A DNA stretch of 56,978 bases, counting the filler, from Sphacelaria rigidula (lineage: Eukaryota), in NCBI GenBank assembly GCA_964200075.2. It is 7 parts of 7 records of this genome, joined end to end, with 100 filler letters (N's around TTAATTAATTAA, not from the genome) between each part and the next. Parts side by side here need not be neighbours in the genome. Positions count along the whole stretch, not along the records: positions 24,464 to 32,517 come from CAXNAA020012481.1; 6 more parts are not named here. One strand, 5' to 3'. The notes under the pieces were generated by a model, which saw only the letters and a program-made list of their open reading frames with translations, was not told the origin of the DNA and did not search any database. The translations under genes and the position numbers were made by a program. This document shows, one piece after another, positions 1 to 56,978 of this stretch (the stretch's first letter is position 1; the number at the start of each line of letters is the position of its first letter).

Positions 1-548
1 CCCACATATACTGAAAGGTGTAGACTGGCGCCCAGAATAAATGAGACGGCAACACACACACTGGTTAAAATCGAGTCATCTTTGCTGCAGGAGTACGCTT
101 GTGACACGCACGTTTCATCTCCGGGTCGGCAGCACTTGTTGGCAAATTTGTTATGCGTGTTTCGTTCAGGGTTCCCACTGTGTTGGCAAGTAGCGCCTAT
201 AGGATGAACGTGATGCATCCGTCACATGAGTGTCGTGAGCGTAACGGCAACTAGGAACTAGCTGGCACAGGAAATTCGACGGATATCTCTTCGACTGTCG
301 AAGGATCGCTTCGAGCCGTGTGAGCATTTGCCGACGTTATTTTTCCTTTCTTCTTTCTCGGCCGTTTGTGTTGTCTTATTTATGATTCAGGGACATGTCT
401 TTCGGGGATTTAATGGACACAGAGGAAAACCGGTTTCATCGACCCCGTGACCACTACGAGTGTCACGCATCACGTGAATACGCTTTGAACCCTGTAAAAT
501 TGGCATGTGTTCCTGCTTTTGCTTTCTCACCACAATATTCTTATGCAG

Positions 549-715
549 GGTTCGATGGGCACGTGGAAGACTATTACCATTACCTCTCGAATGACAGCTA
601 CGATTGGATCACGCGGGAGCTCGCTGCGTGCTGCCCGTCCGGAAGGGTGGTATCTGTGTTGGAGGGTGGCTACTCGCTGGAGGCCAGGATTTCGAAATCC
701 AAGGCTGCGCAGCAG
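549..715 (+). CDS. Histone deacetylase (class II-like), penultimate exon
   Basis: tgcag|GGTTC acceptor and CAG|gtaaa donor. Encodes (G)FDGHVEDYYHYLSNDSYDWITREL...GRVVSVLEGGY, the HDAC GFD(A/G)H Zn-ligand and LEGGY motifs. Confidence 0.88.
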
Positions 716-1289
716 GTAAACGCCAGTGCGTCCAAATGCCCTCTTGTGCAGTTGTTATCGTCATGATCTGGCGAGGGCTTCACCATACCGGCAGTGGGTT
801 GCTTCCCAAAATGGGCGCAATGTCGTATGACCCCGCAGGACAGGAACGTAGCGCATACCCTTGAAGATACCGTGTCGGGTTCGATGTGTGACGGACGAGT
901 TTTGACGTGATACGGGTCGATCCTCCTCGGTAAGCTCTGTCGTGCCGATTAGTAGCTGAGGTGAATTGTCCTTGGTTGCTGTCGCGTGAGTACCCCCCCC
1001 ACCTGGTCCCTGACCCCTCTGACTTACTTTTTGGATTCACTCTGCACTCGTTTTGACATGCGCAGTCCTTAGTTTGTTCACGTTTTATCCAACGCTTTGA
1101 CAACTTGGAAGTAGCCTTGCACGAAGTGCATGCTAAATCGAAGGACAAGGTGGCGGTTGGCCTAACTGTGCGAGGTATGACCGCCACTGCATGATATCTC
1201 GCTGTTCGCTGTGTAATTTGAGCCGGCAGTTGGTGTCGGAGCTAATTCTCAGGTGTCGTGCTCCGTATCTCTTGTGTGTACATGCCTCT

Positions 1290-1450
1290 GCCGTTTCGGG
1301 GGAAGGAATCTTGTAGATAACGTCAAAGTTCCGGCGGAGGTTATTGTACTCTAAACGCAAGTCAACCGGGTCTCGACAGAAAAGCGCGGATGCGCTGGTC
1401 AATTTTGAGTCGTTTTCTATGAAATTTCGACACGATGTACATGAGGTATG
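1290..1450. repeat. Dispersed repeat fragment, homologous (inverted) to about 32310-32455
   Basis: ttgtagataacgtcaaagttcc...tgaaatttcgacacgatgtaca aligns with the reverse complement of 32310-32455. Confidence 0.7.
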
Positions 1451-1452
1451 TA

Positions 1453-1453
1453 G

Positions 1454-1500
<47 letters not shown>
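1453..1500. repeat. (GTT)n microsatellite
   Basis: About 16 perfect GTT units. Confidence 0.95.
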
Positions 1501-1602
1501 ACTCACGGAGGAAGATAAAAACACCAAAGTTTCCAGGAAAACGGAGAATTAATTGGGACTATACTACGTGATGAACTACTCGCCACGTTTCGGCGACGTT
1601 CT

Positions 1603-1732
1603 ACGAGCTGGGCCAGCCATCAGTGATTTTTAAATGAAGAGCGAATATGTTTTTGGCAATTCGAAGAGTTGGGCGCTGAAATGTTGACAGGTATTTTTTT
1701 ATCATCGATCCACGCAACCCTGTGAGGCGTGC
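1603..1732. mobile_element. Degenerate end of the CAGGCTGGGCC-TIR MITE family
   Basis: ta-cgagctgggccagc...aattcgaagagttgggcgctgaaatgttgaca matches the reverse complement of 8338-8467. Confidence 0.6.
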
Positions 1733-3035
1733 AGAGGAAAAAAAAAAGGAAATTAGAGCGAGTTGAGGTTTCAGCAACAACAGTAAAAACGCTGTAACTT
1801 CCTCAAGAACTGATACAAACGATGACGATGCGGCGACACATACAGGCACTCGCGTCAACCACATCGTTGAAAATTTTCGGCCAAAAATACGTGTCGCACT
1901 TTTTGTGTGACCCCGGTGGTCAAACTGATTCAACAGCCTCAAATGACACCGTTTACGAGTTCGAATCCCGACACGACTAAAACGTTTTTGTGTGCACACT
2001 AATCGTGCATAATCTCTCGTACCTCTGGGTTGCATAGGGTCTCGATGTTTTGGTGGTGGTCTTGCTTTTTGGGGGGGGTATAGCGCAGTTTCAAGTAGTA
2101 CTTCTCCCTCGTGCGGTGACAAACGACAGTTGGCTCGAAAGTTCTCTCCCATTCTGGAGCTTATGACGAGCTTGATGCCATCTTGCAGCACGACCAGTGT
2201 GCTCTCGCCTGGGCATGGGCGCAACGGTCTATCGTAATTCCACCGCATTTTGTGAAACGAAACGTCTCCAGACACGCTATCGTACAAAGAATTGGGACGT
2301 ACTCGGTACTCAATACAGTACAATAACATCATCGCCAAAAGTGCACCAATCGAGCGCCGGCGGTGCCTCATGTTACCAGGTTAGTCTGCAGTTCACAGCG
2401 GTATGCTCAGGTCGTGCTGATGTGGAAAACTTGACGAGTTGTGGTGATGACAGAGAATGCTGGGTTCACTGCCGGCCCAGCTCGTATAGGTGCTGAGGTA
2501 AATCTAGTGGAGCACGGCAAATATTTCCTTCGCATGATACGCATTAGTCCGGCCTGTCACGCACACATCTTTCTCTACAACCCGGTACCACCTAGAAGCG
2601 TCTTGGGCTATCTGGATCCATTATGTGGCATCTATTCCGAATGTGGCGCAGTACTCACGGACACGGGTTGCAAGCGTCTCTTATCACGTATGAACACGTC
2701 AAACCCGTCGCAGTCCTTCCGAAGAGCGACCACGTAGAAGAAATGCCCGGGTCGTGTAGAGTAACACATGTGTTGGCAACAGGATGCAAGCCCCCTGTGG
2801 AAGAAGTAAATCTTGCGACAAAAGCGCCGATTTTTAATACCCATTTTCTCGACACGCCAGATTTGACGTATCCGTGTGGATATGATGTTCGTTCAGTACT
2901 TTTCCGTCGTTAAATGGGCTTTCAAGCAGTTACGGCGATTGCGGGAATCGTGACAAACACGAAGCGCCTTTTTTCTCACGTACGACCCTGTTCTGCCCTG
3001 CCCCAATATTGATTCCGTCTCGTCGCGCACGCCAG

Positions 3036-4265
3036 GCCCGTGCCAACAAGCGTGTGTCAAAACCTGACGGATCGATCGCAGCAGCGGACAAGCATCTGGC
3101 TCCTACCAACAGTAACATCGCTGCTGGTCGCACCCTTCGAGAGAGGCGTAACCGTCCTGCAACGCGAGGGAACGCAGCAAGCAGCGGCAATAGCAATGCC
3201 GTCCCAAGCACAGTCAAGTCGGAGGTCGACGGCGGTCGGTCGGGTATGACCGTAGTCCCGAAAACTTCGGGATGTCCCGAAGATCTCAAAGATTCTAATG
3301 GTGTAAAATATCCGAAATATCCTTTGGATCCAATCGGTGGTGTTTTCATTGATGAAACCTCGTACGGTATGAATGATACTGGTATTGACTCTTTGGAGCT
3401 GCAATCGACGGGCTCGGCGGGTGGATGCTCTACGGTATCCTCGAGTCCTGTCATACCGATTGGCGACTCGACAGCACAGTCGCACCCGTTGAGCTCGTCT
3501 TCGTCTTCAGCTTTTGTCGGTGCTGCTGTAGGATCTGGATCTGGACAATCGTACGCTGATGTGGTCGCGGCTGCCTGGCGATATAGGTCGGCGATCGGCG
3601 ATTCGGACAGTACCGGGGAGTCGTTGTTGACTGGCATCGCCCCGCACAGTACGGCGGCGTCGGATCGTTCTATGGCAACAGGTGGTATCGTCAGTGATAT
3701 GACCACCATTACCATGACTACTAACAAAACTAATATTGCAACGGGGGTCACGATGGTCACCAATAGCAGTGCTGATGTTGTTGATCCTGCTGTAGTTGGC
3801 AGAGCGCGCCGCGAACAAAGCAACGCCGCCTCAGCTACTGCTGTCGCGCAGTCGCACAGCGGCGTCATTACGGGGGGCCCGGGCGAAATGGAGCCGTTTG
3901 CGGGGAAATACGTCAATCATTTTTCCATGTCGCCACTGTCGGTAGAACCCGGAAGGTCGACGTCATCACCGCTGGCCTTGGATGATGACACATCAAAGTT
4001 GGACGAAGTACAGGAGGCTCTACGACCGCCACTACCGGCGGCACTAGAGGTCACAAAGAAAACGCAACGAGCGCAACCAAGCAAGAAGAGAGTGCCGAAA
4101 CAGAGGAAGACGACTGCTTGTGCGGCAAGGCAAGATCCGCAAGATCCAAAGCAAACGGATAGCTTGAGTTTGTGGCCTAGTGACGGTGGGCTGGTGTCCG
4201 GAGTTGTTTCACACGTTGCTGCACTGGTCGCTCTGGCTGACGTCGCTTCGAACCCGAGCAGCTGA
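3036..4265 (+). CDS. Histone deacetylase terminal exon: long S/T/G/A-rich region, then the final HDAC helix
   Basis: cgccag|GCC acceptor is phase 0, matching the donor after 715. Open for 409 codons and ends DGGLVSGVVSHVAALVALA, resembling the HDAC C-terminal helix, then TGA. Confidence 0.7.
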   Translation, partial: ARANKRVSKPDGSIAAADKHLAPTNSNIAAGRTLRERRNRPATRGNAASSGNSNAVPSTVKSEVDGGRSGMTVVPKTSGCPEDLKDSNGVKYPKYPLDPIGGVFIDETSYGMNDTGIDSLELQSTGSAGGCSTVSSSPVIPIGDSTAQSHPLSSSSSSAFVGAAVGSGSGQSYADVVAAAWRYRSAIGDSDSTGESLLTGIAPHSTAASDRSMATGGIVSDMTTITMTTNKTNIATGVTMVTNSSADVVDPAVVGRARREQSNAASATAVAQSHSGVITGGPGEMEPFAGKYVNHFSMSPLSVEPGRSTSSPLALDDDTSKLDEVQEALRPPLPAALEVTKKTQRAQPSKKRVPKQRKTTACAARQDPQDPKQTDSLSLWPSDGGLVSGVVSHVAALVALADVASNPSS

Positions 4266-5440
4266 ACGGTTCGGCCAGCACACGGCATCAAAAGATGATG
4301 GAAGAATGATGCAGTCAGTGAGTGCGGACGAGATGGGCTGACCAGTTAAGCCGCTTCGGTAGCTAGTCCAAAGGGAACGCAAAGGTTGATGTGCACTCGC
4401 GTGATCGGCGATCGGAGTGCAGCGCGCGGGGGGTTATGCGAAGAGCGGTTGCTTGTCATATTGTTGTGGATGTCGTATGTAGGTGCCCGGGTGGGTTGAC
4501 GTTTGGTTGCAAATACCATTCCCTACAACGCATGTCATCGCACGGCAACAAACTTGCATGCTTTGAAATTGTTCGTTATTCGTTGTTTGATGCGGGAAAA
4601 TCGATTCCTTAGGTGTGACTTATGGTGCGATTTGTTGTTTGCATGTGGTGCGTGGTACCTGGTACGGCATGGGACTTCTTTTCACATGCGATCCAGCAGA
4701 TCTTTCTCATGTGCATATCCATACGGTTCGTGGTCGACTGAGCGACGGCGGTTATGCTTTTATGAGGAATACGATTCATGTTTCGGTGTGGTTATTCTCC
4801 GTATATGTTATATACATGTTCGATATTGGTGCGGTGGTGGTGCGTGCGATATTGACTCATTGATGTGATGCCGATGTTCGTGGCCTGTTGCTGGTGAGTA
4901 GCTTGGTAGGGCGATATAGAAGACTTGCTTGTTGGTGGTTATTCAAGTGTCCTTGCATTATTTGGGCGTTAGATGCGATGCTGTTCTTGATCTGATGATA
5001 TGGTCTTGGCTTCGTTTGGTATGATATGGCTCCACCCTCATGCCATGAGATGACACACACGCTTCGTCTTGGCTTGGAGTCGCTTTCAAGAGGGCAGCCT
5101 TTTGGGCGGGAAGGGCGACGGGCATGAGGCGAGTCGAGTCGCCCAGCATGTTGTCGCATATTGTTGAGAAGCCGTTAGACAAGAGCACGCTGATTTTGTG
5201 GCCAACACCATCGCAAAAGCTAGTGACGTGTATAGCGAAACCATAATCTCGAAACCTGTACAAGAAGTATCAGCTTCCTTCTGTACCTAGTATGTATCAC
5301 TGTCAGAATCGAGCGTGAGGTGTTGCAAAAGTGCACATGATTTCGTGTGAAGCGGAGGGAATGTGCAAGGCGCGGTTGAGTACGGGTTTTGCGATGATAT
5401 GATGCGGACAGCAACAGTTGACATGTATGTGTTGATGGTA

Positions 5441-5550
5441 CACGGGTGGCCACTGGGGTGCCAGTAACCTCAAATTTGGACGTTACAGACGTTGCACAAG
5501 GTCTGCAACGTCCAAATTTGAGGTTACTGGCACCTCAGTGGCCACCCGTG
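5441..5550. mobile_element. 110-bp palindromic MITE-like element flanked by TA
   Basis: 50-bp arms (CACGGGTGGCCACTG...) with 2 mismatches and a 10-nt loop. TA at 5439-40 and 5551-52. Confidence 0.8.
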
Positions 5551-6201
5551 TAACCATCATTCATCCCATCATTATTCCAGTGTTGCCACGATTTTGTACT
5601 CATGGTTTGGTGGGATGAATTGCGCTTGCAGTGGATCCCCTTTTGTATACCCATATACTGCATTGCAATCCCAACACCTTGCATTCGTGTTTTTCGCTTT
5701 TCACGTACATTTCTTGGTGCTGTTGTTGGGTGCCACCGATTCAACGCACCGGACGCGGGGGCGGGGGATGGGCGATGGTTCTAGTATGATGTGCGATGGA
5801 AGATCCGCAGGAACAAAATCGAGTACTCGTAGAACTCATTTGATGGACGTATACGTCATCCATCGCAAGCACGGACGGGATGTGTTGAGGCCTTCGCGGT
5901 GTATCACATCACAAAATATGCGCTTTCTGCGTTTCTGCCTTTTTCTTGATTGCGCATTGCACGTCGATAGTCCTGTGTGGTGGCCAGGGATGTTCGTTTA
6001 AGCCTCTGACCTCGGCACACAACCAGAATCCACTGTCCGGCAACTGGCACTCAACACCGTGTAAGCACAGGCCACCGGGATGTCTAGACCTTTCGGTAGA
6101 CAACCTGACACACAAGTAACTCATACAAAATCCGTTATATGAGTCTAGGCTCAATAGACACACCTACTGCAGTCAAGTACTCGTACGGGGTCCGCTGCAT
6201 G

Positions 6202-6311
6202 CACGGGTGGCCACTGGGGTGCCTGCAACCTCAAGTTAGGACGTTACAGACCTTGTGCAACGTGTGTAACGTCTAAATTTGAGGTTGCAGACACCCCAGT
6301 GGCCACCCGCG
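6202..6311. mobile_element. Second, inverted copy of the 110-bp palindromic element
   Basis: Same length and arms. Loop cttgtgcaac is the reverse complement of the copy-1 loop gttgcacaag. Flanked by TG...TG. Confidence 0.8.
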
Positions 6312-7249
6312 TGAGTCAAGGTCGGAGACACGTTCGCAGAACCGACCACAACTTGCAGCACAGCACGCAGATGTACGTTTGAGGTATAATGTATCGAGTG
6401 CATTGCTCGAATAATACAATGGTTTCGAGCACCGATACTATCGTGACATACTCATCACATGGCAGACTTGAGTTGACTCTCCCTTGGATAACCGGAAGAG
6501 AGGCCGGAAGTCCAGAAGATTTAATGACAAGGTGGCAAGGTGACAGAGATGTTAGCGGTGCAGTCTCAGCCGGAAACACTCCACAAGACCGACCAGATCA
6601 AATGAAAAATGAGTCCTTACCGGTCGTACAAAGTTACGAATCTCTTCTGTGCAAGTATGTGCACATGTATCCAGAACAGTTATATTGGGTCTAGGGCATC
6701 TTCATCAATTTGGGGATCGACCTCAAATCCCTTGGCCGCGAGGGTAGTCCATCTATAACGTATTCGTGAGATTGAGAATATAATATACAATGAAGAGTGA
6801 AAAGCGGTCAATCAGTGAATGAATCGTTTCAGTTCCGAAAGGCCTCTCCGCGAGGCCCGATATGCTTTCTGTAGCAAGTAGCTTGCTTGCCACTGAGGCC
6901 CTTGATATCCCTGAGTAGGATTTCGACGTATAGCTGTAAGCACAAGCCAGTGATGAAGGCAAAGAAAAGCACACACTGGTGAAAAAAATGACCAAGTTAA
7001 AGCAAATGATCAAAGCCGCTCTCAATCAGCGCTCTACTCTCAATTTCACGAAAACGTTGTTCTATGTCAGGTATAGACTATAGCAGTGGGCGGTCGTCCA
7101 ACTATTCATTTTGAGGCATTTTGTGATTTCTTCGTGATTGACGGTTTTCTTTTTTGGACTCTTTCGCTTGCCACCACTCATTACATTGGGGCTCTGAAGA
7201 TATTTGTATCCGCTCCACATTCCTCCGAGAAAAAAAACATCTGTACTGG

Positions 7250-7575
7250 ATATTGAGTGACTTACGGGCTGACCGGTCATCGGGGGTCCTGCGACTTTTC
7301 AGCCTAGATTCTTACTCTTCGGTATTTTCAGTCAATGGAGCCTGTCCCGATCATATTTCAAAACAATGTACAGTTTTATTTTTTTGAAATTCTGCCTACT
7401 CATTGCACTAGAGCCGAAAAACTGTGTTTCATGCTCAATAACACCCTCCTGATGAAAGGAGTATTTACTCGTTTCGCCCGATAACACCAACTAGCACGGA
7501 CTTGGACACTGTATTTTGAGAATGATCCGCTTATTGTACCGAAATCTACCGACGCTAGCAATTTCGAGTTCTATC
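7250..7575. repeat. Dispersed repeat shared with contig 3 (22464-22790, 22950-23113)
   Basis: Blocks atattgagtgacttacgggct..cgggggtcctgcg and tcaataacaccctcctgat..cgccc..aacaccaact recur in contig 3. Confidence 0.75.
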
Positions 7576-7996
7576 GAAGAGTAGTACGCGAGGAAAATCC
7601 CCAAACCCGGCTGAATTGTCAGACCGCCCACTACTGTACGTTTTTCATGTGAACTTGACGCTTTTGGAACCTTTGCTGAAACCTCAACGACTCACAAACT
7701 CCCATGTGCGAGCTTCTGTCACCGGGGAAACGTCACTTCAAGTTTGGTGCACGAATCTGTCACATAAGTAGAGTAAACGTCCCTATTTCGGAACAGTACC
7801 AATTAAGGAACCCTTTTCTTCAATCGCCCATCAGTCCGCGAAATGTTGGTTGTTTTTCATTCGGATTTTTGCTGTGTGCGCACAAGAGCACAACGCTTCG
7901 TTTTTATCGCTACTGAACGTGCCGATAGCATAGAAAAACACCGTCTCATAGCACTGCGAATAAGCGCGTGTCCGTCTTTCTACAAAATCAGCCTTT

Positions 7997-8055
7997 AACA
8001 ACAAATTGTGCGAATTGAGGTTTAACTCCGAGATGCGATTCAAGCCTAAAACAGT
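7997..8055. repeat. Repeat found at three contig ends
   Basis: acaacaaattgtgcgaattgaggtttaactccgagatg...caagcctaaaaca also occurs at 56922-56978 and, reverse-complemented, at 24476-24536. Confidence 0.85.
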
Positions 8056-8155
8056 NNNNNNNNNNNNNNNNNNNNNNNNNNNNNNNNNNNNNNNNNNNNT
8101 TAATTAATTAANNNNNNNNNNNNNNNNNNNNNNNNNNNNNNNNNNNNNNNNNNNN
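8056..8155. other. Artificial contig linker
   Basis: N44-TTAATTAATTAA-N44, with stops in all six frames. Confidence 0.99.
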
Positions 8156-8467
8156 AAGAGTGGATGCTGTGGGTAATTCGAATAGTTGGGCTCTGAAATT
8201 TTGACACAACGTGTTTATTATCACTACGCACAACATTTCCCGAAGTGCATCCGTATTTCGTTTTTTTCACGGTGTTATAGCATTTTTCTAGTTTCACAGA
8301 AACTTCAAAACTCTTTAACTTCCTGAGTTTTTTTTTTATGCACCTCGGGATATGTTGTGCGTAGTGATGACAAAAAAATTGTGTCAAAATTTCAGTGCTC
8401 AACTCTTCGAATTACCTACAGCATCGCCAAAGTACATTTAAAAAACACTGTTAGCTGGCCCAGCCTG
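8156..8467. mobile_element. Foldback MITE with TA target (Tc1/mariner-like), left end cut by the contig start
   Basis: About 88-bp inverted arms at 8163-8250 and 8338-8425. Right end GCTGGCCCAGCCTG is followed by TA. The same TA-CAGGCTGGGCC terminus occurs at 32062-32074. Confidence 0.7.
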
Positions 8468-8989
8468 TACGTGACTGTTGTGTTACTGGCGGACATTCGA
8501 TGTTTGTTGCTCGCTTCTGCTGAAGCCATGAATAAGTTGTGCTTGCCCGAAAAATGTGGTTCCATGACCTTGTCTATTTTGTTTTGTTTTCACTTGTTTT
8601 GCACGATCTTCTTCCTGGAGCTAAGCGGCCGGCGCCTGACGGGACTTTTTTTTTAATCTGCACCGGTGCTAGTTCTTAGTTTGGCGGTCTTATTTTTCGG
8701 CTCTCTTTTCCGTTCTTTTTTTCAACTCTTCCATCAGATACTCCGTTATCTCTCTCAGGTTTTCTTTGGCGAGTGTTCATCTTGTGATCATGATTGGATC
8801 CGTAGCGCATCAGTTAATGTGCAACAATCAAGTAACCAATAAATAATGCATGACTCATTCTACGATAGGAGGGGGCAGGGAGTACTCATGATCTTGCATG
8901 CCGTAGTTATATGACCGTTGACCTCGAATGCTTACAAAGCCGGGATGGAGTACGCTGTGATGTGTTCGACGAGTCGCATGACGGGTGAG

Positions 8990-9140
8990 CTGTATCCTGC
9001 GAAGATTGTTCGGCCCGAGGCCTACCGATTATCTTGCATTTGGATGACAGCCTCCAATGAGTTGCTTCATTTTCTGGTGTCGCCAATTCCAGAGATGGCC
9101 ACGGCTTACACACTGCCTCATGGATGTCTCACCATTTGAA
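8990..9140. repeat. Dispersed repeat also found at the ends of contigs 5 and 6
   Basis: atcttgcatttggatgacagcct..atgagttgctt..ctgcctcatgg.tgtctcacc recurs at 40772-40883 (+) and 40590-40671 (-). Confidence 0.85.
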
Positions 9141-9353
9141 CACTACGTGGTATGATCATCTCCTTTGCGCGGGATTGAGGTTCTCCCACCCCGCGCAAAA
9201 TGATCTAGCTCGACCACCATCATAGTTGCCTTCTTTTAGTTTTGAAAGCGTGTAGACACAAAATTTTCACTGTCTATTGAACTGTCACGGGGGAAAAAAT
9301 TGATTCCTCCGCGCTCTCCCCTTCTCTGTTGTCATCGTGGCTCGGCCATCTAG

Positions 9354-11414
9354 GTTAAGGAGCGCAAACGCTGGTACTTCGAGGTTACCCTCATCGGACA
9401 AAGCAAGGGCACGCGTGTGGGCTGGGCGCGCTTGGGCGGGGCGTTCAGCCGTGGACGCAGTGGCGAGCGCGAGGAAAACATCAACGGCATCACAGCGAAG
9501 CTCGGATCCGGTGAAGACTCGTGGGGGATATGCGGTCACCGGCAGGGCAAGAGCTACCACCAGGCAACGCGCATTCGAATGGGAAGAATCGAGGCCGCTG
9601 CCCAGATCCGCCGGGAAGAACGTAAAGAAGACACGGATGCTGAGGAAAAGAAAACGAACGACGACGAAGACGAAAAGACGGAGGGCAAAGGAGACAAAAA
9701 CGAGGGAGAAGATGACAGTTCTTCGCAGCCGCGAGAGAGCAAGGGCGTGATCGGGAGCAGCAGCGGGGGCTCCAGTGAGTCAAGCTCTAGCAGCGAGGAA
9801 CGCGCTGGTGCTACCGATGGCGGCGGTGACGGCGGCGGAGAGAGACTGGACGTGGGCGGGTCCGAAGAGGAGGACACAGCCGATTCCATTTTCCTTGCCC
9901 TTGGAGGACTATTCCGTGACAGGTCTTTTTCCGTCGACCAGGAAGGCGAAGATGGTGGGCATATAATCGAGCAGTCCACTCCAGCTCCGGCTACCCCGAT
10001 GTCCTTGCCGTCGCCAAGTTCCATGGTGGCAACGGGAGCAGTGGAGAATGACAACGCGGGAGACGGAATCCAGACGCCGTCGACGCCGCCTGCTCGCACA
10101 CTTGCCCTCCTGCCCCCCCCACCCCCCCCGCCACCGCCACCGCCACTGCCTCTGGGGCAGTCACGTGCCCTGTCCAGCATCAAAGTTCCCAGATCGCCGG
10201 TGCCGAGGTCAGTGGTGGGCAGCTCGTCACTTCGGCCATGGGGCGCGGGAACGGTGGTAGGTTGTCTTGCGGACTTTGTCAGCAAGGACGGAGACAGCGG
10301 AAGGACCGGCACGGTGAAGATGCACTTCTTTTTAAACGGCAATCCTGTAAACGGCAACGCTTCCGTGCCAATTTTCACAGCGACAGTAGCGTCCGATCGG
10401 AATAATGATTCCAATGATGATGGTGATAATGGTGATAATGGTGTGGATGCAACAGATCAGGATGACGAATGGGCGTTGTGCCCGGCCTTCAGCTGTGCTG
10501 CCGCCTCCGACGGAGTTAGCATCAATCTCGGGGAGTCTCCATTCCAATTTCCCCCGGAAGGCCTCATCGCGAAGCTAGGTTCGGCAGCATCGTCAACCAG
10601 CAGTGGCGGTGCGGGTGCCTCTGCAGGAGCGGCGGCGTCCGCAGCGGCGGGAGCTTCCCCGTCCAGCGGAAGCAGCAGAGAAAAAAGGTCGCGCTACGCC
10701 GGCTCCGGGGGAAGCGCAGACAGGGCTTCCCACCAAGTCCACGCGCGGGCGGCAGAGCGCGCACTTGAAGCGGCTTTCGGTCTTGGTCAAGAAGGAAGAT
10801 CGTCCCCTGCTAATACACATGGCGGCAGCGCGGGCGGCGGCGGCAGCGAAGACGGTGGAGACAGTTCGTCCCATGGTGCCGCAGGGTCGGGGCGCGAGAA
10901 AAGCCCGACGAGGTCCTCCGGCGAAGCGAGCGGTAGCTCTGTCGGGGGAGGCCGCGGACGCACTAAAGGGATACGCGGCGGCGTCTTCGCGGTGGGAGAT
11001 GCAGCTGTGTCGCGGTGCGTGCGTTTCGATGGTCATGGTTGGGCGGTGGCGACGCGGCCAAACCTTACCATACAGGCGTTGGACGTGTTCTTGCTGGAGG
11101 CTCTGATCCGGCCCACCGGTGGCGGCAGCGCCGCTGGCGGTGCTACTGCTACTACTTCCGGTGCTCGTGTAGGAGACAACACGGAAATGGTAGTCCTCAG
11201 CCAAACGGGGCCGTCGGGGTTCCATTTGGCGGTCGAGGGCACGAAGGCCGTGCTGCAGCTTAGCGGCTCGCCGGCTGTGGGACGAGAAGAAGCAAGCACG
11301 GGCGCTCCCCCGGGATCTAGACACTGTACTCCTGAAGGCACTCTCCCAGCGCCTGGCGCTTGGTTCAAGCTATCTGCGGCCGTCGCTCGAGACACATCCA
11401 AGGGAGTAGACCAG
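9354..11414 (+). CDS. Giant SPRY/LamG/MIB-HERC2 protein (probable HERC-like E3 ligase): exon with split SPRY domain and start of LamG
   Basis: ctag|GTT acceptor and CAG|gtcggt donor. SPRY motifs RWYFEVTL..GTRVGWA, LGSGEDSWG, WGAGTVVGCLAD, HFFLNG, LCPAFS..INLGESPFQFPP. LamG-like VRFDG, LEALIRP, GAWFKLSA. Confidence 0.85.
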
Positions 11415-11577
11415 GTCGGTTGATTGTTCCCGAACGAAACTGTGGGGACGTTCACCATGTCTGTTGGCGTAGGACAGCAGATGCGGTTTGCAGTCGCTTG
11501 ATTTTCGCGTTTCTACGGGCGCACTTTTTTGTATCAGTCCTCCACACCCGCCCATCGTATCGAATTGTCAAACGCAG

Positions 11578-11770
11578 GTCATTTTTTACGTGGATGGAGT
11601 ACCCGTGCACAAGTCTCACCTTCCCACTTGCGAGACTTTGAGGGGGGCATCAACTTCCCAGTCGCCTCAGCAGCAGCGGCAGCAGCCGTCCGGATCGATC
11701 GTGATCGGCGGGAAGCAAGCAGCGAGATCTGTAGCGCCTTCTTCGGAGACCGGGGACGACACAGAACCTC
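11578..11770 (+). CDS. Same gene, LamG exon
   Basis: cgcag|GTC acceptor and C|gtgaga donor. Encodes VIFYVDGVP...SIVIGG. Confidence 0.8.
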
Positions 11771-12273
11771 GTGAGACATGTAGCTACAGATTCTCATTCA
11801 ACCCCTTTCGTCGTTGGCGCAAGTGTACCAGGTATCATACAACCGCACGAAGTGCCTTGTGTTTTTATGCGCCCGTCTCTCATCAGCAAGTGAGATACTG
11901 CTTGAAGTTCGTATCATCTCGCCGCGCTCGGATTGCCAATCTGGGCTAATATCCCCCTGTCTTTGCATGAGTTCAGCATCAGTGTTCCTCGCAACCCGGC
12001 TTGTGATTTCGTTATTTTATCCACATGTTCCTAGCTTATCACGCTTCAAAATGGATGAAATTGTTGACACCCAGCCATGCCCTTCTCCAGCGGTAGCCTC
12101 AGTACGTCACGCCATTGTCAAACGATCTGCCGCACGTGAACTTCACGAGCATGGTGTTGACTCCCGGCAAGATTGTCGACACCACGTTTGATATTTCCAC
12201 CTCTCCGCCCCTGTTTCGACCACCTTCTGACCGCTCCCGCTGTGAACCTTCCACGGCCGACTCCGAATATCAG

Positions 12274-13250
12274 GCCCTGAGACCCCAGCGGAGCACGCCG
12301 CCGGCCTCTTCAAGGGTGACATTGCGCAAGTACGAGTGTGGTCCTCCCCTTGTTCGGATGCGTCTCTCCAGCGCATGGTCGGTCGATTGGGGGCATTGGA
12401 AGCTGACCCCACCCTCTTGTGTCTGTGGAAGTTCGATGAGGGAACCGGACCGTGCCTTCGTAATTCGCGGCCGCTTCAACCGCAAAAGGCCCCGCGGGGT
12501 TCGAAGGCAGGGACTACTGCGCCTGCCAGGGGAGCCGAGGGTCACGCCGATTTGCGAGGACAATGGTTGTGGGTCCCTTGCTTTGACCCGGACGACTACG
12601 TCGCTGGCGACTGCACCTCTACCACCCCGTCTTCCGTTTCCGTCTCTGCCGCTGATGCTGCCGTGACCGCCGCGGCCGCAAGCGGTGCGAATGAGGACGG
12701 GTCCCAGCACCGACCGGTACTCGAGTCACCGCAAAATATGTCCGTCGCAGCAGAGGATGGCTCCGCCGCCGATGGGTCAACGGTTACAGTACCCTCGCCC
12801 ACACTTGCAGCGCCCGCCGGCGGTGTTGTCGACCTCGCTCGGTCCCTCGGATGGCGATCGGTCTCCACTGCGGGGGACGAAGAGGACGACGAGGAAGGGG
12901 ACGCTTCGTATTCTGGGCGGACGGGGGATGACGACGAATCGCGCATGAAGCTTCTACCATCGTCGGCTGTCGGCGCGGGCGCTGCTGCCGCTGTCGCCGG
13001 CGCGTCGGCTGCGCTCAGCGCACGAGCCTCGATAGACGCGGCGGGTACGCGGGAGGTGTCTGCCAGGGAGGCCTTGCTCGGCGTACTAGGGAGGTTGTTC
13101 CAGCAGTGTTCCGTTTACCTGGAGCCTTGTCGAGGGGACCCGCTGGTGGAGCGAAGGCCGCCGCCGCGCTGGGCACGGCCGGAGGCGAAGGTGCAGCTGC
13201 AGCTCGTGCGGAGGGAGGAGCGAGCTCTGAAGGCGGTCGTGCAGCCCGAG
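12274..13250 (+). CDS. Same gene, end of LamG and linker
   Basis: atcag|GC phase-1 acceptor matches the preceding donor. Encodes LFKGDIAQVRVW...LLCLWKFDEGTG. GAG|gtgtgc donor. Confidence 0.82.
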
Positions 13251-13568
13251 GTGTGCTTACTGTTGTAGTGGCGGTGGCTGTTCATGTGCCATATGATAGT
13301 TTTTTTTCGCGAGCCCAAACGGTGAACATGCCGTGTGTGTTTCTTCATGTCTCTCCCACGCGGACTGTTCGGGGTTGCCTGAAACACCGCACATTGACCC
13401 GTCACATTGTCACGTTTTGCGGTGAATCCTGTGAATTTTAAACTCAGATTTCCTGCAGTCCTCTAGACTGTGCGAACGATTTGCTCGCGAGTTTTGCAGC
13501 CGTTCCCATCGCGTCTAATATTCCTGGGTGCACCGTCTCCTCCCACGTGGGTATCTTGCACTCAACAG

Positions 13569-15497
13569 ATTCGCACATATCTTCTTCTCCGAAGTGTATT
13601 GTGGCAGCTGGCGGCCATTGCCGAGGGCCTCCGGCCCGACGGGGATGACGACAGTGTTCCACCAACGCCGTCGCGAAGTAGAGGGTCAAGTTTCGGGTCT
13701 GCTAGACATTCGGCAGAAGAGAAACAGGGATCGATGCCGGCGGGCGCGGCCGGGTCGACTTGGGGTCCACGGGACCTGCTGGTCGCTGGCTTATGCACCT
13801 TACGCGTTCTCCGCGCGAACATGTACCATCTGCGGGCCGCAGGCGTGTCACCGGGCACTGTGGGGCTTGGAACCTCCAGCTCGCCCAACTACAGTTCAGG
13901 GGGGCGACGAGACCGGAGCGGGTTGGGTGCGGAGCACAAGCGGCGAGAGCGCAGTCCGTTCGCCGCCGGCCTGTTGTCGCTTCTTTTGGATTACGCTGGT
14001 GGTGTATTGGACGTGATCCCTTCCGTCAGGGGGGACGAGGACGATGAATCGATTGGCGGCGGCGGAACCTTGTTGACTGGCGCGGTGCGGCCCGTGGTAG
14101 AAGACAACGAAGAGATGAGCGCTCTGCGCAGAGCGGTGAGATACGAAGCAGCGGAGGTCGTGGGGCGTGGCCTGGATTTTTTCTTGCCTGATGCCGCAGA
14201 CAGGGTCAGTCTCTTGAGTGCGCTGCTGCGTCAGACCTGTGCGGATGATGGGGGTGGAGAAGACTGCGAGGAGACCAAGGAGGAAGAGAGACATGAAAAA
14301 TTTAGGTCGCGAGACACCCGGAGCGCATCTGCCGTGGCGGAGGCAGCGGCGATGGCTGATTCACCCTTGCCGGTAGATATGGACGAGGAGGGCTGCGGGG
14401 CCTTGTTGTCGGCGGTTTGTGGGGCCATCTGCTCGGACCCCGACCTGCTCCTTTCCCTCGTGCCAGAGGTCGTGAGGCCACCGCTCACGGTACGAGATGT
14501 ACCATCCTATGTGGCTTCTAAGCTGCGCTCAGCAGAGAAGGCTCAGGCACAGGCGCTGCAAAATCGAATGCTGAAGGAGGCCGCCTCGGCAGCGTCGTCA
14601 ACATCACCCGGAAGCGGCGGCGCAGGGGGCACCGCCCCCACAGGTTCTGCCTCACCCCGACCGGCTCCGCCTTCCCGCACACGAGGCGGGGCAGGTGGGG
14701 ATACAGACGACGCGGACGGGTTAGGATTGTGGAAAACTGGCCCAATGGCAGGTCTCCCACGAACCGGAGATGTCGTGGTGCGCGGCCCGGACTGGGTCTG
14801 GGGTGCGCAGGACGGCGAGCCGGGAGGTCGCGGACTGGTGGTGGGGTTGGCAACATGGGGTCGGGCGGCGGCGCGCCGCGGAGATGGCCGTGGACCTGCC
14901 TTATCGGGTCCTGGCGACCGCGCAGACCAGCACCAGCACCGCCAGCAACGTGGCGACAGGAACGCAGTCCGTGTGATGTGGGAAAAGGGTGCCATCAACG
15001 TGTATCGTTGGGGTGCTGTAGGACGCTCTGCGGCGTCGGTATCCTCGTCTGCAGCAGCTTGCTCTGCGAACAGCGACGATGGCCGTCGCAAGCCATGCTA
15101 CGACCTCAAGGTGCTACGAGCACCCGCCATTATCCAGGGCGAAGCGTCACGAGGCGAGGGTGGAGCTAAAGCCGCCGCTGGCGGTAGTGAAAGTGGCAAA
15201 GGAGGCGGCAAAGGAGGCAGCAAGGGTGAAAAGGGTGACAAAGGTCATCATACACCAGGCGCCGCTAGCAAGGAGCATGCTGTGCGCGGCGAGCTAAAGT
15301 GGTCTGCGGCGGATGTCGATGCTGCGCTGTTGCCGCAGGGAGACGGCGTCAAGGATAAGGGCAGTGGGCAGGGTGAGCAGAGCGGCGACACGGCCGCGCC
15401 GACCGCTCGGGAGGTGTTACGATTTATAAAAAATAACGCCCCTCAAGAATGGAGAGAGCCGCGGCGTATCACTGGCGCGGAAAACGCGCTAGTCAAG
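13569..15497 (+). CDS. Same gene, exon with MIB/HERC2 domain
   Basis: caacag|ATT acceptor (alternative at 13467) and AAG|gtgagt donor. GDVVVRGPDWVWGAQDGEPGGRGLVV...VRVMWEKGAINVYRWG...YDLKV is the Mib_herc2 signature. Confidence 0.85.
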
Positions 15498-15860
15498 GTG
15501 AGTGTGGTCTAGTTCTTGGAGGATGCGGAAACCAATCCAAACGTAGGGTTGTTGTGGTTCATGGGTATTGATTGTGAGCCGAAAAAATGAGGGTCACGTT
15601 CACGAGTTGAAATCAAGACATGGTCATTAATTAACGCATCATGCTGTAACAGTGTTTCGTTGCATGTGAGGGGCGCTGGAACGCTTCGTTGCTCTTTTAT
15701 TCGTCTGATACGCACACGCACGCACTGTGCATCGGGTGAAGAACATCTGTTGGTGGGAGCCGTGCGGCATATGCCTCTGGTATGGCCATTGAAATAGCAT
15801 CTTGATTTGATATATTTTTATGATCTGCGCACCTCAAACCACTTTTTTTGGTATGGCCAG

Positions 15861-16016
15861 CTGCACAAGCCTGAAGCTGTGGCGCGATTCTACCGGGAGT
15901 TCATCGAGCATTTCGGGAAGACTTTCATGCCACCTCCCAAGCGTGGGTCGGCAAGACGGAGATCTGCGTCACCCGAGGACCTCGTGCAACAGGAGAAGAT
16001 GCAAGAGCTTTCCACG
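15861..16016 (+). CDS. Same gene, next exon (gene continues beyond the contig)
   Basis: ggccag|CTG acceptor and ACG|gttcgt donor, phase 0. Encodes LHKPEAVARFYREFIEHFGK... Confidence 0.65.
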
Positions 16017-16209
16017 GTTCGTACATTGAGGCGCCATCGCGATTGAGCTGTTGCACCACCTGGTGGAGGTCGAAAACAGCGTGACAAATACATGACTCTT
16101 TGCACGACTAACTTCGTGGACTCTTTGGGGGGGGGGGGTCCTGACATTTTCACCAGTTGGAGAAGTTTGTTTGACAAGCAACAAGCAACAACAAACCATA
16201 CAAAAAACT

Positions 16210-16309
16210 NNNNNNNNNNNNNNNNNNNNNNNNNNNNNNNNNNNNNNNNNNNNTTAATTAATTAANNNNNNNNNNNNNNNNNNNNNNNNNNNNNNNNNNN
16301 NNNNNNNNN
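16210..16309. other. Artificial contig linker
   Basis: N44-TTAATTAATTAA-N44. Confidence 0.99.
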
Positions 16310-16513
16310 CACATGTGGACTGCGCGGCCCAAACACCCACCCCACCTCAAACAACCACCAAAAACAACTTACCCCCCCACCCTGCTTCCCTTCCCCCCCC
16401 CCCCCTGCCTAATATGGCATGCATGATCATGAGTACACCCCCCCCCCTCCCCCGCGCCTCCAGACCATGGGAAGGGGACACTGCATTCACAGATCATCCT
16501 CTTCGTCTCTTGA

Positions 16514-18497
16514 TCACTCTTTACGATGGGGAGATGCTTGCCGCCGGCGGTTGAGCTTGATCGCCAATCTCCTTTCACCCAAGTTCGTAACCATATCGAG
16601 CACGCCCCAGTCTCGAGGGCTGCACCTAGAGCAAACGGGCAATTTTGGGGTTAGATTCCTCGCATGGAAGTGTAGCCTCGAGAGGAACATGGGAAGTGGG
16701 ACAATACGGGGGAAATATCAGTCTCAATTGTCCTTCAAATATTCTTCTGCGAGCAGATATATCTCATCAAACGTCCAGTTCTCATTCCGCTAACACTCAA
16801 CTCCGTAAATTTCTTCTTTTCACAGGAAAAAAAAATCAAATCAAATCATGAAGCAATTTCTCGCACAAACCCCCAACTGAAATACCAGCCAATATCCCAC
16901 ATCGTGATCAAAAACTCGGCGAGTATCGTATCATCTCCAGCCTGCACTCTCGCGTATCGTCCCAGACATTTCCACATTCAGCCATTGCAGTTCTCATGCT
17001 CCTGCCTTAACAGTTGTGTCTTCACCGTACTTTTGTTTTCAGTGCAACAGTTAATCGGATATCAACCTTGCTGTACTCTTGTTTCGCTTCAAAAACAGAC
17101 ACACCGTTGTTGCTGCGCTACTGCGTTCGCTCCAACAGCCAATAAAATTCGGTACACATGTATTCCGTGTCCATTCCAACAGTCGACAAACATCTCAAGC
17201 TGTGCTCACGAGCCTTGTCAACAAACAACCAACACGTCGATGCACAGCACCATCCACAGGTCAAGGGATTCTTCCACCGGACCAACCAACAGTGTCTGCG
17301 GAAATAAACTTTCGTACGAAAACCCCAAACACTGTATTTCAAAACGCGCTCCTCGCTACACCCGATTAGTTCAACCTTCCTGCAATACAAAGGTCAATGC
17401 GTGCATACTGCAATTTACTGCTGTTTCCTCATCAGATTGCACGTCCCAAGATGGCTATTATCATCATTTCATCGTTTCCGAGGCTATGCCTCGTATCTTT
17501 GCACCATGTGTATGTATAATCCATACAGTACTCGTGCACCGCCTCGATCTGTGTGTCAGCCCGAATAACTAAACATTAATAGCGTCTCACAGGTCGGAAT
17601 GTCTCATCTCTTCTTCCGAAAAACTTGTCCGACCGAGAGAGGACACTTTGCGCGGCATGCCAAGCGTTCTCCGGTCACAACAGTCCCTTCTATTCAAATC
17701 TCGACTACTACAGACAGTTCTCTGTTGGAGACGTGATCGCAACCTCCTTCTCTCTTCTGTGCAAAACCCGACTATAATAATATGACAGTCTCCTGCTATT
17801 GAATGATTTGGACAGTCTTTTCGTACTGCCGAAACACGAAGAGCATACCGTAGGGTGCATACGATGTCACGCCCGTATGATAATATTTCGGGCGTGAAAA
17901 AAATATGACACTGGGATGATTTTGTGTGTGGGGTGTGATATCTTCTGTCACCGAAACCCATGCGTTTTTTTAAAGAATACCACACGGGATTTGAAAAAAG
18001 TGGCACACGGGTGTGGCATTATTTAATTTTTCGGAGGAGGTGTGGTATTTTATGGAGATATGATATCTCCTGCAACCTACGGTACATCAGTACTTCAAAA
18101 CGCTTCTCTGTCTGTATTGGAACACACTGGTGGGCTATGATTCTTGTATGCCTGCCGCCACCATCCCGCTTCCTCCCTGTCAACGTCACCGCAACTAGTC
18201 TAAACCCACCAGACAAAACAATCCTAAAACCATGCGGACCACCATGGGAATTAAAAACACCTCGGCTAAAACGGTACACCCCACTCCGATAGCAACAGGC
18301 ATGATTACAGTAGTAGGGTACTCACGTCCGGGGCCAGTGCCCCCTGATGTACTTCGTCCAACCCCTGTTCGCATGCCGCGCGAACCACGCCCGCTCCCCG
18401 CACGGTCGTGTTGCCGCTGAATGACTGAATCAAGCCTCCGAGCGGCCGGCACTTGTAGTGCCGTGGTACTCCTACCCCACTTTGGGTAAGACGCCAT
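16514..18497 (-). CDS. Candidate three-exon gene for an unknown Arg/Ser-rich protein of about 149 aa (exons 18497-18326, 17756-17591, 16625-16514)
   Basis: All exons follow cag/tag acceptors, both donors are gtgag, and phases 1 and 2 join into one frame from ATG to TGA. No recognisable domain. Confidence 0.4.
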
Positions 18498-18687
18498 CTG
18501 CCACAGCGCTGGCGGGCTCTGCTCATGAGCTCCTTTCGATTATATCCTCTGTCCTACAACACCGTCGTACATTGTATCATCTCACCTTGCCTTCCAGAGA
18601 TAGTGGAAAAGTCATGCTGGGAGTGACCACTCGTCGGTGCCATCTTGAAGGTCTGCTGGCAGAGCAACGCTACAGGCTGGTTCATGC

Positions 18688-18724
<37 letters not shown>

Positions 18725-18930
18725 CTGTCGTCCCATTTGTTCTGGACGCCGGTCTACACCTCTCGGTATATGTGGGCGCATCAGCCGGGGTCACACAGGA
18801 GGAAGACCAACACAGGGGTTTCGTTTTTGTCTTCGTTTTTAATTCTCCACCTCCCTTCTGCGGTGCTTGCCTTTACTTTTTATCGCGGCAGGAGTTCAGC
18901 AGTCCCATTCCCTCGTCGACTATTAAGTCG
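18688..18930 (-). mobile_element. 5'-truncated copy of SINE family A with (CA)n tail
   Basis: Reverse complement matches 38850-39062. (GT)n at 18688-18720 is the tail. Confidence 0.75.
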
Positions 18931-20429
18931 AAGCCACCCAAAATTGTGTCATCAGCAAATGCCTTTCGAAATACCTACCCAATAGCCGCAAACATGATGT
19001 CATACTGACCGTCATGGACAGCTGAAGAGCGTGATATAGTCGGATATATGTTCAAGGCCATAATGGTGGCGCTCAGGGCGAACAGGTACCTCGATCGATC
19101 AGCGCCCTTCAAATTGTTCTGAGATCGAAAATACGAATTCCAAGCCCAATTCTCACCCAATCTCCACTTCCTTCAAATCGTAGTAAGCGCCATCAGCCCG
19201 AGAATCTAACGGAAAGAACGGAATTGAAAACGGTTACTACGGGGTTCCTTTATACTTCAAACCGTGGTGTTTCGGCGATGTCGGTTTTGGCGTCGTCTAA
19301 TTTCCACTTATGATACCGACGAAAGACCCAGGGAGACTCGCCACGGTTTCCATTGTGTCTATCGTAGAGAAGCTCAAATCGCCCTCATACTCGGCAGTTT
19401 CGTAGGCATTGATGCGTCAAATGGAAAAAATGCGTTCTTGACAATGTTTCGAAGTTTCTCCGTTCTTTACTGGCTTCCGGGGGTCCCAGTGGCAACACCC
19501 CCGGAAGGCGGTACAGAATGCCTCCAAAGAAAGACATGAAACGATGCGTCCCAGGGTAGTCCAAGGAACATATGTACAAAGTTTGGTCGAGGAACTAAAA
19601 AAAAACATACACGTTTCTCACCTCAACTTTAAACACACCCAAAAAAGACGAATGCATCCTAACACCAAGTAGTCAGGCGTTTGAACGTTTCGAGCTCACG
19701 TCATTGCACAAACGCGCAAAACTTCACGCCATTCTCAGGAGTTACCTGAAACTATGCACAAATGTGCCATGGGTCCCTAAGCAACTCTCGATGAACGAGA
19801 TTTTTTTTTAATTCTACTTCTTAGCCGTTTTTCGGGTCCGACGGGATCCAAGTTTCCCCAGAAACCCCTGGGATCCCCAATAAACGGTGGAAAAAGTCGG
19901 GAAACAAAAAACCTCAGCCTTCCACAGTTGCGTAACGACCCGCAGCAAAATTGGGCAAAAAAACAAGGTTTAACTCATAAAGCGGCGTGAAGTTTTGCGG
20001 GTGAGCGTTTTCAGATTGATGAGCGTGATTCAGCCTGTAGTATATTGGACAGTTCAGGCACCAGCAGCGATTCGACCAATATTTATTGCGAATAAGAGCT
20101 CGTGGCTGGGGTTGCCAGGCAAGAGTGTGCGGTGGGCGACCACACACCCCACGTGGGAACTGCACATTCACACACGTCCACGACACACCATTCACGGTAG
20201 TGAATCCCGCCGCATGTAACTGTCGAAACACATCATTCAATGCGCCGATACTACATCGCACTTCCCAGCATCGTAAATCCTACTTATTACTCTGTTCACA
20301 CGAAGACAAGCGACCCATCAGGTGCCTCATCTTCACCTTCGTGTCTCGACCTGACAGAAAATTCATCATTACACCACACTGTTGTTTTTCAAGGAGCTGA
20401 GGCCTCAAGCCATGTGCACGCTTGCAAGG

Positions 20430-20975
20430 TTGTGTTCTGTAGGGTACGGTTTTCTACATACCCGGGGTATTTTCCCGGGTACTTACCGTACCCGACAGTT
20501 TTGTGGCTTCTGTGAGACTTTCATACCGGTGCCCGGCAGTTCTGTAAACACTGTAAGACTTTCATATAGTTACTCGATAGTTCTGTGATTTCTGTTGGCC
20601 TCGCGTACCGTGACCGGGGGGAACCCGGTTGCAGGTACGATTTTCTGTCCAACCTCCATACCCTACCCGACAGTTTCTGTGACTTCTGTAGGCCCTCCAT
20701 ACCCTTACCCGACAGTTCTGTGACTTCTGCACAGAATATCTACCCGTACCCGGAGCGCAGGTAAACCCTCCAAGAAATACCCGATTGCCGGTACGGTTTT
20801 CCATAAGCCTCCCATACCCTACACGACAAGTTCCGTATTTTCTGCGAGACTTTCATGCAGTACCGGTACCCGACAGTTCTGTGGTTCTGTAAGCCTCCCA
20901 CACTCCTACCCTAGGTCGAGGTATAACGTTGTAAATACACCCGATTGCAGGTACGGGCACAGGTATGTACCTTGG
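20430..20975. mobile_element. Non-autonomous element built from TACCCGACAGTTCTGTG sub-repeats
   Basis: The motif tacc(c/g)tacccgaca(g)ttctgtg recurs about 5 times. A degenerate relative lies at about 50670-51600. Confidence 0.6.
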
Positions 20976-21092
20976 GAAGGTGAGGATATAGGTTCGGGGT
21001 TCTCATCTTCATCAAAACTCGCCATACCTCCGCTGTGCATCCACCCATCCTCGTCGATAGCATCCGCCGCCTTCTCGGGGTGTTGCATGTAT
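20971..21092 (-). pseudogene. Isolated exon of a long-chain acyl-CoA synthetase (AMP-binding enzyme)
   Basis: atatag|A TAC acceptor. YMQHPEKAADAIDEDGWMHSGG matches GY..pekT.eaid.dGWlhsGD, with the conserved Asp replaced by Gly. No other exons recognised in the contig. Confidence 0.65.
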
Positions 21093-21554
21093 CTATATTT
21101 AGTAAGAAAACCCAAACGTTGAGGACCTGGACATGTACCTCCCATCCATCAACCCATCCTACTCCTTAATCCAACATTACATCAACAAACATCCAAAGTA
21201 GGAAAATTCTTTGGTTTGGCAAATGATGGGTTACGAGGTACTGCTGAGAGAACATACGAAACATGAGCAGCACTGCAGACCGTCAGGATGGATCACCCCC
21301 AGGCTCGAGTGGTGGCTCGAGCGGGGGTGGTTCGTCTGTGCCACCAAGGGGGTCAGGTAGCAAGACGCACATCATGACCTTGATGGTGCTTGTGTCGTGG
21401 TCGTCAAAGCACATCGACATGCACGGCGACAAGTATGAGTCGCCACCGGAAGTCGTCAAGGCCGTCGACGATTTTGTGATGCCGAAGGCGCGTTAGTTTA
21501 CCACTTGGGAGGGGTGAAAAGATTATCGGGAGTATAAAATTTCAAACAAACCAT

Positions 21555-21720
21555 AACACTAACACCAACCCTAACCCTAACCCCAACGAAGACACACGGA
21601 GAACCCTCGGGCAAGGGGGTGCAACGTGTTCCCTAAGCAAAGTATACGTCGCCAGACCTCAAATCGGCGCGCCAGGCGCCGATATCGACAAAAACGCGTT
21701 ATGTGCACGTTAGGAGCACG
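21555..21720 (+). repeat. Dispersed repeat with CCCTAA-like tract (other copies 36345-36520 minus, 44395-44560 plus)
   Basis: Shared order of blocks: ctaacccc(a)ac tract, cc(c/t)cg..caaggg, aagt.t.cgt, aaa.cggc..cgccg, caa.aa. Confidence 0.6.
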
Positions 21721-22463
21721 ATTGGAGCACAGCTCCATTAAAGATCCGGATTTCGATGTCCACACTAGAATCAAGTCGGACTAACTCGGAGCTGCTCACC
21801 CGTTCCGAGTGGTGAACTATACCAGCCGAAGGGCTTCCAGAGAGCGGGCAGCCGTGGGAGCTCCTGCATGTACTCTGTGGGAATGTACGTGAAGTCAATA
21901 GGTGTTGACGATCCCGTGCACATGTACTACTGCGAGTGTTTGTGTAGTCTTTCTGTATCGACCCCCGTGAAGCCGCTCAGAAATGTTCGTGAACAATCAT
22001 ATGTAGTTCGCCACTGTTATGGGTAGGAATGGGGACCGATTTTGGGTACTATATTCCTGGAAAGTGCAAGCTGAACGCTATATGCGTCAGAAGTGGCCAG
22101 TAATCCAACGAATCACATCAATGGAAAATACACGTGCCACCTACAAATAACGATCTGGCTCACATGAAATAAACTGTATTTCTAGTACATTTAATCAAGC
22201 CTGGGAGTGGTTGGTGTTGAGGTGATATTGTTCCTCCGGAAAGCTCGCTCCACATCAGTAGATCAAGAGATGGACAACGTTCTTGCACTACAGTAGTCAG
22301 CGTCAGAAGTATGCGGAATTCGTAACTTCTTAGTTTCCCGAAGATTTCCAAATTGGTTTCGCTTGCCACCGTTCATCACAGTGACTGTTGGATATAAAAA
22401 AATGGGCATCTGGAGATATTTTTATCCTCTTGACAACTATCGAAGAAAAAATATCTGCGATCA

Positions 22464-23113
22464 ATATTGAGTGACTTACGGGCTTGACCGATCTTCGGGG
22501 GTCCTGCGGAAGTGCAACCCCAGGTTCTAGCTTTTCGGTATTTTCGATGGACCGACTTGATCCCGATTATATGAGTGAAGACTCAAAAATGATTTTTTTT
22601 TAAATTACACCCATTCTCTGCGCCAAAGCAGGAGAACTATGTTTCTTGGACCATTCATGGTCAATAACACCCTCCTGATAAACGGGGTCTTCACTCCGTA
22701 TCGCCCCCACAACACCAACTTGGGCATTGTGATACGAGCACGGTCTGTTTCTTTCGCCAAAACTGTCTACCCTAGCACTTTCGAGTGCTCATGGAAAATG
22801 TTGTGCGAAACCCCCCCGAAAAGAGGCCATCCGCAGGAAATGCTAGACTGAGGTCTGTGCAGTATAGGAGGGGAACACGATCTCGATCGTTATCATGAAG
22901 AATTGTATACGTATTCATTTATCTGAATGTTTACCGTTTTGTTGCGGAAGAGGCGGAAAACTATTTTTTTGGACCAAAAACGGTCAATAACACCCTCCGG
23001 ATAAACGGGGGTATCTAGTCCGTATCGCCCCGAAAACACCAACTTGGGCACTGCATTTCGAGCGTGGTCCACGCTTTCCCCCTAAATCTACCGGCGCTGG
23101 CACTTCCAAGTAC
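22464..23113. repeat. Dispersed repeat with an internal duplication, homologous to 7250-7575
   Basis: ggtcaataacaccctcc.gataaacgggg...ccgtatcgcccc..aacaccaacttgggca occurs at about 22659 and 22982. Confidence 0.75.
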
Positions 23114-24209
23114 TAATGAAGAATAGTACTCGAGAAAAATTCGAAAACTACAACAACTACGAATTCCGAAGACTTCTGATGCTGACTACTATAGCTAGTG
23201 TCCTGCTTCTGTCTGTACCACTCGGGGAGCACACGCCCCCGAGCTGCCACCCCACGTTTACCGTCATTGCGAAGATAACAACATGAAAACACGAACAGCA
23301 GCTCTTGTGGCCGCCACACACCAACGAAACTGCAGTGAAAGGCGCGCTTGACATGGTGCTAGAACAAAAACGTACGGAAATTTGGGGATCATGAACAGCA
23401 GCGTCGCGCATGCGAAAACTGCTGAGAACGATGTTGATGATGACGATCAAGAGCTTCACCCTGTGTGAATTGGCTGCGCGCTGCATGTCCTACACACAGC
23501 TGTGACTGCGGGATTGAAGAATGAAATTTTCATGGGCCCCATGGGGTCAGGGTCATGGCATGAGTGGAAGTAATCCCATCTTGTTAGTCGCTTGGGCACG
23601 GTCTGGTTCACTCTGTTCAGATCAACATCTTCAACGTCAATTTTCCCCCGATTTCAAGATCTCGTAAGGGACGAAGTTGGACAAACGTGACAAAAAAACA
23701 ATTGTGAGGCCGGCAGAGACGGGATGGATGGTGATATGGGAGGGGGCGACGCTCCTCAAATGAGGTGAATTGGTTAGTCACCGACTGCGCTCCTTCCCGC
23801 CTGTGTAGTGTCCCGTTCAAACGGCAAGTTCGCTGAAATCGCATAGCTTACATGTTATTTGCAATATGAACAGGCAGTCACGTCAAACATCGTTGCTCAG
23901 CCGACCCGGTCTTACATGGCCAGTGCGCCATCGAAAATAAGAACCGCTCTAGACGTCTTGGGTTCTGCCTCGAAACCGTCCGCCACAAGACAGCCGTATT
24001 CCATCTGTGAACTCGTCCTCTACAAGTCAAGGGATAGAAGGGCATTCGCTCATGATACATGAGGATCCTTTGTGCACATTCCCACAGAACAGAGCAGCAC
24101 ACGGCGGACCGCCACCGAAGCAAATGTCATGACACTTGTTGATGCAAAAAAATAACATTTGGTCGAAGATGCAAGTTGGCGCAAACCGCATGGTTTACAT
24201 ATTCGAGCC

Positions 24210-24363
24210 GCCGCGCCCCCGGTGGTGCAATGGTCCGACTGCCGCCATTGGGGTGGAGAGAACAGGGGTTCGATTCCCGACGCGTTGGGTTTTTTCTTCG
24301 TAGTACATGATTTCCACTGTGGAAAGCGTGAGAACGTGAGTAAACAAAGTAGTCGACTGGGTT
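24210..24363 (+). mobile_element. tRNA-derived SINE family B head, cut by the contig end
   Basis: A box TGGTGCAATGG (24223-33) and B box GGTTCGATTCC (24267-77). Homologous to 31120-31255 on the minus strand. Confidence 0.7.
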
Positions 24364-24463
24364 NNNNNNNNNNNNNNNNNNNNNNNNNNNNNNNNNNNNN
24401 NNNNNNNTTAATTAATTAANNNNNNNNNNNNNNNNNNNNNNNNNNNNNNNNNNNNNNNNNNNN
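24364..24463. other. Artificial contig linker
   Basis: N44-TTAATTAATTAA-N44. Confidence 0.99.
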
Positions 24464-24912
24464 GTGGGGAAAGCACTGTTTTGGGCTTGAGCCTCATCTC
24501 GAAGTTAAACCTCAATTCGCACAATTTGTTGTTGTATATCTTTTCCAAATCATTCCGCGGTAGGGCTGCATATTTCTCCGAAGACATGCACTGCCGGCGC
24601 ATCCGAATGTGAACAACAAATAGTGTTAAGTATTCCTCACCTACTAACCCGTATGACCCTCGAACAATGTGCATGTTCACAAGTCCATATGATGGCTGTA
24701 GCAACCTGGGCATAGGGAACATGAAGTAAGTATATACTTACTCCAGGTGGTTCCACGGAAGGGCTGCATATTTCTACGAAGATGTGCCGTAATGGAGAAA
24801 AAATGAACAGCATTCAGGTATCCTCACCTGGTAACCTGGCCATGGTACAATGTGCATGGTCACAAGTCCGGACGTTGGCTGTAGGAACCGGGCATACGGA
24901 ACACGAAGTAAG

Positions 24913-25047
24913 GACCCGTGCGATTCGTACATATATGTCGGATGATAATCTGTATGACCCGTGTGATTCGTGCATACATGTCTGATGATAATCTGTATGA
25001 CCCGTGTGATTCGTACATATATGTCTGATGATAATCTGTATGACCCG
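24913..25047. repeat. 43-bp minisatellite, about 3.1 copies
   Basis: Unit gacccgtgtgattcgtacatatatgtctgatgataatctgtat starts at 24913, 24956, 24999 and 25042. Confidence 0.9.
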
Positions 25048-25607
25048 AGTATCCGTACATGATCTCCTTGGGCACACCTATGTTATCCGAATCAGGTCTA
25101 CACGAAACGTCAAACAAGAACCCGTGTATCCTTCTAACCCTACAAGATACCTCCCTCCTGATCGATGACATCCGGATCACGAGGACCGTTTCATGACTAG
25201 TTGAATTGTATCACCCGAATCAGGTGCACAGGTGAGTTCACACTTGAGCCGTATGACCCGCATCCTATAGAACATGATCGGTCCGACGTGTGGTACATTT
25301 TCACATGTAAGTATATGTCATGTTACTCCGTGATATCGTAAAAACAATCCGCAACAGGTGGGCGAACTACAGGTGAGGTAATCGTCGAAATTTCCACCTC
25401 CAAACTCTGCGTCAGTGAGTGTTCTGCAAGTTGATATCGCTACAAGGACAGTACCATGAACACATCACCGGCTGCCAGACTGTCGGGACGTAGGATCCGC
25501 TAGCATTGCTCCTGTCTGTACGGGGATGTTGCCCCTTGTCGGGTACGCTTTCGAGCATGATATTAAATGGAGATCATCCTTGTACATGGGCACCAACCGC
25601 TGGGGGT

Positions 25608-25655
25608 ATCACTCAAAACTTCGATTTGGAGATCACTCAAAACTTCGATTTGGAG
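25608..25655. repeat. Perfect 24-bp tandem duplication
   Basis: atcactcaaaacttcgatttggag twice. Confidence 0.9.
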
Positions 25656-26445
25656 ATGATACTAGGTGGGGAGCAGCAACCGCTGTGTGTCCAGGTGCCC
25701 CTTGGAGCAGTATGCGTTTGATTTCTGTTTGAGAAAGTTATCCCCGGAAGAACGAAATCAATGGGGGTCCTAGAGTGGGAAAATCTAGCAAAAGAAATGT
25801 CGCCAAAAAAACGGTCAGTCTAATTTTTACCCGCGGCAGAAATCAACTTCACTTGGTGGAATTGGAATGTACTCGCCACTCACGCCGAAAGGCGACTGTA
25901 AATGCCTGTCCCCCCCATCCACGATACCACGGCTACACTCTTCGCTGATCCGTCTGACACATTTGAGTCATGTGTGCACTCTGTCCAGTGTGGGGGGTTG
26001 GCAAGTGCACGCGCCACACGTTTGCTTACAGAAATGTGACACCCTCGACAAGCCGGTTGTCCCATTGGCAACGAAGGAGTCGTTCCCAGCGACACTGGAG
26101 GCCAGGGTGCTGCTACAGTACTCACAGCAAAGCAGTACCAGATGAATGAACGTTCTACACTACGCTCGACGCGTGCCAATCAATACGGCAGGCATTACAG
26201 TGTTCATACCCGCTACAACAAAAAAAAACACTTGTGCGAACTGCTTCTTCCACGAAGCGCCTAGTTCAAACCAGCATCAGAACTCCAGCGCAGGCATCAT
26301 CATGATCACCCAAGAACAGCTCTACCCTTTCGCAGCGACACGCACGAAAACCGGGGCTGCGGCGGCGCATTTGGATATACTGCCAAACTCTTCAGGCAAA
26401 ACTGGCGCTAAGCTACAGATCGGCGTGCAGCGAGCATGTCATAAA

Positions 26446-29028
26446 TCACTCCAACTCGCGTTCATGTTGATTACACTTACGCAAGGCGGAAAACGGAGCC
26501 GAAAATGCCACCTCCATCTTCATGCCTGCCTCTCTACCATGGAATACCACTGAAGAAGCATCTACAGCAGAGTCTTCTGCCCGAAGGTGTTTATGAACCC
26601 CCGACGGCGTCCTGCAAATCCGCTTCTTCATTCTTTCATCACAATTATCGCTGGAGCTACTGCCAATTCTGCTACTCCCACCATCAGAGAAGGTGGCGAC
26701 GCCAACCCTCCTTCGTAAGCTCTGCCTGGGACAATGAAAGGCTGAAGACCATTCTAATTTCACCTTCGTGTGCGGTCTTGTCCACAGAGATCCTTCTACG
26801 GTATCCTGGGCGGGCTGCGGTGGCGCGGTATGAACAAGTTCGGAACTTTTGAGTAAAACGGGGCCGAACCCGACGTCACCCGCATCACCCTTGGGACTGG
26901 TGGAATATTTGGGTTGTCCGTCTTGGGTGGAATTTTTATCGAGAATGTCTCCATGTTGCCCTCGCCCGGTTGCTTGAGATACGGCATGTTGCCATACGTT
27001 AATCTGTTCGACACCATCAACGCGGTACACACACCGATTCGAACAACTTTCGCGGCCGCACTTCTTCCTCACTATATTGACCATCCCCACTCTCGCGTGA
27101 TCGGCACAAAACTCCGCCTTCTGATTATCCGCTACACCGTACGATGGGTCCTTGGAGCAGCCCTCGTCGCTGCACTTCTTGCTCGCTACATTGATCATCC
27201 CTGCCCTGGCGTGACCGGCACAAAACTCCGCCCTCCGGCTTCCAGCTAAACCGTACGATGGTTGTTTGGAGCAGCTATCGTTGCCGCGCTTCTTGCTCAC
27301 AACATTGACCATCCCTGCCCTGGCGTGACCGGCGCAGAACTCCGCCCTCCGGCTTCCCGCTCCACCGTACGATGGTTTCTTGGAGCAGCCCTCCCTGCCG
27401 CACTTCTTGCTCGCTACATTAACCATCCCTGCCCTGGCGTGACCGGCACAGAACTGCGCCCTGCGGCTTCCAGCTACACCGTACGATGGTTGTTTGGAGC
27501 AGCTATTGTTGCTGCACTTCTTGCTCGCAACATGAACCATCCCCGCTCTTGCGTGACCGGCACAGAAATCCGGCTTCCGACTTCCCGCAACACCGTAAGA
27601 TGATCTCTTGGAGCAGCCCTCGTTGCCGCACGTCTTGCTCACTACGTTGACCATATCCACCCTGGCGTGATCGGCACAGAACTGCGCCCTCCGACTTCCC
27701 GCTACACCGTACGATGGTTGTTTCGAGCAGCCCTCATTGCCGCACTTCCTGTTTTTCACATTGACCATCCCAGCTCTGGCGTGACCGGCACAGAACTCCA
27801 CCCTCCGGCTTCCCGCTACACCGTACGATGGTTCCTTGGAGCAGCCCTCGTTGCCGCACGTCTTGCTCACTATTTTGACCATCTCCACCCTGGCGTGATC
27901 GACACAGAACTGGGCCCTCCGGCTTCCCGCTACACCGTACGATGGGGTCTTGGAGCAGCCCTCGTTGCCGCACTTTTTGCTCGCTACATCAGCCATCCCT
28001 GCCCTGGCGTGACCGGCACAGAACTGCGCCCTCCGACTTCCCACTACACCGTACGATGGTTTCTTGGAGCAGCCCTCGTTGCCGCATCTCTTGCTCGCCA
28101 CGTCAACCATCCCTACCCTGGCGTGATCGGCACAGAATTTCGCCTTCCGACTACCCGCTACACCGTAATATGATCTCTTGGAGCAGCCCTCGTTGCCGCA
28201 TCTCTTGCTTACTACATTGACCATCCCTGCCCTGGCGTGATCGGCACAGAACTCCGCACTCCGACTTCCCACTACACCATACGATGGGTGCTTAGAGCAG
28301 CCTTCGTTGCCGCACTTCTTGCTCGCAACATCAATCATCCCTACCCTGGCGTGATCGGCACAAAATTCCGCTTTCCGACTACCTGCTACACCGTACGATG
28401 GTTGTTTGGAGCAGCCCTCATTGCCGCACTTCCTGCTTTTCACATTGACCATCCCTGCTCTGGCGTGACCGGCACAGAACACCGCCTTCCGACTTCCCGC
28501 TACACCGTACGATGCATGTTTGGCGCAGCTCGTGTTACCACAGCTCTTGCTCGCTACATCGACCATTCCTGCCCGGGCGTGACTGGCACAGAACTCTGCC
28601 TTCCGACTTCCTGCTACACCGTATGATGATTGTTTGGAGCAGCCCTCGATCCCGCACGTCTTGCTCTTTACATTGATCATCCCTGCCTTGGCATGACCAA
28701 CACAGAACTCCGCCTTCCGGCTTCCCACTACACCGTACGATGGATACTTGGCGCAGCTCTTGTTACCGCATCTCTTGCTCGCTACATCTCTCATCCCTGC
28801 CCTGGCATGACTGGCACAGAACTCCGCCCTCCGGCTTCCCGCTAAACCGTACGATGGTTTCTTGGAGCAGCCCTTGTTACCGCATTTCTTGTTCGTTACA
28901 TTGACCATCCCTGCCCTGGCGTGGCCGGCACAGAACTCCGCCTTCCGGCTTCCCGCTACACCGTACGATGGGTTTTTGGAGCAGCCCTCGTTACCGCACT
29001 TCTTGTTCACTACATCGACCATCGCCAC
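26446..29028 (-). CDS. EsV-1-7 cysteine-rich repeat protein with 17 full 38-aa repeats (first ATG at 29022)
   Basis: Uninterrupted 860-aa ORF. Consensus KKCGNEGCSKxPSYGVAGSRKAEFCAGHARAGMVNVAS (C-x4-C-x16-C-x2-H), 114-bp period over 27067-29004. Matches the EsV-1-7 repeat known from Ectocarpus virus 1 and the Ectocarpus IMM protein family. Confidence 0.9.
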   Translation of the reverse strand: MAMVDVVNKKCGNEGCSKNPSYGVAGSRKAEFCAGHARAGMVNVTNKKCGNKGCSKKPSYGLAGSRRAEFCASHARAGMRDVASKRCGNKSCAKYPSYGVVGSRKAEFCVGHAKAGMINVKSKTCGIEGCSKQSSYGVAGSRKAEFCASHARAGMVDVASKSCGNTSCAKHASYGVAGSRKAVFCAGHARAGMVNVKSRKCGNEGCSKQPSYGVAGSRKAEFCADHARVGMIDVASKKCGNEGCSKHPSYGVVGSRSAEFCADHARAGMVNVVSKRCGNEGCSKRSYYGVAGSRKAKFCADHARVGMVDVASKRCGNEGCSKKPSYGVVGSRRAQFCAGHARAGMADVASKKCGNEGCSKTPSYGVAGSRRAQFCVDHARVEMVKIVSKTCGNEGCSKEPSYGVAGSRRVEFCAGHARAGMVNVKNRKCGNEGCSKQPSYGVAGSRRAQFCADHARVDMVNVVSKTCGNEGCSKRSSYGVAGSRKPDFCAGHARAGMVHVASKKCSNNSCSKQPSYGVAGSRRAQFCAGHARAGMVNVASKKCGREGCSKKPSYGGAGSRRAEFCAGHARAGMVNVVSKKRGNDSCSKQPSYGLAGSRRAEFCAGHARAGMINVASKKCSDEGCSKDPSYGVADNQKAEFCADHARVGMVNIVRKKCGRESCSNRCVYRVDGVEQINVWQHAVSQATGRGQHGDILDKNSTQDGQPKYSTSPKGDAGDVGFGPVLLKSSELVHTAPPQPAQDTVEGSLWTRPHTKVKLEWSSAFHCPRQSLRRRVGVATFSDGGSSRIGSSSSDNCDERMKKRICRTPSGVHKHLRAEDSAVDASSVVFHGREAGMKMEVAFSAPFSALRKCNQHERELE

Positions 29029-29231
29029 CCTGGTGTGATCGGCACAGGACTACGCCAACCGGCTTCCCGCTACACCGTACGATGGGTTTTGGACCAGCCC
29101 TCGTCGCCGCACTTCTTGTTGGTCACATTCACTATCTCCACCCTGGTGTGATCGGCACAGAATTCCACTTTCCGACTCCTCGCTGAACCGCACGATGGTT
29201 GCTTGGACCAGCCCTCGTTGCCGCACCCCTT
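29005..29231 (-). pseudogene. Two decayed EsV-1-7 repeat units upstream of the intact array
   Basis: Second Cys is Trp in both units. 1-bp deletion near 29087-29090 (that unit is 113 bp) and TAG at 29052-29050. Confidence 0.85.
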
Positions 29232-30329
29232 CGTCACTTCACTGACCATCCCAACCCTGTTCACCGGCACCTCAACGAGGTTGACGACCGTCGCGCTATC
29301 TCGCGAGACTTTCAAGCAGCCCTCCGGGCGCGCTGCCAAGCTAGCATCGCCATGTCGGCAAAACGAGAGGCTCTAGCGCACTCAATATCGGCTGCTTCTG
29401 GCAGTTCCACTGGAAAACGGCCGAACAAGGGGGGCAGGCTGTCCCTCCTGACGCTGCCTGAGAAACATTAACGGGTTCAAAAGTCGAGTCACAGATTCTC
29501 AATGTGGCATACAGTACTTCGAGACAAATGCTTAGTACGGGCCTTCACTATGTGATAGAACGGGGTAGGCAGATCGACAGATTTTGGTTTTTGTGACCTC
29601 AGCATTTTGTTCATGATGTTATACATGTCGTGGCATTTGATGTTTTATTCCATCACATAGACCACTCTTATTCTTGCTTTCGTTCGAGTGACTGAGACTG
29701 ACTGCAATCCTGTTTGATTGGTTGCTCCCACGCGGATGACGTAGTGTTACATGTCCTTGTTAACAGTGACAACACCGTGGGCGTGCGATCAGTGCTTCTG
29801 CTGCCATACTGCAAAAGCGTTTCTCCACAGACAGCACCCTCCCAACCTCCCCTCCTTATGCTCCCAACTTGCCCTCGGACTGTACAACATGGTGAGTAGG
29901 AGCCACACCCTACACGGGTCGCTGAGGTTTTTGATACATGTCAATACTTTGCATCGTGGACCGCACCCATTCGGGTCTTGACGTGTGCTTTAGTTGGGAG
30001 TTCCGAGGCCGTAACGGACGTTGGGTTCATGTTGGCATGTGTTGGACACGAGGTTGCCGTCTGAGCAACATATTTCAACATGTACTTCCCCCGCTGGCTG
30101 TGAATACCGGTACATATCGAGTCGGCAGAATAACATACGTCGAGCACAAACAATGCAACGGATGTTACTGCATAGATTGACCTGTGCCCAGGGCGCTTCC
30201 CATTTAAAATCATTGGGTGTTTGTGACCTTAGTCTTGGATTGCGGCGATGAAGCCGGAGTGATCTAGGCTGGGCCCTTGCTAGTAGTGGCTCTGGAATGA
30301 AGGTCTGCCGCACGCACTCGGGGTATGGT

Positions 30330-30745
30330 GATATAACACAGGATCTTGCGAATTGGGGATGAGAAATCCGGAGAAATACAATCTTCATTTCCGCACCTAA
30401 TATTCGAAATATGGTTCTATTTCTTCACCTACTAGTAGCTATTGACAACTGCTGCACGCCATAGAAGTTTGGATTTCGATCACCGAAATGTTGGAGTCCG
30501 TTCGGACACCCGAAATTCCCCAAAATTGGGTTCTCACCTAGGACTCCAACATTTCGGTGATTGAAATCCAAATTTCTATGGCGTGTAGCACTTGTCAATA
30601 GCTATCAGTAGGTGAAGAAATGGAACCATATTTGAACATTTGGTGGGGGGAAGAAAAATAACTCCGGGCTTCTTATCCCCAATGAAAGATTTATCCCCCC
30701 AATGAAAGATTTATCCCCAATTTGTAAGACCCCGTGTTGTATGTC
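30330..30745 (+). ncRNA. Long foldback hairpin: candidate miRNA/hpRNA precursor or foldback element
   Basis: Arms 30406-30499 and 30541-30633 pair with 7 mismatches around a 41-nt loop. Weaker pairing extends outwards. The hairpin is certain; the RNA function is inferred. Confidence 0.4.
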
Positions 30746-30947
30746 GTTGCACGGATGCGAAAAGTTGTATTGAAGCATATATCGTATTCGTGTTATCGCC
30801 GTCACCCTACATTCGCAAGGGCCTGCCGCAAGCCGGCCCTGAAACGCGAGCTGGCCCCGAAACGCAAGCCGTTCCCTGGCAAATTCCCGCCTGGTCGTCC
30901 CGGACTAGTCTCAGCCACTTTTCTTCAATTTTCAGATTTTTTTTATC

Positions 30948-31255
30948 GTCGCACTTTGAACCCCTCCCCTTCCTCGGGACGAGTCCGTGGTCTCAAGGGA
31001 TCAACCTATCTCTCCCCGGTACACGCCTTGCATTTTGGTCTTGCGGATTGATTGAGTCATGATTATCAGCACTCCCGCACCGCGTCAACTCACGTCAAAC
31101 GAACTCAGTCAAACGCATTTTGTTTACTCACGTTCGTATGCTTTCCACGGCGGAAATAAGATACAACAAGAAAACCCACCGCATCGGGAACCGAACCCTC
31201 GTTTTCTCCACACTAACGGCGACCGTCGGACCATTACACCACCGGGGCGCGGCGA
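30948..31255 (-). mobile_element. tRNA-derived SINE family B, near full length
   Basis: Minus-strand A box TGGTGTAATGG and B box GGTTCGGTTCC. The head matches 24210-24363 and the 3' part matches 48480-48630. Confidence 0.75.
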
Positions 31256-31474
31256 CAATACCATGCCTGTCGTCAAGTACACGCTCGGAACTTGTTTTGC
31301 GGTGTGCCACAGGCTGTATGTTTCTAACTGCTGTTTCTTGGGCAGACAGGAGACAACGTCAAGCTTCAAGCAGCTGCACGCTGGGCCTAGGGACCCGATA
31401 TCGGAAAATTACGGTATCACCTTCAACATTCTGGTGGTCATTATTTCTTTCATACATCACAGAAGAATCTTCTA

Positions 31475-32060
31475 CATCTATCTCCGAGTATAGCCATCGT
31501 TTTCTCCCTACTGTCTAATGCATCAAACTATTTCATGCTACCTTCGTTCACTTTCCGCGTTTCCCTCTCTAGTACGTCCAGTTCCTCCTTGTATTTAGTT
31601 CACATGCTGCCACTATATGACCTATCTTCTCTATTCCTTTGCCATAGAGGCAGTTCTGTCCATCTACTTCCTCCTCCACACGACGACTGGTAAATCTCTT
31701 CCTCTTTTCTGGCAGGTCCAGGTCCCCCACCCGAGATCGCAGTTTCATATTTTTCGCAGCGTGCATTGGGCCATGCAAATATGCTTTCATCCCTATCCCC
31801 CTCTCTCAACCACCCGTATATCTCCAGGTATTCTTCCTTGTCTACTTTGCATCTGAGCGCTCCTTCCTGTCTGTAACTTTTGCCTTGTACCCTGCGTCTT
31901 CACCTATGAACAGTATTTCGTCTCGGTTTCCTCCTATCTCCTTCCATATTTTCTCGACCTCTTGATCCCACCTTATTCCAGCATTTTCTATCGTAGTTTT
32001 GGTCCATACAGCCCTATCAAGTATAGCTGGCAATCTCATTTTCTGCATGTTATTCACGCT
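31475..32060 (-). mobile_element. Degenerate non-LTR retrotransposon (LINE) ORF2 C-terminal fragment
   Basis: Frameshifted peptides RLPAILDRAVW..GIRWDQEVEKIWKEIGG, GMKAYLHGPM..KLRSRVGDLDLPE, C.yG..IE..HIVAACE (decayed CCHC) and LDSREKTMAILGDR. These resemble the LINE C-terminal zinc-knuckle region. Confidence 0.7.
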
Positions 32061-32063
32061 ATA

Positions 32064-32517
32064 CAGGCTGGGCCGCCTAAGACGCGGGCAGGGATGTGAA
32101 CACGCGATTTAACAGCTGAGTTTCAGGTTGTTTTCTGTGAAATTTTGACACGATGTACAGGATATATGTGCCAAGACGCCACTTTCCCCCCCATATATTT
32201 TTCATGACTTGTCGACGCTTTTGCAGTAGAAAAAATGTTACGAAATCCAGATCACCAAAAGCATACGAGGAAGGAAAAAAGAAGAGGAGGCAAACGGTAG
32301 GGGCTTCACATATACCCCATGTATACGGCGTCAAAATTTCATGGAAAACAAGTTCAAATTGAGCAGTGAAATCGCGTTTTTCTGCCCAGAACCGGTTCAC
32401 TTGCTCTTCGAGTACAAAAACTTCAGCTGGAACTTTGACGTTTTCTACAAGCGCGACGCCTTGGCGCGCTGGAGGTCTCGTCTGCGTGCCATTTAAGACA
32501 CTGCGCGCCTACCGTAC
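32064..32517. mobile_element. MITE with TA-CAGGCTGGGCC terminus, cut by the contig end
   Basis: Same terminus as at 8467. Internal inverted blocks at 32125-32170 and 32310-32360. Homologous to 1290-1450. Confidence 0.6.
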
Positions 32518-32617
32518 NNNNNNNNNNNNNNNNNNNNNNNNNNNNNNNNNNNNNNNNNNNNTTAATTAATTAANNNNNNNNNNNNNNNNNNNNNNNNNNN
32601 NNNNNNNNNNNNNNNNN
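32518..32617. other. Artificial contig linker
   Basis: N44-TTAATTAATTAA-N44. Confidence 0.99.
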
Positions 32618-33122
32618 TTGCGGGGTTGTGGTGATGGTTTGTTTCTTTTTTCCTTTTGACGGGGGGCCCGGCAGGGGGGGGGGGGGGGGTGGGGGGGGGG
32701 GGGGGGGGGGGAGGAGAGAACGAAGCGACGAAGGAGGATGAGTGTAGTGCTTTTGATTCATGGAAGAAGGAACACCTTCAGGCACCTTCAACTTTGGGCC
32801 TGACGTGCCTTTCTCCACGTGGCTGCTGCACAGTCGTGTTCGTCACATGAGAACCGGAGGAGGAGTGGTACAGTGCAGCTTGGGAGACGGGTTTGCACGA
32901 TTGCCGGTCAGAGGTGGATAGTTGTCCGCAAAGGAAATATTATCAGCGAGTTTGCCACGTGAAAGTATCGGGAGCTCTCCACATGCGTAAGCCCTCCGCC
33001 TTGACATCACCACGCGGCCACGAAACGTGACCTTTATGTTCTTCTCATGCCTCAGGCGAGACTAGCCGAACTCTGTGTCGGGCATTAATGGCGCGTGTGC
33101 TGCGTACTGTTTTGTCTCACAG

Positions 33123-33209
33123 GTTTCCGTGGTGACCGGAGAGCTGACGGAGGCCATGCTATCGGCGTATCAAGTAGTGGTTATGGTGGATGCTCCACTG
33201 TCTGTACAG
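33123..33209 (+). CDS. UBA1: Ubiquitin-activating enzyme E1, internal exon
   Basis: cacag|..|gtgagc, 87 nt. Encodes VSVVTGELTEAMLSAYQVVVMVDAPLSVQ. Confidence 0.85.
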
Positions 33210-33554
33210 GTGAGCTGACACCCGGCAGCGGAGGTAGCGGCGCAGAGTCGTTTTTCCTTGGAATGCGCTGCGATTGGCAGCCGTAGCTGTTGACATGTTG
33301 TTTGGCAATACCTACAAGAGCTCTTGTTGTTCCGAGTTTCTCGCTTTTTTGTCCAAGGGGCTCCACCAACTGCAGGTCGACCAGTATAGCACAACCACCC
33401 CGTCGATTTATGGTCGAGCTTATTGTTGTCGAGGCATGAGGGACTAGGGCGGCGGTACACCCGTTTCGAGGGCGGGTACTCGCCAGGTACTATGGATAAT
33501 GGCAACAGTAAATGCTATGCCATGAAGATATCGCTGCTTTTTCTCAGAGGGGAA

Positions 33555-33590
<36 letters not shown>

Positions 33591-33679
33591 ACTGGCCGGC
33601 AGGTTTTAGGGCCCCCTTGGTTGGTTCGGGGGTGTGGTTTTGCGGNNNNNNNNNNATAATGTGGGTTTGTGAGAATGGT

Positions 33680-33729
<50 letters not shown>

Positions 33730-34723
33730 AGGAGGGGGTACTGGCCTGCAGATTTTAGAGCCCCCTTTGTTGATTCGGAGCTGTCGATTCTCGGACCACG
33801 AGTCGTGATTCCTTGTTTCAGGATTCGTCTTCGGAGTTGTTGGACCGGAAGTCGAGTATTCGAGCGACTGTCGTATAGATGATCCCTTTTCTTGTGTGTC
33901 CACAGATGGGCAAGCATGTCCGGCAGTCATGGAACCACGTGAACATGATGCCAACTGAACACGCGGACTCCCTAGTCTCTCCAGGAGGCTCAAGAGGGTT
34001 CATATTTCGGGCGTCTGTAGTCCCTATGCTCTTCTATCTCGTTTTCCTGCAGGACTGGAGCACGAGGGTAGTGACGTTGAGACCTGTGTTGTTCAGGAAG
34101 ATTCCGTGGATATGAAGATATGTATGTCTGTGTACATGAGGTCTCTTGTAGCGATCAAGGATAATCCGGTCTAAAGCAGCCTAGGGTTTTTTTGTTTTTC
34201 CCATGAAGAGGGGACGGGGTGTTACCTTCCGTGAAAATCGTTGCACCGGTCATTGAGATATTACTTCTCTGGAAGGTGGTGGGAGCAAAAATATTTGTAG
34301 TGTGGTACTGTCGCCCTCCGGACGAGCGATGAATTGGTTGATTCCTTTAGACGACGGACCCGTCCCGAAGGAAAGGAGGAGTAGGAAGTGAGAATACACA
34401 GGAACAAAAAAAAAATGTCGTGTTGAGATTCTCATTTGGCATTTCTCGACCCACTTGATCGCTTGAGGAATGTCCAGCAACGACGAGGACTTTGGCAATG
34501 TTGGTTTGATTGATTTGATTTGATTGTCGCACTTTGACTGATCCCCCCGGGGTCCAGCCGTGTCTCATGATGGACGTACCCAAAAGAAACGAAGCTCAAA
34601 ACACGGGAATATAATGTTGAATGTTGGAGTGGAGCCATGCCACAGCTCCCCTCCCTGAACTTTTGCTTTGCGCTTTGCTGCGTGATGACTGGCGGTTACT
34701 TTTCAACAACCGAACGGCAACAG

Positions 34724-34852
34724 CTGAAGGTGAACGACATCTGCCACGACAAGGGCATCTGCTACGTGTCGTGCGACGCTCGGGGGGTGTTCGCCTACGC
34801 CTTCTGTGACTTCGGCGAGTCTTTTGTCGTTTCGGATGTGGACGGCAACCAG
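34724..34852 (+). CDS. UBA1: Ubiquitin-activating enzyme E1, internal exon
   Basis: aacag|..|gtgggg, 129 nt. Encodes LKVNDICHDKGICYVSCDARGVFAYAFCDFGESFVVSDVDGNQ (FCDFG motif). Confidence 0.92.
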
Positions 34853-35702
34853 GTGGGGAATGGTGAACGTTGAGACACTTTTGGCATCTTACGGCTACCA
34901 TTGTGATTGCACTGCACTGGAGTACGTGGGCGCCGGTAAAAAATGGAAACGGAATCAAGGTTCCTGATGGGGTTGTGGGGAGGTGTGTGTGGGGGGGAGG
35001 TGATGTTGTGATGTGAGTCTTGCTTCGTTTCAGTTTCATAGCCCTCGTACGTAACCCTTATCCTGGAAGAAGTTGCAGTTGTTGGTGATGCTGCTGCTGC
35101 TGCTGTTACTTGGCGTATATATGTTTTGTCGTTGTTGGTGTTGATGTTGAAGGACCGAATTGAAACGATACGCGGCGGCAATGAACCCTCCACTAGTCCC
35201 TGTTATGTACCCGTTGCGGTCGGTCTATGCGGTCGTTTTGGAATATGTTCGCTGTCTCGGGCGTATTTTTCTGCTCCTCGTATTCCACCCCTCACTCAAC
35301 CCTAACGCTACCTAACTTTAACCTCGATCCTTAACCATAGCCCTTGGGCAACGGGTAGTCCACCTTTACGTTGACTGATAAAGCTCAGTGTGGTGTGCGC
35401 TGGTACGCGCAGCGATTGTCTAACTGTGATCCGCAGGACGCCTTGCAGTGCAGTGCGCTTTCGCGTACGTGCATGATATGGACCCGTTCTCAGGGAACCT
35501 CAGGCTATCGTGAAACCAAGTTAAAAAAAGGCTGTGTGGGAGATCGGGATGAGGGGAGCATACGTCCGGGACGATAGACATTTCGTGCTGGGATTGATTA
35601 GTTGGCGTGAGTTGGTAATAGTTGCTGTGTAGGGTTATTTCACTTATCTTGGCGTTATTTTGTTGTCGCTACTCGCCGCTTTGCTGTGTTTTCGGTTGTT
35701 AG

Positions 35703-35831
35703 GCGGCATCTTGCGTGGTTGCCTCGGTAACGAAGGACGCCATCGGCTTGGTGACGGTTATGGACGACCAGCGACACAACCTGGTGACGGGGGATGTGGT
35801 CACCTTCAACTCTGTTCAGGGAATGCCTGAG
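35703..35831 (+). CDS. UBA1: Ubiquitin-activating enzyme E1, FCCH-domain exon
   Basis: gttag|..|gtgagt, 129 nt. Encodes AASCVVASVTKDAIGLVTVMDDQRHNLVTGDVVTFNSVQGMPE. Confidence 0.92.
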
Positions 35832-37125
35832 GTGAGTGAAGAATGAGTTTAGACGCAAAACATCCTCAAATCCAACACGAAACCGATGTTTTTATTTTTT
35901 GCAAACCCTGCCGCAACCAGTGGAAGGTGGCTGTGCGTGAAATGCTGTTGTTCACGGCAGTTGTGGCCCCTTTCCGCTTTGTTTTACTCGTTCGAGAAGC
36001 TTATTTTTGTATCGATTCATTCGCCCGGGATGAAACTTGATGGAGCGTCAGCGTCCTGCCGTTCTGCATACATATGATTCCTCCCACAGAAAAAACGAGA
36101 GCAAACAATCGCGCCCGGTACTACAAAAAAATTGAGTATTGTGAGTGGAGAGTGCTTTCTAGACGTTTCTGCCGCTCCACGATTTCGGTCCTCTCCCTAG
36201 ACAACATCCACGAGGATCATGACCTACGAATGACAGGTTGCTAACTACATGGTCTGGGCAGTATCACAGTGGTGACCATCTCAGACACCTTGTGGGGGCT
36301 GATGTGGCATTTGCGCGACTTTTTGTGTAATGGGTTCCCCGGTATGCACGGGGCGTGCCGCGACGTCTTTTTGCTCGAACCGGCGCCTGGATGCCGTTTT
36401 GAGCAACAAACGACGCACACTTCGCGTGGGATAACTCCATGTATCTGTACCCCCTTAGCGCGAGGGTTTAGGGGGTCAAGCTCTGCCCTTGTTGGGGTTG
36501 GAGTTGGGGTTAGCGTCAGGGGGGAGTGGTCGGGTCAATTTGTATGGAGATCCAGAAGGCGTCTGAGATGGTACGGCCTCGGTTTGGTCCCGAAGAAGTA
36601 CGTATTGCTTACGAGGAATGCATCGTATCTGTGTGTGTGTTTTGTCCTTGACCGTGTGAGGAGATGCCCGAAGCGAATAGTCACGTTTCGCGCCTCAAGG
36701 TCCGCGTCCCCCCTTGAAGTCATTTTTTGCAAGCACCGGACATATCCAGCTGCGGTACGGTAAACGGTGTAGAATGCCTACTCATCCTCTTCTCATCTGC
36801 GCTGTACTGTCCTCCCCCACCGTCTTCACTAGATTGTGGATGATGACTCACAGCTTGTTTATTTAAGTTCGTTTTTTGTCCGTTGTCTTGTTTCTTGTAT
36901 CCCGTTCGATGTCCTTCGGCTCGGTTGGTGGAGAGGGTGGTAAGCACGGACGAATTGGAGACAACTTACGTTTTACTATTCTTTTTTTATCCCTCTCGCG
37001 CGCGTGTTTTGCGTTTTTTTATGTTCATCATTGAGAATGTTTTTTCGTAATATAACTGACAGCTTTCTTTTCTCCCGTCTTGTTTTTTCTCCCATCTAAT
37101 CTACTCACTTGTCCTTGGGTGTCAG

Positions 37126-37230
37126 CTGGAAGGACGGGAATTTACTGTGACGGAGAAAGGACCATTCAGCTTCGAGATCGACTGTGATACCTGCTCGTAC
37201 GGAACGTTCGTGTCTGGCTACGTCAACCAG
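37126..37230 (+). CDS. UBA1: Ubiquitin-activating enzyme E1, FCCH-domain exon
   Basis: gtcag|..|gtgtgg, 105 nt. Encodes LEGREFTVTEKGPFSFEIDCDTCSYGTFVSGYVNQ. Confidence 0.88.
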
Positions 37231-37647
37231 GTGTGGTGGTGGGGTACAGGAGCGGTACTCATGTACCTGATTTGCAGTTCCGCCAGTCCCGCAACGGAAA
37301 TTGAACCTTTGAGCGCCTACAGAAGGACAACTGTGAGCGACTATCGTTCCATCGAGCGAAGATAATGACGATTCAACACCCGGACACGAGATATTTCTCG
37401 GAACAGTATTCATCACTAGCTGTCAGACGCCGGTTATCTGAGTGGCGGTTACCACTTACGGTATGTACGTCGTGGTTCCCGTGCAATGTTGTTTAAAAGT
37501 TAATGGCAAGTTTTTCGTTTGTTTTTTTTCCAATATATTCCATTTTTACATCCAGCGGTCGAGTTGGGGTTGATTTTTGAGTGGTGTCGTCGAGCCCTCA
37601 CGTGGATGTAGGTGATGTAGGTGATGACCTCTGAATTGGAGAGGGTG

Positions 37648-37745
37648 GTCAATGTCACTGTCAATGTTACTGTCCCTGTCAATGTCATTGTCAATGCCAT
37701 TGTCAATGTCAATATCAATGTCTACATCAATGCCAATGCCAACGT
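37648..37745. repeat. Degenerate (AATGTC)n hexamer repeat
   Basis: gtcaat/gtcact/gccaat units over about 100 bp, inside an intron. Confidence 0.8.
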
Positions 37746-38439
37746 TGATGATTTTGTCGTTTCTTGCGCGAGTCATCTTCCAGAAAATATTTCTTCGCCC
37801 CCGTAAAGAGGTTCGGTTCTCAGTACAACAAGCTGATTCTAGCAATTTGAAGCCGCTGGTGTGTGAATATTGAAGCAACCGCAGGGTTCGGTCGCGTCCC
37901 CCGGAGTAGAGAACACCCACAAAAACCACGTTGGAAGAGTTTGGTATACCTGTGAAGGGTTGAGCGTCTCGATGTCAAAGGGTCGAGATTTGCCGGTGAC
38001 TGACCACCATCTTTTCAGACTCGATTTTGTCCCTTACCCATATAGCCTCGTTAAGATCTGAAACCGATGGGGTAGTGTATACATGTGTGTATTGTGTGTC
38101 AGTTTTGTTGGTAATACGGAGATGGTACACTCCGGAAAAATCCAAAGCGAGCCTCTGTTTATACTGAAGTTGTTGTTGTTGTTGTTGTTGTTGTCGTATG
38201 CGTTCCGTATCAATTCATCACGCATCGTGTGTGTCCTTTTCTCCTCTTGTCGTCAGCGTATTTCTGTGATTGGATGTGGGCATCGTATTATCTACTAATG
38301 CATGATGTGTGCGAGCTTGTGATTGATTTATCCTTCCGTCTTCTTCTGTTCTGTCGTGTGTGTGTGTTGTGTGTCTGCTTGCGTCTGTGTGCATGCGTGT
38401 TGTTGCTACACCGCCGCTGTACGACGTTGTTGTTGGCAG

Positions 38440-38574
38440 GTTAAAAAGCCTTCAACCTTGTCGTTCATGCGGCTCAGGGACGCCCTTGAGAAGCCGGAAC
38501 CGTTCATGGAGACTGACTTTGCCAAGATCGGACGCCCGGGAGTGTTGCACCAGGCCTTCCGAGGTCTCGAGAAG
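38440..38574 (+). CDS. UBA1: Ubiquitin-activating enzyme E1, four-helix-bundle region exon
   Basis: ggcag|..|gtgcgt, 135 nt. Encodes VKKPSTLSFMRLRDALEKPEPFMETDFAKIGRPGVLHQAFRGLEK. Confidence 0.92.
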
Positions 38575-38701
38575 GTGCGTTGGTGTGTGTGTGTGTGTGT
38601 GTGTGTGTGACCGCGAGTGGGACATGATCGTTTCCCGTTGCCGATTCGTGCGCCTGTGCCTTCCGAGTCTCTCGAACCGTTTTGTGTTTTCTTGGATTGA
38701 T

Positions 38702-39064
38702 GGCCCCAGTGGCTCAGTTGGTGACCTCGAAACCCTCTGACGGTTGGGCCGTGGGTTCAAAACTCGGAGCGATCGGGGATTTTTTTCTCACACGATGCCC
38801 AACAGTGGAGAGTGACTATGTCGTGAGCACACAAAATTCGACTTCACGGTCGACGAGGGAAGGGGAGTGCTGAACTCCTCTCGCGATAAATAATATAAGG
38901 GTAAGCACTGTCAAAGGAAGGTGGGGTACTAAAAACAAATGAAAAGGAAAACAAACTCCTGTGTTGACCTTCCCCCTTTGTGACCCCGGCTGATGCGTCC
39001 ACATATACCGAAATATGTAGCCCGCCGTCCAGAATAGATAGGACGACAACACAAGACACACACC
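38702..39064 (+). mobile_element. tRNA-derived SINE family A, apparently full length, in a UBA1 intron
   Basis: GGCCCCAG head, A box TGGCTCAGTTGG (38710-21), B box GGTTCAAAACT (38754-64), body shared with 18720-18930, CA-rich tail. Confidence 0.78.
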
Positions 39065-39512
39065 GAAGTCAAGCACAGAAACAAGGAGAATATTGCAGGA
39101 AGGGGAACGCCAAGAAATATTTACGGGTGTGAAGGGGACGTGCCGGCAACGTTACTGAGTTGTTTTTTTTCTTCGTTCATTGTTTTTCTTGGTTTTCTTA
39201 TTTTCCCCCTCTGTGTTTTTTCTTCTCTTTGTTGTCTATTCGAGTTTTTGCTTCTCATTGTGTGTTCACGTTGGCTGGATTGATTCATGACGACTCAGTC
39301 ACTACCATGTCAAACAGTCGAGAGCATAGTGATGTGATGTTCGTGTGGTGTGCGCTTGTGTGTTGTCATGACTCTGGCACTCGAGTGTGTCTTGACTCGA
39401 CTGTCGCATAACCTTCGCCGAATACTGAAACCATACGTATGGCTCACCATGATCTCTCACAGACCCTATGTTTTGTCTTTGGCATTCGTTTTATATCGAT
39501 CAAAACGTCCAG

Positions 39513-39641
39513 TTCCGCGAAGAGAAGGGTTCATTACCGGAGCCGGGTGACATGGAGCACGCCGAGGCGGTTTATGCCGCAAGCTTGGGTGTCAACGGGG
39601 AGAACGGAGGTTTTAAGGCGGAGGGCTTGGAAGACAGCAAG
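39513..39641 (+). CDS. UBA1: Ubiquitin-activating enzyme E1, internal exon
   Basis: tccag|..|gtgagg, 129 nt. Encodes FREEKGSLPEPGDMEHAEAVYAASLGVNG... Confidence 0.85.
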
Positions 39642-39682
39642 GTGAGGTTTGACCCGAGCCTACGCGAGATGTGCAGTAGATG

Positions 39683-39718
<36 letters not shown>

Positions 39719-40671
39719 TTCCCCCCCCCCCACCCCACACCCAACCAACGCCCCCACGAACNNNNNNNNNNGTGGGGGGGGGGGGGGTGGGGAGAAGGGA
39801 GAGGGGGGGTGCGCCCCGACCCCACCCGGGGTGCGACGGAGACCCCCCCCCCCCCCCCCCCCCCATCTCTCCTTCCTGGTGGAAGCAAACAACACCATAA
39901 GCAGCCGAAAAGCTTGGTGTTGCCGATCCGAACGGCTCAACATTCTGACTGCACGGATAAATACTAATACATGACGCCCGCCAGCGTGGTGAGCGTCCTC
40001 CGTTGATCAGTTCCATATGTGCGTACGGGATGTATACACGTGTTTGATGGTGCTCGGGGTTCGAAGCAAGCAGCCCAAGGTCAAAATCTGCAGTAGGCGG
40101 TTCTGCTCTGGTGCGGTTTACTTTTAGAGCAGTCGTGGACTGTATGTAGTGGTGTTGAGAAATATCAATATTAAAGTTTGTTTCGTTTTCCGGCAGCGCC
40201 AGGGTGCACATGGAATTCAGAATCCTGTCCTTCACTCGTGTGTCACAACTGTTCGTTCTTGATGCCGGTAACCCCCGTCTCAATGCCTGCAGATTTTCTT
40301 ATTCCGAGTGATTTTTATAAAGATGTGACTTTCGACTTTGTGTATCGCACTCCGGTCGTTGAGCTCCTACTTTTATAGTGTTCTTACCCTCTTTTCCTAC
40401 TTTGATGAGGAGGTGTTGTCTGTCCTGTTTTCACTTCCGTTTACAAAAGTTCGTTTTTGGCGTATGGTATTTGCTAGGGTGTGATCCTTGAACTGTCGCC
40501 TGCACGTTTCCTCTTACTCCCACTCGTTTTTTGTTCTGTTTTTCAGTGATGATTGTGCACGTTAATACTCGTGTGTGTGTGTATGTGTCCAGTGGCGATA
40601 CCAAAAAGTGAAGCAACTCATGGTTGGCTGTCATCCAAATGCAAGATAGTCAGCAGGCTTTGGGCCGAACA

Positions 40672-40771
40672 NNNNNNNNNNNNNNNNNNNNNNNNNNNNN
40701 NNNNNNNNNNNNNNNTTAATTAATTAANNNNNNNNNNNNNNNNNNNNNNNNNNNNNNNNNNNNNNNNNNNN
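40672..40771. other. Artificial contig linker
   Basis: N44-TTAATTAATTAA-N44. Confidence 0.99.
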
Positions 40772-40944
40772 CTGATAATCTTGCATTTGGATGACAGCCT
40801 ACCATGAGTTGCTTTATTTTCTGGTATTGCCACTTCCAGAGACAGCCACGGCTTTTGCACTGCCTCATGGGTGTCTCACCATGTGGGGGGGATTGATCAA
40901 GACCAGCTTCCCATATTGCATACATGAAAATCATCCGCTCTCAC

Positions 40945-41046
40945 CTTCCCGGCGGTGTGCGGGGGCGGCCTGTTGATGATTGTTGGGGTCCCGACGATCA
41001 CCAACAAGCACACGTAAATAATTCCGCCAACCAATGGAGGCGCCAT
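40945..41046 (-). CDS. Candidate first coding exon with signal peptide or signal anchor
   Basis: ttcaacag|caccgtcATGGCG...AAG|gtgaga. Encodes MAPPLVGGIIYVCLLVIVGTPTIINRPPPHTAGK. Confidence 0.4.
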
Positions 41047-43118
41047 GACGGTGCTGTTGAACAGACAGCAGCACGTGGGCCAGGAGACAGGGGCCGGGCA
41101 CATGTCAGCATCAATTTTCAGGAAGTGAAACTGCTCTCGCTTCAACCTCATTCCGTGTCTGGTTCAAACATGCTTATCCTGCTTACGGTCATCAATCGAC
41201 GACGCTTTCAGTCGTGCTGCACTCCTTCTTTAATCTCAACGGTGTTTTTTGCACGCCTCTGTACACCCAAGAAATGTGACCGCCTCGCGTGGTGCCCTCC
41301 GCTCCCTCCCCCCCCCCCTCCCCCAGTATTAATGGGTTTCGGATTTATTTCAGTCCATACAGGACCTGGTGTGGTTCGGCAACGTACCTCGATTAGGACC
41401 ATCTGTTGCCGGTGCGCCGGTCAAATGTTTGTGGTGAGCAATAGAGTGCCTTATGATATTCATTCTTAGAGCACTACCTCTCGACTCGAGTGCGAGGAAA
41501 GGTTCAAGTCTTGCGGTAACGCATACCAGCACTCTTCCCTCACGCACGAAACCTTCACGCCTACGGCAGTCATTCTCCGGGATTACATTAGTCTCATTAC
41601 ACAATAATATATGATTAACGGGAAGGTCGAGGGTGAGAGGACACAGCCTCATCCCACTGTGCACAAACATGATTTTAATACTGGAGTTGTCTTACCCTGT
41701 CTAAAAAGAGTGACTCCTACCTGTGCTCTGTTACACCACCCTCAAACGACTGCTTTCGAGCGAGCGTGAGGGCATTGTCAGTGTTCTGACCTCCGTTTCA
41801 AAGATTTTTGTCGATGATCCTGCGATCCGGTGAGGTAAATACCATCTATTCTTGAGATTCAACATATGTCCATGTTTTTGTTGTATTTCATTTCTTTTGC
41901 ACTCGGTTCTGCACATACGATGATTGTTCACAGTATTGTATTCTTCGACACTTGGTTCTATACATATGCCCACGAATTCCGTTTGGTAGTTGTGTGGATA
42001 CTAAAACATGGAGGGAAAGCGTGCCCACACGTACAAGTCGAGGACTCATCATATTTTCGCATTAGCGATACCATAGCGTGACTCTGTATGCTCCATGAGC
42101 GGAAGACCCCGAGTTTAAATTATGCTCCTTACCAACGCGACGAAGTGAGAGATACCTCAAAATTCAGCGAGCGGCAAATAGTCATGAAATTGCTGAGGGA
42201 AAAGATAAACTAACAGATAACTAGCAAGCACAGTTCACACAACCACGGACGAGTTTTCTCCGGAGGTTGTTGGCTTGGCTACCCAACACACGTAAGAGAC
42301 ATGAAAAAAACGTGAACAAATATTTTCACCGATACCCTGCGGGGAGAAAATCTCTTCAACGCCTTACCGCCAAGCAACGCCCGACGTTAATCAATAAGGA
42401 AGAACACGGTGTGGATACTACCATGTAGAAGGGACAACTTTCCACAGGCAAGCGTCCGTCGAGGCCTCGTCACCCTTCCACACATATTTCTCTTCACGTG
42501 TCGATGGATGTTTATTGAACTTCTCTACATCTGACTCTTTACAGGTGTAAAGGAATACACGTCATATGTTTCGACGCTTGCTTCTTTGCAAGTGTCGAGA
42601 ACGATCTTCCGGCTCTTTGTGAACGTCGACAAAATACTCAAGCTTGCCCCGGTATATTTCACAAGGCCCACTTTGGCATTCGTTTTTTTCTTGCTATATT
42701 GTTTCATCCGTAAAATATGTTCTTGATTCCTTAGATTTCGGTCAAAACAGGGAAAGCAGAGAGGTGTTGCGGACACAATTCGAACCGTGATAAGGGTTTC
42801 CTCCAAAAACAAGACTAACTCAATGGATCAAAACTTTTCACCGCTTGAAGACTCGGACAGAGGACCAGGTACCGCGGTTAAGGTACAGCGGTAGTTCTGG
42901 GCTTCCATCAGTCCTGACCCGCGACCTACAGGGAAATCTCGAGAAACAAGGCCATTGTGCAAGTTCTACTCGCAAAACCTCTCTGTTACTTCCTTCTACC
43001 AAAAACATACTTATCAAAGAAACGACTTTGTGAACGTAATACCGCACGAAACAAGAAGAAAAAACATTTCCCGGAAGTGAGCCTTTGGCATTTTTACGCA
43101 AATGAAGCTGTGCGCACA

Positions 43119-43158
<40 letters not shown>

Positions 43159-43330
43159 CGGAGCAGCAACAGTAGTCGCAGTAGTAACAGTAGTAATAAT
43201 TATCATGTTTTCAGTACTATTATTATCATTAGTATTGTTGTTGTTGTTGTTGATGGTGTTGGTGTTGGTATTGGTGTTGTTGTTATAATTACTATCACTA
43301 CCATTACTATGACTTTCACCATTATTTCTC
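43119..43330. repeat. Compound (GTA)n / (TTG)n / (ACT)n simple-repeat region
   Basis: About 13 perfect GTA units followed by degenerate trinucleotide runs. Confidence 0.9.
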
Positions 43331-46300
43331 CGTATTAGCCCTATCTCTCAAACCCGTGGTCACAGACGTAGGCTCGTCTTTGAAGTAACACCCTTGTTAT
43401 TCCTTACGAGATAAAAGGTTTTCATTGTTTCTGCCGAGACTCCAGATAAAAAATATACACAACAAAGTAAAATCAAATGAAAGCTAAAAATAAGGCGTCA
43501 AGAAACAGAAGAGAAATGGATCCCCTGCGTTTATCGGGTTGAGGTAGAAGCAAAATCCTCAGATCTGCCAACAATAAAGTATACAGAAGAAAGAGGGAAA
43601 GAAAGCAGAAGACATATTTTTTTCAGGAGGCATTAGAATGGTCACTATGGACTGACTTTCAAATTTCAATATATCCCTAAACATATTGATGGTGGGCCTC
43701 GAGAAACGCTCGGAGCGTGGGGTCATGCGTACATCGGATTTGCCCGGTGCGTAATCCTTTCACCTGAAAATAGAGCAAATCAGATTTGAAAGCAAGTACG
43801 TACAACCTTGTCACATAAAAAAACACGAGAACGATATATTTTCCTGTCAAATCTACTGACAGGCTCGCAACTGCGGTTTTTTTTGCGGTGGTCTTTGACC
43901 CAACATTTATGCGGTGGTGCGAGAATGGCTGGACAACAAAACACAAAAGCTACACACCAACCTCGGAAAAAACACGCACAGACAACCGCCACACAGACGT
44001 ACCATAGCTGCATCACTGGCCCTTGCTCATCTGCGCGCAGCAGTCTTCGTTGCACGGAACTAAGTGATTTCGTCACTTGAAAATAAACAGAGACAAGTTT
44101 CAAATCCAGTGCGCACACATGTTTTCAAAACATGTGTTTTTCCATTGACTAGTTGTAGCTCAGATCTACAGCTAGGTTTACAGATCAGATGGAGAGGTTT
44201 TTGCATTTGTTGGCCAAACACACTTGCGCTGTAGCAAGAACTATTCGCTTGAAAATAAACTGGTACTCGAAGTTTGTTTTAGTCCAATCTGCAGACAGGT
44301 TCGGCGATGCGGTGGTCCGTGCAATGGTCGTTGGGGTGGGCCTTACGCGAGTTGGTTGAATCCTCATTATTTGCACGAATCGGATTTTTCGGATCTCAAT
44401 ACTAACCCCAACCCTGATCCTTATCCACGGCATACCGAAAGCCCCCGGCCAAGGGTTTGCGTGCGGTATCCTGGACAAAGTGTACGTTGGCAGAGCTAAA
44501 TCGGCGCCTCTAGACATACGCCGATTTGACCAAGAACGCGTGCTGCGCACTCTGCAAGCACCTGGACTTGTCAGACTTCTACAGACCTGAATCTGACGGC
44601 ACTATCAAAAGGTGAAGCAGGTTTCAATCATGAAAAAATGACGACTAACTCGCGTCAAGTGTTTGTGGTCGTTAATGCAACATCTTTGAGATGGTGCAGG
44701 AAGAACGCGGCAAGGAAATGGATCACATATAACGCTGACTTCACAAAAACATGCACAGGCACTCGCCATGGTACCACGTTCCTCTCTTTTAATCCCCAAA
44801 CCCTCCCTACTCAACTCAGCTGAGGAGCCTTGGATGAGAATTTCATTTTCAACCTTCGGACACTCTTGATTATATTCTGCTACCCCGCGCAAGCCGGAGG
44901 AGGCGTCAGCCACCTCGGGCGTAGCCACCTTGTGAGTCTGTGCAAAATATCAACGCTTCCACACTTGATTCCACCATTCTCTTCAATTGACCACACGTTG
45001 TTTTACATATTCTCTCAAGTTGACTTCCCGCGAAGGCTGAGGCTTGGTTCAAAGATACTTACTCTCATTCATCGATGATCACAGGGGGCGCTCTAGCGTT
45101 TTCCGCTGTCAGCTTGTCTTATACACAAAACGAAGAGGAACGCTAGGAAATATTCCCGATTTGAAAGAGAGGGGGTATGTGATATGCCCGAGTGCCCTGT
45201 TCCTCGCGCCTACACCTGGTAGGGGTCCTTGTACTACCAGAGGACGTGCAGTTCACGAAAGAGGATTTGATGTACAACACCGTCATCGGTCGTCGGGATC
45301 ACTGTGAGTCGCCGCGGGATCCGCTAACCAGTTAGCGCTCACGATTGTTTCAGATGTCGAGTAGCATATATAATATGATGAAGAGAAACCAATCCTGGTT
45401 GAAATTGAAGCACGTGAGCAAACATGTGGTCTCCACCACCCAAATAGGCTGTTGGTCTCAAAACGTGCACGAATGTCAACTACAACTACTCTGTACATGT
45501 CCGGTGTTGACCCCGATCACATGTTTTTACAACTGTATTGAGCGCCGCCATTATGTCTCCCCTCTTGTCTGTCTACACGGCAACAGTCTTGTCTGCCCAG
45601 AGTACGCTTCACATTGTAGGTACACACCTCACGGCGAGTTCAAGCAGAGAGAGCGATCCACCTTCTCTCGTCCGCTGGAAAAGTGTGGAGCGCTGTTGTG
45701 ATACACCTAGCCTGAGTCGATGTTGATGGATGTTCAGATGCCTGTAGTCTCTACAAATGTGGGTCTTGTTGTTCCCAACTTGACCGGGGACTGTTTGTGG
45801 GGGAATCGATGGCGGGTTTGTGGGAGAAGGTATTCAAGTCAACTCAACTTTTTATCCCGCACTTACACCGTAGCAGGCGTTTCTGCCAGAGCGATGACGC
45901 ACCACTGACTTCCCCCGTGGTTTTCGTCGATATTCGCTAATCTCTTTGATCCATCAAATTTCAACGCTCATTGTCACCTTTCTCAGGTCTGACAATGCAG
46001 CGACGTTTCTTTTTGGCCGTTCGAAGTGATGGCGACTGCGTCGGCCAGCCATGTTGAGCATAAATATATCCATTCAATCAAGTCTACCACTCAATGGTTG
46101 CCCCTACTGGGCGAGCTTTTCATTTCGTCGAGCAGCCCGTACATTTTTTTATTATCCTTATTATAACTACAGCCTTGTGCGTATCCGGCGCAATGTACAG
46201 TATAATCATTGGCAGCCCACTACGTAAGCACCGATATGATATTAATACACAGGAAAAGCTAAGCGTAGAGGGACGTCAGGCACACACGGTGAACAGCTAT

Positions 46301-47122
46301 GCAGATATGTCGTGGTGAATTTGGTGGGTGATACCACAACGCCAGGCTTGGGCGTTGTGTGGATATTTGGGGACCCGTCGTTTATCGGAACCAGCTTCGT
46401 AGAGGGCGGAAAAACACACGCCCGAAATGTGCTGCTGCTTTGTTGTGTAAATGTAGCCTATATCTTTTTCTGGTCCCCCCCTCGTTCTGCACTGCAATCA
46501 ATATCATTTGTGCGCGCTTTCGATTGATAAGATGATGGGTTTTGATATCCCCACAGCGGCTCAACTGATTCCGCTTCGTGTAGACTTTACAATCGCTGCC
46601 GTCATCTTCCAATTCAGAGTATATGAACTTCGAGTCGTTTGGGGGGCAACTCATGGCATGGATTGCAAACGAGAAATGTACGGGAGAAGAGAGAAAAACA
46701 AAGGAAAGAACACTTTAACCGAATGTATATAAGAATCCACCCCCGACACATACGTACATGCGCATGGTATTTAGCATGTAGTTGATTACGCACGCTATTA
46801 TTATTACTGTTTCCCACCAACCCTCCTCGTCGTTTTTAGCCACGCCCTACTCTCATCATCGATTATTATGTGTTGTGTGGTGTTCCCTCATTCTCCGCTT
46901 TATGCATTGTTTCTGTATTCTGCCCCGCCCATCCCCTATGATGTGGCTTCTGTGTTTGATCATTTCCTCCTTCTTGTTTTTGGAAGCATCTGCGTCTACC
47001 ATGCATGCGTATCAGTAGAGACACGAATATAAATTCCCAAACACCATCGTTTTTGTTGTTCGAAGTTTGGTTCATTTTTTTGACGTCGTTGGTGGTAACG
47101 TTCTGCCTTTCTCTACTGACTG

Positions 47123-47163
<41 letters not shown>
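47123..47163. repeat. (TTG)n microsatellite
   Basis: About 13 perfect units. Confidence 0.95.
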
Positions 47164-48479
47164 CTTCACATTAAAAGCCGTTCCGATATCTGCGNNNNNN
47201 NNNNAACTCACAAAACGCGATACAAGCAAACAGAAATAAAGAAGAAAGAAAGAAGAAAGGGAGTACATACTGCCAACCGATACTGTAGGTAAAGCAACGT
47301 TCTCGCTGTTGTGGTTGGATTATTCGCAAAACTTTAATGTTTGTTTTTCTTCAATATTGGATTTCATGCAGCGTGAGAGAGTAGCAACAACAGCTTCCCA
47401 TTGCAGCTACGTCTTCTAGCCAGTGGAGTGATTTTTACCGTTTTCTATGTGCGTGGTATACACGGTAATCCCTTATCTCCTACATCCCGACCGCGGGTCT
47501 GAATATCACGAGGAGGGCTGAATCGATAGCCCAAAGCACGAAACTCTCGCTGGGTAGAGCAGTCTGTGCACAGCACGCATCATCGCCCAGCCAATACTAC
47601 GGTGCATAGACAGCTGGGCACTTGTGAAGCAAGTATGACAGACAAGGTGCCGGAATTGGATCGATATTCTCATCTGAGGGCCACTATGGTTAGTGCTACT
47701 TCTGTCTGTCTGTCTGTCTGTCTTTATTCCTGGGTATCCTTAGCATATTCAAATGACATGTTCTAAATTGTACAGCAATCGTGACAGGTACACGACGGGA
47801 CGTCAACACCTCGGGTATTGATGCTTTCATATCTCCATTTCTGCAGAGCTATGCTTGGCGCTCCACCGAAATTGGTTCTACTGGAGAGAATTCATCGGTG
47901 TCTTCGGGATGGGGATATCTGGGGATGGATTGGTCTGTTTTCTCCGAGAAAATCCTGCCTGAAACTCTTGTTGTCACCCGAGGAGGTGTTATCCACCGTC
48001 ACCAGTTTGGTGTGTCTGGTGGTACAACAGCCACATGGGGTAGGCTGATGAAGGACTAGCCTGCAGATGTGTGGGCTTGAACCCAACCCCTCGGCATGGT
48101 AACTTTATTTCAAAACGTAGAGTATGATATACCATGCACCGTGATGTATGCAATGCAATGTAATGTACTGTCTGTGTTTCACCAAAATCTGAACCCGAGG
48201 TAATTTCAAATGGCGCGCCCCTTGATTGGAGGGTTTCAAATGGAGACAGCACACTATAGGCATGTTGCGGAGACCCCGTCGGCTGCTGCTCGTGCACAGC
48301 AGCAGTGAGATTGAGAGTTGCATGTGCTGCAGCTTCTCCAGAAGTTGCATCGCTACAAGCATTGCGCGGTCGGCGCATACTTCAAGCGGCTTGCGGCCAA
48401 CATCTGGCACTGTCAACGCGAAATCTATTTAATTCACGTACCTGGTGCATTCGTATTTTTTCTCATCATTTGTTCATGT

Positions 48480-48630
48480 GTCGCACTTTGAACCCGTCCC
48501 CTTCCTCGGGACGAGTCCGTGGTCTCAGGGATTCAACTCGTCTCTCCCCGGTATACACGTGGTATTTTAGTCTCGCGGATTGAGTCAGCTCTCCCGCACC
48601 GCCTTAACTCCTGTCAAACAAACTCAGTCT
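48480..48630 (-). mobile_element. 3' part of SINE family B
   Basis: gtcgcactttgaaccc.tccccttcctcgggacgagtccgtggtctca.gg is nearly identical to 30948-31000. Confidence 0.75.
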
Positions 48631-48825
48631 ACTGTTACGGATGCGAATCGCTCACAAAAGATCTTGGAATTTTCCACGGTTCGGATGAATCATCACGGGT
48701 TCGAATCACTAAATCCACGATTTTTCCGGCCTGATTGCCCAGAAGGGAGAAAAAAGTTGACCGCTGGTCCAAGGGGTATCCACGCAACTTTGGCGCCATT
48801 CCACGTTCCTGGGCTGCGTGTACAT

Positions 48826-48925
48826 NNNNNNNNNNNNNNNNNNNNNNNNNNNNNNNNNNNNNNNNNNNNTTAATTAATTAANNNNNNNNNNNNNNNNNNN
48901 NNNNNNNNNNNNNNNNNNNNNNNNN
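48826..48925. other. Artificial contig linker
   Basis: N44-TTAATTAATTAA-N44. Confidence 0.99.
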
Positions 48926-50669
48926 AAATACCCCCCCCCCCCTATCGTAGGATGACTCAGTTGTATGCATGGCCCAGTTGGACTACTATCGCGGTGTAAG
49001 GGTGAAGTCTGGTTTCGGAACGACTTCTACCCGTTTACCATCGAATGTGGGCCCTGCAGTTCATGTTATTATTTTTTCAAATACATTCGCTAACGATCCA
49101 AAAAATGGTCCAATCTCACGGTAGGGTCAAATGTCAAAACCCCAACAACCCCTACCGCCCATTTCCGGAACGGTTTTGCATGTGTACAGTCAACTACACG
49201 ATGTTGGATTTCAACACGGATTGTAACCGAACTACCACAACTGCTCTTCTTCGGGGTCATGTTGCAATTTGCCCACGAGGGTCGATGACGGTTCAACAGA
49301 TGCTTGTCAAATGCACAAAGGCTATTGCCACTTGAATACCCGAACTATCTTCCACCGTTGGAAAGAGAGTGAAGATCCTCTCGGTCACGTTCTTGTCTTT
49401 CGAGTGCAGTTGATGACGATTTGGCATGAGGTCAACGTTCCGACAACAACGGCTACCGCCTTAGATATATCGGAACGGCTTTCAACATGGTCCTTCGGAA
49501 AAACGGCCTAAGTGTGCTCGTCCCGTTACCTAAGGCATCACCCACCCTCCCATCACAGAACCCCTCATGTCCCCAAGCCAACCCAAGTCAACTCCGAAAC
49601 ACTTCCCTTCAAACCCCGTTCTCAGTCCCCAGAATCATGTCTTCTCATTCTTCCTTCGGATCCCCCTCTTCCATTGCGTGCATGATGGCCGCCAAACGTA
49701 AACAGCAAATCGACGTGGCCAACATTCCGGCAGAGTTTAGCTCGGCGCAGGCCGAGGCCATGGTCTGCCTTCTTTGCTACACGAACGGCAATTTCGAGAT
49801 GGGGAAACACTTCGGACAGATGTGAGATTTGTTCTGGCGTGTATTGCGTTCCATTAAGCCACCATCGTATCCTTTGCTTCGTGATTGGTTTGGTACCCGT
49901 CGTACCGCCTGTGAATGTCAGGTACGCATGGTGCCCCCACCTGATACTTGAATGTCGTAGTTCGCCTGTTACCGAGGTGTGTTCGATCTCAACGAATGGG
50001 CCTTGATCTACGCTGGCTGCTGCCTCCTTCCTTTACCTACAGCTGTGTTACGATCTATTCATGACAATATCGGACACAAACTGCTCTCTACATCAAAGTC
50101 AAGGAGATACTTGACTGTCAGTTGTCTTGATAATCATTTCGTACGCCTCGATATATCTTATCGCGAAGATTCAACACATGTGTCGTTTGCATAACAGTTT
50201 TATCTACGTATTCATTAGATATAACACAGTGAAACTCGGACATCGACTATAGACAGTACACTGGCGCCGTGTGTTTGTTGGAATAAGGCCCCACCTTTCC
50301 CCTTACTACTCTCTAACTTGTCCGCTTTTTCTCCATTCTTGGAATTTTCGTACATTTCGAACCCTTTGATTTTGATCCTGTACAGAAGTTACGACATCAT
50401 GTTCCATTCCCATCAGTGCTGTCAACAGGCTGTGTGTTTTGTCGTCCGACATATGGTTGAAACCAACCTACACCTTTTGGGCATGATATGGGAAAAAACA
50501 AAAACTTGCGTCTTCGCTGGGGCGAGTGGCTACTGCTGTCTTTTGTTCAGTCTTGTCAACCGTATAAAACTATCGAAGCGGTACCCAAGAGCTGTGCAAC
50601 ACCTTCTTTCCAGTACTCGCCAGGTTGTTAAGATCTGTAACTGTTTCATACTCCTGGTCGACAACGCTG

Positions 50670-51600
50670 CAAGGTCTGTAAGCCTCCCATAATCCCAACC
50701 CGGATTGAACGTATATCCTTGTGCGTATATCCGATGCAGGCAGAGTGCGGGTATTATCCGGAAGGGGTGAAGATAAAAATTCAATCCCTACCTTTGTTCT
50801 GATAACTCGCACTTGTTCCTCAACCTCCATCAATCAAACACCCCATGGTATTCAACTCCATACACCCTTCAAAATATTTAAGTTCGGGGCACAGACGCGT
50901 TACAGGAAACGAGTTGAGAGGGAAAGCGAAACTGGAAATTAACGGGTAACGGATCGACTGGGGGTCCTTCATCTGCGCTACCATCTGTATCAATTAGCAG
51001 GGTGCAGGTAATCGGTTTATGGTGTCCAACCCTATCTCGTATCGGGGCCGGTTTGTTGCATACACGGGGTATATTTACAGATATTATCCCTATCCGACAG
51101 TTGGGTGACTACTAGAAGACTTTCCCGTATCCAACAGTTCTGTAGCTTCTATTGAACTGTCATTGGCCCACCCGATTTTTCTAGTGAATTTTGTGAGGAT
51201 CTCATTGCCCAACTCGATAGCTCTATGACTTCAGTGACACTTGCACACCTCTGCTCGACAGATCTTCGACTTCAGTAACGCTTTCCTAAGCACTGGATAC
51301 TTCTGTGACTTGTGTCAGACTGTCCCACGATAGTTGCGTGACTGTTGTGACCTACCATACCCTTACCCGACAGTTCTGTTTTTCTGTACACTAGATTTAC
51401 CCCTATACCCTTGTACAAATATCCGGGTGCGTGTTCAATTTTCTATGCAAACTTTTTTCATCACCCGACATCAAGTAGATTCTCTGTAAGCCTCCTATCC
51501 CTACCCGACAAGTTCCGTGGCCTCTGAGCGATTTTCATCCCGGTACTCCTTACTTCTGTATGATTTACGAAGGCTCTCGTACCCTACCGAACGTACCTTA
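50670..51600. mobile_element. Degenerate relative of the TACCCGACAG sub-repeat element
   Basis: ctgtaagcctcc, ccatacccttacccgacagttctg and ccctacccgacaagttccgt are shared with 20430-20975. Confidence 0.55.
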
Positions 51601-52801
51601 ACCCTATGAAACCTCAAATTTCTACTCGGGGCTGTGAACAATTAGCTCTGTTCAGTTCGGCAAAAACTTGCCGCCCCAGTTGCCAGTCCATCCGCTTTTT
51701 CCAGCTAATCGCCCCTCCCGGCTGGTGGGGGGTGCCGCTCAGGAGTGCCGCCCAAGATAGAAGATATTACCGTGTTTGACCTATTTTTCCTGCTAAAGCC
51801 GTAATTGGTTGTGAATAGTGCAACCACTCACTTCGAGCTGATACGAGCCATGTACTGCTCTAACATGTCTTCGGGAGTAGTAGCGATTCGAACATCATTT
51901 TTCTATACCATGCAGCAGCAGACCCTCTCCTTGAGGACCTGGGGATTGGAACAAGCATGCCACACCCTGGCAGTACCTTGGGCAACAAGAGCAAGTTCTC
52001 ACCGCCGCGTCTTTGATAGACTGCTTGCGTGTTTTGTGATTGCCCGTTACCGTTTTCTTTTCTTCTTCGGATTAGGTACATATCTGCTACATTACTTCGA
52101 ACGTGTTGTTGGTATCTCCCACTTCATGTTCACATCGCTCTTCATGCAATTGGGGAATTGGGGTATGACGTTCGGCACTTCAGCACCAGGCGTCCCACCA
52201 TAACTGAATCACACCTCTTCATTTCTTTGTTTATCTCATTCGACTGACCAGCCGTCGACCGACCCGATGTCGCCGATAAATAACAACTGCAGAACAACCG
52301 GGTACCACCGACGTTGTTGGGATCTGATCTGCTGTACACTGCAGACTTCAATCGTACAGCCTGATTGTACACAGTGTTTCTTTGTTATAAACTCCCCATC
52401 ATAGAACTACTATAAAAATTACTCGGTATAGAGAAGCGGTGCAACACCTCGAGATGAACTGGACAACTGGCGCTCTCGTACCCATTTCCAGTTTAACTCC
52501 AGTAATAGCAATGAAGATATACAGTTTTAACTGGCTCAGTCCCCAGCTCATTTCTTCGATGCTTTCGGTGTACTTTCCCACCGGAAATTGCGCCACCCAT
52601 TTTCAGCCCACGATTCGACACACATTGGGAACGGGACGCTAGGAGGGGACCTCCCACCTTCTTTGTGATAATATACCCCTAAATGCTATACCTGCTTGTA
52701 TAGAATGCTACACTTACGAAAAGGCCGTGGTTTCCTCAGTGTACGTTTATCGAGAAGTATCCTGACTACCGAAGGCACCTTTTGATTCCACTTCCGATTG
52801 C

Positions 52802-53039
52802 TGCCGAGATAGCCCCCCCCCCGAGCCGGCCAAAAAAGTGCACGGAGGTGATGATTATAAATGCCGTTAGAGCTGGTCTCGTGCTGCACGACGCAACTCA
52901 TGTGGGCGTTAAAGCTGATTTGAGATTGTTACACGCCTTTCATGTGTGCGAAGTTGCTGCAAACGAGCCCGATAGTGGGATCGCAGCCGGTTTGTCGGAC
53001 GGTCTACGGTGCAGTTGTTGTGGGGGGGCTATCTCGGCA
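52802..53039. mobile_element. About 238-bp element with TGCCGAGATAGCCCCCC inverted termini, copy 1
   Basis: Inverted termini; internal sequence homologous to 56337-56573 in the opposite orientation. Confidence 0.8.
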
Positions 53040-56000
53040 TTACTCTTCCTCCCTTTTCCACCTACTCGACATCGTTGCTTTCAACACCCGTTTGTCACGC
53101 ATTCGCTGACAGTACAACTATTTTTTCCTTCCGTACTTTCCTCGCTGAACTTTCCGCAGAACTTTCCGCGACCGTCGCTTCGTCCTCCTTCCAATTCGTT
53201 TGGCATCGGCAGGTGCTCCGCCTGCAACACCCAATTCTCTGTCTCCCAGGAGACCATGCCAGCCCCGAAGGGCTCCAGGAAACAGGTGCCCTTCCTCTGC
53301 CTAGCGTGTGGCGGCGACATCGGGGTCAGCACCCCATACCACCGCATGACCGATCCTAACGGCGGTAAAGACAGGGTATACGCCCACGCGGACGGCTGCG
53401 CCTGCGTAAAAATCCTCGTGAAAGCGGCGGAGGGCAGTCTTCATCCTTGCTACGAATGTACAGCCACCCGTGCCCAAAAACCCTGTATGACCTCTCGGCG
53501 GGGGATAACGAACCAGCTTTTATAAGGTGTGACAGCTGCTTTTACGACACGCGTGTCACGCTCCTGTCCGATTTTCAACGGCACTTGTTGCAGGAGAATC
53601 AGTCGTATGCGTCAAGAAACGACAAGTGGACACCGCGCGAAGTACCGCGGGTCAGTACTCATTCCCTCTCCCCTCCCGGAGGCGACCCCGTGATGCCACC
53701 AAAGAAAATCTCCCCTTTCCTCGAAAAGAAAAAACACAATGCGACCCGACAAGGTAGTCGACCCACGGCCACCAGGAGCGGAGCTGGAAGCTAAATCGCC
53801 GCTCACAGTAAGTACCACAACTGCGCATTACTTGTCCCCGTTTCACTCCCTCTCAACTATGTGTAGTCTCATTTCCATCTTGCCCTCTCACATCTTCAAT
53901 GCTTGCTTTCATCGGTGACAGCCTTTTCTTTCGTTCTTTCTTTCAACATGCATCAGTGCAATCTTCAGCCGGCATGCTTGTTCACGTCTCTTCGTTCCTT
54001 TACTTTTCCCTTGCCTACATTATTTCTACCATGGTGCGTTCCAAAACCGAATGCCTACACTCGGGACGTGACGGACTTCGTCAGATCCGACATCATCCAC
54101 GTCTACTTCCTGCAGCTTCTGTGACTTTTTAGCGCCTTCGTTTCTTCTCATTTTGGGCTCCGGTTCTTTCGGCGTTGTGTCGTCTTCTGTCCAGTAACGT
54201 GGTCAAATCAACTTCTTCTTTCCGGTACTTTTTGGGGTCCAGGATTAGGGGGGGATTTGGAGTGTCCCCAGTTCTATATTGCCTTTGTTCTAAACTTTTT
54301 CCGATGCATCACGAAAATATCTGCTTCTAGTGTAGGTACATTCGAGGTTCTCGAACTTGGATTAGCTCTGGGTATTAACACGGAACTCATAATAGGGGGG
54401 TCAACTCACTTGATGTTGATGCTGAGCCGAGTCAGTCGATGCTTCGTTGATGAAGCCATCACCTCATTTCCTTGAACCTGGGATCTTCTTCAATATTATT
54501 AGGTCTATTACGGGATGGTTCTCGCTGCCTGCCACATGTCGGTTCCTGCGTTTGCTGTTCCTACACGTACATGCAGTAGAAGGTGCTAATTTGGTCGTCT
54601 AGATCGCACGCCGGTAATTCGCCGGCTTGCAGTGTGTTCCTCGTAGTTCGATCGGTTTTTGCGGGATCATTGTTTTCGTGTACCGTTTTTGTGTAAAGAC
54701 ATCCTTTATAGACTGTTGTTTTTATGGTCATCGGTGGTGAGTCCCTTGCACCCCGTGACCACGGGGCGGAGATAAACAACTCATCAAGTGAAGGAATTGA
54801 GCTAATGTGACGTGAGCTCTGAAAATCGAAGATGACTGTACCCCGCCGGTGGGAGTTGAGATGAAACGTGCCCGTGCCACATATTTGCGTACAAATTACA
54901 CCCGTGTGGTGCCTTTCTCGACTCCCCGTAAAACAAAAAGAATCCTCAAAGGACGAGCATGGCGCCTAAACTAGTCGCGGTGTTATCAACAAATGTAAAT
55001 AGCCACACACAGTGACCCTGAGGTAGAAACATGGAGCGAGTATGGACCCGAGAAGATAAGCGAGCAATATCAGGTACTGCGCGAAGTAACTTTCGGGAGA
55101 TTTGGAGATTATCCATCTCTGAAGCGTAATGGTATTTGCTTTTATTCGTTCGAAGCTTCCCGCTGTTTTCGATACATGAACGACCGTGACTTACCGGGGC
55201 GATAAAATAACCGAAAAGGAGCAAGCGAGGTAGCTTGCCTGCCCACAACGACCAACGAGCACTTCGGCTTCCTCAGAGGAAACTTCAAACATAATATGAG
55301 AAGTGCCGCGATAACCCCCCCCACGCAACCAGTCCCACGACTGCGACGAAAAAAATTACCGTTCATCGCATAAAATGTCACAGACTTCATCGACTCTCAT
55401 CTCAAATTTGCGATCGTGAATAGCCCCATGTTCTAACGATATTGTTCCGATTCTAGCGTACATTTCGGCGCTACCCTACCGACCCGTTCCCGTTCTAAAG
55501 AATCAAACGTCTGTCGCGTTGGGCATTCTCATACATACAGCCAGTACTTACGCTAAGAAAAGCAACGCATCAAATGCCACTGATGCTGATTCATTACCGG
55601 CCGAGCCGTTAATATCTCCACCCACACCCATCCCTTGAAACTAATGATGGGGTCACATGCACACAGAACCCGTCCTAAAAGAGCATAATACTTGCAATAA
55701 GCTGAAGTGAGATAATCAATAGATATACCGATCAAGCAATGGGTAGGGGCCTACAAATTTACCGGGCAAAAACCCAGATTTGGGACCCGTCCATGAACAC
55801 CCTTCCTCCCGGCGATTGAGTCGTTCGTGTTATTTTTCTGTTGTAGCTGCCATGAATTCCTCGACGAGTCGGGACTGGGCGGAAGGGACGCAGGTTGGAG
55901 CGAACGAATAGTTCCACGTGTTATTTTCCAACAAGCTAAATTTAACCCACAGGTCGACCCCTCGTCCATCACTCACGACCCGCCACCCAGTACCCCTCAG

Positions 56001-56336
56001 CGGAGCATCTTCCAAAACAGGTGGTGCGTGTGTCATTTCGTGTAATACTTTGGATGGGGATATATCCCACAGATGAAGGTAACTCACAGTCACACACAAC
56101 AAAAGTTGTACAGAGCTGCTGTTCAAGCGCTCACTTTCTTGATGGATGGTTCAAGATCTCCCATCTTGCACAACACGGAGGGAAGAGCAAATCATGTTGT
56201 CCCTGCTGTGTGCCAAGTGGTCCGTTTGCCAGAACCACGAGCAACTATCTGTACGATATCGTTTTGTGTTGGCTCGCTGTCGCAATGATCACGAGATACG
56301 AATGATTCCAACACTACGGGCTACGTCACGGACTAA

Positions 56337-56573
56337 TGCCGAGATAGCCCCCCCACAAAAAGTGCACCGGCAACATCCAACGAACCGGCTGCAATCCAAC
56401 TACTGGGCGGGTTTGCAGCAATGTCGCCCACATGAGATGCGTGTAGCAGTCCGAAATCAGCTACAACGCCCAAATCAGTCGCGTCGTGCAGCACGAAACC
56501 AACTTTAACGACAGTTATGATCATCGCCTCCGTGCACATTTCTGGCCGGTTTGAGTGGGGGCCTATCTCGGCA
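56337..56573. mobile_element. Same element, inverted copy 2
   Basis: tgccgagatagccccccc...gggggcctatctcggca, with the shared core gcgtcgtgcagcacga. Confidence 0.8.
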
Positions 56574-56978
56574 GCAGTCCACGGTCTTTGGTAAACCTGC
56601 CAGTCACGACTTCTGCTCGTCCCTCTAATTGCGGACGGATATTCATTGATAAGTGATGTGTGTAGATGAGCGAGATGTCGCACTGGATAAAATGTGCGTA
56701 GGTTGACGTGTTTTTGCCGAAATCCGCGCCTGCACAGGATCAACAAACAGCATACATGGTACCGTCCGCACCTGCCACGATATCATGTGTTGTTTTCCCG
56801 CAGGTGACGCAAGCGCGAGATGTAAATGATTCCACACGGATAAGACACGGCCTCAGCGATTGTTTGTGCGGACCACTCGTGGGCATCATGCACTCCACAG
56901 ATATGAGGCATTTCTACTTTTTACAACAAATTGTGCGAATTGAGGTTTAACTCCGAGATGAGGTTCAAGCCTAAAACA

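Follow-up and report, generated by a model that had tools for sequence, protein, structure and literature searches.

PRDM9 and the KRAB-ZFPs carry minisatellite-like tandem fingers in which a few positions per finger diversify, differ from finger to finger, and set DNA specificity; a TALE repeat is a helical hairpin of 33-35 amino acid residues that holds no metal and has its di-residue at positions 12/13. For the EsV-1-7 repeat family, to which the locus described below belongs, we know of no biochemical function. A preprint describes this family as having expanded greatly in brown algae, where it occurs in tandem arrays, and as perhaps a new class of zinc finger, and gives the Ectocarpus protein IMMEDIATE UPRIGHT (IMM) five EsV-1-7 repeats (bioRxiv 10.1101/2024.02.19.579948); according to published work, EsV-1-7 is the largest orthogroup over brown algal genomes, includes the developmental regulator IMM, and is common to brown algae and Nucleocytoviricota. 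In the literature we searched, we found no statement on variable positions in EsV-1-7 units or on a nuclease partner. The window (the whole 56,978-nucleotide stretch of Sphacelaria rigidula DNA analysed here), from a genome of brown-alga type, contains a gene of the EsV-1-7 family (PF19114) that has a single exon and in which one codon of each tandem unit stands apart from all the others.

A 17-unit EsV-1-7 array in one open frame

A long open frame on the minus strand (26446..29022) runs from an ATG at 29022-29020 to a TGA at 26448-26446, is stop-free over 2.58 kb, and encodes in its 858 codons the 17 EsV-1-7 units, a further, partial unit, and a tail of 188 amino acid residues. The 17 tandem 114-bp (38-amino acid) Cys3His units occupy 27076..29013 on the minus strand, from unit 1 at 29013-28900 to unit 17 at 27189-27076, as seen by Tandem Repeats Finder, by Pfam PF19114, and in a table of the units. 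The preliminary description had the same number of units of the same length; it placed them at 27067-29004, the same 1938 nt with a register offset from ours by 9 nt, and left the strand unstated. Its identification of the repeat as EsV-1-7 is borne out by the Pfam profile EsV_1_7_cys (PF19114), which matches the frame in 17 stretches at 793.1 bits (gathering score 25; E=1.5e-245). Tandem Repeats Finder reports a period of 114 over 27055-29259 with 19.4 copies, 81% matches, and 0 indels, the copies in excess of 17 being due to decayed units upstream of the array. A partial 18th unit, IVRKKCGRESCSNRCVYRVDG, follows at 27013..27075 (minus strand), keeping the first two Cys but lacking the C-x2-H half.

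We number the unit columns so that each is the position used in the preliminary description plus 3 (column 14 is its position 11). The putative ligand columns in every unit of the array (27076..29013, minus strand) are then C6, C11, C28, and H31, and C11, K13, Y17, G18, F27, C28, H31, A32, and M36 are invariant in 17/17 units, among them every residue named as invariant beforehand (K10, Y14, G15, F24, C25, H28, A29, and M33 in the old numbering). The spacing C-x4-C-x16-C-x2-H, previously ascribed to each module, is kept with all four ligands in 16 of the 17; in unit 16 the first Cys (C6) is replaced by Arg (CGC). The scaffold is as strongly basic as had been claimed, with 111 K+R against 42 D+E in 649 residues (net charge +69, pI 9.7), and the whole protein has a net charge of +76. 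Units are 71-91% identical to each other at the nucleotide level, and unit-to-unit comparison gives a pN of 0.137 against a pS of 0.335 (pN/pS about 0.4). The units arose from one another through tandem duplication, and their scaffold is held by purifying selection, save for one codon per unit (column 14).

A Pfam search of the protein revealed no known domain besides EsV-1-7, be it a nuclease, a recombinase, or any other, and PHROG matches were only to families of unknown function. Nor were further EsV-1-7 units found elsewhere in the window, where the sole pattern match is due to chance and has an internal stop. A Pfam match to DUF1490 reaches 54.9 bits, but we treat it as compositional because it comprises 0 stretches and falls under the cut-off when two units are queried; plus-strand ORFs over the array (e.g., 27667-28173) were likewise set aside as by-products of the repeat, antisense to the Pfam-matched frame. 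The C-terminal tail (26449..27012, minus strand) belongs to no Pfam family and has no detectable homologue: with residues 650-860 as the query, none turned up among 1185 candidates, which were 473-1505 amino acid residues long. The tail is fast-evolving, and it bears two psi-K-x-E motifs, VKLE at 26763-26752 and MKME at 26523-26512 (both minus strand).

The 5′ end is less orderly. Two to three decayed EsV-1-7 units lie upstream of the ATG (29023..29340, minus strand); two have Trp at the C11 position, and the region holds one frameshift and one in-frame stop. A 59-codon upstream ORF (29249-29070, minus strand) falls in the same region, the leader contains 4-5 upstream ATGs (at 29468, 29353, 29347, 29249, and 29128), and the start Met of the long frame is itself the invariant M36 of a decayed unit. 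Given this decayed 5′ end and these upstream ATGs, translation of the long frame is not assured, although 26 of the 120 relatives listed likewise start no more than 9 residues from their first Cys. In three runs that we guess to be RNA, contigs reach a depth of 68-170 over the unique parts of 26350-29385, compared with 2.6-5.75 just upstream, and a DNA-like run is flat at 18-34; insofar as the guess is right, this hints that 26350-29385 is expressed, and transcription would appear to start somewhere between 29385 and 29470.

Column 14 within the array and across the family

The 17 hypervariable codons, one per unit, lie between 27148 and 28974 on the minus strand, at unit start minus 39 to minus 41: the codon of unit 1 is at 28974-28972 (AAC), each following one is 114 nt lower, and that of unit 17 is at 27150-27148 (GAC). 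Column 14 comes just after the C-x4-C knuckle, in C-S-K-x-P, and reads N,K,Y,Q,H,Q,H,R,K,T,E,Q,R,Q,K,Q,D from unit 1 to unit 17, exactly as first described: 9 distinct residues from 10 codons, all polar (Q, K, H, R, N, Y, T, E, and D), with A as the middle base in 14 of 17 codons, and an entropy of 2.89 bits against 1.71 for the next column. The secondary variation reported at the same time is also real, at columns 2, 26, 5, and 38 (1.71, 1.66, 1.57, and 1.45 bits). The observation that R in column 14 is always followed by S is correct for both units concerned (units 8 and 13), but these are sisters in the unit tree, so that the apparent co-variation reflects common descent, and S also follows Q in unit 4.

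Compared with 4-fold silent sites, column 14 has diversified at a several-fold higher rate, and its changes have all been towards polar residues. Its pN in the unit comparison is 0.54; base 1 of the codon has the highest diversity (pi 0.644) among the 114 unit columns; and Jukes-Cantor (JC) distances at bases 1, 2, and 3 are 1.82, 0.42, and 0.97, against 0.27 at 4-fold sites. When neutral codon evolution was simulated along the unit tree (10,000 runs per setting), the probability of obtaining at least 9 residues was 0.0001-0.0005 with the tree scaled to the 4-fold-site distance of 0.27, 0.0036-0.0076 at an NG86 dS of 0.444, and 0.06-0.11 at an assumed neutral distance of 0.8, values that depend on a tree built from 114 nt and on the neutral rate assumed. 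The joint probability of at least 9 residues that are also exclusively polar was at most 0.0001, and so the polar-only outcome, with A as the middle base in most codons, calls for a selective filter.

Relatives place this pattern in a broader setting. There are 151 of them at E<=1e-5, the nearest being brown-algal and the nearest named ones coming from Sphacelaria rigidula itself; 348 of their unit-to-unit steps have a spacing of 38, and the 17 units of the window array compare with at most 11 in the 120 relatives listed (regex count). Among the 73 relatives with at least 5 units, mean within-array entropy peaks at column 14 (1.91), yet this column cannot be separated from columns 3 (1.83, p=0.24), 2 (1.80, p=0.29), or 16 (1.75, p=0.052), and it ranks first in just 9 of 34 homogeneous arrays. 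The original claim of one hypervariable residue per module therefore holds for the window array and a few relatives (e.g., P0004) but not for the family, in which columns 2, 3, 14, and 16 all vary. In 59 viral arrays, columns 16, 14, and 3 stand apart at 1.77, 1.71, and 1.70, the next column being at 1.25, and this joint variation in giant-virus relatives is closer to the contact sets of C2H2/PRDM9-type fingers than to the TALE di-residue. Mutual information in viral units does not place pairs among columns 3, 14, and 16 at the top; the top pairs (12/20, 19/20, and 5/12) mark unit subtypes.

Column 14 is also the least conserved column between close relatives (0.43 identical in 133 aligned units from 26 close pairs), a divergence that could stem from unit shuffling between paralogues rather than from retargeting. 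The column-14 string WHYQQRC is nevertheless common to Coccomyxa P0094 and Botryococcus P0107, and in four pairs, chosen post hoc, column 14 is kept unit by unit in 23 of 27 units compared with 13 of 27 for column 8. Some close relatives have strings of little variety (KKKHK in P0007, RHRRRL in P0016, and RRGGGGLGG in P0012).

Module fold, enzyme partners, and possible roles

An AlphaFold2 model of 5 units has a pLDDT of 93.4, and DSSP finds in it only 3-residue helices and none of 4 or more. Searches of the PDB by sequence (5 units) and by family profile gave 0 matches at E<=10; Foldseek with the 5-unit model gave nothing at E<=0.001 (best E=1.4); and VIA gave 9 chains at Z>=2, the best of which, at Z 3.1, are RING domains. 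Scores as weak as these allow no fold assignment for the module. Each Cys3His module is predicted to bind zinc, in view of the invariant ligands and the confident model.

In relatives, such arrays are joined to putative DNA-acting enzymes. A C-terminal domain with the invariant residues RPD...E-x-DE-x-x-H...R-x-NP is present in 71 of the 120 relatives listed, and its predicted model in P0113 aligns with Vsr endonuclease by VIA (Z 7.9, 135 aligned residues, rmsd 4.6) and also matches Hjc, Can2, McrC, and restriction enzymes, with 48 chains at Z>=5; Foldseek matches to the same model are weak (best E=3.6e-3), and the Vsr/Hjc-like assignment is one of middling Z made on a predicted structure. On viral contigs, 541 of 598 pattern matches were confirmed as an array with the nuclease-like fold (at least 541 loci), many of them on GVMAG giant-virus contigs, with several copies per viral MAG; paralogues from one MAG, such as L006, L014, and L015, differ mainly in columns 3, 14, and 16. 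Fusions of this kind correspond to no Pfam family. Relative P0092 has a Resolvase (serine recombinase) domain (32.4 bits; cut-off 23.3), and a Tc1/mariner transposase with an EsV-1-7 domain has been published (PMC12477816). The tail of the window protein has neither the RPD...E-x-DE-x-x-H...R-x-NP motif nor detectable homology to the nuclease-like domain. These partners make DNA binding by the window array plausible, if only indirectly; the fusion partners of relatives indicate what such arrays can join, not what this one does.

Our preferred reading, which we hold tentatively and at not quite even chances, is that the window array is a zinc-module binder of nucleic acid, probably DNA, in which column 14 acts as a unit-specific contact. 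Each module would fold round one zinc ion; the array would be a modular nucleic-acid binder, most likely of DNA; the residue in column 14 would make a contact specific to its unit, so that the 17-residue string would help to set the target of the array; and the invariant basic residues K4/5, K13, R23, K24, and R33 would make contact with the backbone. In the family at large, recognition may involve columns 3, 14, and 16, together with 2 and 12, of which only column 14 would have diversified in the window array, and the mode of binding would be closer to that of a C2H2/PRDM9-type array, with few contact positions per finger, than to that of a TALE. The brown-algal proteins might then be nuclease-less, possibly regulatory, derivatives of the array-nuclease proteins common in giant viruses.

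It is unlikely that the array is instead a zinc scaffold for proteins (or another non-nucleic-acid ligand) whose column 14 has been driven by host-virus conflict, as decoy, sensor, or target. Polar, surface-type diversification is typical of arms-race interaction interfaces, EsV-1-7 proteins are common to brown algae and phaeoviruses/Nucleocytoviricota according to published work, the best structural neighbours, weak as they are, are protein-binding RING domains, and the fast-evolving tail has no homologue; but a net charge of +69 fits a polyanionic ligand better, the same arrays are joined in relatives to DNA-acting enzymes, and no partner protein is known. We consider it quite unlikely that column 14 is simply an unconstrained exposed loop residue or a small mutational hotspot, whose diversity would carry no information and spell no code. 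In keeping with such a residue, column 14 is hydrophobic, Gly, Pro, or Cys in 175 of 570 family units, overlaps statistically with columns 2, 3, and 16, and changes more than any other column between close relatives, and its diversity alone lacks significance at an assumed distance of 0.8; against this, at the measured silent distances of 0.27 (4-fold) to 0.44 (NG86) 9 residues appear in at most 0.8% of runs, the polar-only composition requires a selective filter, and in some diverged pairs unit-specific residues are retained while other surface columns drift.

The state of the 5′ end raises the question whether the locus is a 5′-eroded, decaying, or non-translated EsV-1-7 copy in which the pattern records past selection only. 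The Cys-to-Trp changes, frameshift, and stop in the upstream units, the origin of the start Met in one of them, the upstream ATGs, and the missing first Cys of unit 16 all point that way; we judge it distinctly unlikely, since a stop-free 2.58-kb frame with a pN/pS of about 0.4 is unlike an old pseudogene, a start close to the first Cys is shared with other relatives, and the read depth hints at expression. Least probable of all, and highly improbable, is a strict TALE-like code, in which each module would read a single base (or a fixed step) by means of residue 14 (with 15) alone, so that specificity could be predicted and swapped. Only one position per unit varies strongly in the window array, Q/N, K/R/H, E/D, and T/Y are residue types that often contact bases, and the viral alphabet at column 14 is narrow (R 161, Q 121, and I 85 of 489 units), yet family-wide at least three columns vary in importance together, the modules in the 5-unit model are not helical repeats of the TALE type, a 38-amino acid zinc module would be unlikely to step along single base pairs, and no target is known.

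A broader view, which we regard as doubtful, is that EsV-1-7 arrays are an unrecognised class of modular, evolvable DNA-recognition arrays, used for targeting viral enzymes and domesticated in brown algae. Each 38-amino acid zinc module would provide a small contact set (columns 3, 14, and 16). With such arrays giant viruses would direct Vsr-like nucleases to their targets, as natural "zinc-finger nucleases" present several times per genome, and likewise recombinases and transposases. In brown algae, versions lacking the nuclease would have been domesticated into a large family of regulators that retarget fast, and the window array, whose variation lies almost wholly at one position, would offer nature's simplest read-out of the code. 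The locus is a clean natural experiment, in which selection has diversified essentially one residue in 17 near-identical modules. Taken with the nuclease, recombinase, and transposase fusions, it leads to a testable hypothesis, namely that EsV-1-7 domains would bind DNA sequence-specifically and that columns 3, 14, and 16 would determine the specificity. If the hypothesis is true, the expansion of the family would be explained as retargeting, as in KRAB-ZFPs, and there would be both a common class of targeted giant-virus nucleases and a new programmable scaffold; if it is false, the locus simply adds one more ordinary gene to a repeat family already known.

Comparison with known modular systems

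TAL effector repeats and the window array have in common near-identical tandem units with one sharply variable site each (2.89 vs at most 1.71 bits in the array). The analogy, drawn in the preliminary description, fails as to fold: no TAL family is matched in Pfam, the units are 38 amino acid residues long with four Cys/His ligands, and the 5-unit model is almost free of helix; related EsV-1-7 arrays differ further from TAL effectors in varying at three or more columns. The first zinc site of the SBP domain has the spacing C-x4-C-x16-C-x2-H, the same as in the window modules, and SBP (PF03110) is weakly matched over profile positions 1-35/36 of 75: the whole protein scores 28.0 bits (cut-off 27) and two units score 16.1 bits, with 0 stretches passing singly. 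The full SBP domain with its two zinc sites is not found in the array, which has neither the second zinc site nor the basic C-terminal part, and no SBP structures were among the sequence or fold search results.

Giant-virus relatives, with an array followed by a predicted PD-(D/E)xK-like (Vsr/Hjc-like) domain, resemble homing endonucleases and engineered zinc-finger nucleases or TALENs in layout; the window protein differs from such modular nucleases in having no nuclease domain. With C2H2 arrays such as those of PRDM9 and the KRAB-ZFPs, the analogy is one of working only: the window array likewise consists of tandem units on a conserved scaffold, but its ligand spacing and fold are different, its units are 38 amino acid residues long, and it has no KRAB or SET partner. 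The C2H2 spacing C-x2-4-C-x12-H-x3-5-H does not occur in the array, no zf-C2H2 Pfam match was obtained, and the 5-unit model shows no recognition helix and no beta-beta-alpha arrangement. The closest likeness is to the EsV-1-7 family itself (EsV-1-7 of Ectocarpus virus 1, and IMM), with which the window array shares the 38-amino acid C-x4-C-x16-C-x2-H repeat, and within which it is set apart by its 17 units, their unusual homogeneity, and their single strongly diversified residue.

Array, reading frame, and flanking sequence

Tandem Repeats Finder reports a single array at 27055-29259 (period 114, 19.4 copies, 81% matches, 0 indels), with its reading frame on the minus strand. The called ORF, 26446-29028, is 860 aa long from a GTG; its first ATG lies at 29022 and its TGA at 26448-26446, giving 858 codons. 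The Pfam profile EsV_1_7_cys (PF19114), suggested as a check in the preliminary description, matches the protein in 17 stretches (793 bits, E=1.5e-245), and the locus clearly belongs to the known EsV-1-7 family. Numbering within a unit (38 aa) starts five residues ahead of its first Cys, which places the ligands at C6, C11, C28, and H31; position 11 of the preliminary description is column 14 here. Units u1-u17 then run from 29013 to 27076 (minus strand), followed by a partial 18th unit at 27075-27013 (minus strand); the 17 are mutually 71-91% identical at the DNA level, and in unit 16 Arg replaces the first Cys. The array first placed at 27067-29004 is real, covering the same 1938 nt 9 nt off this register; the residues called invariant are so in 17/17 units, the residue string N,K,Y,Q,H,Q,H,R,K,T,E,Q,R,Q,K,Q,D was read correctly, as were its ten codons, secondary variation does sit at the unit junction (1.71, 1.57, and 1.45 bits at columns 2, 5, and 38), and the scaffold is strongly basic (K+R 111 vs D+E 42, pI 9.7). 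The remark that R is always followed by S holds in the two units concerned, but reflects descent rather than co-variation, because these are sisters in the unit tree.

Two to three decayed EsV-1-7 units (29023 to ~29340, minus strand) precede the start codon. Two of them have Trp where the second Cys belongs, and one frameshift and one in-frame stop are also present. These decayed units, the minus coding strand, the Arg of unit 16, and the partial 18th unit were absent from the preliminary description. The first Met of the long frame is the invariant column 36 Met of a decayed unit, and 26 of the 120 listed relatives likewise start no more than 9 residues from the first Cys; judged from these sequences, erosion of the array seems to proceed from the 5′ end, and every unit has in its invariant Met a ready in-frame restart point. 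The leader contains upstream ATGs at 29468, 29353, 29347, 29249, and 29128, that at 29249 opening an ORF of 59 codons that consists of decayed units. Nine public runs, none recorded as RNA, contain at least half of the window's sampled words. In three that we guess to be RNA, contig depth is 68-170 over the unique parts of 26350-29385, 30 at 25682-26013, and 2.6-5.75 at 29471-30381, with no splice-like joints in their contigs over the locus; a DNA-like run is flat (18-34) across the regions of 25682-30381 compared. These runs, only guessed to be RNA, hint at a transcript from about 25.7 to 29.4 kb that includes the decayed units.

Pfam assigned no family to the C-terminal tail of the window protein, and no homologue of it was found among 1185 candidates of 473-1505 aa. 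One or two psi-K-x-E motifs, which we take to match the SUMO consensus, occur in 14 of 17 brown-algal-type tails examined (P0002, P0004, P0007, P0010, and P0029 among them) in contexts like those of the window (e.g. G-M-K-V-E-V, N-V-K-L-E-L-G), although these tails are otherwise unalignable; the window motifs lie at 26763-26752 and 26523-26512 (minus strand).

Contig depths reach thousands to hundreds of thousands at 24500-24766 and 30374-32242 in all four runs examined, which marks high-copy repeats, probably transposable elements, to either side of the gene. Positions 10000-16000 form a block of ~60% G+C (45-53% elsewhere) with long open frames, one of which (13470-15512, plus strand) carries a MIB_HERC2 domain (40.6 bits); the remaining long frames there have no Pfam match. 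Paired runs of 44 Ns, separated by 12 bases, return at an exact 8154-base interval (8056-8155, 16210-16309, 24364-24463, 32518-32617, 40672-40771, and 48826-48925), a regularity that looks like a masking or assembly/processing artefact rather than biology; there are also three 10-N runs, at 33646, 39762, and 47195.

Diversification of column 14 in the window array

By the Nei-Gojobori method, pS is 0.335 and pN 0.137 over 136 unit pairs, with pN reaching 0.54 at column 14 and 0.49 at column 2. Diversity across the 114 unit columns peaks at the first base of codon 14 (pi 0.644), with codon 2 base 2 (0.602) second and codon 5 base 2 (0.567) third. The mean difference at 4-fold sites is 0.227 (JC 0.27); the JC values at codon 14 bases 1, 2, and 3 are 1.82, 0.42, and 0.97. 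We simulated neutral codon evolution along the maximum-likelihood unit tree with stops barred (10,000 runs per setting). At a tree scale of 0.27 the mean was 3.6-3.9 residues and the observed 9 were reached in 0.01-0.05% of runs, rising to 0.36-0.76% at scale 0.444 and 6-11% at scale 0.8; nine residues all within the observed polar set arose in no more than 0.01% of runs at every setting. These frequencies take the unit tree into account, a tree built from only 114 nt and with gene conversion likely.

Column 14 residues stay polar because A occupies the middle position of 14 of the 17 codons. Of four sister-unit pairs, three have the same column 14 residue in both sisters, and the five Gln units have a common AAA-CAA haplotype and fall within one clade; diversity therefore arose by substitution after duplication. 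A local mutational hotspot at codon 14 could also lie behind this diversity. In one contig of a DNA-like metagenome run (X9), a base change and a one-base gap at 27946-27949 touch unit 10 codons 13-14, and this difference at the hypervariable codon could be a paralogue or strain variant.

Column 14 in relatives and viral arrays

Out of 5.8 billion proteins searched, 151 relatives passed E≤1e-5, 120 of them listed. The closest named relatives among the matches listed are from Sphacelaria rigidula itself (64% identity over 32% of the query), and the rest include proteins of further brown algae, of green algae, and of Nannochloropsis, along with many unnamed ones from metagenomes. A pattern demanding the four ligands yielded 570 units from 109 of the 120; ligand columns are invariant in this set because the pattern requires them. 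Among the 73 listed proteins with at least 5 units, mean within-array entropy peaks at column 14 (1.91 bits), followed closely by columns 3 (1.83), 2 (1.80), and 16 (1.75), from which paired tests do not separate it (p = 0.24, 0.29, and 0.052 for columns 3, 2, and 16). Column 14 is top or tied-top in 9 of the 34 arrays with units at least 50% identical; when ties are shared out, it leads in 6.7 of 73 arrays, fewer than the 8.1 of column 16; and it is hydrophobic, Gly, Pro, or Cys in 175 of 570 units. The close relative P0004 mirrors the window (KRHWAR at column 14; 2.25 vs 1.46 bits), but P0007 (KKKHK), P0016 (RHRRRL), P0012 (RRGGGGLGG), and P0011 (KKQQQC), also close, do not. One hypervariable residue per module, as first proposed, is thus a property of the window array and not a family rule.

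An IMG/VR alignment scan gave at least 598 pattern matches, at least 541 of them confirmed; 80 viral-contig loci were kept. The nuclease-motif frame was present in 79, giving 71 distinct arrays, 59 with at least 5 units, in a sample that probably overlaps the metagenome proteins of the relatives search and so is not fully independent. Columns 16 (1.77 bits), 14 (1.71), and 3 (1.70) stand apart in the 59 arrays (next 1.25) and are jointly the top column in 30.8. These three combine freely (227 triplets among 482 distinct units) and are not among the top co-varying pairs of the viral units; the column 14 alphabet is narrow (R 161, Q 121, I 85 of 489 units).

Comparisons between related arrays pull both ways. 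Across seven independent pairs with identical unit spacing, column 14 differs in 17 of 49 unit comparisons, columns 8 and 33 in 28 and 27; in four order-keeping pairs, selected after the strings were seen, columns 14, 16, and 3 are identical in 23/27 units vs 13/27 for column 8; and P0094 (Coccomyxa) and P0107 (Botryococcus) share the column 14 string WHYQQRC. A larger test of 26 independent pairs at 65-98% BLAST identity (24 informative, 133 aligned units) reverses the ranking: column 14 is least conserved (0.43 identical), followed by column 30 (0.45) and columns 16 and 34 (0.47). Unit shuffling between paralogues would give the same low-conservation signal. Taking both tests together, column 14 appears to be the main unit-distinguishing residue, retained in some diverged pairs and quick to change in many viral paralogues; such behaviour would fit specificity residues, though the data fall short of proof.

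Fusion partners, module fold, and known systems

After the repeats, 71 of the 120 listed relatives carry a C-terminal domain of ~200 aa with the motif RPD...E-x-DE-x-x-H, in which R373, P374, D375, E388, D390, E391, H394, R422, N424, and P425 (numbering of P0113, a listed relative) are invariant. Pfam has no family for it: all 71 consistently match only EsV_1_7_cys, apart from a weak DUF2726 match in one. Specifically, i) the AlphaFold2 model of P0113 (pLDDT 91.5) weakly matches SfsA (E=3.6e-3), AF1548 (probability 0.97), Hjc, and PspGI by Foldseek; ii) VIA aligns residues 335-480 to Vsr endonuclease (1cw0_A, Z 7.9, 135 residues, rmsd 4.6; 1vsr, Z 7.8); and iii) other VIA matches are Can2, archaeal Hjc resolvases, McrC, and several restriction enzymes. 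Z is at least 5 in 48 of 997 chains, middling values that, as VIA warns, can reflect common arrangements. Because the list is nearly uniform in nuclease superfamily and the acidic motif is invariant, the domain is likely a PD-(D/E)xK-type nuclease. Many confirmed viral loci lie on contigs named GVMAG, some MAGs carry several array-nuclease copies (L006, L014, and L015 in one of them), and the fusions could be homing-type or defence nucleases.

P0092 has a Resolvase (serine-recombinase) domain above the Pfam cut-off, P0062 and P0065 have helicase-associated HA domains, and a published Tc1/mariner transposase of Ectocarpus has an N-terminal EsV-1-7 domain (PMC12477816). None of these nuclease, Resolvase, HA, or transposase partners is present in the window protein. 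Since the arrays are repeatedly joined to DNA-cutting or recombining enzymes, they may be best explained as DNA-binding modules. P0040 and P0041 match the plant Zf_WRKY19 profile (P0040 at 49 bits), a hint that the motif has a cousin in land plants.

In a model of u6-u10 from a 133-row alignment (pLDDT 93.4, pTM 0.63), columns 17-19 and 36-38 form short strands and columns 29-31 a helix of three residues. Immediately ahead of the first strand, columns 12, 14, and 16 alternate with conserved K13, P15, and Y/F17, and columns 12-17 may form an extended segment with one exposed face. PDB sequence/profile, Foldseek, and VIA searches of solved structures gave no likeness by sequence or fold; Pfam weakly matches the window units to positions 1-35 of the SBP domain, whose site there presumably has identical Cys/His spacing.

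A preprint treats the EsV-1-7 domain as a candidate new class of zinc finger that has expanded in brown algae (bioRxiv 10.1101/2024.02.19.579948), and published accounts give its function as unknown and consider a viral origin likely. The EsV-1-7 literature searched, the founding paper and all supplements aside, mentions no variable positions, code, or nuclease partner. The unusually clean signal of the window array makes the function of the family testable. By mechanism its nearest analogue is the C2H2/PRDM9-type array, with a few diversifying contact residues per finger, and TALE, to which it had first been likened, is more distant; by fold, the module is neither.
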